A DNA stretch of 41,604 nt. Origin: Candidatus Hadarchaeota archaeon. GTDB taxonomy: Archaea; Hadarchaeota; Hadarchaeia; Hadarchaeales; Hadarchaeaceae. The stretch lies in contig JBFMBF010000010.1 of assembly GCA_040755315.1 (NCBI GenBank), positions 1 through 41,604 on the forward strand, in the 5' to 3' direction. Shown piece by piece: positions 1-41,604 of this stretch (position 1 is its first letter; every line of letters starts with the position of its first letter). The position numbers and the translations under genes are program-made. A model generated the notes under the pieces. It ran no database searches, was not told the origin of the DNA, and saw nothing but the letters and a program-made list of their open reading frames with translations.

Positions 1-94
1 TAGCTAACTGCGAGGCCGAAAGGCTGTGTACAGTTAGTGAATTCTGCCCAGTGGCGGTACGTGAAAGCCCAGTCCAATGGGTAGAAGCGCCGCC

Positions 95-127
<33 letters not shown>

Positions 128-539
128 GACACATGTTGCCTTAACAAAATCTGGCTGTATGCTGGGAAACCTGAGAATCCCGCACTACCCATCGAATACT
201 TTCGGAGACCTCTCTAGAAAAGAGGTTTTAGAACAGTGGGATTCAGATAATGGGTGACAATGTGACGGGTGCAGGCAATCAGCAGGAAAGGCTAGACGCC
301 GCTTGGATAGTTGGTTTCGTCGATGGAGAAGGATGTCCTTACGAAGGAAGGGCTCCACAAAATAGTTGAGCTAGCTTCTGAGATGAACAGACGAACCAAA
401 AGGTATTGCATCTAGAATCCTCAGAGACTGTACGCCAGATGCCTTCAAAAGGCAAAGATACAGTCCGACCTCCACAGCGATGTGGAGAGGCTGGCAGAAA
501 TGACCAGCCCGCCTTTGAAAGGAGGTAGCAACAAAAGTG
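128..539 (+). mobile_element. Group I self-splicing intron (IB-like) in 23S rRNA at E. coli-equivalent L1931
   Basis: Removing 128-539 restores CTTAAGGT|AGCG. 5' exon ends in U127 and intron ends in G539. IGS GCCTTAA (138-144) pairs with exon TTAAGGT. P3 ATCTGGC(149-155)/GCCAGAT(434-440); P/Q ATGCTGG...AATCAGCAG; R TCAGAGACTGTA and S AAGATACAGTCC form P7; P8 and P9 hairpins present. Confidence 0.93.
250..415 (+). pseudogene. Degenerate intron-encoded LAGLIDADG homing endonuclease (internal deletion plus frameshift)
   Basis: ATG250 reads MGDNVTGAGNQQERLDAAWIVGFVDGEGC (LAGLIDADG motif), then stops at 367-369. The +1 frame from 338 reads LTKEGLHKIVELASEMNR, which resembles the C-terminal helix of single-motif LAGLIDADG enzymes. 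Confidence 0.82.
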
Positions 540-546
540 AGCGTAA

Positions 547-578
<32 letters not shown>

Positions 579-1153
579 GGAATCAACGAGCCCCCCACTG
601 TCCCGGTCCGGAACTCGGTGAACCTGCTAGCCGGCGCACATGCCGGGGTCCCCCGAAGGGAAACAAAGACCCCGTGGACCTTTACTGCAGCCTGTCGTTG
701 GGGTACGGTTGTGATTGCAGAGCGTAGGCGGGAGCCTTCGAAGCTGGGCCTTCGGGTCCAGTTGAGGCGACGATGTAACACCGCCCTCTCGCGACTGCGC
801 TTCTAACCTCGAAAGGGAGACAGCAGCAGGTGGGCAGTTTCGCTGGGGCGGCAGTCCCTCGAAAATGTAACAAGGGAGCCCAAAGGTCGGCTCAGGCGGG
901 TCAGAAGTCCGCCGTAGAGGGCAAGGCCAAAAGCCGGCCTGACTGTGAGCTCATTACCAAGGCTCGCAGGAGCGAAAGCTTGGCCTAGCGAACCTGAGTG
1001 TCCTTATTGATGAGGGCCTCAGATGACAGAAAAGGTACCCCGGGGATAACAGAGTTGTCGCGGGCGAGAGTCCCCATCGACCCCGCGGTTTGCTACCTCG
1101 ATGTCGGTTCTTTCCATCCTGGCCGTGTAGCAGCGGCCAAGGGTAGGGTTGTT

Positions 1154-1206
<53 letters not shown>

Positions 1207-1589
1207 ATGCTATCTTTCGGGGGTGTTTGGTGCCTGAGGGAAAGGCGTCCCTAGTACGAGAGGAACAGGATGCCGGCGCCTCTAGTTTACCGGCTGTCCG
1301 ACAGGGCAGGCCGGGTAGCCACGCGCTGGTTGATAAGGCCTGAAAGCATCTAAGGCCGAAGCAATCCCTAAAAATAGGCACCATTCCAGAGGCCCGCAAG
1401 GGTCTCTGGTGAAGGGCAGGGGCTAGAAGACCCCGTTGATAGGCCGGGGGTGTAAGCACGAAGCTTCGGCGACGTGTTCAGCCCACCGGTACTAACAGTC
1501 CAAAGTTTTCCATTGTCTGACAGGCGCTGGGACGACCCATGCACGGCGTCACTTTTACACGCGATTTAAATTTACAAAAAAAGGAACCA

Positions 1590-2591
1590 TTACTTTTCTT
1601 CCGCGGCTTCGTGCGCGTGCTCGGCTTCTCTGTGGTCGACCTCTCTCAGGAGTTCCTTCACGCGTTTGATAAGGTCTTGCTCGTTGTTTGACCTAGCCAT
1701 CTCATGGACGTCTGAAAAGAGGCCGTCCTGAATCCTTGCCATCCATGCCACATACTGGCTGTTTTCCACGTCATATCCCACGAGCACTCCACTGACAACT
1801 TTGCCCTCCTGAAGCTTCCAGAACTGGGCTGGCAGCTCTGGGTCTGTTATGACGCGGGACCACCCTAGGGGCCACCACCCCGTAAGCGAGAACTTCATCC
1901 CTTTTGCCTTGACCTTCAGGGCCTCGTAGTTCACCTTCTCCTCTTTGTGGAACTCCAAGCGCCTGGAGACCTTCTCAAGCTGCTCCTGCGGCTTTGCGGA
2001 AATTTGCGGGACTATCGTGGGCCTGCTGGCGATTGGGGCCTTTACACCCGCTGAGCGAGGCACTATAGATGCATACTTTTCCTTGGGGCCAGCGTCCTCT
2101 GGTTTCACCAAACCTGAGGGGATGATTGAAGGTACTGGCTTGGTCGGGGCCGAGGAAAAAATGGCCACAGTTTTTGGAACCAACCCCTCGGAAGTTGCAG
2201 GTTTTTCAACCGGGCCGACACCGCCTCCGCCAATTGCAAGTGTGTCCCTTCTGACGATCAATGGTGTCTCCCAGGAATGCTTGGCCTCAGTGATTTTCAC
2301 TGGCCCGGCCTTTGCCACGGCTTTCGGAGCTCTGGTCGGGGCTACACCTGGTTTGGGAATTGTAAAAGGACGCAGCTCAAGCGATGGTTTGGCAACCGGC
2401 TTGGGCGGCGGGGCCCAGGTCAAAAAAATAACTCCCGCAACAAGCGGCAGCAGCATGACGGAAAACAGCAGGAGGCCGCTCTGCTCCGAAGCCGATTTTG
2501 CCTGCATTGAAAGCCAGAACAGGACGAACTCCACTGAAATTACTCCAGCCATCGCCAAATTTATTACTCGCAAGATTCCACAAACTATCAT
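1590..2591 (-). CDS. Hypothetical membrane protein (two N-terminal hydrophobic segments, long Pro/Lys/Ser-rich linker, C-terminal globular domain)
   Basis: 333-aa ORF filling the gap between the rRNA and the ferredoxin; T-run terminator-like sequence downstream on the minus strand; no family recognised; start uncertain. Confidence 0.7.
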   Translation of the reverse strand: MIVCGILRVINLAMAGVISVEFVLFWLSMQAKSASEQSGLLLFSVMLLPLVAGVIFLTWAPPPKPVAKPSLELRPFTIPKPGVAPTRAPKAVAKAGPVKITEAKHSWETPLIVRRDTLAIGGGGVGPVEKPATSEGLVPKTVAIFSSAPTKPVPSIIPSGLVKPEDAGPKEKYASIVPRSAGVKAPIASRPTIVPQISAKPQEQLEKVSRRLEFHKEEKVNYEALKVKAKGMKFSLTGWWPLGWSRVITDPELPAQFWKLQEGKVVSGVLVGYDVENSQYVAWMARIQDGLFSDVHEMARSNNEQDLIKRVKELLREVDHREAEHAHEAAEEK

Positions 2592-2660
2592 TGGCGTGGT
2601 TGTTTAAAGAAGGCGCAGATGCAAGTTCAAAAGGCTCTGGCACTGGCCGCTACTGAACTT

Positions 2661-2837
2661 TTATGGAAAGCTTATTGCGCTGTGCGGGCACGAAGCCTCG
2701 CAAGCGCGGCACTCTATGCAGTCAGCCGGCCTGGCGACAATCGCCTTGCCATTCACTATGTCAAAAACATTGGTCGGGCATACCTCGGCGCATGAGCCAG
2801 CTCCCTGGCATTTTTTCAAATTCACTGTTGGAGGCAT
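2661..2837 (-). CDS. Small dicluster ferredoxin (58 aa), missed by the ORF track
   Basis: Manual translation MPPTVNLKKCQGAGSCAEVCPTNVFDIVNGKAIVARPADCIECRACEASCPHSAISFP; CxxAxxCxxxCP and CxxCxxCxxxCP motifs; ATG overlaps the rps17e stop (TAATG). Confidence 0.9.
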   Translation of the reverse strand: MPPTVNLKKCQGAGSCAEVCPTNVFDIVNGKAIVARPADCIECRACEASCPHSAISFP

Positions 2838-3031
2838 TATTCTTTCCTCCCACTTTTCAAAAGGGTGCTTATATAACCCGCTATCCTGTTGCGAAGAGGC
2901 TTGTTCAACTGAGGCAGCAGCTCGTCTACAACCAAGCGGTTCTGCCTGAAATCCCCTGAGAATCTAGCTGGGTAATTCTCCACCAGCTGCCGCGCCGCCC
3001 TTTTTATGTAAGTAGGCCTTACTCTGCCCAA
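2837..3031 (-). CDS. rps17e: 30S ribosomal protein eS17
   Basis: MGRVRPTYIKR...LRNRIAGYI signature. Confidence 0.95.
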   Translation of the reverse strand: MGRVRPTYIKRAARQLVENYPARFSGDFRQNRLVVDELLPQLNKPLRNRIAGYISTLLKSGRKE

Positions 3032-3035
3032 TTCA

Positions 3036-4394
3036 TCACCCCGCTGGGTTAATTTTTGTTGATAAATGCTTTGCTCTTCCGGCTATTTTCAGGGCTAGGC
3101 TGGCTACCTCCACGGCGGAGCTTCCCAAAAGTCGGACCATGGCCTCCTTCCCCTTACCTCCCTCGTCGAAGATGACCTGGGGGACCATCCCGGCCCGCCT
3201 GATAGCCTGCTCTGTGCCCCATACCATAGTCTTCACACCACGCGGCTCCCTCCGCCTTTCGAAGTTCCCAACTGATAGCCCCACCCTTCTGCACACCCTG
3301 ACAACCTCTGGAGAATAACGGATGTTCAATCCCGCCCTTTTTGTTCGGTCGTGGCGCATCGCGGTGATGACGATGTTTGCAACGTGCATCGAGCCTCCAA
3401 GCGTTGGGAATCCTGTCAGGCGGGGGCGGCCTTCAACTCTGATGATCCTGCCGGAAAGCCCCACGACATCAGATGGGGTTTCAGCCCACGGCATGGCCAT
3501 CACTATGTTTGAACCGACCTGCGGGATTAGGTGAACAAAATCTTTAGAGTCCGCGAGCATTCTGGCAGCCAGCCACACATCGCTGAGGGCTCGCCCCACC
3601 TCGGCCTCACGGATGAGCGATGCCATCTGGTTCACGGGCTTTACTCCTCGCCCTACACCCAAGCTGTTCTTTATGGATGCTGTCATGAATTCCCTCGCGC
3701 TCGCCACCGCATCTTCAAGCCTTTTCCCTTTCGCCATCTCCGCGGTTATCGCCGATGAATATGTGCAGCCCGTGCCGTGGGTCATCCCGGCGCCGACCCT
3801 TGGCCCAGTGTACATCCTGACCTTGCCACCGTGAAACAGCACATCAGTCACTGTCTTTCCAGGCATGTGGCCGCCCTTGACCAGGACAGCGCGCGGACCC
3901 AGCTTTGAAATGTCTCTCGCGGCCTTCTCCATGTCTCTCACTGAGCGGATCCTCATGGTGGCCATCCTCTCGGCCTCGTGTATATTTGGGGTGACGACTT
4001 CTGCGTCCGAAACAAGCTTCAGCAAGGCATCGAGCGCTTCATCTTTCATGAGAGGGGAACCACTGGCGGCCACCATCACGGGATCCACCACCAGATTTAG
4101 GCCATGTTTTTTCGCCCCCTTCTTGACCGCCTGAATTATCTTTGAGTTGTGGAGCATCCCGGTCTTTGCCCATCTCACTTCAAAATCTTTCATGACCGAG
4201 TCAAGCTGCTTCCCCACGAAATCCGGTGGCAGCTCATGAACGGCATCGACTCCTAGGGTGTTCTGGGCCGTTACAGCTGTGACGACGCACAACCCGTGGA
4301 CGCCGAAAGCTGCGAAAGTTTTCAAATCTGCCTGTATCCCTGCCCCGCCTCCCGAGTCCGAGCCGGCCATCGTCAAAGCACATGGCACCTTCAA
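3036..4394 (-). CDS. thiDN: Bifunctional HMP/HMP-P kinase / thiamine-phosphate synthase (ThiD-ThiN fusion)
   Basis: [31 protein letters not shown]-terminal ThiN domain ([20 protein letters not shown]). Confidence 0.92.
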
Positions 4395-5665
4395 ACCAGC
4401 ACCCCTTCCAGATATGTTGACGTTGCCCCGACTATTTTTACATTTACGAAATCACCGAGGCGTCCGCCCTGGACAACCACGGGTGTGTAGTTCGACAGTC
4501 TAGCCGTACTGCCTCCCTTTTTCCCAGTTTCCACCACGAGAACCCTTTCCACCCGCCCCACGCATGAACTGTTTATCTCACGCCCGATTTTGTGAGACAA
4601 CACATCGAGGGGACGGGAGCGCTTGATCACTTCCCTGCCGTTCATCTGTGGCATCCCGGCGGCTTCCGTCCCCGGCATGGGAGAAAAGCGAGAGATGTTG
4701 ACCTTGTTTGGCCTGACCTTCCTAACTAGCTCATATGTGTGCCTGAACTCCTCCTCGCCCTCGCCGGGATAACCAACGATGACATCTGTGCACAGGTAGA
4801 TGTCCCCAAAATTGTCTCTGAACGCCTCAACTACTTCAAGAAAATCATCAACCGTGTAATCCCGTTTCATGGACTCCAGCACGACATCATCACCACTCTG
4901 GACGGGCAGGTGCAGGAACTTGTACACCTTATCGCTTCTGTAGGCATCAAGAAGGCCAGGCAACAGCCGCTTTGCGAAAGAGGGATTCATCATGCCTACC
5001 CGTATCCTGAAGTCCCCTGGAATTGAAGAAATCCCGTTGATGAGGGAGGGCAGGTTGGAGCCTATGTCTGCTCCGTATGCGGCCGTGTCTTGGGCCGTTA
5101 TCTTGATCTCCCTGTAGCCCGAACGGAGGGCCAACCTGACTTCTTCCTTGATGGAGTCCGGCGAGTAGCTCTTAAGGGCGCCCCTTGCCAGCCTGACCGA
5201 GCAGTAGCTGCAGCTGGAGAGGCACCCCTCGGCTATAGCAACTATCGCGCTAACGGGGCCGCTTCTGGCTTTTGGCATCAGGGGCCTTTCGCATGGCGCC
5301 TGTTCCAAAAGTTTCAGTTTGGAATCGCCGGCTTGGACTTTTTCAACTATCCTTCCAATCGATGAAACCGCTCGGCAGGAAGTGATGCACGCAAACGAAC
5401 CTAGTTTCTCTATCGAGCTCAGATCCACAAGGGGGAGGCACCCTGCCACTACTATAGGCTTCCCGTTGACCCTCTTCAAATCTGCCAACCTGCGTAGCAC
5501 TCGCCGCTGTGTCTTTCCCTTGACGGCGCAGGTGTTCACTATCAAAATATCCGCCTGGCCTACTTCCATGACCGGCTTGTGGCCCATGCCTGCCAGCTGT
5601 CCTAGCATGGTCTCGGTGTCGCCTTGGTTCATGGTGCAGCCGAACGTTTCGCAGTACACCTTCAT
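4391..5665 (-). CDS. mtaB: tRNA t6A37 methylthiotransferase (MiaB-like radical SAM, archaeal e-MtaB/CDKAL1 type)
   Basis: [11 protein letters not shown]0004 domain, [18 protein letters not shown] radical SAM motif, HLPVQSG, C-terminal TRAM domain. Confidence 0.88.
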
Positions 5666-5669
5666 ACAG

Positions 5670-5695
5670 TTTTATTAGAACTTCAGGCAATAAAA
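5670..5695. promoter_or_regulatory. Overlapping divergent TATA-like boxes for mtaB and gch3
   Basis: TTTTATT(5670-5676)-N12-AATAAAA(5689-5695) within a 42-bp intergenic gap, each ~25-35 nt upstream of one start codon. Confidence 0.45.
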
Positions 5696-5707
5696 TTAGA
5701 GGTCTAC

Positions 5708-6466
5708 ATGAAGAAAATCCAGATGACCTTGATACAGCTGGACAATTACGGGCCATGGACAGTGGCGCCCAGGCCCAAACCAGAGGCGGAGCTCCAAACC
5801 CTCCAAGCCGAGCTTCTGGCAGAGCTGGAGCGACAGTTTGGGAAGAGAGAGGCACTGGTTTTCTCAACAAGGCTGGACAACTTCCTTGCCATCACGAATG
5901 GCGTCTCTCTCAAGATGCACAAGGATATCATGGACGTTGTGAACCAGAAGTTCCCTGTCAGCGTGAGCATGGGGGTCGGAGCGGCCGAAACCCCATACAA
6001 GGCGCAGGTCCTCGCGACCCTTGCCCTCCAAAAGGCCGGAGGCAGCAGGTCGCCGACTCGGAGAGGGGCGCTGGCGGGAGAGGATGTCGCGGGAGCGGAT
6101 GAAGACTGGGTACAGATTGCACACATGGACGTGAACCATTCAACACTCTTCACGGATAGCGAGCCGATTTACGACACACACATGCTGATTCAGAAGACAA
6201 ACTTGGCGCTGATGTCTGCCCTTGCATGGAAGGATGCGCTTGTCTTTTACACTGGCGGGGACAATTTCATGGCCGCTTCAAACGGCGTCGGGGCCGATGA
6301 CCTTGCTGGAGTTTTCTCGAAGGTGAAGCAAGAGTTGGGGATAGAGCTGAAGGCGGGAGTGGGTGCCGCCCGCACAGCCGCTAAAGCCGCGCAGCTGGCG
6401 AGCGAGGAGCTCCACCAAATCAGAAAAGGCAACGCGAATGGAAACATTTCTTTCAGGGAAGTTTAA
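5708..6466 (+). CDS. gch3: GTP cyclohydrolase III (IIa), archaeal riboflavin pathway
   Basis: IQLDNYGPWT, RLDNFLA, IAHMDVN, GGDNFMA, LKAGVG motifs; start reassigned to ATG5708. Confidence 0.9.
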   Translation: MKKIQMTLIQLDNYGPWTVAPRPKPEAELQTLQAELLAELERQFGKREALVFSTRLDNFLAITNGVSLKMHKDIMDVVNQKFPVSVSMGVGAAETPYKAQVLATLALQKAGGSRSPTRRGALAGEDVAGADEDWVQIAHMDVNHSTLFTDSEPIYDTHMLIQKTNLALMSALAWKDALVFYTGGDNFMAASNGVGADDLAGVFSKVKQELGIELKAGVGAARTAAKAAQLASEELHQIRKGNANGNISFREV

Positions 6467-6614
6467 CACCTAAAATCACAACGCTGTTCTCAAGTACGAT
6501 TCAACCGGGAGGTCACCGTGGGGGCGATGGGTTGAAAGCATAGGGGAGAAAGAAAAATCGGGCAAATGTCGGAGAGTTATGCAACACAGCAGGAATTTAC
6601 AAATCCAAAAAGCC

Positions 6615-6703
6615 TGGCGCCGGGGAGGGGATTTGAACCCCTGCTACCCTTGCGGGTAACGAGCTCTCCAGGCTCGCGCCTTACCTGGCTGGGCCACCCC
6701 GGC
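6615..6703 (-). tRNA. tRNA-Ser(GGA) with encoded CCA
   Basis: GCCGGGG/CCCCGGC acceptor stem, anticodon arm CGAGC-CTGGAGA-GCTCG, long variable arm, T loop GGTTCAAATCC, discriminator G followed by CCA. Confidence 0.95.
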
Positions 6704-6784
6704 ACTGTTTCTACATGTGCTTTGGCGCTATATTATTTTGCTATCAACAATGCGGCGCAAGTCAGTATTCCAATCGGAGTCGCG

Positions 6785-7768
6785 CTACTTCCACTGCCGC
6801 GGGTATACGCCGACGGGCATCACCACCCTTTCGGGCTTCGCGACTATCCCGTGCTCCGCCTCTAAAATCTGCTTGGAATTCATGACTGCCTTTGCCAGCT
6901 CGACTAGCTCCCCTTTCAGGGTCATGACGGCCACCAGTTCTCCCTCGGAAATTCCCGTCTCCACAGTCAGCACTCCTGGGGCAGCCAGGCTGGCCCCCTG
7001 GCACAGGGCTTCCACCGCCCCGTCCCTCACGACTATCTTCGAAAGGTGCCCCACGGAATCTTCAACCGGCAGTATGGCCCTGCGCAGGTGCGTCTCGTCG
7101 CCATTCTCCTTCCAGAATGCATAAGCGTCCGCGAGGTCGTGCAGCCTCACAGCATTTTCTTCCGTGAAAGGTCCTGTCTTGGTTCTCCTCAGCTCGCTCA
7201 TGTGCGCCCCACAGCCCAAGGCCCTCCCAATGTCGTGAACAAGCTTTCTCATGTATGTCCCCGCCTCGCACCCCACCCTGATCAGAACGCTGTTGTCTTC
7301 CCTCTCCAGCATCTCGAGATAGTAAATCTTCCTCGTGCGGGTCACCCTCCTTACTGCCGCGCGGAGGGGTGGTCTCTGGTAAATTTCTCCGGTAAATTCT
7401 CGAATCACCTGTTCAAGCCTGTGCTGTGGGATGGCCCCGTGTAACCTCATCGAGCACACATATTCCTTGCCCGCCTGAAGCAGCGACTGCAGAACCTTTG
7501 TCGCGTCCTCCAGAGCGACCGGCAAAACCCCGCTAACGGCAGGGTCGAGCGTCCCGCTGTGCCCAGCCCGCCTCAGCTCCAGCACCCTCTTAACCCACGC
7601 CACCACCTCGTGGGAGGTCGGCCCCGGCGGCTTGTCAAGGTTTATCACCCCAAACTTGATGTGCTGCAACATCTTCCGCTTGGAAGGCTCGCACCCGTGC
7701 GCAGGGTCCGTGGTATCCTGCCCCTTCACCAAGACCTGTCGTCTTACTTCCGAGGGTAGCCTACCCAA
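6785..7768 (-). CDS. cbf5: H/ACA RNA-guided / tRNA pseudouridine synthase Cbf5
   Basis: LDKPPGPTSHEV, GHSGTLDP, GTYMRKL, C-terminal PUA domain. Confidence 0.95.
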   Translation of the reverse strand: MGRLPSEVRRQVLVKGQDTTDPAHGCEPSKRKMLQHIKFGVINLDKPPGPTSHEVVAWVKRVLELRRAGHSGTLDPAVSGVLPVALEDATKVLQSLLQAGKEYVCSMRLHGAIPQHRLEQVIREFTGEIYQRPPLRAAVRRVTRTRKIYYLEMLEREDNSVLIRVGCEAGTYMRKLVHDIGRALGCGAHMSELRRTKTGPFTEENAVRLHDLADAYAFWKENGDETHLRRAILPVEDSVGHLSKIVVRDGAVEALCQGASLAAPGVLTVETGISEGELVAVMTLKGELVELAKAVMNSKQILEAEHGIVAKPERVVMPVGVYPRQWK

Positions 7769-7771
7769 TCT

Positions 7772-8008
7772 TCACACCCGGCCAGCTTCGACGGCTTCTA
7801 GGGCCCTCTTCACTTCTTCGTCCGATGCCCCGCTGGATATCTCAAGCTTGAGTTCAGTGGGCTCCAGGTGCGTGATGTTGCACCTCTTCCTCTTCATACC
7901 AAGCCCGCTCACAATCACGAAATTCTTGTCAAGGACCTCGACGATCGCGCACTTCTTTCCGGCGTCCTTCCCAGCCACCTTCACGCAGACCCTACCAACA
8001 TCCATCAC
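7772..8008 (-). CDS. rpl14e: 50S ribosomal protein eL14
   Basis: VGRVCVKVAGKDAGKKC...NITHLEPT; conserved position after cmk. Confidence 0.93.
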   Translation of the reverse strand: MMDVGRVCVKVAGKDAGKKCAIVEVLDKNFVIVSGLGMKRKRCNITHLEPTELKLEISSGASDEEVKRALEAVEAGRV

Positions 8009-8012
8009 AATC

Positions 8013-8549
8013 TCAAGACCTCCTCCCGACTGTAACTGCTACCGCAGTATTCAATATCTTCGTCATCTCCTTAATGGAAAGCCTTCCGGTGTTCAGCACC
8101 AGGTCAAAAGGCGAGTAGTCGTTGACATCTATCCTGTAAAACTTCTTGAAGCGCCAAGCCTCGCTCCGCTCCCTGACCCTGGTCTCGTTCAGAACTTCCT
8201 TGTACCTGCGCTTCTCCCTTCTCGCTATCCTCCTTGCCCTGACTTCAAGCGGTGCTGTCAACAATATCCTTGAGTCGGCATTTTTCGCCATCCAGCCAGC
8301 AAGCCTCGCGTCAATCAGCACATTCCCCAGCCTTGATGCGTCCGCCGTCCTTCGGTCAATCATCCTGTCAATGTGCGGGCGCTTTTCGGAGTACTTGGAG
8401 AACTCGTCCAGGCTCATGTTTTTCTCTTTTGCCATCTGCCTGAAAACCTCCCCCGCGCAAATGTACTTGAGCCTGAATTTTTTTGCCAATTTTTTTGCCG
8501 CTGTTGTCTTCCCGGTTCCGTGAAGCCCGCTTATTGCCACCACAACCAC
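8013..8549 (-). CDS. cmk: Cytidylate kinase (archaeal)
   Basis: ISGLHGTGKTT P-loop, AGEVFR, ARLAGW; conserved synteny. Confidence 0.92.
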   Translation of the reverse strand: MVVVAISGLHGTGKTTAAKKLAKKFRLKYICAGEVFRQMAKEKNMSLDEFSKYSEKRPHIDRMIDRRTADASRLGNVLIDARLAGWMAKNADSRILLTAPLEVRARRIARREKRRYKEVLNETRVRERSEAWRFKKFYRIDVNDYSPFDLVLNTGRLSIKEMTKILNTAVAVTVGRRS

Positions 8550-8553
8550 GACA

Positions 8554-8808
8554 TCACTCCCTGGCCAGCTGCTTCAGCCGCTCCCTTGAACACGAGGCGC
8601 AGAGATTTCCGGAGAGTGGCCTGTTCGGCCTCCTAGAACTCTTTGGAAGATATCTGGCATTGATGGGCATCCCGCCCAATGGCCTGCCGCAAGAAAAGCA
8701 CTTGGCGACGGCAGCCTTCCTCACTTTATATTGGATGCTTGACTTCCCAGAGGGAGTCCTGACATGTTTTTTTCTGTACCTGAAAGTTCTATGTCTGCGC
8801 GCCGGCAT
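8554..8808 (-). CDS. rpl34e: 50S ribosomal protein eL34
   Basis: VRTPSG, CxxCG...RRPNRP..GxLCxxC. Confidence 0.93.
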   Translation of the reverse strand: MPARRHRTFRYRKKHVRTPSGKSSIQYKVRKAAVAKCFSCGRPLGGMPINARYLPKSSRRPNRPLSGNLCASCSRERLKQLARE

Positions 8809-8809
8809 G

Positions 8810-9619
8810 TTACTCCCTTATCAAAATTTTCCTGAACACCGAGGAAAACCCCAAGGATGTGATGAAGTACCACCAGCCGAAACCGAAGGCGACAAGCGGC
8901 CCGAAGACAGGAAGATCCAGCCCGAACGGCAGCAAAGCCACCGTCCAGCCGCTGTAAACGGTTCCAAGCAGGAACCAGATGAACAGGAGCGGGATGGTGT
9001 AAATTATGGTGGGCTTGAATGTCTGGGAGAACATCTGGCTCTGAAGCTTGTTTATCTCCGCCTTTTTCTGGTCGAGCTTGTGTAGGTGCTTCACGTCTCT
9101 CTTCATGGCGGCCGCCCTGTACTCCTTCATGAAAGCTCCGACCTTTGCCTTGGCGTCCCTTACAAACTCCCAGTTGACAACCCGCTTGTTTATGAGCGTC
9201 GTGAGGAGCGCCACCATGACGCTCACCGCCAAAATTATGAAAATGGCGAGCCCGTAAACGGGTGAGATGGTGACCCCAGCGCTTGATGCTGCCGCAACCA
9301 CGTCCGCCCTGAGTGAGAGTATCCCTTCTTCCGTCGGCGTTCCCGCCATAGACGAGAACTTCGTCCTCACGCTGTTGTCAAGGCTGCTGTTGGCGGTGTT
9401 TTCAAGTTGGGGTGTGAAAGCCTGCTGATAGATGGAAGAAGCCGATGAAATAATCCCGGACGCGCTCCCGCCTTTCCTCAGCGTCGCCACGGCGGAGTCC
9501 AGCCCCGTCAAGACCCTCCAGAGAGAGTAGTGGTCGCCGCTGGTCTGGACCTTCCCGGCCCACAACCCAGCCACCAGAAGTCCAAGAATCACCGCACACG
9601 CGAGTATCTTCTGATCCAC
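8810..9619 (-). CDS. DUF106 / EMC3-TMCO1 (Oxa1 superfamily) membrane insertase with extra N-terminal TM and soluble domain
   Basis: C-terminal ~150 aa: TM, coiled coil, FKPTIIYTIP, GWWYFITS; conserved position between adk and rpl34e. Confidence 0.85.
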   Translation of the reverse strand: MDQKILACAVILGLLVAGLWAGKVQTSGDHYSLWRVLTGLDSAVATLRKGGSASGIISSASSIYQQAFTPQLENTANSSLDNSVRTKFSSMAGTPTEEGILSLRADVVAAASSAGVTISPVYGLAIFIILAVSVMVALLTTLINKRVVNWEFVRDAKAKVGAFMKEYRAAAMKRDVKHLHKLDQKKAEINKLQSQMFSQTFKPTIIYTIPLLFIWFLLGTVYSGWTVALLPFGLDLPVFGPLVAFGFGWWYFITSLGFSSVFRKILIRE

Positions 9620-9623
9620 ATCA

Positions 9624-10199
9624 TCACCTCAATGCCGAAACCATCTCCATCACTGCATCGTTTAACCCTTTGTCTCTGTTCTGGATGACCCTGACGGTGG
9701 CCCCGGAAATGGCGGCGTAAGCCATCGCCGCCGCCCTGTTCAGCTGCTGGTGTTCATCCACATCGTGCAGCATCTCCTTGTCTCTCATCCTTTTGGCGTC
9801 TTTCGACCTCCGCCCCCCTATCTCTTCCGCGCTGGCCTCGACGATTATTATCAGCTCCGGTTTTAGCTCCTCTAGCACCCAGAGGGGAAGGCCCGGGTAG
9901 TAACCCTCTGGCTTTTTCACGAGGCAGTGTGTGTCGACAAGGACGGGATTTTTCTTCGCTTGTTCTGCTATCCTCCTTCCAGCCTCCCGCTGAATTCCTC
10001 GGTAGGACTCCGTCGGCACTTTCCTCATCTCGTCCCTGTCGGTGACGCCGTGCCGCTCCTTCATCAGCTCAAGCATAGCGTCGCCGTAGTTCATCAACAG
10101 GTAGACCACTCCTTCCTTTTCCAGTTTTTTCAGGGCGCCATCCACAACCGTGCTCTTCCCGGAGCCCGGCACTCCTGTGACCACGACAACCTTACTCAC
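9624..10199 (-). CDS. adkA: Adenylate kinase (archaeal type)
   Basis: VTGVPGSGKST, NYGD, VDTH, GYYPGLP; start reassigned to GTG10199 overlapping the end of secY. Confidence 0.93.
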   Translation of the reverse strand: MSKVVVVTGVPGSGKSTVVDGALKKLEKEGVVYLLMNYGDAMLELMKERHGVTDRDEMRKVPTESYRGIQREAGRRIAEQAKKNPVLVDTHCLVKKPEGYYPGLPLWVLEELKPELIIIVEASAEEIGGRRSKDAKRMRDKEMLHDVDEHQQLNRAAAMAYAAISGATVRVIQNRDKGLNDAVMEMVSALR

Positions 10200-11526
10200 C
10201 CATAATCCTCCTGACCGCTGGGAACATCTCAGCCACTTGCTCCCTCGCCATCTGTTCATATAATCCATGCACTATGCCGACCGTCAGAAGTATCCCCGTC
10301 CCGCTGCCCAGAGCGCCGAGGATGTCCGCCCCAGCCGACAAGAGGGCGACAAAAGCCCCGCCGGCCACGGCCGCTGGCATTATGTAGCGGCCCAATGTCT
10401 GCTCCATCACTCTGGGATCCCGCCTGTGCCCTGGTATGAACATTCCAGATTCTTCAAGCTGGTTTGCGACATCCTTCGGCCCCATTCCCGTCATGTGTAC
10501 CCAAAGATAGGCAAAGCCCACGGAGAGCCCAAGGAGCACCAGTGTGTATATTCCAGCCCTGAATGGATCAGCCGCAAAGTCTGCAAGCCCGTTTGGAGGC
10601 GTCGTGTAATGTACCAGCCACCCCGCCCCCGTGACTGCGGAAACTATCCTCAAGTTGGCAAACACTGTCATGGCCAAGATTACCGGGATGTTTGAAGTGT
10701 ACATGAACTTGATCGGATACTTTCCCCTAACCCCCCCGAATTTCCCGTAAGCGAGCGGAACCTCTATGCTCACGCTCTCCGCCCACACCACAATCAAGAA
10801 CACAATGAAGGTGGCGACCAGCCCCATCATGTTTGCAGCTCTCGGCGCGAAGAAGGCGTCCAAAAAGCTCTCCCCAGCCATCACATCCCTTGCGAATGTC
10901 GGGACCACTCCGAAAGCCGGGTTGAGTGCCTGCCACACCACCGTCATGGCCACACCACCGGCAATGAAAAGGCTGACTCCACTTCCAAACCCGTACTTTG
11001 AGACTATCTCGTCTAGGTAAATGACTATCACGCTGCCCAGTGCCAGCTGGAAAAGAATGAATAGCCCGGGCCCGGTGTCCAGAAACACCCCGTAGCGGCC
11101 CGCCAGCACGAGCATGCTTCCTTCGAAGATTCCCATCACTATCGCCAGCAGCTTCTGGGTCCCAGTGAAAATCGCGCGGTCATCCGGGTCGGAAAGGTCG
11201 AGCCCGATTATCTTGCTACCCGCTAGCAGTTGGAGTATGATTCCCGCTGTTACTATCGGTCCAATCCCGAGCTCCATCAGGGTGCCCGTCTGACTCGCGA
11301 AGACGTATTTGAGCTGTCCGAGAAGTTCCCCGACATTGGTACCTCTTGGTATGCCGTAAAGTGGGATCTGAGACATTATGAAGAACAGAAGGAGTGCCAG
11401 CCCCGTCCAGAGAAACTTTTCCTTGAAAGAGATGTGCCTTTTGGGCACCGCTACTTCGGGCAGTTTCTTTACCACAGGCTCCAAAATGTAAATTCGTGAC
11501 CGGGGCTTGGATGTCTCCTCCACCAT
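10192..11526 (-). CDS. secY: Preprotein translocase subunit SecY (Sec61 alpha)
   Basis: GTLMELGIGPIVTAGIILQLL, GSGVSLFI, YTSNIP, GTGILLTV. Confidence 0.97.
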   Translation of the reverse strand: MVEETSKPRSRIYILEPVVKKLPEVAVPKRHISFKEKFLWTGLALLLFFIMSQIPLYGIPRGTNVGELLGQLKYVFASQTGTLMELGIGPIVTAGIILQLLAGSKIIGLDLSDPDDRAIFTGTQKLLAIVMGIFEGSMLVLAGRYGVFLDTGPGLFILFQLALGSVIVIYLDEIVSKYGFGSGVSLFIAGGVAMTVVWQALNPAFGVVPTFARDVMAGESFLDAFFAPRAANMMGLVATFIVFLIVVWAESVSIEVPLAYGKFGGVRGKYPIKFMYTSNIPVILAMTVFANLRIVSAVTGAGWLVHYTTPPNGLADFAADPFRAGIYTLVLLGLSVGFAYLWVHMTGMGPKDVANQLEESGMFIPGHRRDPRVMEQTLGRYIMPAAVAGGAFVALLSAGADILGALGSGTGILLTVGIVHGLYEQMAREQVAEMFPAVRRIMGE

Positions 11527-11530
11527 AGCC

Positions 11531-11971
11531 TCACCCGGCCAAGGCGCCGCCGCCGGCTTCCTCCAGCTTTTTTTTGGCTGATTCTGAGAAACCTTTGGCC
11601 GCCACCTGAATGGGGCGGGTCACTCTTCCGCCTCCCAGGACCTTATCCACGCCGAGCTTCGAAGCGTCCACAGTTATTTTTTCACCCTCCAGCTTTGCCA
11701 CGCCACTCTTCAGAAGCTCGTTCATACATTCGTCTATATCTCCGACATTGATTGTGGTGGGCCTTTTCTTGATTTCCGGCGGCATCGTGAAGCCGTGCTT
11801 CCCGAAATAGTCAGGCATGTAGCGCAGGATATAACTCCACTTGTGCTTGTGGCCGCCGCTCATCCCTGTGCCGCCTCTCTCCCCGCTACCCCTCCCCCTC
11901 TTGGAGCAGCCCTTCCCATATGTGCGTCGTCCCCGCTGCCGTTTGACCTTCTTTTCTTTCCTTACCACCAC
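11531..11971 (-). CDS. rpl15: 50S ribosomal protein uL15
   Basis: RGRRTYG, GGTGMSG, FGKHGF, KVLGGG. Confidence 0.95.
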   Translation of the reverse strand: MVVRKEKKVKRQRGRRTYGKGCSKRGRGSGERGGTGMSGGHKHKWSYILRYMPDYFGKHGFTMPPEIKKRPTTINVGDIDECMNELLKSGVAKLEGEKITVDASKLGVDKVLGGGRVTRPIQVAAKGFSESAKKKLEEAGGGALAG

Positions 11972-11979
11972 AGGACCAC

Positions 11980-12447
11980 CTAAGCCATCCTTATTATCAA
12001 ATCGTTTATCTTCTCTCCTCTGTAACCTAGGTCCCCGAAGTCCTTGAACGGTCTCTTCGTGGACTTGAACCCCTTGCGAGGGGGATGCAGCCTGAAAACT
12101 TTCTTGAGTCCCGGCAGGGAAGAAATTCCCGCCTTCCCGGAGCTGATGGCGTCCGCGAAGTCCTTTATCGATTGAAAAGCGCCTTTGCTCTTGACCTCCT
12201 CATCGGTAAGGCGCCTGTTGCCACTGAGCCTGCCCCACCTTCTCAGGAGGTGCTCGATGGTCTGCGGCGTTGCCTCTCCCCAAGTTATGTAATCCTTGGC
12301 CTTCTGGAGCATGCCCAGCACCGCATCGCTGTCGTCCACCAGTATGCAGTGATTGATCTTTGTCAACCCGACGATTTTCATGGTGTCTCTGACATCCTCG
12401 TTGGCGTTTATCCCGCTCCTGAGCCTGATGACCGCCAACTTAGCCAC
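11980..12447 (-). CDS. rpl30: 50S ribosomal protein uL30
   Basis: AVIRLR, GMLQKAKDYITWGE, FRLHPPRKG; start reassigned to GTG12447. Confidence 0.94.
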   Translation of the reverse strand: MAKLAVIRLRSGINANEDVRDTMKIVGLTKINHCILVDDSDAVLGMLQKAKDYITWGEATPQTIEHLLRRWGRLSGNRRLTDEEVKSKGAFQSIKDFADAISSGKAGISSLPGLKKVFRLHPPRKGFKSTKRPFKDFGDLGYRGEKINDLIIRMA

Positions 12448-13129
12448 TCTGTTCCCCTCCCTCAGTTCTGACAACTTGCGCCGGCTGGCCCATCTTTGTT
12501 GTTTGCCGCAAGGCACTCAAAGTGGCGAGTGCAAAGTTAAGGGTTGTGCGTGTCTCGCCCTCCGATGCCGTCCAAGCGTCCTTGACCCCCGCCATCCTCA
12601 TCACCTTCTTTGGAATTTCCGCCGCGGCTATCCCAAGGCCTCTGGGCGCTGGTTTTATACCAACTGTAACGCTGCCGCTCTTTCCCTCGACTTCAAACGG
12701 CACCGAGTGAGTCCTCCCACATCCGCACTCCCAGCTCCCGCAGCCTCTCATCACTTCCACAACATTCATCTTCGCGGCGTTCATTGTTTTTCTGATCGCC
12801 GGGCCGATTGCCTGGGCACTCTCGCTCCCCACGCCCACGATTCCATCCAAGTTCCCCACCACTCCGACTATCTGGTACTTAACCCGCCTCCCAGACTTGT
12901 GCATTCTCTGCACAAGCTTGATCCCGAGGATTTCCTCTTCCATGTTCGGCACAAGGGATTCTACTATCCCTGACTCCATTATTGGCTTCCCAGTCCTGAA
13001 TACATCGGAAATGCTAGTAATCCTTCCTTCCTTCACTGCCCGTCCCAGCCCCGTCCGCGGCTGCCACATGTTTATGTCAAACTTCTCGCGTTCCTTCTTT
13101 CTCCTCATTCTTCTCATCTTACCCACCAC
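12440..13129 (-). CDS. rps5: 30S ribosomal protein uS5
   Basis: WQPRTGLG, RGCGSWECGC, PAPRGLG. Confidence 0.96.
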   Translation of the reverse strand: MVGKMRRMRRKKEREKFDINMWQPRTGLGRAVKEGRITSISDVFRTGKPIMESGIVESLVPNMEEEILGIKLVQRMHKSGRRVKYQIVGVVGNLDGIVGVGSESAQAIGPAIRKTMNAAKMNVVEVMRGCGSWECGCGRTHSVPFEVEGKSGSVTVGIKPAPRGLGIAAAEIPKKVMRMAGVKDAWTASEGETRTTLNFALATLSALRQTTKMGQPAQVVRTEGGEQSG

Positions 13130-13709
13130 CCTGTATTGATTGTTTCACCACATCAAAGTGTTCTTGGAGCTGCTCGGGAGGAAGGCCGCGTGAGATGTAC
13201 TTTGAAAATCTGGCTTGATAAACATCTGGAGAACTCTGTTTCAGTTCCTCTGCGTAATCCGCGATGTGTTTTCCCCTTATCCTGCTTTCATCCGGAAGAA
13301 CGGCCTCATCATGAGGGATTTTCAGCCCAGCGTCCAGCGCTCCCTTGAGCACAGCGAAAATTTTGGAACCTTTCACTGGGTTGTAATTGTCTATGTCTAA
13401 CACACACTCGTTCACCCCTGCCTTCAAGGCCCGGACACCGCAGAGCAGCCCCACCAGGTAGGCCGACGAGACATTCGATGTGCCCCCTTTCCACCCGAAC
13501 TTTTCAAGGTCCCTCGTGTGGGAAGAGACCAAAACCATGTCCCCCACAGACGATGCTTTCGAGACCTGCGCTAAAACATGGTTCAGAGAAAGCCGCACGA
13601 CAAATATCGGCTTCCCAGACTTCAACAGTTTCAGCCTTTGCCCGTAATCTGTCTTTCCTTCGCGCCTCCTCCTGAATGTCACTCTGTAGCGTGGTCCAAT
13701 TCTATTCAT
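13119..13709 (-). CDS. rpl18: 50S ribosomal protein uL18
   Basis: RRRREGKTDY, AYLVGLL, LKGALDAGL. Confidence 0.96.
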   Translation of the reverse strand: MNRIGPRYRVTFRRRREGKTDYGQRLKLLKSGKPIFVVRLSLNHVLAQVSKASSVGDMVLVSSHTRDLEKFGWKGGTSNVSSAYLVGLLCGVRALKAGVNECVLDIDNYNPVKGSKIFAVLKGALDAGLKIPHDEAVLPDESRIRGKHIADYAEELKQSSPDVYQARFSKYISRGLPPEQLQEHFDVVKQSIQGGG

Positions 13710-13711
13710 GT

Positions 13712-14161
13712 TTATCCCTTAATCGTCCCCCGCTCCTTCAAGTAAACTTCAAGGTGCCCCCTGTTTTTGAACATCCCTCCCTTGGCCATGCCGTATAATT
13801 TCCTGTATTCCCCCGGCCCGATTGCCCCCTGTTTTTTCAGCTCCACCAGCCTTTCCCTGACAGGCCTGATGGTCTGGATCCACCTTTCTTTCCTTGGGAA
13901 CCGAGCATGCTTTGATCCTCTCCTGCTGCCGTGTCCCTTTCGCTTTCCAGCCTTTCGCTTGGCAGCCCTCTCCCTCGCTCGGCCCCTGCTCGTTCCCTTT
14001 TCCGGCCTGGCCTTTATTGCTCCAGAGTTCACGAGGGACCGGATGTCCTCGCGGGTAATGGCCGCCGACACGTCTTCCCCCCTGGTTGGGTCTATCCAGA
14101 CCCTGTTGACGCCAACTTTCAGGATTTCAGACGCCAGTCGTCTCTTTTTGTTCAGCTTCAT
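13712..14161 (-). CDS. rpl19e: 50S ribosomal protein eL19
   Basis: RRLASEILKVGVNRVWIDP, AITREDIR, AKGGMF. Confidence 0.96.
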   Translation of the reverse strand: MKLNKKRRLASEILKVGVNRVWIDPTRGEDVSAAITREDIRSLVNSGAIKARPEKGTSRGRARERAAKRKAGKRKGHGSRRGSKHARFPRKERWIQTIRPVRERLVELKKQGAIGPGEYRKLYGMAKGGMFKNRGHLEVYLKERGTIKG

Positions 14162-14504
14162 GTTTTACCACCGGGTTCAACACCCTCACCTTTAGCTCTT
14201 TGGCTTTGACGATTATGGTTTCGCGTGTTTTTGCTCCGACACCTGAGGCTATCCTTGCAACCTCCCGCTGTGGGTTCACCTTTTCAAGCTCCTTTTGGTT
14301 GTGAACCAAAACTTCGGAAAGGCCTGATGGGTGGAGGCCGCGAGAAGAAGCCGGAGAGCCATAGCCGATGGAGACTAGCGCTCCCTTTCCCTTCATCCGG
14401 AGCCGCGTCCTGCTTTCCCTCCCGTGGGGTTTCCTCCACTTTTCTCCAAGCCTCTCTGGCCCGAACCACGACTCCCGCCTGAAATTTGGTTTTTTCTTCA
14501 TCAT
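14127..14504 (-). CDS. rpl32e: 50S ribosomal protein eL32
   Basis: KPNFRR, WRKPHG, GYGSP, RGLHPSG; start reassigned to ATG14504. Confidence 0.94.
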   Translation of the reverse strand: MMKKKPNFRRESWFGPERLGEKWRKPHGRESRTRLRMKGKGALVSIGYGSPASSRGLHPSGLSEVLVHNQKELEKVNPQREVARIASGVGAKTRETIIVKAKELKVRVLNPVVKHEAEQKETTGV

Positions 14505-15040
14505 TGGACCTCCGCTATGTAACATCCATCTTGGAATACTCGCCTGTCCTTTCCACGGACCCTGGTCGCTCGCTCTATATTGACGGCCGTCTGCCCTACC
14601 TCTTCCTTATCCACTCCTTTGACGAGAACTTCGTCGCCGTTGACCTCAACCTTGGTGCCGCCAACTATGTCGGCGGACCTTGGGCTTCTTTCCCCGATAA
14701 AATTCTGGATGAGCACTTTCTTTCCGTCCACCTTTACCGTTATCGGGAAGTGAGAGTAAACCACCTTGAGCTTGTATGTGAATCCATCCTTGGCCCCTTT
14801 GAACATGTTTTTCAGGTGCGCCGTTATCGTGCCCACCGCGGCCTTTGATGCCTTGCTGGTTGATTCGGCCTCCAATACAACCTCGCTTCCTTCGAGCTTG
14901 ATTTTCACCCCACTGAACCTGAAGTTTCTGGAGAGCTTGCCCTTTGGCCCGCTGACTTCTACGGAGCGCCCGCTGACCTGTACCTGCAACCCTTCCGGGA
15001 TGTTTATTTTGTTTTTTATGCCAATTGCCATTGCATTCAC
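14501..15040 (-). CDS. rpl6: 50S ribosomal protein uL6
   Basis: GPKGKL, YSHFPI, NFIGER, DRRVFQDG. Confidence 0.96.
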   Translation of the reverse strand: MNAMAIGIKNKINIPEGLQVQVSGRSVEVSGPKGKLSRNFRFSGVKIKLEGSEVVLEAESTSKASKAAVGTITAHLKNMFKGAKDGFTYKLKVVYSHFPITVKVDGKKVLIQNFIGERSPRSADIVGGTKVEVNGDEVLVKGVDKEEVGQTAVNIERATRVRGKDRRVFQDGCYIAEVQ

Positions 15041-15080
15041 GCCGCCTAACCTCGGTTTTTTCTCTTAAAACAGTTCCGCG

Positions 15081-15464
15081 TCAGTAGACATGGGCGAGGA
15101 GCCTCCCACCCAGCCCCTGTTCAGCGGCCTTCCTGTGGGTCATCACTCCTTTCGGGGTTGACACCACCAAAATCCCAACCCCCGCGGCTGGCAGGTATCT
15201 CTTCTCCCACTTCTCGTAATCCTGGATTCCCACAGGGTGGCGCGGCTTTATCGCCCCGCATGAGTTGACCTTCCCGTGAAGAAGAACCCTGAAAGCCCGC
15301 CCGTCTTCGACCGCCTCAAAGCCTTTCAACATGCCCTCTTCTACCATTAACTTCAGGATTTCGGAGACCAGCCTCGAGGCAGGGGCCACCTTCACCTCCT
15401 TTTTCCTAGCCCGCTCCGCATTCTGGATTTTTGACATTGCGTTCGCGAGTGGATCCAACAACAT
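15081..15464 (-). CDS. rps8: 30S ribosomal protein uS8
   Basis: [31 protein letters not shown]. Confidence 0.96.
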
Positions 15465-15472
15465 TTTAACCC

Positions 15473-15619
15473 TCAGCTATATTTTTTGAACCCGATTTTC
15501 GGCGCCAGCTCCCTGAAGCACTTCTTGCAGAGCCTCAAGCCATGCTGCTGGTAAATGTGGCCGTGTCTCCCACAGTGCTGGCAGAAGTGTGCGCCCCTCC
15601 CAAATTTTTTCTTGACCAT
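15473..15619 (-). CDS. rps14: 30S ribosomal protein uS14 (Zn type, 48 aa), missed by the ORF track
   Basis: Manual translation [48 protein letters not shown]; lies between rpl5 and rps8. Confidence 0.94.
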
Positions 15620-16125
15620 CAGACCACCTGCACCCCAAATTTATTCGTCATGAAATCAATCGCCTCCTGCTTTGTAATAATGTGTTTCTTTGGTATACTC
15701 TTGGGCCGCCGCCTCCTGATCTTTACCCGGTAGCCTGCCCTAGTGAGGTTCACGTCAACATCCATCCCAAATATGCCTATCTCTGGGTCATATGCCACGC
15801 CTGGGATGTCTATGTGCTCCCTTATGCCGAATGCCAGATTTCCGGTCCTGTCAAATGAGCTTTCTTTTACTTTGTGCTCAACCCCCTCCAGAAGCCCCTT
15901 CAAAACCTCCTCGGCCTTAGCCCCTCTGAGCGTGATTTTGCAGCCTATCGGGCTTCCAGCCTTCACCCCCCACTCTCTCACAGCGTCTTTTGCGTAAGTT
16001 CTCTTGGGCGGCCGTCCAGAGACTTGGGTTAGAACCTTTTCGGCCTTAACAAGCTTGTCCCCCCCTTCGCCAACGCCGATGTTCAAAACCACTTTGCCCA
16101 CCTTTACCTCCCTCATTGGGTTCAT
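15619..16125 (-). CDS. rpl5: 50S ribosomal protein uL5
   Basis: [31 protein letters not shown]. Confidence 0.96.
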
Positions 16126-16853
16126 GCCGCGCCACCCCCAAGCGATGTCACCGGCTTCTCTTTCCCGACAACAAAGATGTAGTGCTCCGGGGCCTGAAAG
16201 CTGTCCTGTCCTGACTTCAAGATGACGATGTTCGGCTGCGTCCCCGCAATCAACTTTATTTCCTCAATCCGACCGACCCTGCCTGTGTTTTCACCACCGG
16301 TAACAAGGGCCAGCATCCCAGCTTCCATAGGCAAGCGTCCGACAACCCCTACCCCTGGAAGGTTGACTTGGGCAACGTCTCCCACCTTGAACTCCTTGAA
16401 GTCGCCGACCATTGTTTTCCCATCATGGAATGCTAGCTGTGTTTTGCCACCTTTCACTATTTTTTTCCCAACAACTTTGCAAAGTTTCACAGAATCCCCG
16501 CCGGCCTCCTTGTTTAAAACAAGGCGCCCCCGGTGGTCAAGCAAGACTCTGTGGGACTCTCCTGTGGCCTGCGCTTGGACCACATCCATGAACCCCACGG
16601 GAAACTTGGGGTCACGTCTCGCTATGCCGTCCACAAGAATGCTGCCTCTCGAGACAATGTTATCGGCTTCCCTAGCGTTGCGGGCAATCGAGAGGTATTC
16701 CCTGACGACCAGCCTCAGTGGGATGGCCCGCTCAATTGGATGCGGTCCGGCGGCAGCTTTCGTCGTCCACTTGGTGGCCTTTCTGGACAACTTCACCGCC
16801 CTCGGGGCTGCATAACGCTTGAGCTTCCTTCTCCCACCTTTTTTAGCCAACAT
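16122..16853 (-). CDS. rps4e: 30S ribosomal protein eS4
   Basis: LKRYAAP, GPH, FPVGFMDV, GGENTGRVG; start reassigned to ATG16853. Confidence 0.95.
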   Translation of the reverse strand: MLAKKGGRRKLKRYAAPRAVKLSRKATKWTTKAAAGPHPIERAIPLRLVVREYLSIARNAREADNIVSRGSILVDGIARRDPKFPVGFMDVVQAQATGESHRVLLDHRGRLVLNKEAGGDSVKLCKVVGKKIVKGGKTQLAFHDGKTMVGDFKEFKVGDVAQVNLPGVGVVGRLPMEAGMLALVTGGENTGRVGRIEEIKLIAGTQPNIVILKSGQDSFQAPEHYIFVVGKEKPVTSLGGGAA

Positions 16854-17205
16854 TCTTCCCCCTTGATATTGCTTGCATCCTTTCTTTGTCTTCAACCAAA
16901 CTTAACAGCATGACTTTGGACGTTTGGACCGGTCTCTGGATTTGAGTGCCGTCCGCCTTTGTCAGGGTGATTCCGGAAATGTAAATTGCATGTTTTTTCG
17001 TGTTTACCTTGGTAACCTCCCCTTCAATTTTCTTGAAGTCTCCTTTGAGGACACGGACCCTATCCCCTTTTCTCACGACCAAGGAGCGCTTCCCGTATTT
17101 CTTCCTCAAATCTGGCGACAGGGGGGCAGACAGAAACTTGTGCCGGATGTGCAGCGGAGCAGAATAAACGGCCGCCCTCTGTTTTCTGGGTTGTTTGCTG
17201 CTCAT
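16843..17205 (-). CDS. rpl24: 50S ribosomal protein uL24
   Basis: SKQPRKQR, APLH, VRKGDRV; start reassigned to ATG17205. Confidence 0.95.
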   Translation of the reverse strand: MSSKQPRKQRAAVYSAPLHIRHKFLSAPLSPDLRKKYGKRSLVVRKGDRVRVLKGDFKKIEGEVTKVNTKKHAIYISGITLTKADGTQIQRPVQTSKVMLLSLVEDKERMQAISRGKNVG

Positions 17206-17209
17206 GTCA

Positions 17210-17641
17210 TCACACAATCGAGGCGGCTATCCCCGCCACCTTTGGCCACCTCTCTGCGGCTTCCCTCGCGATTGGTCCTTTTATTTCAGACCCTCGTGCA
17301 GCGGCTTCAGGGGTTATCAGCGCTGCGGCGTTGTCCTCAAATTTTATTCTGATGCCGTCCTTCCGCCTGTACTCCTTTCTCTGGCGGACCACCACGGCCT
17401 GCACCATAGTTTTTCGCAGTTCAGGCGTACCTTTTTTCACAGACGCAACCACCCTGTCCCCGACTCCAGCCTTCGGCAGACGTCTCCTTGCACCTTTGTA
17501 TCCCATGACACTGATGATCTGTATCTCCTTCGCGCCAGTGTTGTCTGCGCAAACTAGCCTTGCGCCTACCGGTAGGACCCTCACGGGCGCAACCGCGGTC
17601 ACCCCTATGGAAGCTCCGGCACCTTTCTTTCCCACGTTCAC
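17210..17641 (-). CDS. rpl14: 50S ribosomal protein uL14
   Basis: [33 protein letters not shown]. Confidence 0.96.
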
Positions 17642-17955
17642 GCCCCCATCTTTTGAACGACAACAAACGATTTTGTTTTACTCAGCCGTCTGCTCTCCAT
17701 TATCTTCACCCTTTCTCCTGTTTTGGCGTTGATGCAGGGCGGGTTGTGAGCGTGTATTTTTGATGTCCGCCTCTCGTACCTCTCATATTTCCCAACCATG
17801 TGCATCTTCTCCATCTCAACTGTCACAGTCCTGGCCATCTTGTCGCTGGAGACCTTCCCCTCGAAGACACGCCCCCTGACAGACAAGCTGCCGTGGAACG
17901 GACACCGCGGGTCTGTACAGCTTTCCTTAGGAGGTTCTATTCCCATTCCGACCAT
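17638..17955 (-). CDS. rps17: 30S ribosomal protein uS17
   Basis: [32 protein letters not shown]. Confidence 0.96.
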
Positions 17956-17959
17956 TTTT

Positions 17960-18238
17960 TCACCTCTTTATCCTGTCCTCCGGCCTGCCTAATATCTTGT
18001 CCCCTGGCACGGTGACTTCGCCGTTATTGAGACTTATCACAAATGTGGTCTTTGATTTCGGGACGACTTTCCTTCCCCCCTTTGTCTCTATAATCAAAGT
18101 CCCCATTGTTTCATCGAGTATTTTTCCGGATACTCCGGACAGCCCGGTGTCGGGGTTACTTATGACTCTGGCTTCCAGCCCTATCAGCTCATGCCTGAAC
18201 AGATTCTTTTTGGTCGCCGACATCAAACCACCTTTCAT
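17960..18238 (-). CDS. rnp1: Ribonuclease P protein component 1 (Rpp29/Pop4)
   Basis: HELIGL, GKILDET, GRPEDRIK; conserved position. Confidence 0.92.
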   Translation of the reverse strand: MKGGLMSATKKNLFRHELIGLEARVISNPDTGLSGVSGKILDETMGTLIIETKGGRKVVPKSKTTFVISLNNGEVTVPGDKILGRPEDRIKR

Positions 18239-18543
18239 CCTATGTCCATTGTATCTGGAGAAAAGCCCATCCCCACAAGGACATCCTTCACGCGGGGCCT
18301 GTGATCCCCTTGAAGTTCTATGTGCCCGCCTTTCGCTGTCCCGCCGCAGGCCAGCTTGGACTTCAGTTCCTTCATCAGTTCCTTCATATCGATGCTTTTT
18401 TCATCGAGGCCTTCTATCACCGTGACGATTTTGCCAAACTTTCTTTTCACGGAATAGATGTTTATCCTCTGCTGTTCTCTGGCTATGTCTTGGCAGACAC
18501 ATATGTCCTTTGGTAGGCCACATATCTTGCAGATTTCCTGCAG
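18235..18543 (-). CDS. sui1: Translation initiation factor aIF1 (SUI1), probable CTG start
   Basis: (M)QEICKICGLPKDICVCQDIAREQQ Zn-knuckle, KRKFGKIVTVIEG, LKSKLACGGT, IELQGDHR; ORF track starts 31 codons late at GTG18450. Confidence 0.92.
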   Translation of the reverse strand: MQEICKICGLPKDICVCQDIAREQQRINIYSVKRKFGKIVTVIEGLDEKSIDMKELMKELKSKLACGGTAKGGHIELQGDHRPRVKDVLVGMGFSPDTMDIG

Positions 18544-18546
18544 CTC

Positions 18547-18750
18547 TTACGCACCTCCTTTTTCCTTCATTATCGTTATTATCCGGGCGATCGTGTGCCT
18601 AATCTCTTTGATTTTTGCTGGGTTTTCAAGGGTTCCTCCAGCGGCCGTCGTAGCCCGAGACCTCACCAGCTCCGCCCTAAGCTCTGTCAGCTTCGCGAGC
18701 ATCTCGTCTCTACTCATTGCTCTTATTTCACTCGCCCTCAGTATCGCCAC
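18547..18750 (-). CDS. rpl29: 50S ribosomal protein uL29
   Basis: MAILRASEIR, ENPAKIKEIRHTIARI. Confidence 0.95.
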   Translation of the reverse strand: MAILRASEIRAMSRDEMLAKLTELRAELVRSRATTAAGGTLENPAKIKEIRHTIARIITIMKEKGGA

Positions 18751-19498
18751 TGTTCTCCACCTCAGATTTGGTTTCTTCGGACGGGGCGGGCTTAGGTTGC
18801 GGCTGGGCCTCTACCTCGCTCTGGCCAGCCTGCGGCGGGACTTGCTCCCCGCTCGTGCCTGTCTCTGGCTGGGCAGCCTGCTGCTCCAGTTGAGCCTGAA
18901 TCTCCTTCTTTTCGATTTTTATCTCATCTGGCATGTGCACGTCTGGCGGCATTATTGAAACCCTCACTCCGGCGATGCCAGCCTTAAGCTGCGCAGGAGC
19001 GTAGCCGTGGCTCACAAGCATTTCAGCCGGCTTCCCCGCCTTGCTCAAGTATCCGGCATAAAATCGCTGGCTCCTTGCCCGTTCCCCCGCGATTCTGCCG
19101 GAGATTACTATCTCGACTCCGCGGGCCCCAGCTTCCATTATTCTCCTGAGCATCATCTCCCCCAACCTTCTCACACCTATCCCTTTTTCCAGAGCGAAAG
19201 CAATCCTCTTCGCCATTATCTGGCCGTGGAGTTCAGGCTTGGGTATCTCCAGCACTTCGATTTGCGGATTTTCTAGTTCAAATTCCTTCTCCAGCGTCTC
19301 CGTGAGTTGCTTGATGCTTTTTCCCTTTCGCCCTATGACCATCCCGGGTCTCTCGACATGCAGGACCACACGTGTGCCCGTGGGAATCCTCTTTATTTCA
19401 GCTCCCCCGTAGCCAGTTCTGCCGAGTTCTTCCTCAAGGTAGGTCTCGAGTTCTACCCTTTTTAGGCCCTTCTTTACGAAAAATGCTTCCGCGGGCAT
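18728..19498 (-). CDS. rps3: 30S ribosomal protein uS3 with Q/P/E-rich C-terminal tail
   Basis: RPGMVIGRKG KH domain, GARGVEIVISG. Confidence 0.96.
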   Translation of the reverse strand: MPAEAFFVKKGLKRVELETYLEEELGRTGYGGAEIKRIPTGTRVVLHVERPGMVIGRKGKSIKQLTETLEKEFELENPQIEVLEIPKPELHGQIMAKRIAFALEKGIGVRRLGEMMLRRIMEAGARGVEIVISGRIAGERARSQRFYAGYLSKAGKPAEMLVSHGYAPAQLKAGIAGVRVSIMPPDVHMPDEIKIEKKEIQAQLEQQAAQPETGTSGEQVPPQAGQSEVEAQPQPKPAPSEETKSEVENSGDTEGE

Positions 19499-19950
19499 CA
19501 GGAAGCCTCCTTCAGTATTATCTCGACATTTGTGGTGGGCTTGTTGAAGGGCGATGCCCGTCCGAAAGCACGGGGTATTATCCCAGGCATGGTTATCCCT
19601 TTTGAGGCGCTGGCGTGAGCCACTTTCAACTTCTCTGGATCCATTCCCTTGTAGCCTGCGTTTTCCTCGGCATTCTTAAGCACCTTCAGAATCTCACCCG
19701 CGGCTTTGACAGGATACGCGCCCGGCCCAACACCTCCTTTCTTGTGGGCAAGTTTCTTGTTGTGGCGGACATAAGGGATTGCCTTCTTTTTCATCTTGAC
19801 CTTTTCCAAGTAATCCTTGGCAACACTTAGCGGCAGCCCCCTTATCGCCCTGCAAATCTCAACAGAATCTTTGGGAGACACCCTAAGCTCTTTCCCATAT
19901 GCTTTGGCGCACGGCTCGTCAATTTTTGCGGAGTAACCAAACTTCGGCAT
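19498..19950 (-). CDS. rpl22: 50S ribosomal protein uL22
   Basis: VSPK, YPVKAA, PRAFGRA. Confidence 0.96.
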   Translation of the reverse strand: MPKFGYSAKIDEPCAKAYGKELRVSPKDSVEICRAIRGLPLSVAKDYLEKVKMKKKAIPYVRHNKKLAHKKGGVGPGAYPVKAAGEILKVLKNAEENAGYKGMDPEKLKVAHASASKGITMPGIIPRAFGRASPFNKPTTNVEIILKEAS

Positions 19951-19954
19951 GTCA

Positions 19955-20350
19955 TCACTTCAGAGGGACATACATGGAACTTCTCGTGGCCCCTATCCCC
20001 GGTGCCCCATGTGTAACCTTCTTTCTGGTCGGAGAAAATTCGCCGAGCTTGTGTCCTACCATCTCAGGAGCTATCTCCACAATCACAAATTCCTTCCCGT
20101 TGTGGATGCCGAACTTCAACCCAACCATGTCAGGGAAGATAATCATGTCCCTCAGGTGGGTTCTTATAGGCCCCGTCCCGCCAGCATCCTTGACCTTCCT
20201 TATTTTCTCGAGCAGTTTCTTGTGTTTTGGTGAAAAGCTCCTCGCCACCATCCTACGCTGTTTCGACGGAAGAAGCCTGGCGAACTCATCCATGGAAAGC
20301 TTCTGGAGCTCCGAGATTGTCATCCCCCTGAATGTGAATTTTTTCGGCAT
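19955..20350 (-). CDS. rps19: 30S ribosomal protein uS19
   Basis: [26 protein letters not shown]. Confidence 0.96.
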
Positions 20351-20354
20351 CGAC

Positions 20355-21053
20355 TTACCTCTTACCAGTCCTTCTAGCCGCTATTAAGCCAACCTTTTGC
20401 CCTGGAGGTGCTCCTCTGGGCGGAGTCTTTGGACGCCCAGCATGCTTCCCTCTGCCTCCTCCGAACGGGTGGTCCACCACGTTCATCGCCACTCCCCTGA
20501 CCCGTGGGTATGGCTTTCCTTTCCCCAGCATCACATGAAACCGCTTGCCAGCCTTGACGAACGGCTTTTCCCCGTGGCCGCCTCCCGCGACGACTCCCAC
20601 CGTTGCTCGGCACCTAGGATCGAACTCTTTTATTTCCCCGGACGGCAGCTGGACGGTCGCCCGCCCTATATCATGAGCAATCAAGACCGCGGATGTCCCG
20701 GAGGCTCTGACAAACTTCCCGCCGTCTCCGGGCATGGACTCTATGTTGTGGATTTGGGTCCCTTCAGGGATCTCAGCGAGGGCAAGGGTGTTTCCAGATT
20801 TTATTTCAGCAGAAATTCCAGCAATTATTTTGTCACCAATCTTCATCCCTTCCGGGGCCAAAACAAGACGCTCCTGTCCATCGCTGTATCTGACCCTCGC
20901 CACGGGGGCAATCCTTCCGGGGTCATGGAGGATGTCCACGACAGCCGCTTCCCCTTCATTCAACAGCTTGACCTCGCCAAGTCGCCTCCAGGACTTCGCC
21001 CTATATGTCGGGGCACTGTCTCCCATTCTTCTTGATCTTGTGTGCTTGCCCAT
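20355..21053 (-). CDS. rpl2: 50S ribosomal protein uL2
   Basis: [40 protein letters not shown]. Confidence 0.97.
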
Positions 21054-21316
21054 CAGATCATCCCCAGCTTAGTCGCCAGGTCCGCAGCGGAAAATTCTGG
21101 CGCCAGCCTCACGTACGCTTTTTTTTCTCCCTTCGGAGTTGTCTCCATGTTCACCTTTGTGACCTTCACCTCGTAAAGGCGCTCCACGGCATACTTCACG
21201 TCAGATTTGTTGGCATCCTTGGCCACAGCGAAAATCAGCTTGTTTTCCGACTCTACCAGAGTCACGGCTCTTTCGGTGGCTTTTGGATAAAGCAAGACCT
21301 TGTGAGGATCTTTCAC
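21053..21316 (-). CDS. rpl23: 50S ribosomal protein uL23
   Basis: TERA, NKLIF, KKAYVRL. Confidence 0.95.
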   Translation of the reverse strand: MKDPHKVLLYPKATERAVTLVESENKLIFAVAKDANKSDVKYAVERLYEVKVTKVNMETTPKGEKKAYVRLAPEFSAADLATKLGMI

Positions 21317-22098
21317 GATGTTGCCCCCCCGGCTAGCTTTTGGATTGCGCCCTTGGTCCAGACGGTCAATCTTCCTGGGGTCCCGCCTGGAGCTAGCAGC
21401 TCCGCGTTCAGAGACGCAACAGTGGATACATCAAGTCCTGGGATGTTGCGCGCCCCTTTAAGCAGCCCCTTGTCCTGAGCGACAACCAGAAGCGGCCCTA
21501 CTGCAGACCTGTACCTCCTGCCTCTCATTTTCCCACGGCCGGCCCTAACCTTCTTGCTGGCCTCCACCCTCTCGACATCTTTCCACACGCCGAACCTCTC
21601 GAGGACAACCTTCACCTCGCTTGTCTTCTTCAAGCCCTCAAAGTCATCTGCAAGAACAAGCGGAATTTCCTTGACATCATCTACAATGTGTCCGCGGGAG
21701 GCGACGAGGGACTTCAATTTCGTGGCTGAAATGGCTGACCGTATGGCGAGTTTCCTCTCTTTTTTGTTTATGCGCTCGTGGATTACCTCTTCCACCCTTG
21801 GCGGGTGGGCCCTCCTGCCGCCGACTGTGTGAGGTGCGAAAGCCGCCAAACCTGATGCAGGAGATCTGCTCCCCTTCACGCGCCGCACTCTGGAGGTGCC
21901 GTGTCCCTTGCCCCATGTCTCGGCCGATGTCCTTTTCCCGGCCATTGTATCCGGTCCCCAAGGCTGGATTCTGGCCGTCTGAGCAGATATCACGGCGCGC
22001 TTTATCAGGTCCGGCCGTACATCCGTCTCGAATATCTCGGGGAGGTCCATCTGTTCAACCTCCTGTCCTTCGATTGAAAATACTTTGGCCTTCATCAT
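21313..22098 (-). CDS. rpl4: 50S ribosomal protein uL4
   Basis: RPDLIKRAV, GGRRAHPP, RAGRGKMRGRRY, LAPGGTPGRLT. Confidence 0.97.
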   Translation of the reverse strand: MMKAKVFSIEGQEVEQMDLPEIFETDVRPDLIKRAVISAQTARIQPWGPDTMAGKRTSAETWGKGHGTSRVRRVKGSRSPASGLAAFAPHTVGGRRAHPPRVEEVIHERINKKERKLAIRSAISATKLKSLVASRGHIVDDVKEIPLVLADDFEGLKKTSEVKVVLERFGVWKDVERVEASKKVRAGRGKMRGRRYRSAVGPLLVVAQDKGLLKGARNIPGLDVSTVASLNAELLAPGGTPGRLTVWTKGAIQKLAGGATS

Positions 22099-23105
22099 CT
22101 CCCCTGTCCCGACGCCGTGCTTATGTATGTGATGGTCGGAGGCGATGTTGGACGCGTGGGCGGCAGCCTGGCAGCCTGCCTTAACTGCACGAGCCTTTTT
22201 GTTGGGCCCGGCACAGACCCCGCAACCACCACGTAGCCCGACTTGATCCCGCCGTATCTCAGAAATCCGCCTTTGGGCGTGACCTCCTTGCCGTCACCGC
22301 CGATTTTGAGTATGCGCTTGTTGAACTCGGTGCGCTGGTGGTATCCCATTTGGCCGGGAGCCGGGACAGTCCAGAATATCCTTGAGGGACTCCATGGACC
22401 CAAAGTTCCCACCTGTCTTTTCCCGCCCTCCGACTTCCTTGGAAGTATCTTGATTCCCCATCTCTTTACAGGGCCTTGGAAGCCCTTTCCCTTGCTGACG
22501 GCGATCACGTCCACATGCTCGCCTTCCTTGAACACCTCCGGAGCTTTCACCTCTTTGCCGAGCACCCCCTTGGAGTAGTTCCACTTCTCTTCCGCTGAGC
22601 TTCCTCCAACCCTAATCTCTACAAGGTCGGGCTTCTTCCTCAGAAGGCTGCTCTTGGATGGTTGGGTGCAGGCTATGACTCTGATGTCTACAACCTTTCC
22701 GCCTTTGACCATGGCTTCCCCACGCTCGATTGCCTTCTGAAGGTCCGGCTTTTTCGGAAGCGAGAGAAGTCGGGACAGCTCCTTTGGAAGCTCCGCCGCC
22801 CAGACGTCGGTGATTGCGTTTAAAGCGCTGATTTTTTTCCCGTAAAGGCGAACGGCGCAGACGATTGCAGGAGGAACCTCCAGCACGGTAGCAGGGACGC
22901 TAATCTCCTGACCGCTGGTGAGAGTGCCCTTTCTGTCATCCATAATGAAAATTTGGATCATTCCAGCCTTGTATCCGGCTATGCCCTGTAGACCAACGGC
23001 AGTAGTCTCTGGCCATGCCCGCACCTGGGCTACCAACCTTGGGGCCCTGACTCTCGGCATGTACGCGAGGGAGCCCCTTCGCGGATGGCTCGCGCGCTTT
23101 CCCAT
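22095..23105 (-). CDS. rpl3: 50S ribosomal protein uL3
   Basis: PRRGSL, GYKAGM, KGKGFQGPVKRWG, GQMGYHQRTEFNK. Confidence 0.97.
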   Translation of the reverse strand: MGKRASHPRRGSLAYMPRVRAPRLVAQVRAWPETTAVGLQGIAGYKAGMIQIFIMDDRKGTLTSGQEISVPATVLEVPPAIVCAVRLYGKKISALNAITDVWAAELPKELSRLLSLPKKPDLQKAIERGEAMVKGGKVVDIRVIACTQPSKSSLLRKKPDLVEIRVGGSSAEEKWNYSKGVLGKEVKAPEVFKEGEHVDVIAVSKGKGFQGPVKRWGIKILPRKSEGGKRQVGTLGPWSPSRIFWTVPAPGQMGYHQRTEFNKRILKIGGDGKEVTPKGGFLRYGGIKSGYVVVAGSVPGPTKRLVQLRQAARLPPTRPTSPPTITYISTASGQGR

Positions 23106-23106
23106 T

Positions 23107-23946
23107 TTACTTTCTCCTGAAGGTGTTCAGCAGCGATAGGGTGGCAACTAGCGCCTCCTCGGCCCTCACGGTTACAGTACCTTGGTCAGGAACTGTGTTC
23201 ACCACCAAGTCGAAGATGCCCTCGACGGAGGTGCCTTGGCGCTCGCATATCTTCTGGAGGCCCGCGTATGGGCCGCCGAATGCCACAGCCACGCTGCGCG
23301 CCCTTTCCCCTTTTATGGATTTTTCAAGCTCATATAAGTTTTGGCCCAGTCTTGAGGTACCGACTTTGAGCTCCGGCTTCAGGAGGTCAAGGCCGTCAGC
23401 CAGGCTTTTCGCCTCCAGAACCTCATAACCCCAGTATTCAGGGATTTCACCCTTCCGGACAGGGGTCACGGGGATGAACTCTTCAGCCCTTTCCCCAAGC
23501 CTTAAAGAGAGCCGCTGGCGGAGCCTAACTTTGGCGTCCGTTATACCCTTGGTTGGAAGGCCTATTTCGACCAGGCTTTTTTTGCCAATATTTATCACAG
23601 CACCTTCTCGGTAGTCGCCCGGCCTGTTTTTCTCACCCCCGAGGGGGTGGTGAGGTGTTCTGAGCGGAGGGAGCAGGCCGGCGTAGCGGAGTTCCTCTTT
23701 GACAGGGAACAATATTTTTCTCAAGTATTGCGGAGTCTCCATGTAGTTCAGGAGGATGGTTATGAGCTTTTTCTCCTTCTCCTGGTTTCTTACTTGGGGC
23801 TCGTCATCGCTGTAAATGCAGACCTTGTCTACCTGAAATATCGCCAGAGCGCGGCCGACCATGCCCACCTTAATTGTTTTCTGCGAGAGTTCATACGAGT
23901 CGCTTGCCAGCGAAGCAGGCAGTAGGACAAAAGTTTCAGGCTTCAT
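23107..23946 (-). CDS. SPOUT-family RNA methyltransferase (MTH1/DUF171 type)
   Basis: YMETPQYLRK, AGLLPPLRTPHH, NTVPDQGTVTVRAEEA; typical position upstream of rpl3. Confidence 0.87.
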   Translation of the reverse strand: MKPETFVLLPASLASDSYELSQKTIKVGMVGRALAIFQVDKVCIYSDDEPQVRNQEKEKKLITILLNYMETPQYLRKILFPVKEELRYAGLLPPLRTPHHPLGGEKNRPGDYREGAVINIGKKSLVEIGLPTKGITDAKVRLRQRLSLRLGERAEEFIPVTPVRKGEIPEYWGYEVLEAKSLADGLDLLKPELKVGTSRLGQNLYELEKSIKGERARSVAVAFGGPYAGLQKICERQGTSVEGIFDLVVNTVPDQGTVTVRAEEALVATLSLLNTFRRK

Positions 23947-23962
23947 GATATTCCTTACTATG

Positions 23963-25444
23963 CTATCCCTTTGCGACCCCGATGGGCTTCAGCCTTACGA
24001 CTTTTCTGGATATGCCGGCCCTGTGTGAGATGTCAACCACACGGTCCACATCCTTGTATGCTTCTGGAGCTTCTTCGGCAATCACGGAAATCTTGGCAGC
24101 CCTCACGATTGTCCCCTGGGTTTCAAGTTTTTGTCTGACATCTTCTCCCCAGAAGCGCTTCAGGGCGGCTGTTCTGCTCAAGTGGCGTCCAGCTCCGTGA
24201 GCCGTGGACCCGAACGTTTCTTCCATACCCTGCTGGGTTCCGACCAGAACATAGGAGGCTCGCCCCATGTCTCCCGGGATGAGCACAGGTTGCCCGACAT
24301 CGCGGTAAAAGGAAGGAATGTCCGGGTGTCCTGGCCCGAAAGCCCTGGTGGCCCCCTTGCGGTGGATATAGACTTTCTTGCGCTCCCCGTCAATCTTGTG
24401 TTCCTCGAGCTTGGCGATGTTGTGGGCGACGTCATAGACAATGTGGAGACCAAGAGACTCCGCGTCCTTTCCGAAGACCTGCTCGAAAGACTGCCGGACC
24501 CAGTGGACTATCATCTGCCGGTTGGCCCATGCAAAGTTTGCCGCACACTTCATGGCGGCGAGATAGTCCTGCCCTTCAGGAGAGTTGGCCGGAACGTTGA
24601 CGAGCTCCCTGTCAGGAAGCTGGATGTTGTATTTGTGTATTGCCCGCTCCATGTTTCGCAAGTAATCCGAGCAGACCTGGTGGCCGAGCCCCCTAGAGCC
24701 GGTATGAATCATAACTGTGACCTGGTCTTCCCGCTCAATGCCAAATTTTTTTGCCACATCGGGCTCGTAGATTTTGTTGACAGTCTGTATTTCCAAAAAG
24801 TGGTTCCCGCTGCCGAGGCTGCCCAGCTGTGGGAAGCCCCTGTGCTTGGCCTCAGGGCTCACTTTCCTTGCGTCGGCACCAGCCATGCAGCCCCTTTCCT
24901 CCAGCCTTTCCACATCTTCCTTCCACCCGAAGCCGTTCTCCACGGCCCATATCGCGCCGTTTTCGAGCACCTGGTCAAGCTGGGCGGGCGTAAGTTTCAC
25001 GTGGCCGGTGCTCCCCAGACCGGACGGGACATTTCTGAAAAGTGTTTCGACCAGCTGTTTAATTTTTGGCACCACATCGGCTTTGTCAAGGTTAGTCTTG
25101 AGCAATCTGACGCCACAGTTGATATCGTATCCCACGCCCCCGGGGCTGATGACTCCAGTTTCGGCATCTGTGGCCGCGACACCCCCTATTGGAAATCCAT
25201 ATCCCTGGTGCCCGTCAGGCAGTGTCACCGAGTATTTGTAGATCCCTCTCAAAAAGGTAACATTTAGGGCCTGCTCCAATGTGAGGTCTTTTCTCATGTC
25301 GTTCAGCATCTCGGCGTCGGCGTAAATCCTGGCGGGGACCAGCATCCCTGGTTTGGCACCTTTGGGAATCTCCCATCTGACCTCATCAATTTGGACTATC
25401 TTGCCCTTCCACGGCCCAAAAGCCGCCATTTTTTCTTCTTCCAT
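23963..25444 (-). CDS. rtcB: RNA 2',3'-cyclic phosphate/3'-phosphate ligase RtcB
   Basis: PDGHQGYGFPIGGV, GYDINCG, GSGNHFLE, HTGSRG, HRKGAT, HGAGR; no intein. Confidence 0.96.
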   Translation of the reverse strand: MEEEKMAAFGPWKGKIVQIDEVRWEIPKGAKPGMLVPARIYADAEMLNDMRKDLTLEQALNVTFLRGIYKYSVTLPDGHQGYGFPIGGVAATDAETGVISPGGVGYDINCGVRLLKTNLDKADVVPKIKQLVETLFRNVPSGLGSTGHVKLTPAQLDQVLENGAIWAVENGFGWKEDVERLEERGCMAGADARKVSPEAKHRGFPQLGSLGSGNHFLEIQTVNKIYEPDVAKKFGIEREDQVTVMIHTGSRGLGHQVCSDYLRNMERAIHKYNIQLPDRELVNVPANSPEGQDYLAAMKCAANFAWANRQMIVHWVRQSFEQVFGKDAESLGLHIVYDVAHNIAKLEEHKIDGERKKVYIHRKGATRAFGPGHPDIPSFYRDVGQPVLIPGDMGRASYVLVGTQQGMEETFGSTAHGAGRHLSRTAALKRFWGEDVRQKLETQGTIVRAAKISVIAEEAPEAYKDVDRVVDISHRAGISRKVVRLKPIGVAKG

Positions 25445-25497
25445 TGTCCCAAAATACTAACGAGCAGCTACTTAATAGTCCACTCGTTCGGCGATGA

Positions 25498-26787
25498 TTA
25501 CTCGATTAGCTCAATCTTCGCCCCAAGTTTCACCATGTCGCCGACAAAAGTTGGGTAGGAAACAGGAATGCTTTCAGCGCCGTCGACCACCGTTTGCCCG
25601 CGTGCCACCAGTCCCGCCACCGCGAATGCCATCGCCATCCTGTGATCTCCGAAGGACTCAACCTTGGCACCGCTGAGCTCTTTCACGCCGTTTATCTGGA
25701 GCCCATCTGGCTGCTCTTTTGCATCGGCCCTGAACTTTCTGAGCCCGACAGCTAGTGCCCTGAGCCGGTCGGTCTCTTTTACTCTCAGGTGTGGGATGTT
25801 GCTCAGTCTGGTCTTGCCGTCTGCGACTGAGCCTAGGACCGCGAGGACTGGGACCAAGTCTGGGTTGTCCCCGCAGTCGGCTTCTATTCCTGAAAGCTCT
25901 CCAGTGCTTGAAACATGGACTGTTTTTCCCTTAACGAAAACATCTGCACCGAACTGGCCGAGAAAATCAACTATTCTCTTGTCGCCCTGCGCGCTTTTAA
26001 CGTTCAGGTTTTTCACGCTCGCAGACGACGCGGTGATTGCGGCCGCACCGAGTACAAATGCAGCGGATGAAAAATCACCGGGGATTGCCAAATCGAGAGG
26101 CTTGAAAACTTGCCCGCCTGGGATGGAGAACTCGGTCAGGCTCTTGTTCCTTTTCACTTTTGCATCTGCCGCCTCCATCAGCTCGAGGGTGATCTCGATG
26201 TAGGGCTTGGAGCGCAGCTCTTCTGTTATTGTGATTTTTGTGTCTTCCCTTGCATATGGTGCGGCGAGAAGCAACGCTGAGATGAACTGGGAACTCACGG
26301 CGCCAGTTATTTCCACCTCACCTCCAGCGAGCCCGCCTCCCACGACGACTGGCGGTCTTCCATCGGGCCCCTCACAGCGTCCCTTTGCCCCAAGTTTTTT
26401 CAGTGATTCGACAAGCGGTCCCATCGGTCTTTTCTGGATGGATTCGTCTCCCGTGAGCTTTACAGGCTTGTGGGAGAGGGCGGAAATCGCGCTGATCATC
26501 CTGATGGTTGTACCAGAATTCTTTACATCTATGACATCTTTCTTTGGTTTGATTTTGCCGCCTGTCCCGCAGACTCGCCAGACTTCCCCGTCCTGCGAAA
26601 CTTCTGCGCCCAGTATTCTTGCGGCATCTATTGTGGCCAGCGTGTCCAAGCCCAGAAGTGGCGCCCGAATCCTGCTTTCCCCGTCAGCCAGCAGGGCGAT
26701 CATGAATGCGCGGTGAGTGTAAGACTTGGATGGGGGCGCAACGATCTCTCCCAATACCTTTGACGGTTGGACTTTCAGCAATGCCAT
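25498..26787 (-). CDS. aroA: 3-phosphoshikimate 1-carboxyvinyltransferase (EPSP synthase)
   Basis: PPSKSYTHR, NSGTT, SSQFISALL, LRVKETDR, DHRMAM. Confidence 0.95.
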   Translation of the reverse strand: MALLKVQPSKVLGEIVAPPSKSYTHRAFMIALLADGESRIRAPLLGLDTLATIDAARILGAEVSQDGEVWRVCGTGGKIKPKKDVIDVKNSGTTIRMISAISALSHKPVKLTGDESIQKRPMGPLVESLKKLGAKGRCEGPDGRPPVVVGGGLAGGEVEITGAVSSQFISALLLAAPYAREDTKITITEELRSKPYIEITLELMEAADAKVKRNKSLTEFSIPGGQVFKPLDLAIPGDFSSAAFVLGAAAITASSASVKNLNVKSAQGDKRIVDFLGQFGADVFVKGKTVHVSSTGELSGIEADCGDNPDLVPVLAVLGSVADGKTRLSNIPHLRVKETDRLRALAVGLRKFRADAKEQPDGLQINGVKELSGAKVESFGDHRMAMAFAVAGLVARGQTVVDGAESIPVSYPTFVGDMVKLGAKIELIE

Positions 26788-26915
26788 GGGTTCCGTTGAG
26801 ACTTCTGGAGAGGAATTTAAATAATTAAAGGGATGCCCAAATCAAGTTTGCCGGGGTTTGCAAAATTTGGGGATTGGTTTTTATATCCTCCCTACTCACT
26901 CTCACCGGTGTGTAA

Positions 26916-27902
26916 GTGCCAAAAATTTACTACGAGAAGGACGCGGAGATGGACCCTCTCGATGGAAGGACAATTGCGATAGTGGGTTACGGGAACCAGG
27001 GACAGGCCCAAGCCAACAACCTCAGGGACTCTGGCTGCAAGGTGATCATAGGTAGCATCAAAGACGCCAGCTACGATCAAGCATTGAAAGACGGCTTCAA
27101 AGTCCACAGTATTTCAGATGCGACGAAGATGGCGGACATAATTCACATCCTCATCCCGGACGAGTACCAGGCAAAAGTATACGAGAAAGAAATCGCCCCA
27201 CAGCTGAGGAAAGGCAAGGTGCTCTGCTTCAGCCACGGTTTCAACATCCACTTCAAGCAGATAGTGCCGCCGAAATTCGTGGACGTGATAATGATTGCTC
27301 CGAAGGCGCCTGGGGCTCTTCTGCGAAGGATGTACCAGCAGGGATCCGGGACACCGGGACTCCTAGCGGTTGAGCAGGACGCGAGCGGGAAGGCAAAGAA
27401 GATAGCCCTGGCGATGGCGAAGGGAGTAGGGCTGACGAGAATAGGCGTCGTTGAAACCACATTCAAAGAGGAGGTGGAGACGGACCTCTTCGGGGAGCAG
27501 GCCGTCCTTGTCGGGGGAGTTTCAGAGCTGATGAAAGCAGGGTTTGAAACTCTGGTGGAAGCGGGATACCAGCCAGAGATAGCCTACTTTGAGTGCCTAA
27601 ACGAGCTGAAGCTGATAGTCGACCTTGTCTACGAGCACGGCATAGAGGGGATGATGAAAGCCGTCAGCAACACAGCTGAGTACGGCGGAAGGACAAAAGG
27701 CAAGCTGATAATCGACGACCGGGCGAGAAAGACTATGAAGAAGATGCTGGCGGAAGTGCAGAGCGGCAAGTTTGCGAAGGAATGGATTGAGGAGAGCCAA
27801 AAGGGAATCCCCAATCTCAAACGCATGCGCGAGGAAGCCGGCAAACACCTGGTCGAGAGGATCGGGCGAGATTTGAGGAAGTGGGCTGGGATAGAAAAAT
27901 AG
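26916..27902 (+). CDS. ilvC: Ketol-acid reductoisomerase
   Basis: GYGNQG, FSHGFNIH, APKAPG, ETDLFGEQ, SNTAEYG. Confidence 0.96.
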   Translation: MPKIYYEKDAEMDPLDGRTIAIVGYGNQGQAQANNLRDSGCKVIIGSIKDASYDQALKDGFKVHSISDATKMADIIHILIPDEYQAKVYEKEIAPQLRKGKVLCFSHGFNIHFKQIVPPKFVDVIMIAPKAPGALLRRMYQQGSGTPGLLAVEQDASGKAKKIALAMAKGVGLTRIGVVETTFKEEVETDLFGEQAVLVGGVSELMKAGFETLVEAGYQPEIAYFECLNELKLIVDLVYEHGIEGMMKAVSNTAEYGGRTKGKLIIDDRARKTMKKMLAEVQSGKFAKEWIEESQKGIPNLKRMREEAGKHLVERIGRDLRKWAGIEK

Positions 27903-27916
27903 CGTCGGCCAGCCAA

Positions 27917-28489
27917 TCATCTACCGTATGTCCCAGTAAGAGTGGCTTCTGCGATAACATGGCCGCTTACGGCCTGCTCAAGCTGCGCCTTTGTCGCGCC
28001 AGATTCCAGGGAAAGAACGGAGTTGAGGGCGAAAAGTTTGAACCTGTATCTGTGAGCTGGACCTGCCGGTGGGTCCGGTCCACCGTAACTGAGGTTCCCA
28101 AAATCATTAACTCCCTCCACTGCGCCAGAACTCGTTACAATGTCTGAAGATTGAATGTCATCTGGAATGTTTTCCGTGTTTGGCGGGATGTTCCAGATGA
28201 TCCAGTGGGTGAAGTTCCCAGCATCAAGGTCTTCAACAATCAGAGCCAAGCCCGTGGCCGCCGGATCAACGCCGCTTATCCCCAAAGGAGGCGAGACGTT
28301 TATCCCGTCCGCAGTATATTTTTCCGGGATGGTCCCGCCTTCTGAAAATGCACTGCTTGTTATTTTCATGCTGGAGCTTGCGCTGGGAGTGGAGCTTGGA
28401 GATCCACCAGGTCTAACGAGCAAAGCCGCGGCAGTGAATCCAACTACAGCTAGTACAACCACAATGCCGACGACGGCAGTCCTAGCCAT
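27917..28489 (-). CDS. YbhB/YbcL (PEBP/Raf kinase inhibitor-like) protein with N-terminal membrane anchor
   Basis: ITSSAF, NVSPPL, FTHWIIWNI, YGGPDPP, HRYRFKLFAL; hydrophobic N-terminus and Ser-rich linker; start likely ATG28489. Confidence 0.88.
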   Translation of the reverse strand: MARTAVVGIVVVLAVVGFTAAALLVRPGGSPSSTPSASSSMKITSSAFSEGGTIPEKYTADGINVSPPLGISGVDPAATGLALIVEDLDAGNFTHWIIWNIPPNTENIPDDIQSSDIVTSSGAVEGVNDFGNLSYGGPDPPAGPAHRYRFKLFALNSVLSLESGATKAQLEQAVSGHVIAEATLTGTYGR

Positions 28490-28493
28490 GGCA

Positions 28494-28685
28494 TCACTTC
28501 TTGAACCTGCCAATCTCTTCCATCACGTCAATGCTGCTGAGAATGGCGGCCCTGCAGCAGTATCTTTTCAGCCCGAGGTCGTCTAGGACCTTCTTAGGGT
28601 CCTCGCCCTGCTTCACCTTCGCGTCAAACTGCTCGTACTTGTCGCCGAGAAGCTCACCACAGCTGAAACACCTTATTGGTCTCAT
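28494..28685 (-). CDS. rpoN: DNA-directed RNA polymerase subunit Rpo10 (RpoN)
   Basis: MRPIRCFSCG...LDDLGLKRYCCR; start reassigned to ATG28685. Confidence 0.95.
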   Translation of the reverse strand: MRPIRCFSCGELLGDKYEQFDAKVKQGEDPKKVLDDLGLKRYCCRAAILSSIDVMEEIGRFKK

Positions 28686-28689
28686 CTTG

Positions 28690-29088
28690 TCACCTGTAAC
28701 TTTTCTGGAACTTGGAACGGGCTCCAGGCCCTCCGGGTTTCTTTGACTCCTTGAACCTGACATCGCTTTTAACCAGCGTCCAGTCGTACTGCTTGAAGCT
28801 CTCCCTCAGCTTGGGGTCGTCCGCCCACCCTACCAGTCCGCGGGCGATGGCAGTCCTCACAGCGTCGGCCTGCCCCATGTAGCCTCCCCCGCCGACCCTG
28901 ACGTCTATGTCCACCTTCTTCACGACATCCGGGGCGAGCTCCAGCGGCTCCATTATCTTGAGTCTTGCCAGTTCAGGCTCATAAACTTCCAGGGCTCGGC
29001 CGTTGACAAAGACTTTTCCCTGACCGTCCCTGACGAGGGCTCGCGCTATTGCTCCCTTCCTTCTTCCCACACCAATCGTTTTCTTCAT
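28690..29088 (-). CDS. rps9: 30S ribosomal protein uS9
   Basis: GGGYMGQADA, KKPGGPGARSKFQKSYR. Confidence 0.96.
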   Translation of the reverse strand: MKKTIGVGRRKGAIARALVRDGQGKVFVNGRALEVYEPELARLKIMEPLELAPDVVKKVDIDVRVGGGGYMGQADAVRTAIARGLVGWADDPKLRESFKQYDWTLVKSDVRFKESKKPGGPGARSKFQKSYR

Positions 29089-29522
29089 TCCTTTGCCCCC
29101 AAAAGTTTGCTCAACTTTTCAAGCTTTAAATACCGCCCAGTGCCGAGCCGCTCGAGGCCTGCGTCTGGCACGGCCACCTTCTCTTTCCCTGCCAGCTCCT
29201 CAGGCACCCCCCCGTGCACTCTGAGCCTGTGAAACGCATCTTTTCCCCTCGCCGTTTTCCATGGAAGCATCCCCCTGATTGACTTTCTGATCAAGTCCTC
29301 GGGCCGTTTTGGATGGAACGGCCCCTTGCGGGGGTTGGTTACTGTCCTTGTTTCCAGCCAGGTCCTGTATTCTTCAAGTATTGAGTCCTTCCTTCCAGAG
29401 ATGATCACTTCATCCGCGTTGACGATGGTGACCTTCTCTCCCTCGAGTAGCTTCTTCGCGGCAAAAGTCGCGAGTCGCCCCAGTATCAAATCTTTTCCGT
29501 CGATGATCAGCATCCCACTCAC
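29085..29522 (-). CDS. rpl13: 50S ribosomal protein uL13
   Basis: ILGRLA, GPFHPKRP, RGMLP. Confidence 0.95.
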   Translation of the reverse strand: MSGMLIIDGKDLILGRLATFAAKKLLEGEKVTIVNADEVIISGRKDSILEEYRTWLETRTVTNPRKGPFHPKRPEDLIRKSIRGMLPWKTARGKDAFHRLRVHGGVPEELAGKEKVAVPDAGLERLGTGRYLKLEKLSKLLGAKE

Positions 29523-29884
29523 TCCATCAGCCTGACTCCCTTCCCAGCAGGGTTCTGCTCCAGAAGCTGCTGGATGGTGAGTGCCTTCCCGCCAGCCGCG
29601 GTTATCTTCCTTTTCGCCGGGCCGGAGAACTTGAACGCGACCACCGTCATGGGGCCGTCAAGCGTCCCGGCCGCCAGGATTTTCCCCGGCACCAGCACGG
29701 TGTTACCTTCTGCAGCATGGCGGCTCAGGTGGCTGAGGTTGACCTCCGCCCTAGACCTTCTTGGCCGCTCCAGGCGTTCGGCCAGTTCAATCCAAAGCTT
29801 GCTCTTCTGACTTCTTCCCTGATCTCTCAGCTGCCTTATGAGCCTTTTCAGCACCGGGTTTGTTGGACCTGTTGGTCTTGGCAT
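29519..29884 (-). CDS. rpl18e: 50S ribosomal protein eL18
   Basis: TNPVL, RPRRSRAEVNL, VPGKIL, KITAAGG. Confidence 0.95.
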   Translation of the reverse strand: MPRPTGPTNPVLKRLIRQLRDQGRSQKSKLWIELAERLERPRRSRAEVNLSHLSRHAAEGNTVLVPGKILAAGTLDGPMTVVAFKFSGPAKRKITAAGGKALTIQQLLEQNPAGKGVRLME

Positions 29885-29964
29885 GTTGTCCCTACCCTTC
29901 TATATTCCCCACTATATAGCAACGCCAAATTTAAATGGAGTGCTAATAACTCTTTTGAGATGGT

Positions 29965-31290
29965 ATGACAACCAAACAGGAGATAATCCAGACGGTGAAA
30001 AAGGAGGGAGTAAAGTTCATTCAGATGCAGTTCATGGACATTTTGGGGGCCGTGAAAAACGTCACTCTGCCCATCAGCCAGCTTGAAAAGGCTATTGACG
30101 AGGGAGTCTTCTTTGACGGCTCTTCCATTCTGGGCTACGCTACGATAGAAGAGTCGGACATGCGGCTGATGCCCGACCCAAACACCTTCGTGGTTATCCC
30201 GTGGCTTGAGGGAGACCTGAAAACAGCTAGGTTTTTCTGTGATGTCTACGACCACGAGGGGGGCAGGTTTGACGGGGATCCACGCGCCGCCCTGCAGAAG
30301 CAGCTGGAGGCTGCGAAGAAAAAGGGATGGATTTTCAACACCGCCCCGGAGTACGAGTTCTTTTACCTGATGCTGGACGGGAATGGGAACCCAACCACGA
30401 AGCCCTCCGACTCTGGTGGTTACTTCGACCTGATGAGAGACAGGGGGGACAATGTCAGGAAGGAGACGGTGAACTACCTGAACTCCATGGGGTTTGAGGT
30501 TGAGGCTTCTCACCATGAAGTCGCACCGGGGCAGCATGAGATAGACCTGAAGTACACGGATGCTCTGACATCTGCCGACCGCGTGGCCATGATGAAGTAC
30601 GTGACGAAGACAATAGCCTACAAGCATGGCCTTTATGCAACTTTCATGCCCAAGCCAATCTGCGAGATAAACGGGAGCGGCATGCACACTCACCAGTCCC
30701 TGATTACAACCGACGGGAAGAGCGTCTTCTACGATCCGAAGGGACAGTACAAGCTAAGCAAGACTGCCATGTACTTCATAGGTGGTTTGCTGAAGTATGC
30801 GAGGGAGACATGTGCCATCCTGGCTTCTTCCGTCAACTCATACAAGCGCCTTGTGCCGGGCTACGAGGCGCCTGTCTATGTATCTTGGGCCAACCGCAAC
30901 AGGAGCGCTTTCATCAGGGTGCCGGCAGGGAGGGGGACAAAGACCAGGATAGAGCTGCGGAACCCGGACCCGGTCGGCAACCCGTACCTACAGTTTGCGG
31001 TCATGTGCGCCGCTGGCCTGAAGGGCATCGAGGACAAGATAGAGCCACCGGAGCCAGTGGAGAAGGACATCTTCCACATGGGTGTGGAGGAGAGGGAGGC
31101 GCTTGGAATAGGGGATTTGCCGGGCAACCTGGGGGAGGCCCTGAACAGCATGAGAAAGAGCACGCTGATCCGCGAGGCTTTGGGGGAGCATCTGTTCAAC
31201 CACTTCCTGTATATCAAGGAGAAGGAATGGCAAAGCTACGGCATGCACATCACGGACTGGGAGATAAACAAGCTTCTGCCAGCGCTTTAG
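29965..31290 (+). CDS. glnA: Glutamine synthetase type I
   Basis: FDGSSI, EASHHEVAPGQHEI, ATFMPKP, NGSGMHTHQS, SYKRLVPGYEAP, RIELRNPDP. Confidence 0.94.
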   Translation: MTTKQEIIQTVKKEGVKFIQMQFMDILGAVKNVTLPISQLEKAIDEGVFFDGSSILGYATIEESDMRLMPDPNTFVVIPWLEGDLKTARFFCDVYDHEGGRFDGDPRAALQKQLEAAKKKGWIFNTAPEYEFFYLMLDGNGNPTTKPSDSGGYFDLMRDRGDNVRKETVNYLNSMGFEVEASHHEVAPGQHEIDLKYTDALTSADRVAMMKYVTKTIAYKHGLYATFMPKPICEINGSGMHTHQSLITTDGKSVFYDPKGQYKLSKTAMYFIGGLLKYARETCAILASSVNSYKRLVPGYEAPVYVSWANRNRSAFIRVPAGRGTKTRIELRNPDPVGNPYLQFAVMCAAGLKGIEDKIEPPEPVEKDIFHMGVEEREALGIGDLPGNLGEALNSMRKSTLIREALGEHLFNHFLYIKEKEWQSYGMHITDWEINKLLPAL

Positions 31291-31327
31291 TCGACTCCCG
31301 GTAATACAGAGCTATCGCCGCGTTTGC

Positions 31328-31347
31328 AAAAATAAAAATAAAAAAAA
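31328..31347 (-). terminator. Oligo-T terminator-like tract downstream of the carbamoyltransferase
   Basis: AAAAATAAAAATAAAAAAAA on +, i.e. T-tracts on -, about 12 nt past the stop codon. Confidence 0.5.
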
Positions 31348-31358
31348 TTTATTGCCCC

Positions 31359-32411
31359 TTACATGAACATTGCCATTACTGCTTTCTGGGCGTGCAGCCT
31401 GTTCTCGGCCTCTTCAAAGTACAGGGAACGAGTGTATTTGTCGAGAACCTCGTCGGTTACTTCCTGTCCACGGTCAGCTGGCCCGCAATGCATGTAGAAT
31501 GCTTTATGAGTCTTGTCGAGCAGCTCGGTCGTGCAAATCCAGTCCTTGAATTTCTCCTGGTAATTGGATGCGCCGTCCTTGTCGACCACCTTGTTGTATG
31601 GCGGGACGAACTGCTTTGGTGACCAGGCCTTGGGGTAGACGAAGTCGGCACCTTCAAAGGCTTCCTTCATGTCGTGGGAAACCTCGAAGCTTCCTCCGTA
31701 GCGGTTGGCGTTTTCTTTTGCTGCTTTAATTACACTGTCCTCAAGCTCGAAGCCTTTTGGGTGCGCTAGGACAACATTCATGCCGAACTGGGTGGTCACC
31801 AAGACTTCGCTCTGCGGCACTGCCAGCGGCTTCAACCCCCCGGAGTAGGCGTAGGACACGACGAACTTCTTCCCCTGAAGATTCGGCTCGAAGTTCCTCG
31901 CAGCCTGGATGTCGGCCATCGCTTGGAAGGGATGGTAGAGGTCGTCCTCCATGTTCAGCACTGGAATGTCGGACCATTTGGCGAACTCTTCTATTACTCT
32001 GTGCCCGCGCCCTATCGTCCACTTTGCGGCGTCCCCGTAGATTCTTATCGCGATAGCCTCTCCATAGCGGGTGAGCACTCTGGCCACATCTGAGATGGCT
32101 TCGGTGGCGTAGGGGACCATGTCCTCAGGGAGTGTCGGAGTGTACAGATCAGAAGGGCTGAGGAAATGCGCATGCCCTCCAAGCTGATATATCCCTGCTT
32201 CAAAGGAGTTCCTGGTTCTGAGCGAGCGGTTGTAAAAAATCATGAACAGAGTCCGCCCAGGCAGGTAGTGTGTCATCTCCTTCTTTCTGAACTTTGTCCT
32301 GAGGTCGTCTGCGGCGTCCAAGATTCTCCTGAGTTCATCCTGTGTGAAATCCTGGGTGTTAAGGAAGTCCTTTCCTTTCATTGACCCAACGTACTTTGGC
32401 GTTCCTAACAA
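31359..32411 (-). CDS. Carbamoyltransferase, AOTC/YgeW (knotted) subfamily of the OTCase/ATCase family
   Basis: FYNRSLRTRNSF, HPFQAMAD, SYAYSGGLKPLAVPQS, YPKAWSP, HCGPADRG, EAENRLH; SD GGAGGTG upstream of TTG. Confidence 0.8.
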   Translation of the reverse strand: MLGTPKYVGSMKGKDFLNTQDFTQDELRRILDAADDLRTKFRKKEMTHYLPGRTLFMIFYNRSLRTRNSFEAGIYQLGGHAHFLSPSDLYTPTLPEDMVPYATEAISDVARVLTRYGEAIAIRIYGDAAKWTIGRGHRVIEEFAKWSDIPVLNMEDDLYHPFQAMADIQAARNFEPNLQGKKFVVSYAYSGGLKPLAVPQSEVLVTTQFGMNVVLAHPKGFELEDSVIKAAKENANRYGGSFEVSHDMKEAFEGADFVYPKAWSPKQFVPPYNKVVDKDGASNYQEKFKDWICTTELLDKTHKAFYMHCGPADRGQEVTDEVLDKYTRSLYFEEAENRLHAQKAVMAMFM

Positions 32412-32530
32412 TTGTTCACCTCCGTGATTGGGTTCCTCTCGGCAATTTAAATGTTTTTGAAACCCCGCGGCGGCCAGAAACAGCGATTTTTATAAAGATA
32501 AAAACCCGCGGCACAATTTAGAGTGAGTAC

Positions 32531-33211
32531 ATGAACGTGATTTATGACGGCAAGACCAACACGATTGTCGAGAGGGGGGGGAAGCTGCTGCTCCGGTTCA
32601 AAGACACTTTGTTGGGTGACGAACATAGAAGGGTAGACCCTGGAGGGGATGTTGTAGTTGGTCGCGTGCCCGGTAAAGGCATCGCTTCTGCAGCGTCTGC
32701 CGCGCGTTTTTTTAAGGTGCTCAAAAGCGCCCATGTCCCGACCCACTATGTCAGGCAGCACTCGAAAGATGAACTTGAAATTCGCCTGGCTGAGCCGATA
32801 AGGTTGGAAGTAGTATACAGAGCCCTAGCTTACGGAAGCTTTCTTAGGAGGTACAGAGGCCACGTTAGTCAGCTTTCGAGGCTTGATGTTGTGGAGTTCA
32901 ACATGAAAGAAGACATCCTGCACGACCCGCTCATCAACGATGATGCGATAGCTAGGTTGCAAATAGCCAGCGCCGATGAAATCAGGAGGATGAAGCAGCT
33001 TACGCGAAAAATCTACATGTGTGTTTCAAAAGACCTCGAGCGGTATGGGTTGACACTAGTCGACATGAAGCTTGAGTTCGGGAGAATTCAGAAAAAGCTC
33101 GCGATGATTGACGCGCTGAGCGGGGACACCATGAGGGTGCTTGACCCAAAAAGCGGGAGGATACTGAGCCAGCTTGAGCTCGCTGAGAGGCTGGCGAAGT
33201 CTTCTGGATAA
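32531..33211 (+). CDS. purC: SAICAR synthetase (short, DPG-insert subtype)
   Basis: YDGKT, RFKD, PTHY, LEVV..GSFLRRY, HDP, DMKLEFG. Confidence 0.82.
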   Translation: MNVIYDGKTNTIVERGGKLLLRFKDTLLGDEHRRVDPGGDVVVGRVPGKGIASAASAARFFKVLKSAHVPTHYVRQHSKDELEIRLAEPIRLEVVYRALAYGSFLRRYRGHVSQLSRLDVVEFNMKEDILHDPLINDDAIARLQIASADEIRRMKQLTRKIYMCVSKDLERYGLTLVDMKLEFGRIQKKLAMIDALSGDTMRVLDPKSGRILSQLELAERLAKSSG

Positions 33212-33239
33212 GTTGAAGAGATAACGGTTTGGTGTAGCT

Positions 33240-34001
33240 TTGCAGAAAAAAATAATTCTGCCGCACTTGGTCGACGCCCATGCACACTTGGAAGATATTC
33301 CTGACATCGATGAAGAAATTTCCCGGGCCGGGGAGGCCGGAGTCATTGCAGTGGTCGCTGTAGGCTCAGATGAAAAGTCAAATGAAGCCGCGCTTGAAAT
33401 ATCGGGACGGCATCGAGGCCTCGTATTCCCTGCTCTGGGGCTGCACCCGTGGAATCTCCGGGAAGATTTTGGGCCGATGCTTGAGTTCATGGAAAGAAAT
33501 ATTGAAAGGTGCGTCGCCATTGGGGAGGTTGGACTGGATTTCAAGATTCAAAAGCCAAAGGAGCTACAGGTTGCGGCATTTAAGGGGGTGCTGGAGCTTG
33601 CGGGGAGGTTCAAAAAACCAGTTATCGTCCATTCGCGCTGGGCGTGGAGGGATGCCTTTGACCTCGTAAAAGAAGCGGGTGCCCGGGGAGTCATATTCCA
33701 CTGGTACAGCGGGCCGATGGATGTCTTGCGCGAGCTTCTGGAGTTGGGCCATCTTGTTTCGGCGACTCCTGCTGTTGAGTACAGCGAGTACCACAGGCCT
33801 GTCGTGTCTGAAGTGCCTCTTTCCCAGCTTGTGCTTGAGACTGATTCTCCTGTCGTTTACCGGGGGCGGCCTTCCAGGCCGGCCGATGTCGTGGGAGTCA
33901 TGAGGGCTGTGGCCAAGCTCAAGGGAGTCAGCGAGGAGAAGGTGGCAGAGGCTACCACTGAAAACGCTGCGAAGCTGTTCAACTTTAAAAAGTTTCAATG
34001 A
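33240..34001 (+). CDS. TatD-family metallo-hydrolase/DNase
   Basis: VDAHAHL, GLHPW, AIGEVGLD, VHSR, FHWYSG, LETDSP. Confidence 0.9.
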   Translation: MQKKIILPHLVDAHAHLEDIPDIDEEISRAGEAGVIAVVAVGSDEKSNEAALEISGRHRGLVFPALGLHPWNLREDFGPMLEFMERNIERCVAIGEVGLDFKIQKPKELQVAAFKGVLELAGRFKKPVIVHSRWAWRDAFDLVKEAGARGVIFHWYSGPMDVLRELLELGHLVSATPAVEYSEYHRPVVSEVPLSQLVLETDSPVVYRGRPSRPADVVGVMRAVAKLKGVSEEKVAEATTENAAKLFNFKKFQ

Positions 34002-34914
34002 GTCTTGCGAGCGGCTTCTGCGTAGGTGCGGGAGGTGTACTTTAACACTACCACGACAAGCACAACAACCACCACTACCATTGCCACTATCACCACGTAC
34101 AAAGGCGGGATTCCGGCGAAAGGCAGGGTGGGAAGCGTCATCACAATTTCGTCCCCGGAGATAGATGCGCCAGCAGAGCCTGGCGGACCAACGATTGTCG
34201 CAGTGGGGTCGATTGTCACGCCGACGCCGTAGCCGGGCAGACTCACCTGGTACAGCAGAGTACATGTGAGAACCACCCTGCCATTCTCGTCACGCTTTTG
34301 CCACTGCTCTAGCGGATAATCGAAACCAGAAAGGTCAAGGAACGTGCTTCTGGAGTCTATCAACCTGCCTCGAACTAGCTTCGAGCCGGACAACCTGAAT
34401 CCCCCCCACTTCAAGTTGATTTTTCTTTTGCCGTCAGAGGTATCAGTGAAGACGCTGACACCGCTTATGTCAAACTCAACATTGGTGGCCACGGTTATGA
34501 CGTAGTTTTCCCTCTGTGAGTCAAAAGTGATTTTCAAATTGTCTATGTCGGCGTTTGCGACGTAATCCTTTATTCTTGTTTCTGCAATATCCTCAATCGC
34601 CTCTTCAAAATCTGTCCGGTAGTTCTCCCACACATCCTCCACCTGCTCAAAAGTCGAGTCCAGGTTATCAAGCACCTGGTCGATGGATGGTATGAGGGCG
34701 CTTGACACCCCGAAGTTTTCAAGGTACTCCCTCAGATAATTGTAAATTGTTTGAAGATCCAGCGCCACGACAACATCAACACCAATGTAACATCAACACC
34801 AATGTGGATGTTGTTTTCGCTGATGGTTGCTGAGAAAGTCAGCCCTGTAGCTGCGGGAGCTGCAATAATTGCTGTCAGCAGCGACAACACGATAGCAAGT
34901 GACAGTCTTTTCAA
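33995..34914 (-). pseudogene. Secreted, C-terminally anchored cell-surface protein frameshifted by a 17-bp tandem duplication
   Basis: Signal-peptide ORF (34732-34914) and 257-aa ORF with C-terminal TM (33995-34768) fuse into one 300-aa ORF when one repeat copy is removed. Confidence 0.8.
34772..34805. repeat. Perfect 2x17-bp tandem repeat AACATCAACACCAATGT
   Basis: Copies at 34772-34788 and 34789-34805. Confidence 0.95.
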
Positions 34915-35022
34915 GTTATTACCAAAACAACATGATTTTGTAAGTTTAAAGCATTCGGCGGCTGTTTTCGGTGCCTCCCGCGGTGATTTTAAGCGCAGGG
35001 TTCAAGATGTGATGGGACGGCT

Positions 35023-36054
35023 ATGATGGTCACTTTCGAAAAGGAAAAGGAGTTCATCCGGGCCCTGCTCGAAAAACTTGGCGCGACCGAGGAGGAAGCG
35101 AACGCCACAGCAGAGGTTCTAGCTGAGGCGGATGTCAGAGGCCTTGCCTCCCACGGAATACTTAGATTGTCTTACATTCTCAAGGCGATCAAGCGAGGCA
35201 CGATTTTGGTCAAGGCAAACGTGATTGTCGTGAAAGATGCCCCTGCGACCGCGCTTGTGGACGGCGGACATGGATTGGGGCATTTCGTCGCAAAAAAAGC
35301 TATGAAGATTGCAATAGAAAAGGCGAAGAAGCAGGGCGTGGCCGCGGTCGGCGTCTTCAACTCTAACCACTTTGGGATTGCCGGCTACTACGCTGAGATG
35401 GCGATGAAGGAAGGATTGGTCGGCATCGTGACGACGACGACAGACGCGCTCGTTCATCCATGGGGCGGCGTCGAGCCGCTTCTCGGGACGAACGCGCTCG
35501 CCATAGGCTTCCCGACAGAGCCGCCGGTTTTGCTCGATATGGCTATGAGCATAGCCGCGCGGGGGAAGCTAGTGGATGCGATGAAGAAGGGACAGAAGAT
35601 TCCTGAAAGCTGGGCAATAGACCCGGAAGGCAGGCCGACCACCGACCCGGCCCAAGGGCTGAAGGGGGCACTGAGCCCGTTTGGCGGGCCTAAGGGTTAT
35701 GCTTTGGCTTTTGCGATGGAGCTCCTCGCAGGGCCTTTGGTGAGGGCTGGAGTTGGGAAGGGGGTTGATGGTACTCTGGAGCCTGTGAGCGGATTCTGCA
35801 CAAAGGGGGACTTTATGATGGCCGTCGACCCTGCAGCGTTCGTCTCGCCTGAGGAGTTCAGAACCCGCGTCAAGGAATATGTAGATGAGATTAAGGCGTC
35901 GAAAAAGGCTCCGGGCGTGCAGCAGATACTAGTCCCAGGAGAGCCTGAGCTGAGGGCTCGTGAAAAGCGCCTGAAAGATGGATACACGATTGCGGACGAA
36001 GTCTGGGCGGAACTCGAGCAGATCGCGAAGGGGCTTGGCATTCAGATAAAATGA
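35023..36054 (+). CDS. Ldh_2-family dehydrogenase (malate/L-sulfolactate dehydrogenase, ComC-like)
   Basis: ADVRGLASHG, NSNHFGIAG, LGTNAL, LDMAMS, PFGGPKGY, LVPGE. Confidence 0.88.
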   Translation: MMVTFEKEKEFIRALLEKLGATEEEANATAEVLAEADVRGLASHGILRLSYILKAIKRGTILVKANVIVVKDAPATALVDGGHGLGHFVAKKAMKIAIEKAKKQGVAAVGVFNSNHFGIAGYYAEMAMKEGLVGIVTTTTDALVHPWGGVEPLLGTNALAIGFPTEPPVLLDMAMSIAARGKLVDAMKKGQKIPESWAIDPEGRPTTDPAQGLKGALSPFGGPKGYALAFAMELLAGPLVRAGVGKGVDGTLEPVSGFCTKGDFMMAVDPAAFVSPEEFRTRVKEYVDEIKASKKAPGVQQILVPGEPELRAREKRLKDGYTIADEVWAELEQIAKGLGIQIK

Positions 36055-36079
36055 AAACTGACTGTACTCGGGTGGAACC

Positions 36080-36835
36080 TTGAAAAGCGCGGTTATCGTC
36101 TTGGTGGCTGCTGCGTCTGTGGCCCTTGTGTTCAGCGCTTACTTTGTGACGCAGATGATCGAGGCTGAGAACCAGCAGATCACAACAATCCGGAAGGGTT
36201 ACCTGCCCAAGATGATCAGACGCAGCAAGCTCCTCCTGCAGAAAGAGAACTTCCAACAGCTTTCGCCATACCAGGCTTACGTCACACCAAATGACTCGGC
36301 TGTCCAGACGCTGGCGAGCGGGTCCACCAAGCAGCAAGCATACTCGACGGCCGTCCAATGGGTGTGGGTCTCGGATACGACTCTCAACGGCATATCCGAG
36401 AAATGGCTCATGCCTAGCGAGTTTTTGACGAACACTCCGAGCTACCCCACGAACCCAGCCGCGGGCCACGTTGCGAGTGACTGCGAGGAGCAGGCGTACA
36501 CCCTAGTCTCTTTGATACGGGCGATTGGAACTTCTGCCAGTGATGTCAGGGTCGTGGTAGGGCAAGTGAATTTCAACGGGGAAATTGGGGGCCATGCATG
36601 GGTTGAAGTTTACGAGGGCGGGAGGTGGTTAGCGTTGGAAGCCACATCAGGACCTTACTGGGACGACGAAGACGGAAGATTGTACCAGAGCAGCGGATAT
36701 CCTTATTATTACTTCTTGACTCACACATTTCCCTCGCTTGAAGTCTGGGGTTACTTCAACGACACGTACTACTACAACCCGACGACGGGGCAGGGCAACG
36801 CTCCGGCAAGCTGGCGCACGTTGTCTGCAGCCTGA
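36080..36835 (+). CDS. Membrane-anchored transglutaminase-like (cysteine protease fold) protein
   Basis: N-terminal TM; SDCEEQA...LIRAIG, GHAWVEV, WLALEAT. Confidence 0.8.
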   Translation: MKSAVIVLVAAASVALVFSAYFVTQMIEAENQQITTIRKGYLPKMIRRSKLLLQKENFQQLSPYQAYVTPNDSAVQTLASGSTKQQAYSTAVQWVWVSDTTLNGISEKWLMPSEFLTNTPSYPTNPAAGHVASDCEEQAYTLVSLIRAIGTSASDVRVVVGQVNFNGEIGGHAWVEVYEGGRWLALEATSGPYWDDEDGRLYQSSGYPYYYFLTHTFPSLEVWGYFNDTYYYNPTTGQGNAPASWRTLSAA

Positions 36836-36886
36836 ATCCCGGAGGAATCGCGCCACCTTAAACTCACAATCTGAACCGATTGATTG

Positions 36887-37450
36887 TCAGTGTTTTTTCA
36901 GATATCCCACAAGCTCCGGAGAGATCAATGGTTTTCGTCCAACAAGCGGGAATGCATATGGCAGCGAGACTGAATAATTTTTTGTTATCTTTATCTCAAG
37001 CCCGAGCCGGACTGGAACGTCTTCAAGCTGTTTCCCCTCTCCTACAAGTTTTGCAACGTAAATTGCGCCGTCTATGGAGAACTGGTTCCGTCCTAAGTTT
37101 CTCTTGGTCGCCCGCTGGAGATGTTTTGTTAGAAGTTCTCCAGTCCGACCCATAGGAGGGTCGTTGCCCAAGATTCCCCCGACCACCACTGTTTTTTTCC
37201 CGTCTAGGTCAGCTGGTGACAGCTTTTTCCTTGCGCGCGGGTCAAGCACCACGAGTTCTTCGAGGTCAAAAACATCCCCCACCCGTTTTCGTTCTGTATT
37301 GGAAATCTTGCCGAGTCTGCGGAGTTCACCTGGACTTTTCAAGTTTGTTATCATCAGATTATTCCTCCCGACAATCCTGGCCGCGCTAGAGTATTCTATG
37401 AAAAGCCATTCACTCAACTTCGGCTCCAAATGTTCGATGACAAAAAGCAT
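36887..37450 (-). CDS. Sfm1-like SPOUT SAM-dependent methyltransferase (DUF431)
   Basis: VIEHLE..SEWLFIEY, LDP, VGGILGNDPP.GRT, RNLG..QFSIDGA. Confidence 0.85.
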   Translation of the reverse strand: MLFVIEHLEPKLSEWLFIEYSSAARIVGRNNLMITNLKSPGELRRLGKISNTERKRVGDVFDLEELVVLDPRARKKLSPADLDGKKTVVVGGILGNDPPMGRTGELLTKHLQRATKRNLGRNQFSIDGAIYVAKLVGEGKQLEDVPVRLGLEIKITKNYSVSLPYAFPLVGRKPLISPELVGYLKKH

Positions 37451-37453
37451 GGT

Positions 37454-38785
37454 CTAAAGCCTTCGGAGCGCTGCTTGTGCGGCCACCACCAGCGGCTCTA
37501 TCTCGTCGCTCACGGGCGGGGCATAGCAGTACTCCATCTGCGCAAGCTCTCCCACCTTCACGCCCCTCGCTATCCCGAAAGCCAGCAGGTCGGCGCGCTC
37601 GGCAGCCCCTTCCCCGATTATCTGGCCGCCCAGCACCCTCCCGCTCCCCCGCTCGACTATCAGCTTCACAGTTATCGGCGCGGCGCCGGGGAAGTAGCGC
37701 GGCCTGCTAGATGCCCTCACCCTCGCCGCAAAAACATCCAGCCCAACATCATTAGCTCTTGATGCAGTCAAACCCGTGGAGGCGGCCTCAAGTCCTTCGA
37801 CCGCTGTGGTGGCCGTGTTCAGGACACCCGGAAACAGTTCCTTCCCCCCAGCGGCGTTTATTCCGGCGACTCTTCCCATCCTAATGGCCGTCGTCGCGAG
37901 CTGGCTCTTCACGGGGCGCTTTGTGATCAGGCACTTTGACTCGGCGCAGTCTCCCGCCGCGTAGATGTCAGGGTCGCTCGTCCTGAGCTGCTCGTCGACC
38001 TCCACCAGTCCTGTGGGACCCAGCTTCAGTCCTGCCCTCGCGGCAAGCTCCACGTTCGGCCTGAAACCGACAGCCAGCACGACAAAGTCCGCCGGGATTT
38101 TCTTCTCTCCGGCTAAGACCGCTTCGACCTTGGTCTTTCCGATTATCTCCTTGGCGGGGGTGGAGCAGAGAACTTCAACACCAATCTTTTTGATGTGTTC
38201 GACGACAATATCCGCCATGTCTTGGTCCAGAAAGCCAGGCAGAACATTTGACAGCATCTCCACGACAGTTACGGCGAGACCACGGGCCCTGAGCGCACAC
38301 GCCACTTCAATTCCGATAAGGCCCGCCCCGATGACCACAGCGCTTTTTGCCCCGGCACTGACCATGGAGAGCACGCCAGCAGCATCCTCGCAGCTCTGCA
38401 TCGTGAAAACATTTTTCAGGTTATCCCCTGGGATTCTTGGCCTCAGGGCGATGCTTCCGGTGCCGATAATCAGCTTGTCGTATGGGATTTTTTCTGAACG
38501 CCCTGATGTGATGTCCTGGACCTCCACTACCTTCTGTTTCCTGTCTATTGATTTTGCTTCTGTTTTTGATTTGACCTCAATGCCTGGGATTTTTGATTCA
38601 ACCTCAATCAACTTATCCATGTCTGGGATTTTCCCTTCTACCAGAAACGGGAGGCCGCACGGATGGCAGGTGGCGTACGCCCTCCGTTCTATGGCGGTGA
38701 TTTTTGCATCTCGGTCAAAAAGACGCACAGCGCCGGCCGCCGTAAGCCCAGCCGACTGGAATCCTATGATGACTATTCTTGTCAT
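37454..38785 (-). CDS. FAD-dependent pyridine nucleotide-disulfide oxidoreductase (NADH oxidase/CoA-disulfide reductase family)
   Basis: PCGLP single redox Cys, YDKLIIGTGS, VIGAGLIG, IYAAGDC, YAPP. Confidence 0.88.
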   Translation of the reverse strand: MTRIVIIGFQSAGLTAAGAVRLFDRDAKITAIERRAYATCHPCGLPFLVEGKIPDMDKLIEVESKIPGIEVKSKTEAKSIDRKQKVVEVQDITSGRSEKIPYDKLIIGTGSIALRPRIPGDNLKNVFTMQSCEDAAGVLSMVSAGAKSAVVIGAGLIGIEVACALRARGLAVTVVEMLSNVLPGFLDQDMADIVVEHIKKIGVEVLCSTPAKEIIGKTKVEAVLAGEKKIPADFVVLAVGFRPNVELAARAGLKLGPTGLVEVDEQLRTSDPDIYAAGDCAESKCLITKRPVKSQLATTAIRMGRVAGINAAGGKELFPGVLNTATTAVEGLEAASTGLTASRANDVGLDVFAARVRASSRPRYFPGAAPITVKLIVERGSGRVLGGQIIGEGAAERADLLAFGIARGVKVGELAQMEYCYAPPVSDEIEPLVVAAQAALRRL

Positions 38786-40017
38786 TTGGACGTCGCTCTC
38801 ATCCTTTCGGCGGCGAGCTCAAGCGCTTCCACGGTTGGCATCTTCCCGCCGGTCAGGAAAGTTATGCTTGCCCCTCCGCCTGTGCTCACATGTTTTATCT
38901 TTTCAGCGACCCCGGCGACGCTCGCTGCAGCAACTATGTGGCCGCCCCCAAGTATCGAGTAGCCTGTGGCGTTGGCTATGGCGTTCAGAACTCCAAATGT
39001 GCCTTTTTCGAAGCCGGCCTTCTCAAAAGCCCCAAGGGGGCCGTTAGCAACAATTGTTTTGGTTTCTGAGATAACCTTGGAGTACTCTTCAACTGTCTTC
39101 GGTCCTATGTCAAGTATTTGGAACTCAGTAGGCAACTCGCTTATGGATACAACCTTTGGCTGCCCTCCGGCATTGACGACAAAGTCTGCGGGGCCGTGGA
39201 TTTTGTCCCCGTAATTTTCAATGATGTTTTTGGCGCGCTCTGCCTCCTTTTGGTAGCCTTTTGAGTTCATGAAATCAATGTTCGGCTTACCAAGGTCTGC
39301 ACCGGCCGCCACAAGCAGAGCGTTGGCCACCAGCCCGCCGGTGAGTACGGAGTCCGCTATCCCCTTTGAGAACACATTTTCAATGATTTTCAGTGAATCG
39401 TCAAACTTTGCCCCACCGAGGACGTAGGTGCATGGCCGCTCGGGGGACAGCGCCTTGCCAAGTCCCTTCAGCTCACGCTCCATGAGGCGCCCGGCGTAAG
39501 TTGGGAGAACTGCCGCAAACCCGACCAAGGAGGGGCTCGAGCGGTGAGCGGCCCCGAAGGCGTCGTTCACGTAAATCTGCCCTGAAGAGGCAATCCTCCG
39601 CACAAGAAGGGTTTTTGCGAGCTCCTCTGGCGGGCCGCTCAGGCTCTCTTCGGACAAGAGCCTCACGTTGTCTAGGAGCATTATTTCTCCGGGACGCATG
39701 AGGCTGATGGTGCCAGCGGCAATCGGCCCAAGCAATGAGAACGGGAAGTACTTCACCTCAAGACCGACAACGGCACCGAGTCTCTTCGCGTGTTTTTCCA
39801 GGGTAGTGAAGTCCTCGTCTCCGGCCCTCCCTTGGTGGGCTAGGACGACTACTTTCGCCCCTTTCATCGCAAGCTCCTTAAGGGTGGGGGCGCACTCCTT
39901 TATCCTAGTGTCGTCCAGAATGTCCCCGCTCTTGAGGTCAATTGGGGAGTTTATGTCGACGCGGACGATTACTGTTTTCCCCTTCACGTCCGCGTTGTCG
40001 AGCGTTAGGAAAGCCAT
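38782..40017 (-). CDS. pgk: Phosphoglycerate kinase
   Basis: RVDINSP, AHQGR, NDAFGAAHR, DIGPKT, STGGGA. Confidence 0.96.
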   Translation of the reverse strand: MAFLTLDNADVKGKTVIVRVDINSPIDLKSGDILDDTRIKECAPTLKELAMKGAKVVVLAHQGRAGDEDFTTLEKHAKRLGAVVGLEVKYFPFSLLGPIAAGTISLMRPGEIMLLDNVRLLSEESLSGPPEELAKTLLVRRIASSGQIYVNDAFGAAHRSSPSLVGFAAVLPTYAGRLMERELKGLGKALSPERPCTYVLGGAKFDDSLKIIENVFSKGIADSVLTGGLVANALLVAAGADLGKPNIDFMNSKGYQKEAERAKNIIENYGDKIHGPADFVVNAGGQPKVVSISELPTEFQILDIGPKTVEEYSKVISETKTIVANGPLGAFEKAGFEKGTFGVLNAIANATGYSILGGGHIVAAASVAGVAEKIKHVSTGGGASITFLTGGKMPTVEALELAAERMRATSK

Positions 40018-40189
40018 TCTTCAGCCTCAAAGCCATTTTTAGAGAGTTGGTTTAAACTTAACGGTGACGCTCGATGTTTTTCGCAAGTTGTACATGCATG
40101 GTCACAGCCGATTAAATGGCTCCATTATTAAGACGCGTTCCAATTTTGAGAAGGTTTAAAAGGCGCCGCCCCCCACCTGTTTAGATGGC

Positions 40190-40852
40190 ATGAACAGCGA
40201 AATCGAGTTCCAGACGCTCCTGCTGCTGGCGAAGCAGGGGGCGCAGGAAAGGCAGGTTGAAGTGTCGCTCAGCGAGCTTGCCAAAAGTCTTGGGGCCTCG
40301 AAACAGACTGCAGCGAGAAGACTCTCAGACCTAGAGGGCCGCGGCCTCATAACAAAAATACACCGGCCGAAAGGACAGGCCCTGCGCATAACTCCTGCGG
40401 GGCTTGCGGCTTTGAGGGCCGTCCACTCTGAGCTCGGGAAGGTCTTCAAAAGCTCTTCAGGGCCGATTAAAGTCTCCGGCATCGTCAGTGAGGGGTTAGG
40501 AGAAGGGGGTTATTACATGGCGCAGGAAAACTACAAAAGGCGCTTCAAGGAGGAGCTGGATTTCATCCCATACCCAGGGACGCTGGATGTCAGGCTGGAT
40601 GAAAAATCCTTGCCCGTGAGGGAGCTGCTCTCCAAGATGCCGGGGCGAGAGATAGCCGGTTTTGAGGAAGGGGGCCGGACTTTCGGTGCTGTCAAGTTCT
40701 TTCCGGCAAAGCTGGGGAGGGCAAAAGGGGCCGTGGTAATGCCCGCGCGCGGCCACCACAAGGACATGCTTGAGTTTGTGTCTGAGAAAAACCTTCGCAA
40801 GACCATGAAGCTGAACGACGGGGATCTGGTGGAAATTGAGGTGATCGCATGA
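40190..40852 (+). CDS. ribK: CTP-dependent riboflavin kinase with N-terminal wHTH (RbkR regulator/kinase)
   Basis: wHTH SLSELAKSLGASKQTAARRL; kinase motifs GLGEGGYY, PYPGTLD, RTFG, LNDGD. Confidence 0.9.
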   Translation: MNSEIEFQTLLLLAKQGAQERQVEVSLSELAKSLGASKQTAARRLSDLEGRGLITKIHRPKGQALRITPAGLAALRAVHSELGKVFKSSSGPIKVSGIVSEGLGEGGYYMAQENYKRRFKEELDFIPYPGTLDVRLDEKSLPVRELLSKMPGREIAGFEEGGRTFGAVKFFPAKLGRAKGAVVMPARGHHKDMLEFVSEKNLRKTMKLNDGDLVEIEVIA

Positions 40853-41538
40853 GTGTGGAAAAAGCCGTTCAGGCCATGAAAAAAGGTCTGCCTCTCCTTG
40901 TACACGATTCGGCCCACAGGGAGAACGAGGTTGACATGGTGATGAGGGCCGACGCTGTTAAACCTTCGCATGTGGCCCTGATGCGGAGGGATGGCGGAGG
41001 GCTCGTTTGTGTGGCGCTACACCCAAAAATAGCCAAAAACTTCAACCTCCCATACATGCAGGAAATTTACAGGGCGGCGAGCTCCAACTTCAGCATCCTT
41101 TCCATGGCAAAAGCCGATGACATTCCCTACGACGAGCGCTCGGCGTTCTCCATATCAGTCAACCACCGCCGCACATTCACAGGGATAACTGATGTGGACA
41201 GGGCCTTGACGATAAGTGAGTTAGGGAAGCTGGGGGCAAAGGCGCTGAACGGTTCAGCGGCGGACGAATTTGGAAAAGAGTTCAGGAGCCCCGGACATGT
41301 CCATCTTTTGATATCTACAGAAGAGATTTTGAAGGAAAGAAAGGGTCACACGGAGCTCGTGGTGGCGCTGGCAGAGCTGGCCGAGGTGACGCCGGTCGTG
41401 GCCATTTGTGAGATGCTGGACGAAAAAACCGGCAAGGCACTTTCAAAAGATGATGCGGCCAAGTATGCCAGAGAACTCGGGCTTGAGCTTCTGGACGGCG
41501 CGGACATCGCCCGAGCCTATTTAGGGAGGGGAGCCTGA
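40849..41538 (+). CDS. ribB: 3,4-dihydroxy-2-butanone-4-phosphate synthase
   Basis: RENEVD, GGGLVC, TFTGITDVDR, FRSPGHV, GHTE, ICEMLD. Confidence 0.94.
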   Translation: MSVEKAVQAMKKGLPLLVHDSAHRENEVDMVMRADAVKPSHVALMRRDGGGLVCVALHPKIAKNFNLPYMQEIYRAASSNFSILSMAKADDIPYDERSAFSISVNHRRTFTGITDVDRALTISELGKLGAKALNGSAADEFGKEFRSPGHVHLLISTEEILKERKGHTELVVALAELAEVTPVVAICEMLDEKTGKALSKDDAAKYARELGLELLDGADIARAYLGRGA

Positions 41539-41604
41539 TGCTGGTAGGAATTGTTGACACGACTTTTGCGCGGCACGACATGGCAAAAGCCGCGATGGAC
41601 GAAC
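41538..41604 (+). CDS. ribC: Archaeal riboflavin synthase, N-terminal fragment (truncated by window)
   Basis: MLVGIVDTTFARHDMA signature; ATG overlaps the ribB stop. Confidence 0.85.
   Translation, partial: MLVGIVDTTFARHDMAKAAMDE

Follow-up and report, generated by a model that had tools for sequence, protein, structure and literature searches.

A Group I Intron in a Hadarchaeota 23S rRNA Gene with a Putative Host-Matched Promoter for Its Deleted Endonuclease

Introduction

How, and at what time, is a protein gene expressed that lies inside an intron of a ribosomal RNA gene? The question is raised by a 412-nucleotide (nt) insert in the 23S rRNA gene of an archaeon of the uncultured phylum Hadarchaeota. 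The insert lies in a stretch of 41,604 nt, hereafter the window (contig JBFMBF010000010.1, assembly GCA_040755315.1). In the available text of the literature examined, the expression and timing of protein genes within archaeal rRNA introns are unaddressed.

The intron as such is a further member of a family catalogued in 2018, when 39 archaeal group I introns were described, those at position 1931 of the large subunit (LSU/1931) all being assigned to class IB4 in Table 1 (Nawrocki, Jones, and Eddy 2018; PMC6125680). It shares with them the site, the host gene, the group I core, and an association with LAGLIDADG endonucleases (ORFs occur in 21 of the 39 introns), and differs from the ORF-bearing introns in that its endonuclease is deleted. 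No L1931 intron stands under the label Hadarchaeota in that table, and the accessible text of the catalogue describes neither internal promoters nor host regulatory boxes. The original prediction for this DNA had presented an archaeal group I intron at L1931 as an unusual find; the intron is indeed there, but the surprise is not, since L1931 is the commonest site of the catalogue (15 of 39).

Results

The Interrupted 23S rRNA Gene

The insert occupies positions 128-539 of the window on the plus strand, as do all features described below unless stated otherwise, and lies between CUUAAGGU and AGCG, its terminal nucleotide being G539. The interrupted host gene is an archaeal 23S rRNA gene, matched by RF02540 with 1034.7 bits and a gap of 413 nt at the insert. 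Alignment to this model and comparison with Escherichia coli delimit a fragment of the 5' exon at 1-127, which begins at the contig start and includes H69, and a 3' exon at 540-1515, whose first five nucleotides (540-544) form the 3' strand of P10. The gap and the E. coli comparison agree that the insert stands just after H69 and splits conserved 23S sequence after U1931 (nt 127), as had been predicted. Counted from the 3' end of the E. coli 23S record, the matching U is at a distance of 973 nt, which makes it U1931 in the standard numbering over a length of 2904 nt, and U1925 by the record's own annotation of 2898 nt.

The SecY protein encoded in the window shares 96% identity with one attributed to Candidatus Hadarchaeota, and its other best matches that bear a name are Hadarchaeales. 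The assembly (1.21 Mb, 86.6% complete) is fragmented, and the contig breaks 127 nt upstream of the intron; neither the 5' part of the 23S rRNA gene nor a 16S rRNA gene was found in it. Because the interrupted gene is the sole 23S copy in the assembly, the earlier inference that the intron must still splice is sound. Among public sequencing runs, the highest share of query words in any run was 0.21. The genome encodes a tRNA splicing endonuclease and the ligase RtcB, the latter on the intron's own contig (window 23963-25444). No 5S rRNA follows the 23S rRNA gene in window 1516-1590, and the next gene (1590-2591, minus strand) encodes a proline-rich protein of 333 amino acids without a Pfam family.

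Structure of the Ribozyme

A covariance-model search, the check proposed along with the prediction, gave a match of RF00028 to window 118-487 with 53.6 bits (E = 8e-12), above the cut-off of 50; when the whole genome was searched, only the 3' half of the intron scored, with 27.1 bits, under the cut-off. Together with the helices and a core tree (see below), this match places 128-539 as a group I intron at L1931, within the clade that carries endonucleases in L6. The helices can be followed from end to end. P1 (121-127/138-144) has the pair U127.G138 at the 5' splice site, and the segment 133-144 comprises the 5' strand of P10 (133-137) and the internal guide sequence (138-144), of which G138 pairs with U127; P10 (133-137/540-544) contains two G.U pairs. 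The 5' strands of P3 (149-155), P4 (160-165), and P5 (170-173) occupy 149-173. At 272-296 lie the 3' strands of P5 (272-275) and P4 (279-284) and the 5' strands of P6 (285-287) and P6a (292-296), and at 411-466 the 3' strands of P6a (411-415) and P6 (418-420), the 5' strand of P7 (424-430), the 3' strand of P3 (434-440), P8 (440-445/449-454), and the 3' strand of P7 (461-466). Three predicted hairpins of the P9 domain (470-487, 489-509, and 511-526) lead up to the terminal G539. The U.G pair, P1, P10, P3, P7, and omega-G539 were thus where the original prediction had put them, and P4, P5, P6, P6a, P8, and the three P9 hairpins are added here, making the fold complete.

Two of the predicted helices are refined. 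P7 is at its predicted place, but its conserved part consists of G424-C466, a bulged A425, and 426-430/461-465; the last two pairs of the helix as predicted do form here, but are kept in only 47 of 76 and 69 of 76 relatives. P3 likewise stands at 149-155/434-440, but just 14 of 75 relatives keep its first pair. G426-C465 is presumably the guanosine-binding pair. Among the 75 of 96 distinct L1931 introns that could be parsed, pairs in P3, P4, P6, and P7 covary well above column shuffles, the fourth pair of P3 being kept in 74 of 75 introns (34.7 when shuffled) and the last pair of P7 in 70 of 75 (36.3 when shuffled), figures that are uncorrected for kinship.

A bulge-helix-bulge (BHB) structure is absent from the junctions, where the central helix would have one of four pairs, the intron stem none of five, and the exon stem two of five. 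The RF00028 match, the complete core, and this absence bear out the assignment to group I rather than to the BHB class. The insert has the structure of an L1931-family group I ribozyme, and as such it would remove itself from pre-23S rRNA.

A Deleted Endonuclease Gene in L6

The original prediction was right about the features of the intron, but left out both an endonuclease remnant and a promoter module. The remnant, in L6, is that of a single-motif LAGLIDADG gene. With 46 intact L1931 endonucleases as the basis of a profile, matches were obtained to an N-terminal piece at 250-342 (37.7 bits; 19 of 22 residues identical to an intact relative) and a C-terminal piece at 326-403 (18.8 bits; 14 of 23 identical); a Pfam scan of these two short remnants returned no family. 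The N-terminal remnant (250-336, profile positions 7-37) overlaps P5, P4, and P6, and retains the LAGLIDADG helix with its acidic catalytic residue, the motif lying at 313-333. The C-terminal remnant (338-415, profile positions 131-156) is in another frame. Between them, at the deletion junction, stands a single base (337) where five intact relatives have 98 codons. With these codons missing and the frame shifted, there is no complete domain of approximately 150-160 amino acids in one frame, and the N-terminal reading continues out of frame until a stop codon at 367-369. Candidate in-frame starts are ATG250 and GTG262, and the usual ATG position, 265, reads ACG.

As a mobile element the intron is defunct; that both pieces are still well conserved suggests a recent loss of the endonuclease. 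Partial losses of the endonuclease are common in the family (L167 is an example), and an endonuclease frame is lacking in many relatives of 250-360 nt. In four archaeal L1931 introns (L156, L158, L161, and L169) the gene appears by eye to have been replaced by unrelated, short, AT-rich frames in L6.

A Putative Promoter Module within the P5 Extension

When the intron was compared with its own genome by BLAST, only the stretch near 193-221 matched, at several unlinked intergenic places. This stretch lies in the variable hairpin that a P5 extension (179-269) is predicted to form, and contains a 20-bp host promoter box, AATACTTTCGGAGACCTCTC (195-214), that is identical to the box before radA in the same genome; the radA copy lies 76 nt before the gene and shares 21 identical nt with that of the intron. 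The box is followed by a putative BRE, a purine run at 216-221 that stands where the host copies have a run of A, and by an imperfect TATA-like word at 226-233, 31-32 nt after the start of the box, as in the host copies. From the start of the box it is 70 nt to the usual ATG position, 67 nt to GTG262, and 55 nt to ATG250; the TATA-like word is 24 nt before ATG250, the spacing in relatives being 27-30 nt. From base composition, 6.5e-6 such matches would be expected in 412 nt.

At the RNA level the module is predicted to fold. The segment 166-278, which holds the P5 extension, has a predicted folding energy of -36.4 kcal/mol (z = -3.49), with the box pairing to the spacer between the BRE-like run and the TATA-like word, and the 45 nt that begin at the box are predicted to fold at -14.1 kcal/mol, compared with -6.8 to 0 for 13 host copies. 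Since none of the other 98 L1931 intron records contains the box at up to two mismatches, it would have been gained in the lineage of the window's intron.

The Box in Host Genomes

The window's genome (G000) belongs to a set of 66 genomes of the phylum. In this set the box pattern has 227 matches in 39 genomes, as against 2 for the reversed pattern; in three families (f2, f5, and f6) the strict pattern found nothing. With a matrix made from five host sites, the intron copy ranked second of the 15 sites that scored above 22 bits in G000, set off by a gap from the background. The most constant target is radA: of 30 loci, 26 have the box, at up to three mismatches, within 130 nt upstream of the gene, usually at a distance of 71-78 nt, and the reversed control gave none. 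Other genes behind the box encode RPA, a Rad51 paralogue, DUF763, MCM (approximately 256 nt from the box, behind a small ORF), TnpB, and free LAGLIDADG proteins. A frame approximately 213 nt from the box, also behind a small ORF, has no Pfam match and is one that we take to be NurA-like. No Pfam family was assigned to 7 of 12 and 6 of 19 of the genes behind the box in the two protein sets scanned. A TATA-like word accompanies 24 of 43 box copies, and 21 of these words, that of the intron included, start 30-34 nt after the start of the box.

The fourteen other box copies of the window's genome, spread over ten contigs, outline a candidate regulon of repair and replication, to which belong several free LAGLIDADG-HTH genes, often in a broken state, as well as a conserved protein of 271-273 amino acids without a Pfam family. 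Most genomes of the phylum have two RadA-like genes (in G000 at C5:12930-13868 and C25:8262-9188), the second of which lies directly behind the RPA gene, which has the box. At five loci of relatives TnpB-like genes stand directly behind the box, three of them with Cas12f1-like Pfam matches, and IS605-type elements may use the same regulon.

Comparison with Archaeal Damage Elements

A 20-bp consensus has been described for damage-induced promoters of Saccharolobus islandicus that depend on Orc1-2, its ANTTTC core being required for induction and bound by Orc1-2 (Sun et al. 2018; PMC6061795, in the available text). The intron box agrees with it at 17 of 20 positions, the consensus being from another phylum, and the two elements are alike in containing ANTTTC and in standing upstream of a BRE and a TATA box. 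They differ in their targets: radA and RPA are the clearest for the Hadarchaeota box, whereas the best-tested Sulfolobus targets named in that text are upsA, upsE, tfb3, and cedA1, and not radA. The accessible text of the literature on the Orc1-2 element mentions no intron (PMC6061795, PMC9738581, PMC12490963). In Halobacterium, a UV-B motif with an ACTTTC core lies approximately 50 nt upstream of radA1, with a near-match before a transposase gene; as described in the available text (PMC2556686), this motif is an 11-bp tandem, lacks the 3' half of the Hadarchaeota box, and lies outside introns.

The genome has two Orc1 paralogues. The second, at most a candidate Orc1-2 orthologue, scores 163 bits to 1FNN, 157-160 bits to Orc1-1 types, and 78 bits to ORC2 of A. 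pernix. The Sulfolobus gene is autoregulated; before this paralogue, by contrast, no box was found at up to four mismatches in 30 loci. Families f2 and f5, which gave no match to the strict box pattern, have the paralogue as well. The box resembles a DNA-damage-responsive element (DDRE) and may also act as one, but it is no more than a candidate member of an Orc1-2 regulon.

Promoter Signals in Other rRNA Introns

In 230,050 bases of fetched loci, the box occurs inside one rRNA insert. This 705-nt insert in the 16S rRNA gene of another genome of the phylum (G022) is placed near site 908, has junctions that read by eye as BHB, and carries the box, which again lies in a hairpin and stands 68 nt ahead of a LAGLIDADG gene with a frameshift. 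The same 16S locus contains a group I-like insert with a LAGLIDADG_2 frame (L314:966-1709) beside the BHB-type insert with the box, whose frameshifted gene is of the LAGLIDADG_3 type (1860-2570), and the 23S rRNA gene of G022 (L025) has two further inserts near H69. The box is absent from nine introns at L1923, from the introns of L311, L316, and L025, and from an intact L1931 intron (L173). It is a minority feature: most rRNA-intron endonucleases of the phylum are without it.

Three L1931 introns of other hosts carry a different signal. In these (L058, L114, and L036), CACTGGACA lies 52-54 nt before the endonuclease ATG. Combined with a TATA word, this sequence has 31 distinct sites in genome G070 and 12 in G071 (raw counts 45 and 15, controls 2 and 0), and none in G000, G073, or G074; the 10-nt pattern alone is weak in G070 (12, control 7) and becomes clear once the TATA word is added. 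Genes behind it encode MCM, a Cas4-like nuclease, ribonucleotide reductase, and three free LAGLIDADG proteins. It was not found directly before radA in G070, G071, or G073, the first two having been scanned up to 330 nt upstream, and G072, the genome of the L036 intron, has only two exact matches. Judged by its distribution, CACTGGACA is a genome-wide promoter motif in the two testable hosts.

A more general signal is the TATA-like word itself. Among 15 archaeal-type introns with an endonuclease in L6, which are related to one another and hence not independent, 12 have it 27-30 nt upstream of the ATG (1.7 expected by shuffling). At the same spacing it is found in 3 of 18 introns without a gene (1.5 expected) and, unlike in the archaeal type, in none of five bacterial introns of the L6 type. 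Two Planctomycetota records (L038 and L044) and the window's own intron were excluded from this count.

Distribution and Origin of the Intron

A pattern scan of GTDB genomes returned at least 120 L1931-type loci from both domains, and an archaeal-type pattern 22 metagenome loci; among the matches listed, complete introns were obtained from 98 records, giving 96 distinct introns with the window's own. Within the phylum the pattern search found an L1931 intron only in the window's genome (1 of 66), a search that misses G051, where the 3' half of such an intron is cut by a contig end. Of the 26 other 23S loci of the phylum that were fetched, 25 have no insert at the site, among them that of a genome of the same genus (G001). 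A core tree of 92 rows, with four rows skipped and the bootstrap unsettled, separates a group of almost exclusively bacterial introns from a clade (100/99) in which archaeal and bacterial ones are mixed; the latter holds the window's intron, for which the tree gives no supported sister. L173, a metagenome contig with an exon 88% identical to the window's, carries an intact L1931 intron whose sister in the tree comes from a host only 72% identical.

This patchy occupancy and the grouping of the L173 intron across distant hosts make horizontal movement likely. The original prediction had proposed horizontal acquisition, with bacterial and organellar introns as the relatives to compare. A gain is supported by the patchiness; a bacterial or organellar donor gets no support from the mixed clade, and the 17 closest endonucleases among the matches listed, L076 first, are all from hosts with archaeal-type exons. 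Insertions in CPR-bacterial genes for 23S rRNA at 1931 share the site and the endonuclease family, single-motif LAGLIDADG_1, and the word promoter is absent from the main text of the paper that describes them, as far as that text was available (PMC11270868).

Host labels are unsafe in several cases, the bin label conflicting with the type of the 23S exon in L036, L041, and L065; L036 has an archaeal-type exon in a bin labelled bacterial, and the opposite mismatch also occurs among the three. Elsewhere in the region of H69, eight of 26 23S loci of the phylum have a group I-type intron of approximately 830-870 nt at L1923, with a two-motif LAGLIDADG frame of approximately 215-235 amino acids. 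Two other loci (L023 and L316) have a single-motif frame at site 1923, and in the H69 loop of G046 (L016) there is a hairpin insert of approximately 25 nt that is probably a small BHB intron.

Discussion

We propose that the endonucleases of archaeal rRNA introns are expressed from promoters inside the intron that match the repair regulons of the hosts, a reading based on sequence comparison to which we assign a probability of roughly 0.68. At the RNA level, the intron would leave pre-23S rRNA by two guanosine-initiated transesterifications. At the DNA level, it would have arrived by homing, with an intact single-motif LAGLIDADG gene in L6 of which the remnant is still present. Because an rRNA precursor is a poor message, that gene would have had its own promoter, formed in P5's variable hairpin by the box, the BRE-like run, and the TATA-like word. 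In this lineage the same box stands before radA, RPA, and further genes for repair, replication, and mobile nucleases, and it resembles the damage element of Sulfolobus; through this shared box, the endonuclease was probably made together with the recombination proteins needed for homing. Whether it was truly induced by damage we regard as a matter of even odds. Since homing needs the host recombinase and a second copy of the DNA, a nuclease made while the repair genes are on would succeed more often and do less harm. A later deletion of 293 nt would have killed the endonuclease and left the copy immobile, its promoter a relic that serves as an RNA hairpin.

The box could instead be a real host promoter element for replication, the cell cycle, or DNA metabolism in general, which the intron used just for expression. 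The genes for MCM and RPA behind the box, the lack of a box before the second Orc1, and the exclusion of radA from the best-tested Sulfolobus targets (PMC6061795, available text) speak for this. We nevertheless consider it rather unlikely, given the 17-of-20 match to a consensus whose core is necessary for damage induction, the constancy of radA as a target, and the Halobacterium UV motif, which has the same ACTTTC core and precedes radA1 and a transposase gene (PMC2556686, available text). Nor is it probable that the box is a passenger, copied from a host promoter or the end of a mobile element, kept for folding, and never a driver of the endonuclease. Such an origin would suit the 21-nt identity to the radA box of the same genome, the frequency of the box before TnpB and free endonuclease genes, and the predicted stability of its fold relative to the host copies; the orientation, the TATA spacing, and the 70 nt to the usual start are, however, those of host promoters, and the arrangement recurs in the other intron class and, with another box, in other hosts.

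Other doubts concern the ribozyme and the assembly. The intron may have the structure of group I and yet need a protein helper, be it a chaperone of the host or, in the past, its own endonuclease in the role of a maturase: long insertions in P5 and L6 could slow folding, and the available text of the 2018 catalogue describes no archaeal splicing test (PMC6125680). The intact core, the deletion of the endonuclease in the sole assembled 23S copy, and the many relatives of 250-360 nt without an endonuclease frame make such dependence improbable. That the deletion is an assembly error, the organism having an intact gene, is more doubtful still. The fragmented assembly, the contig break 127 nt upstream, and the conservation of both remnants would fit an error, but the usual start has also changed, to ACG, its C pairing with G182 in a predicted stem, and partial losses as in L167 are common in the family. 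That the insert is instead a BHB intron, removed by the tRNA splicing endonuclease with RtcB as the ligase, has hardly any likelihood: the genome encodes both enzymes, but the junctions form no BHB and the group I core is complete.

The proposed promoter would be the new part, a host-matched promoter within an intron of a known family. The endonuclease of the phage T4 td intron, I-TevI, belongs to the GIY-YIG family. It is served by a late promoter inside the intron, and in having an internal promoter for its endonuclease gene the td intron is like the window's; the T4 case, as given in the available text, involves a phage late promoter, autorepression, and a protein-coding host gene, and no host repair-regulon box in rRNA (PMC3943268). 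A literature search that covered few subscription journals found no host damage box in an rRNA intron, no intron-internal archaeal promoter, and no damage-regulated intron endonuclease.

A wider form of our proposal is that introns of both classes, group I and BHB, use promoters hidden in hairpins and repeatedly acquire the damage box of each host, so that cutting is on together with RadA and RPA, and that an Orc1-2-type regulon spans the distance from Sulfolobales to Hadarchaeota; this we hold tentatively, a little short of an even chance. The findings nevertheless offer a concrete and testable answer to the question of expression and timing, an internal promoter with a host repair box, and they add, for this uncultured phylum, a candidate damage element of 20 bp. 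They suggest that introns tie their spread to the repair response of the host. If this is true, a selfish element times its double-strand break to the recombination machinery of the host, and in Sulfolobus-like systems to DNA exchange as well, and re-tunes this timing in each new host.
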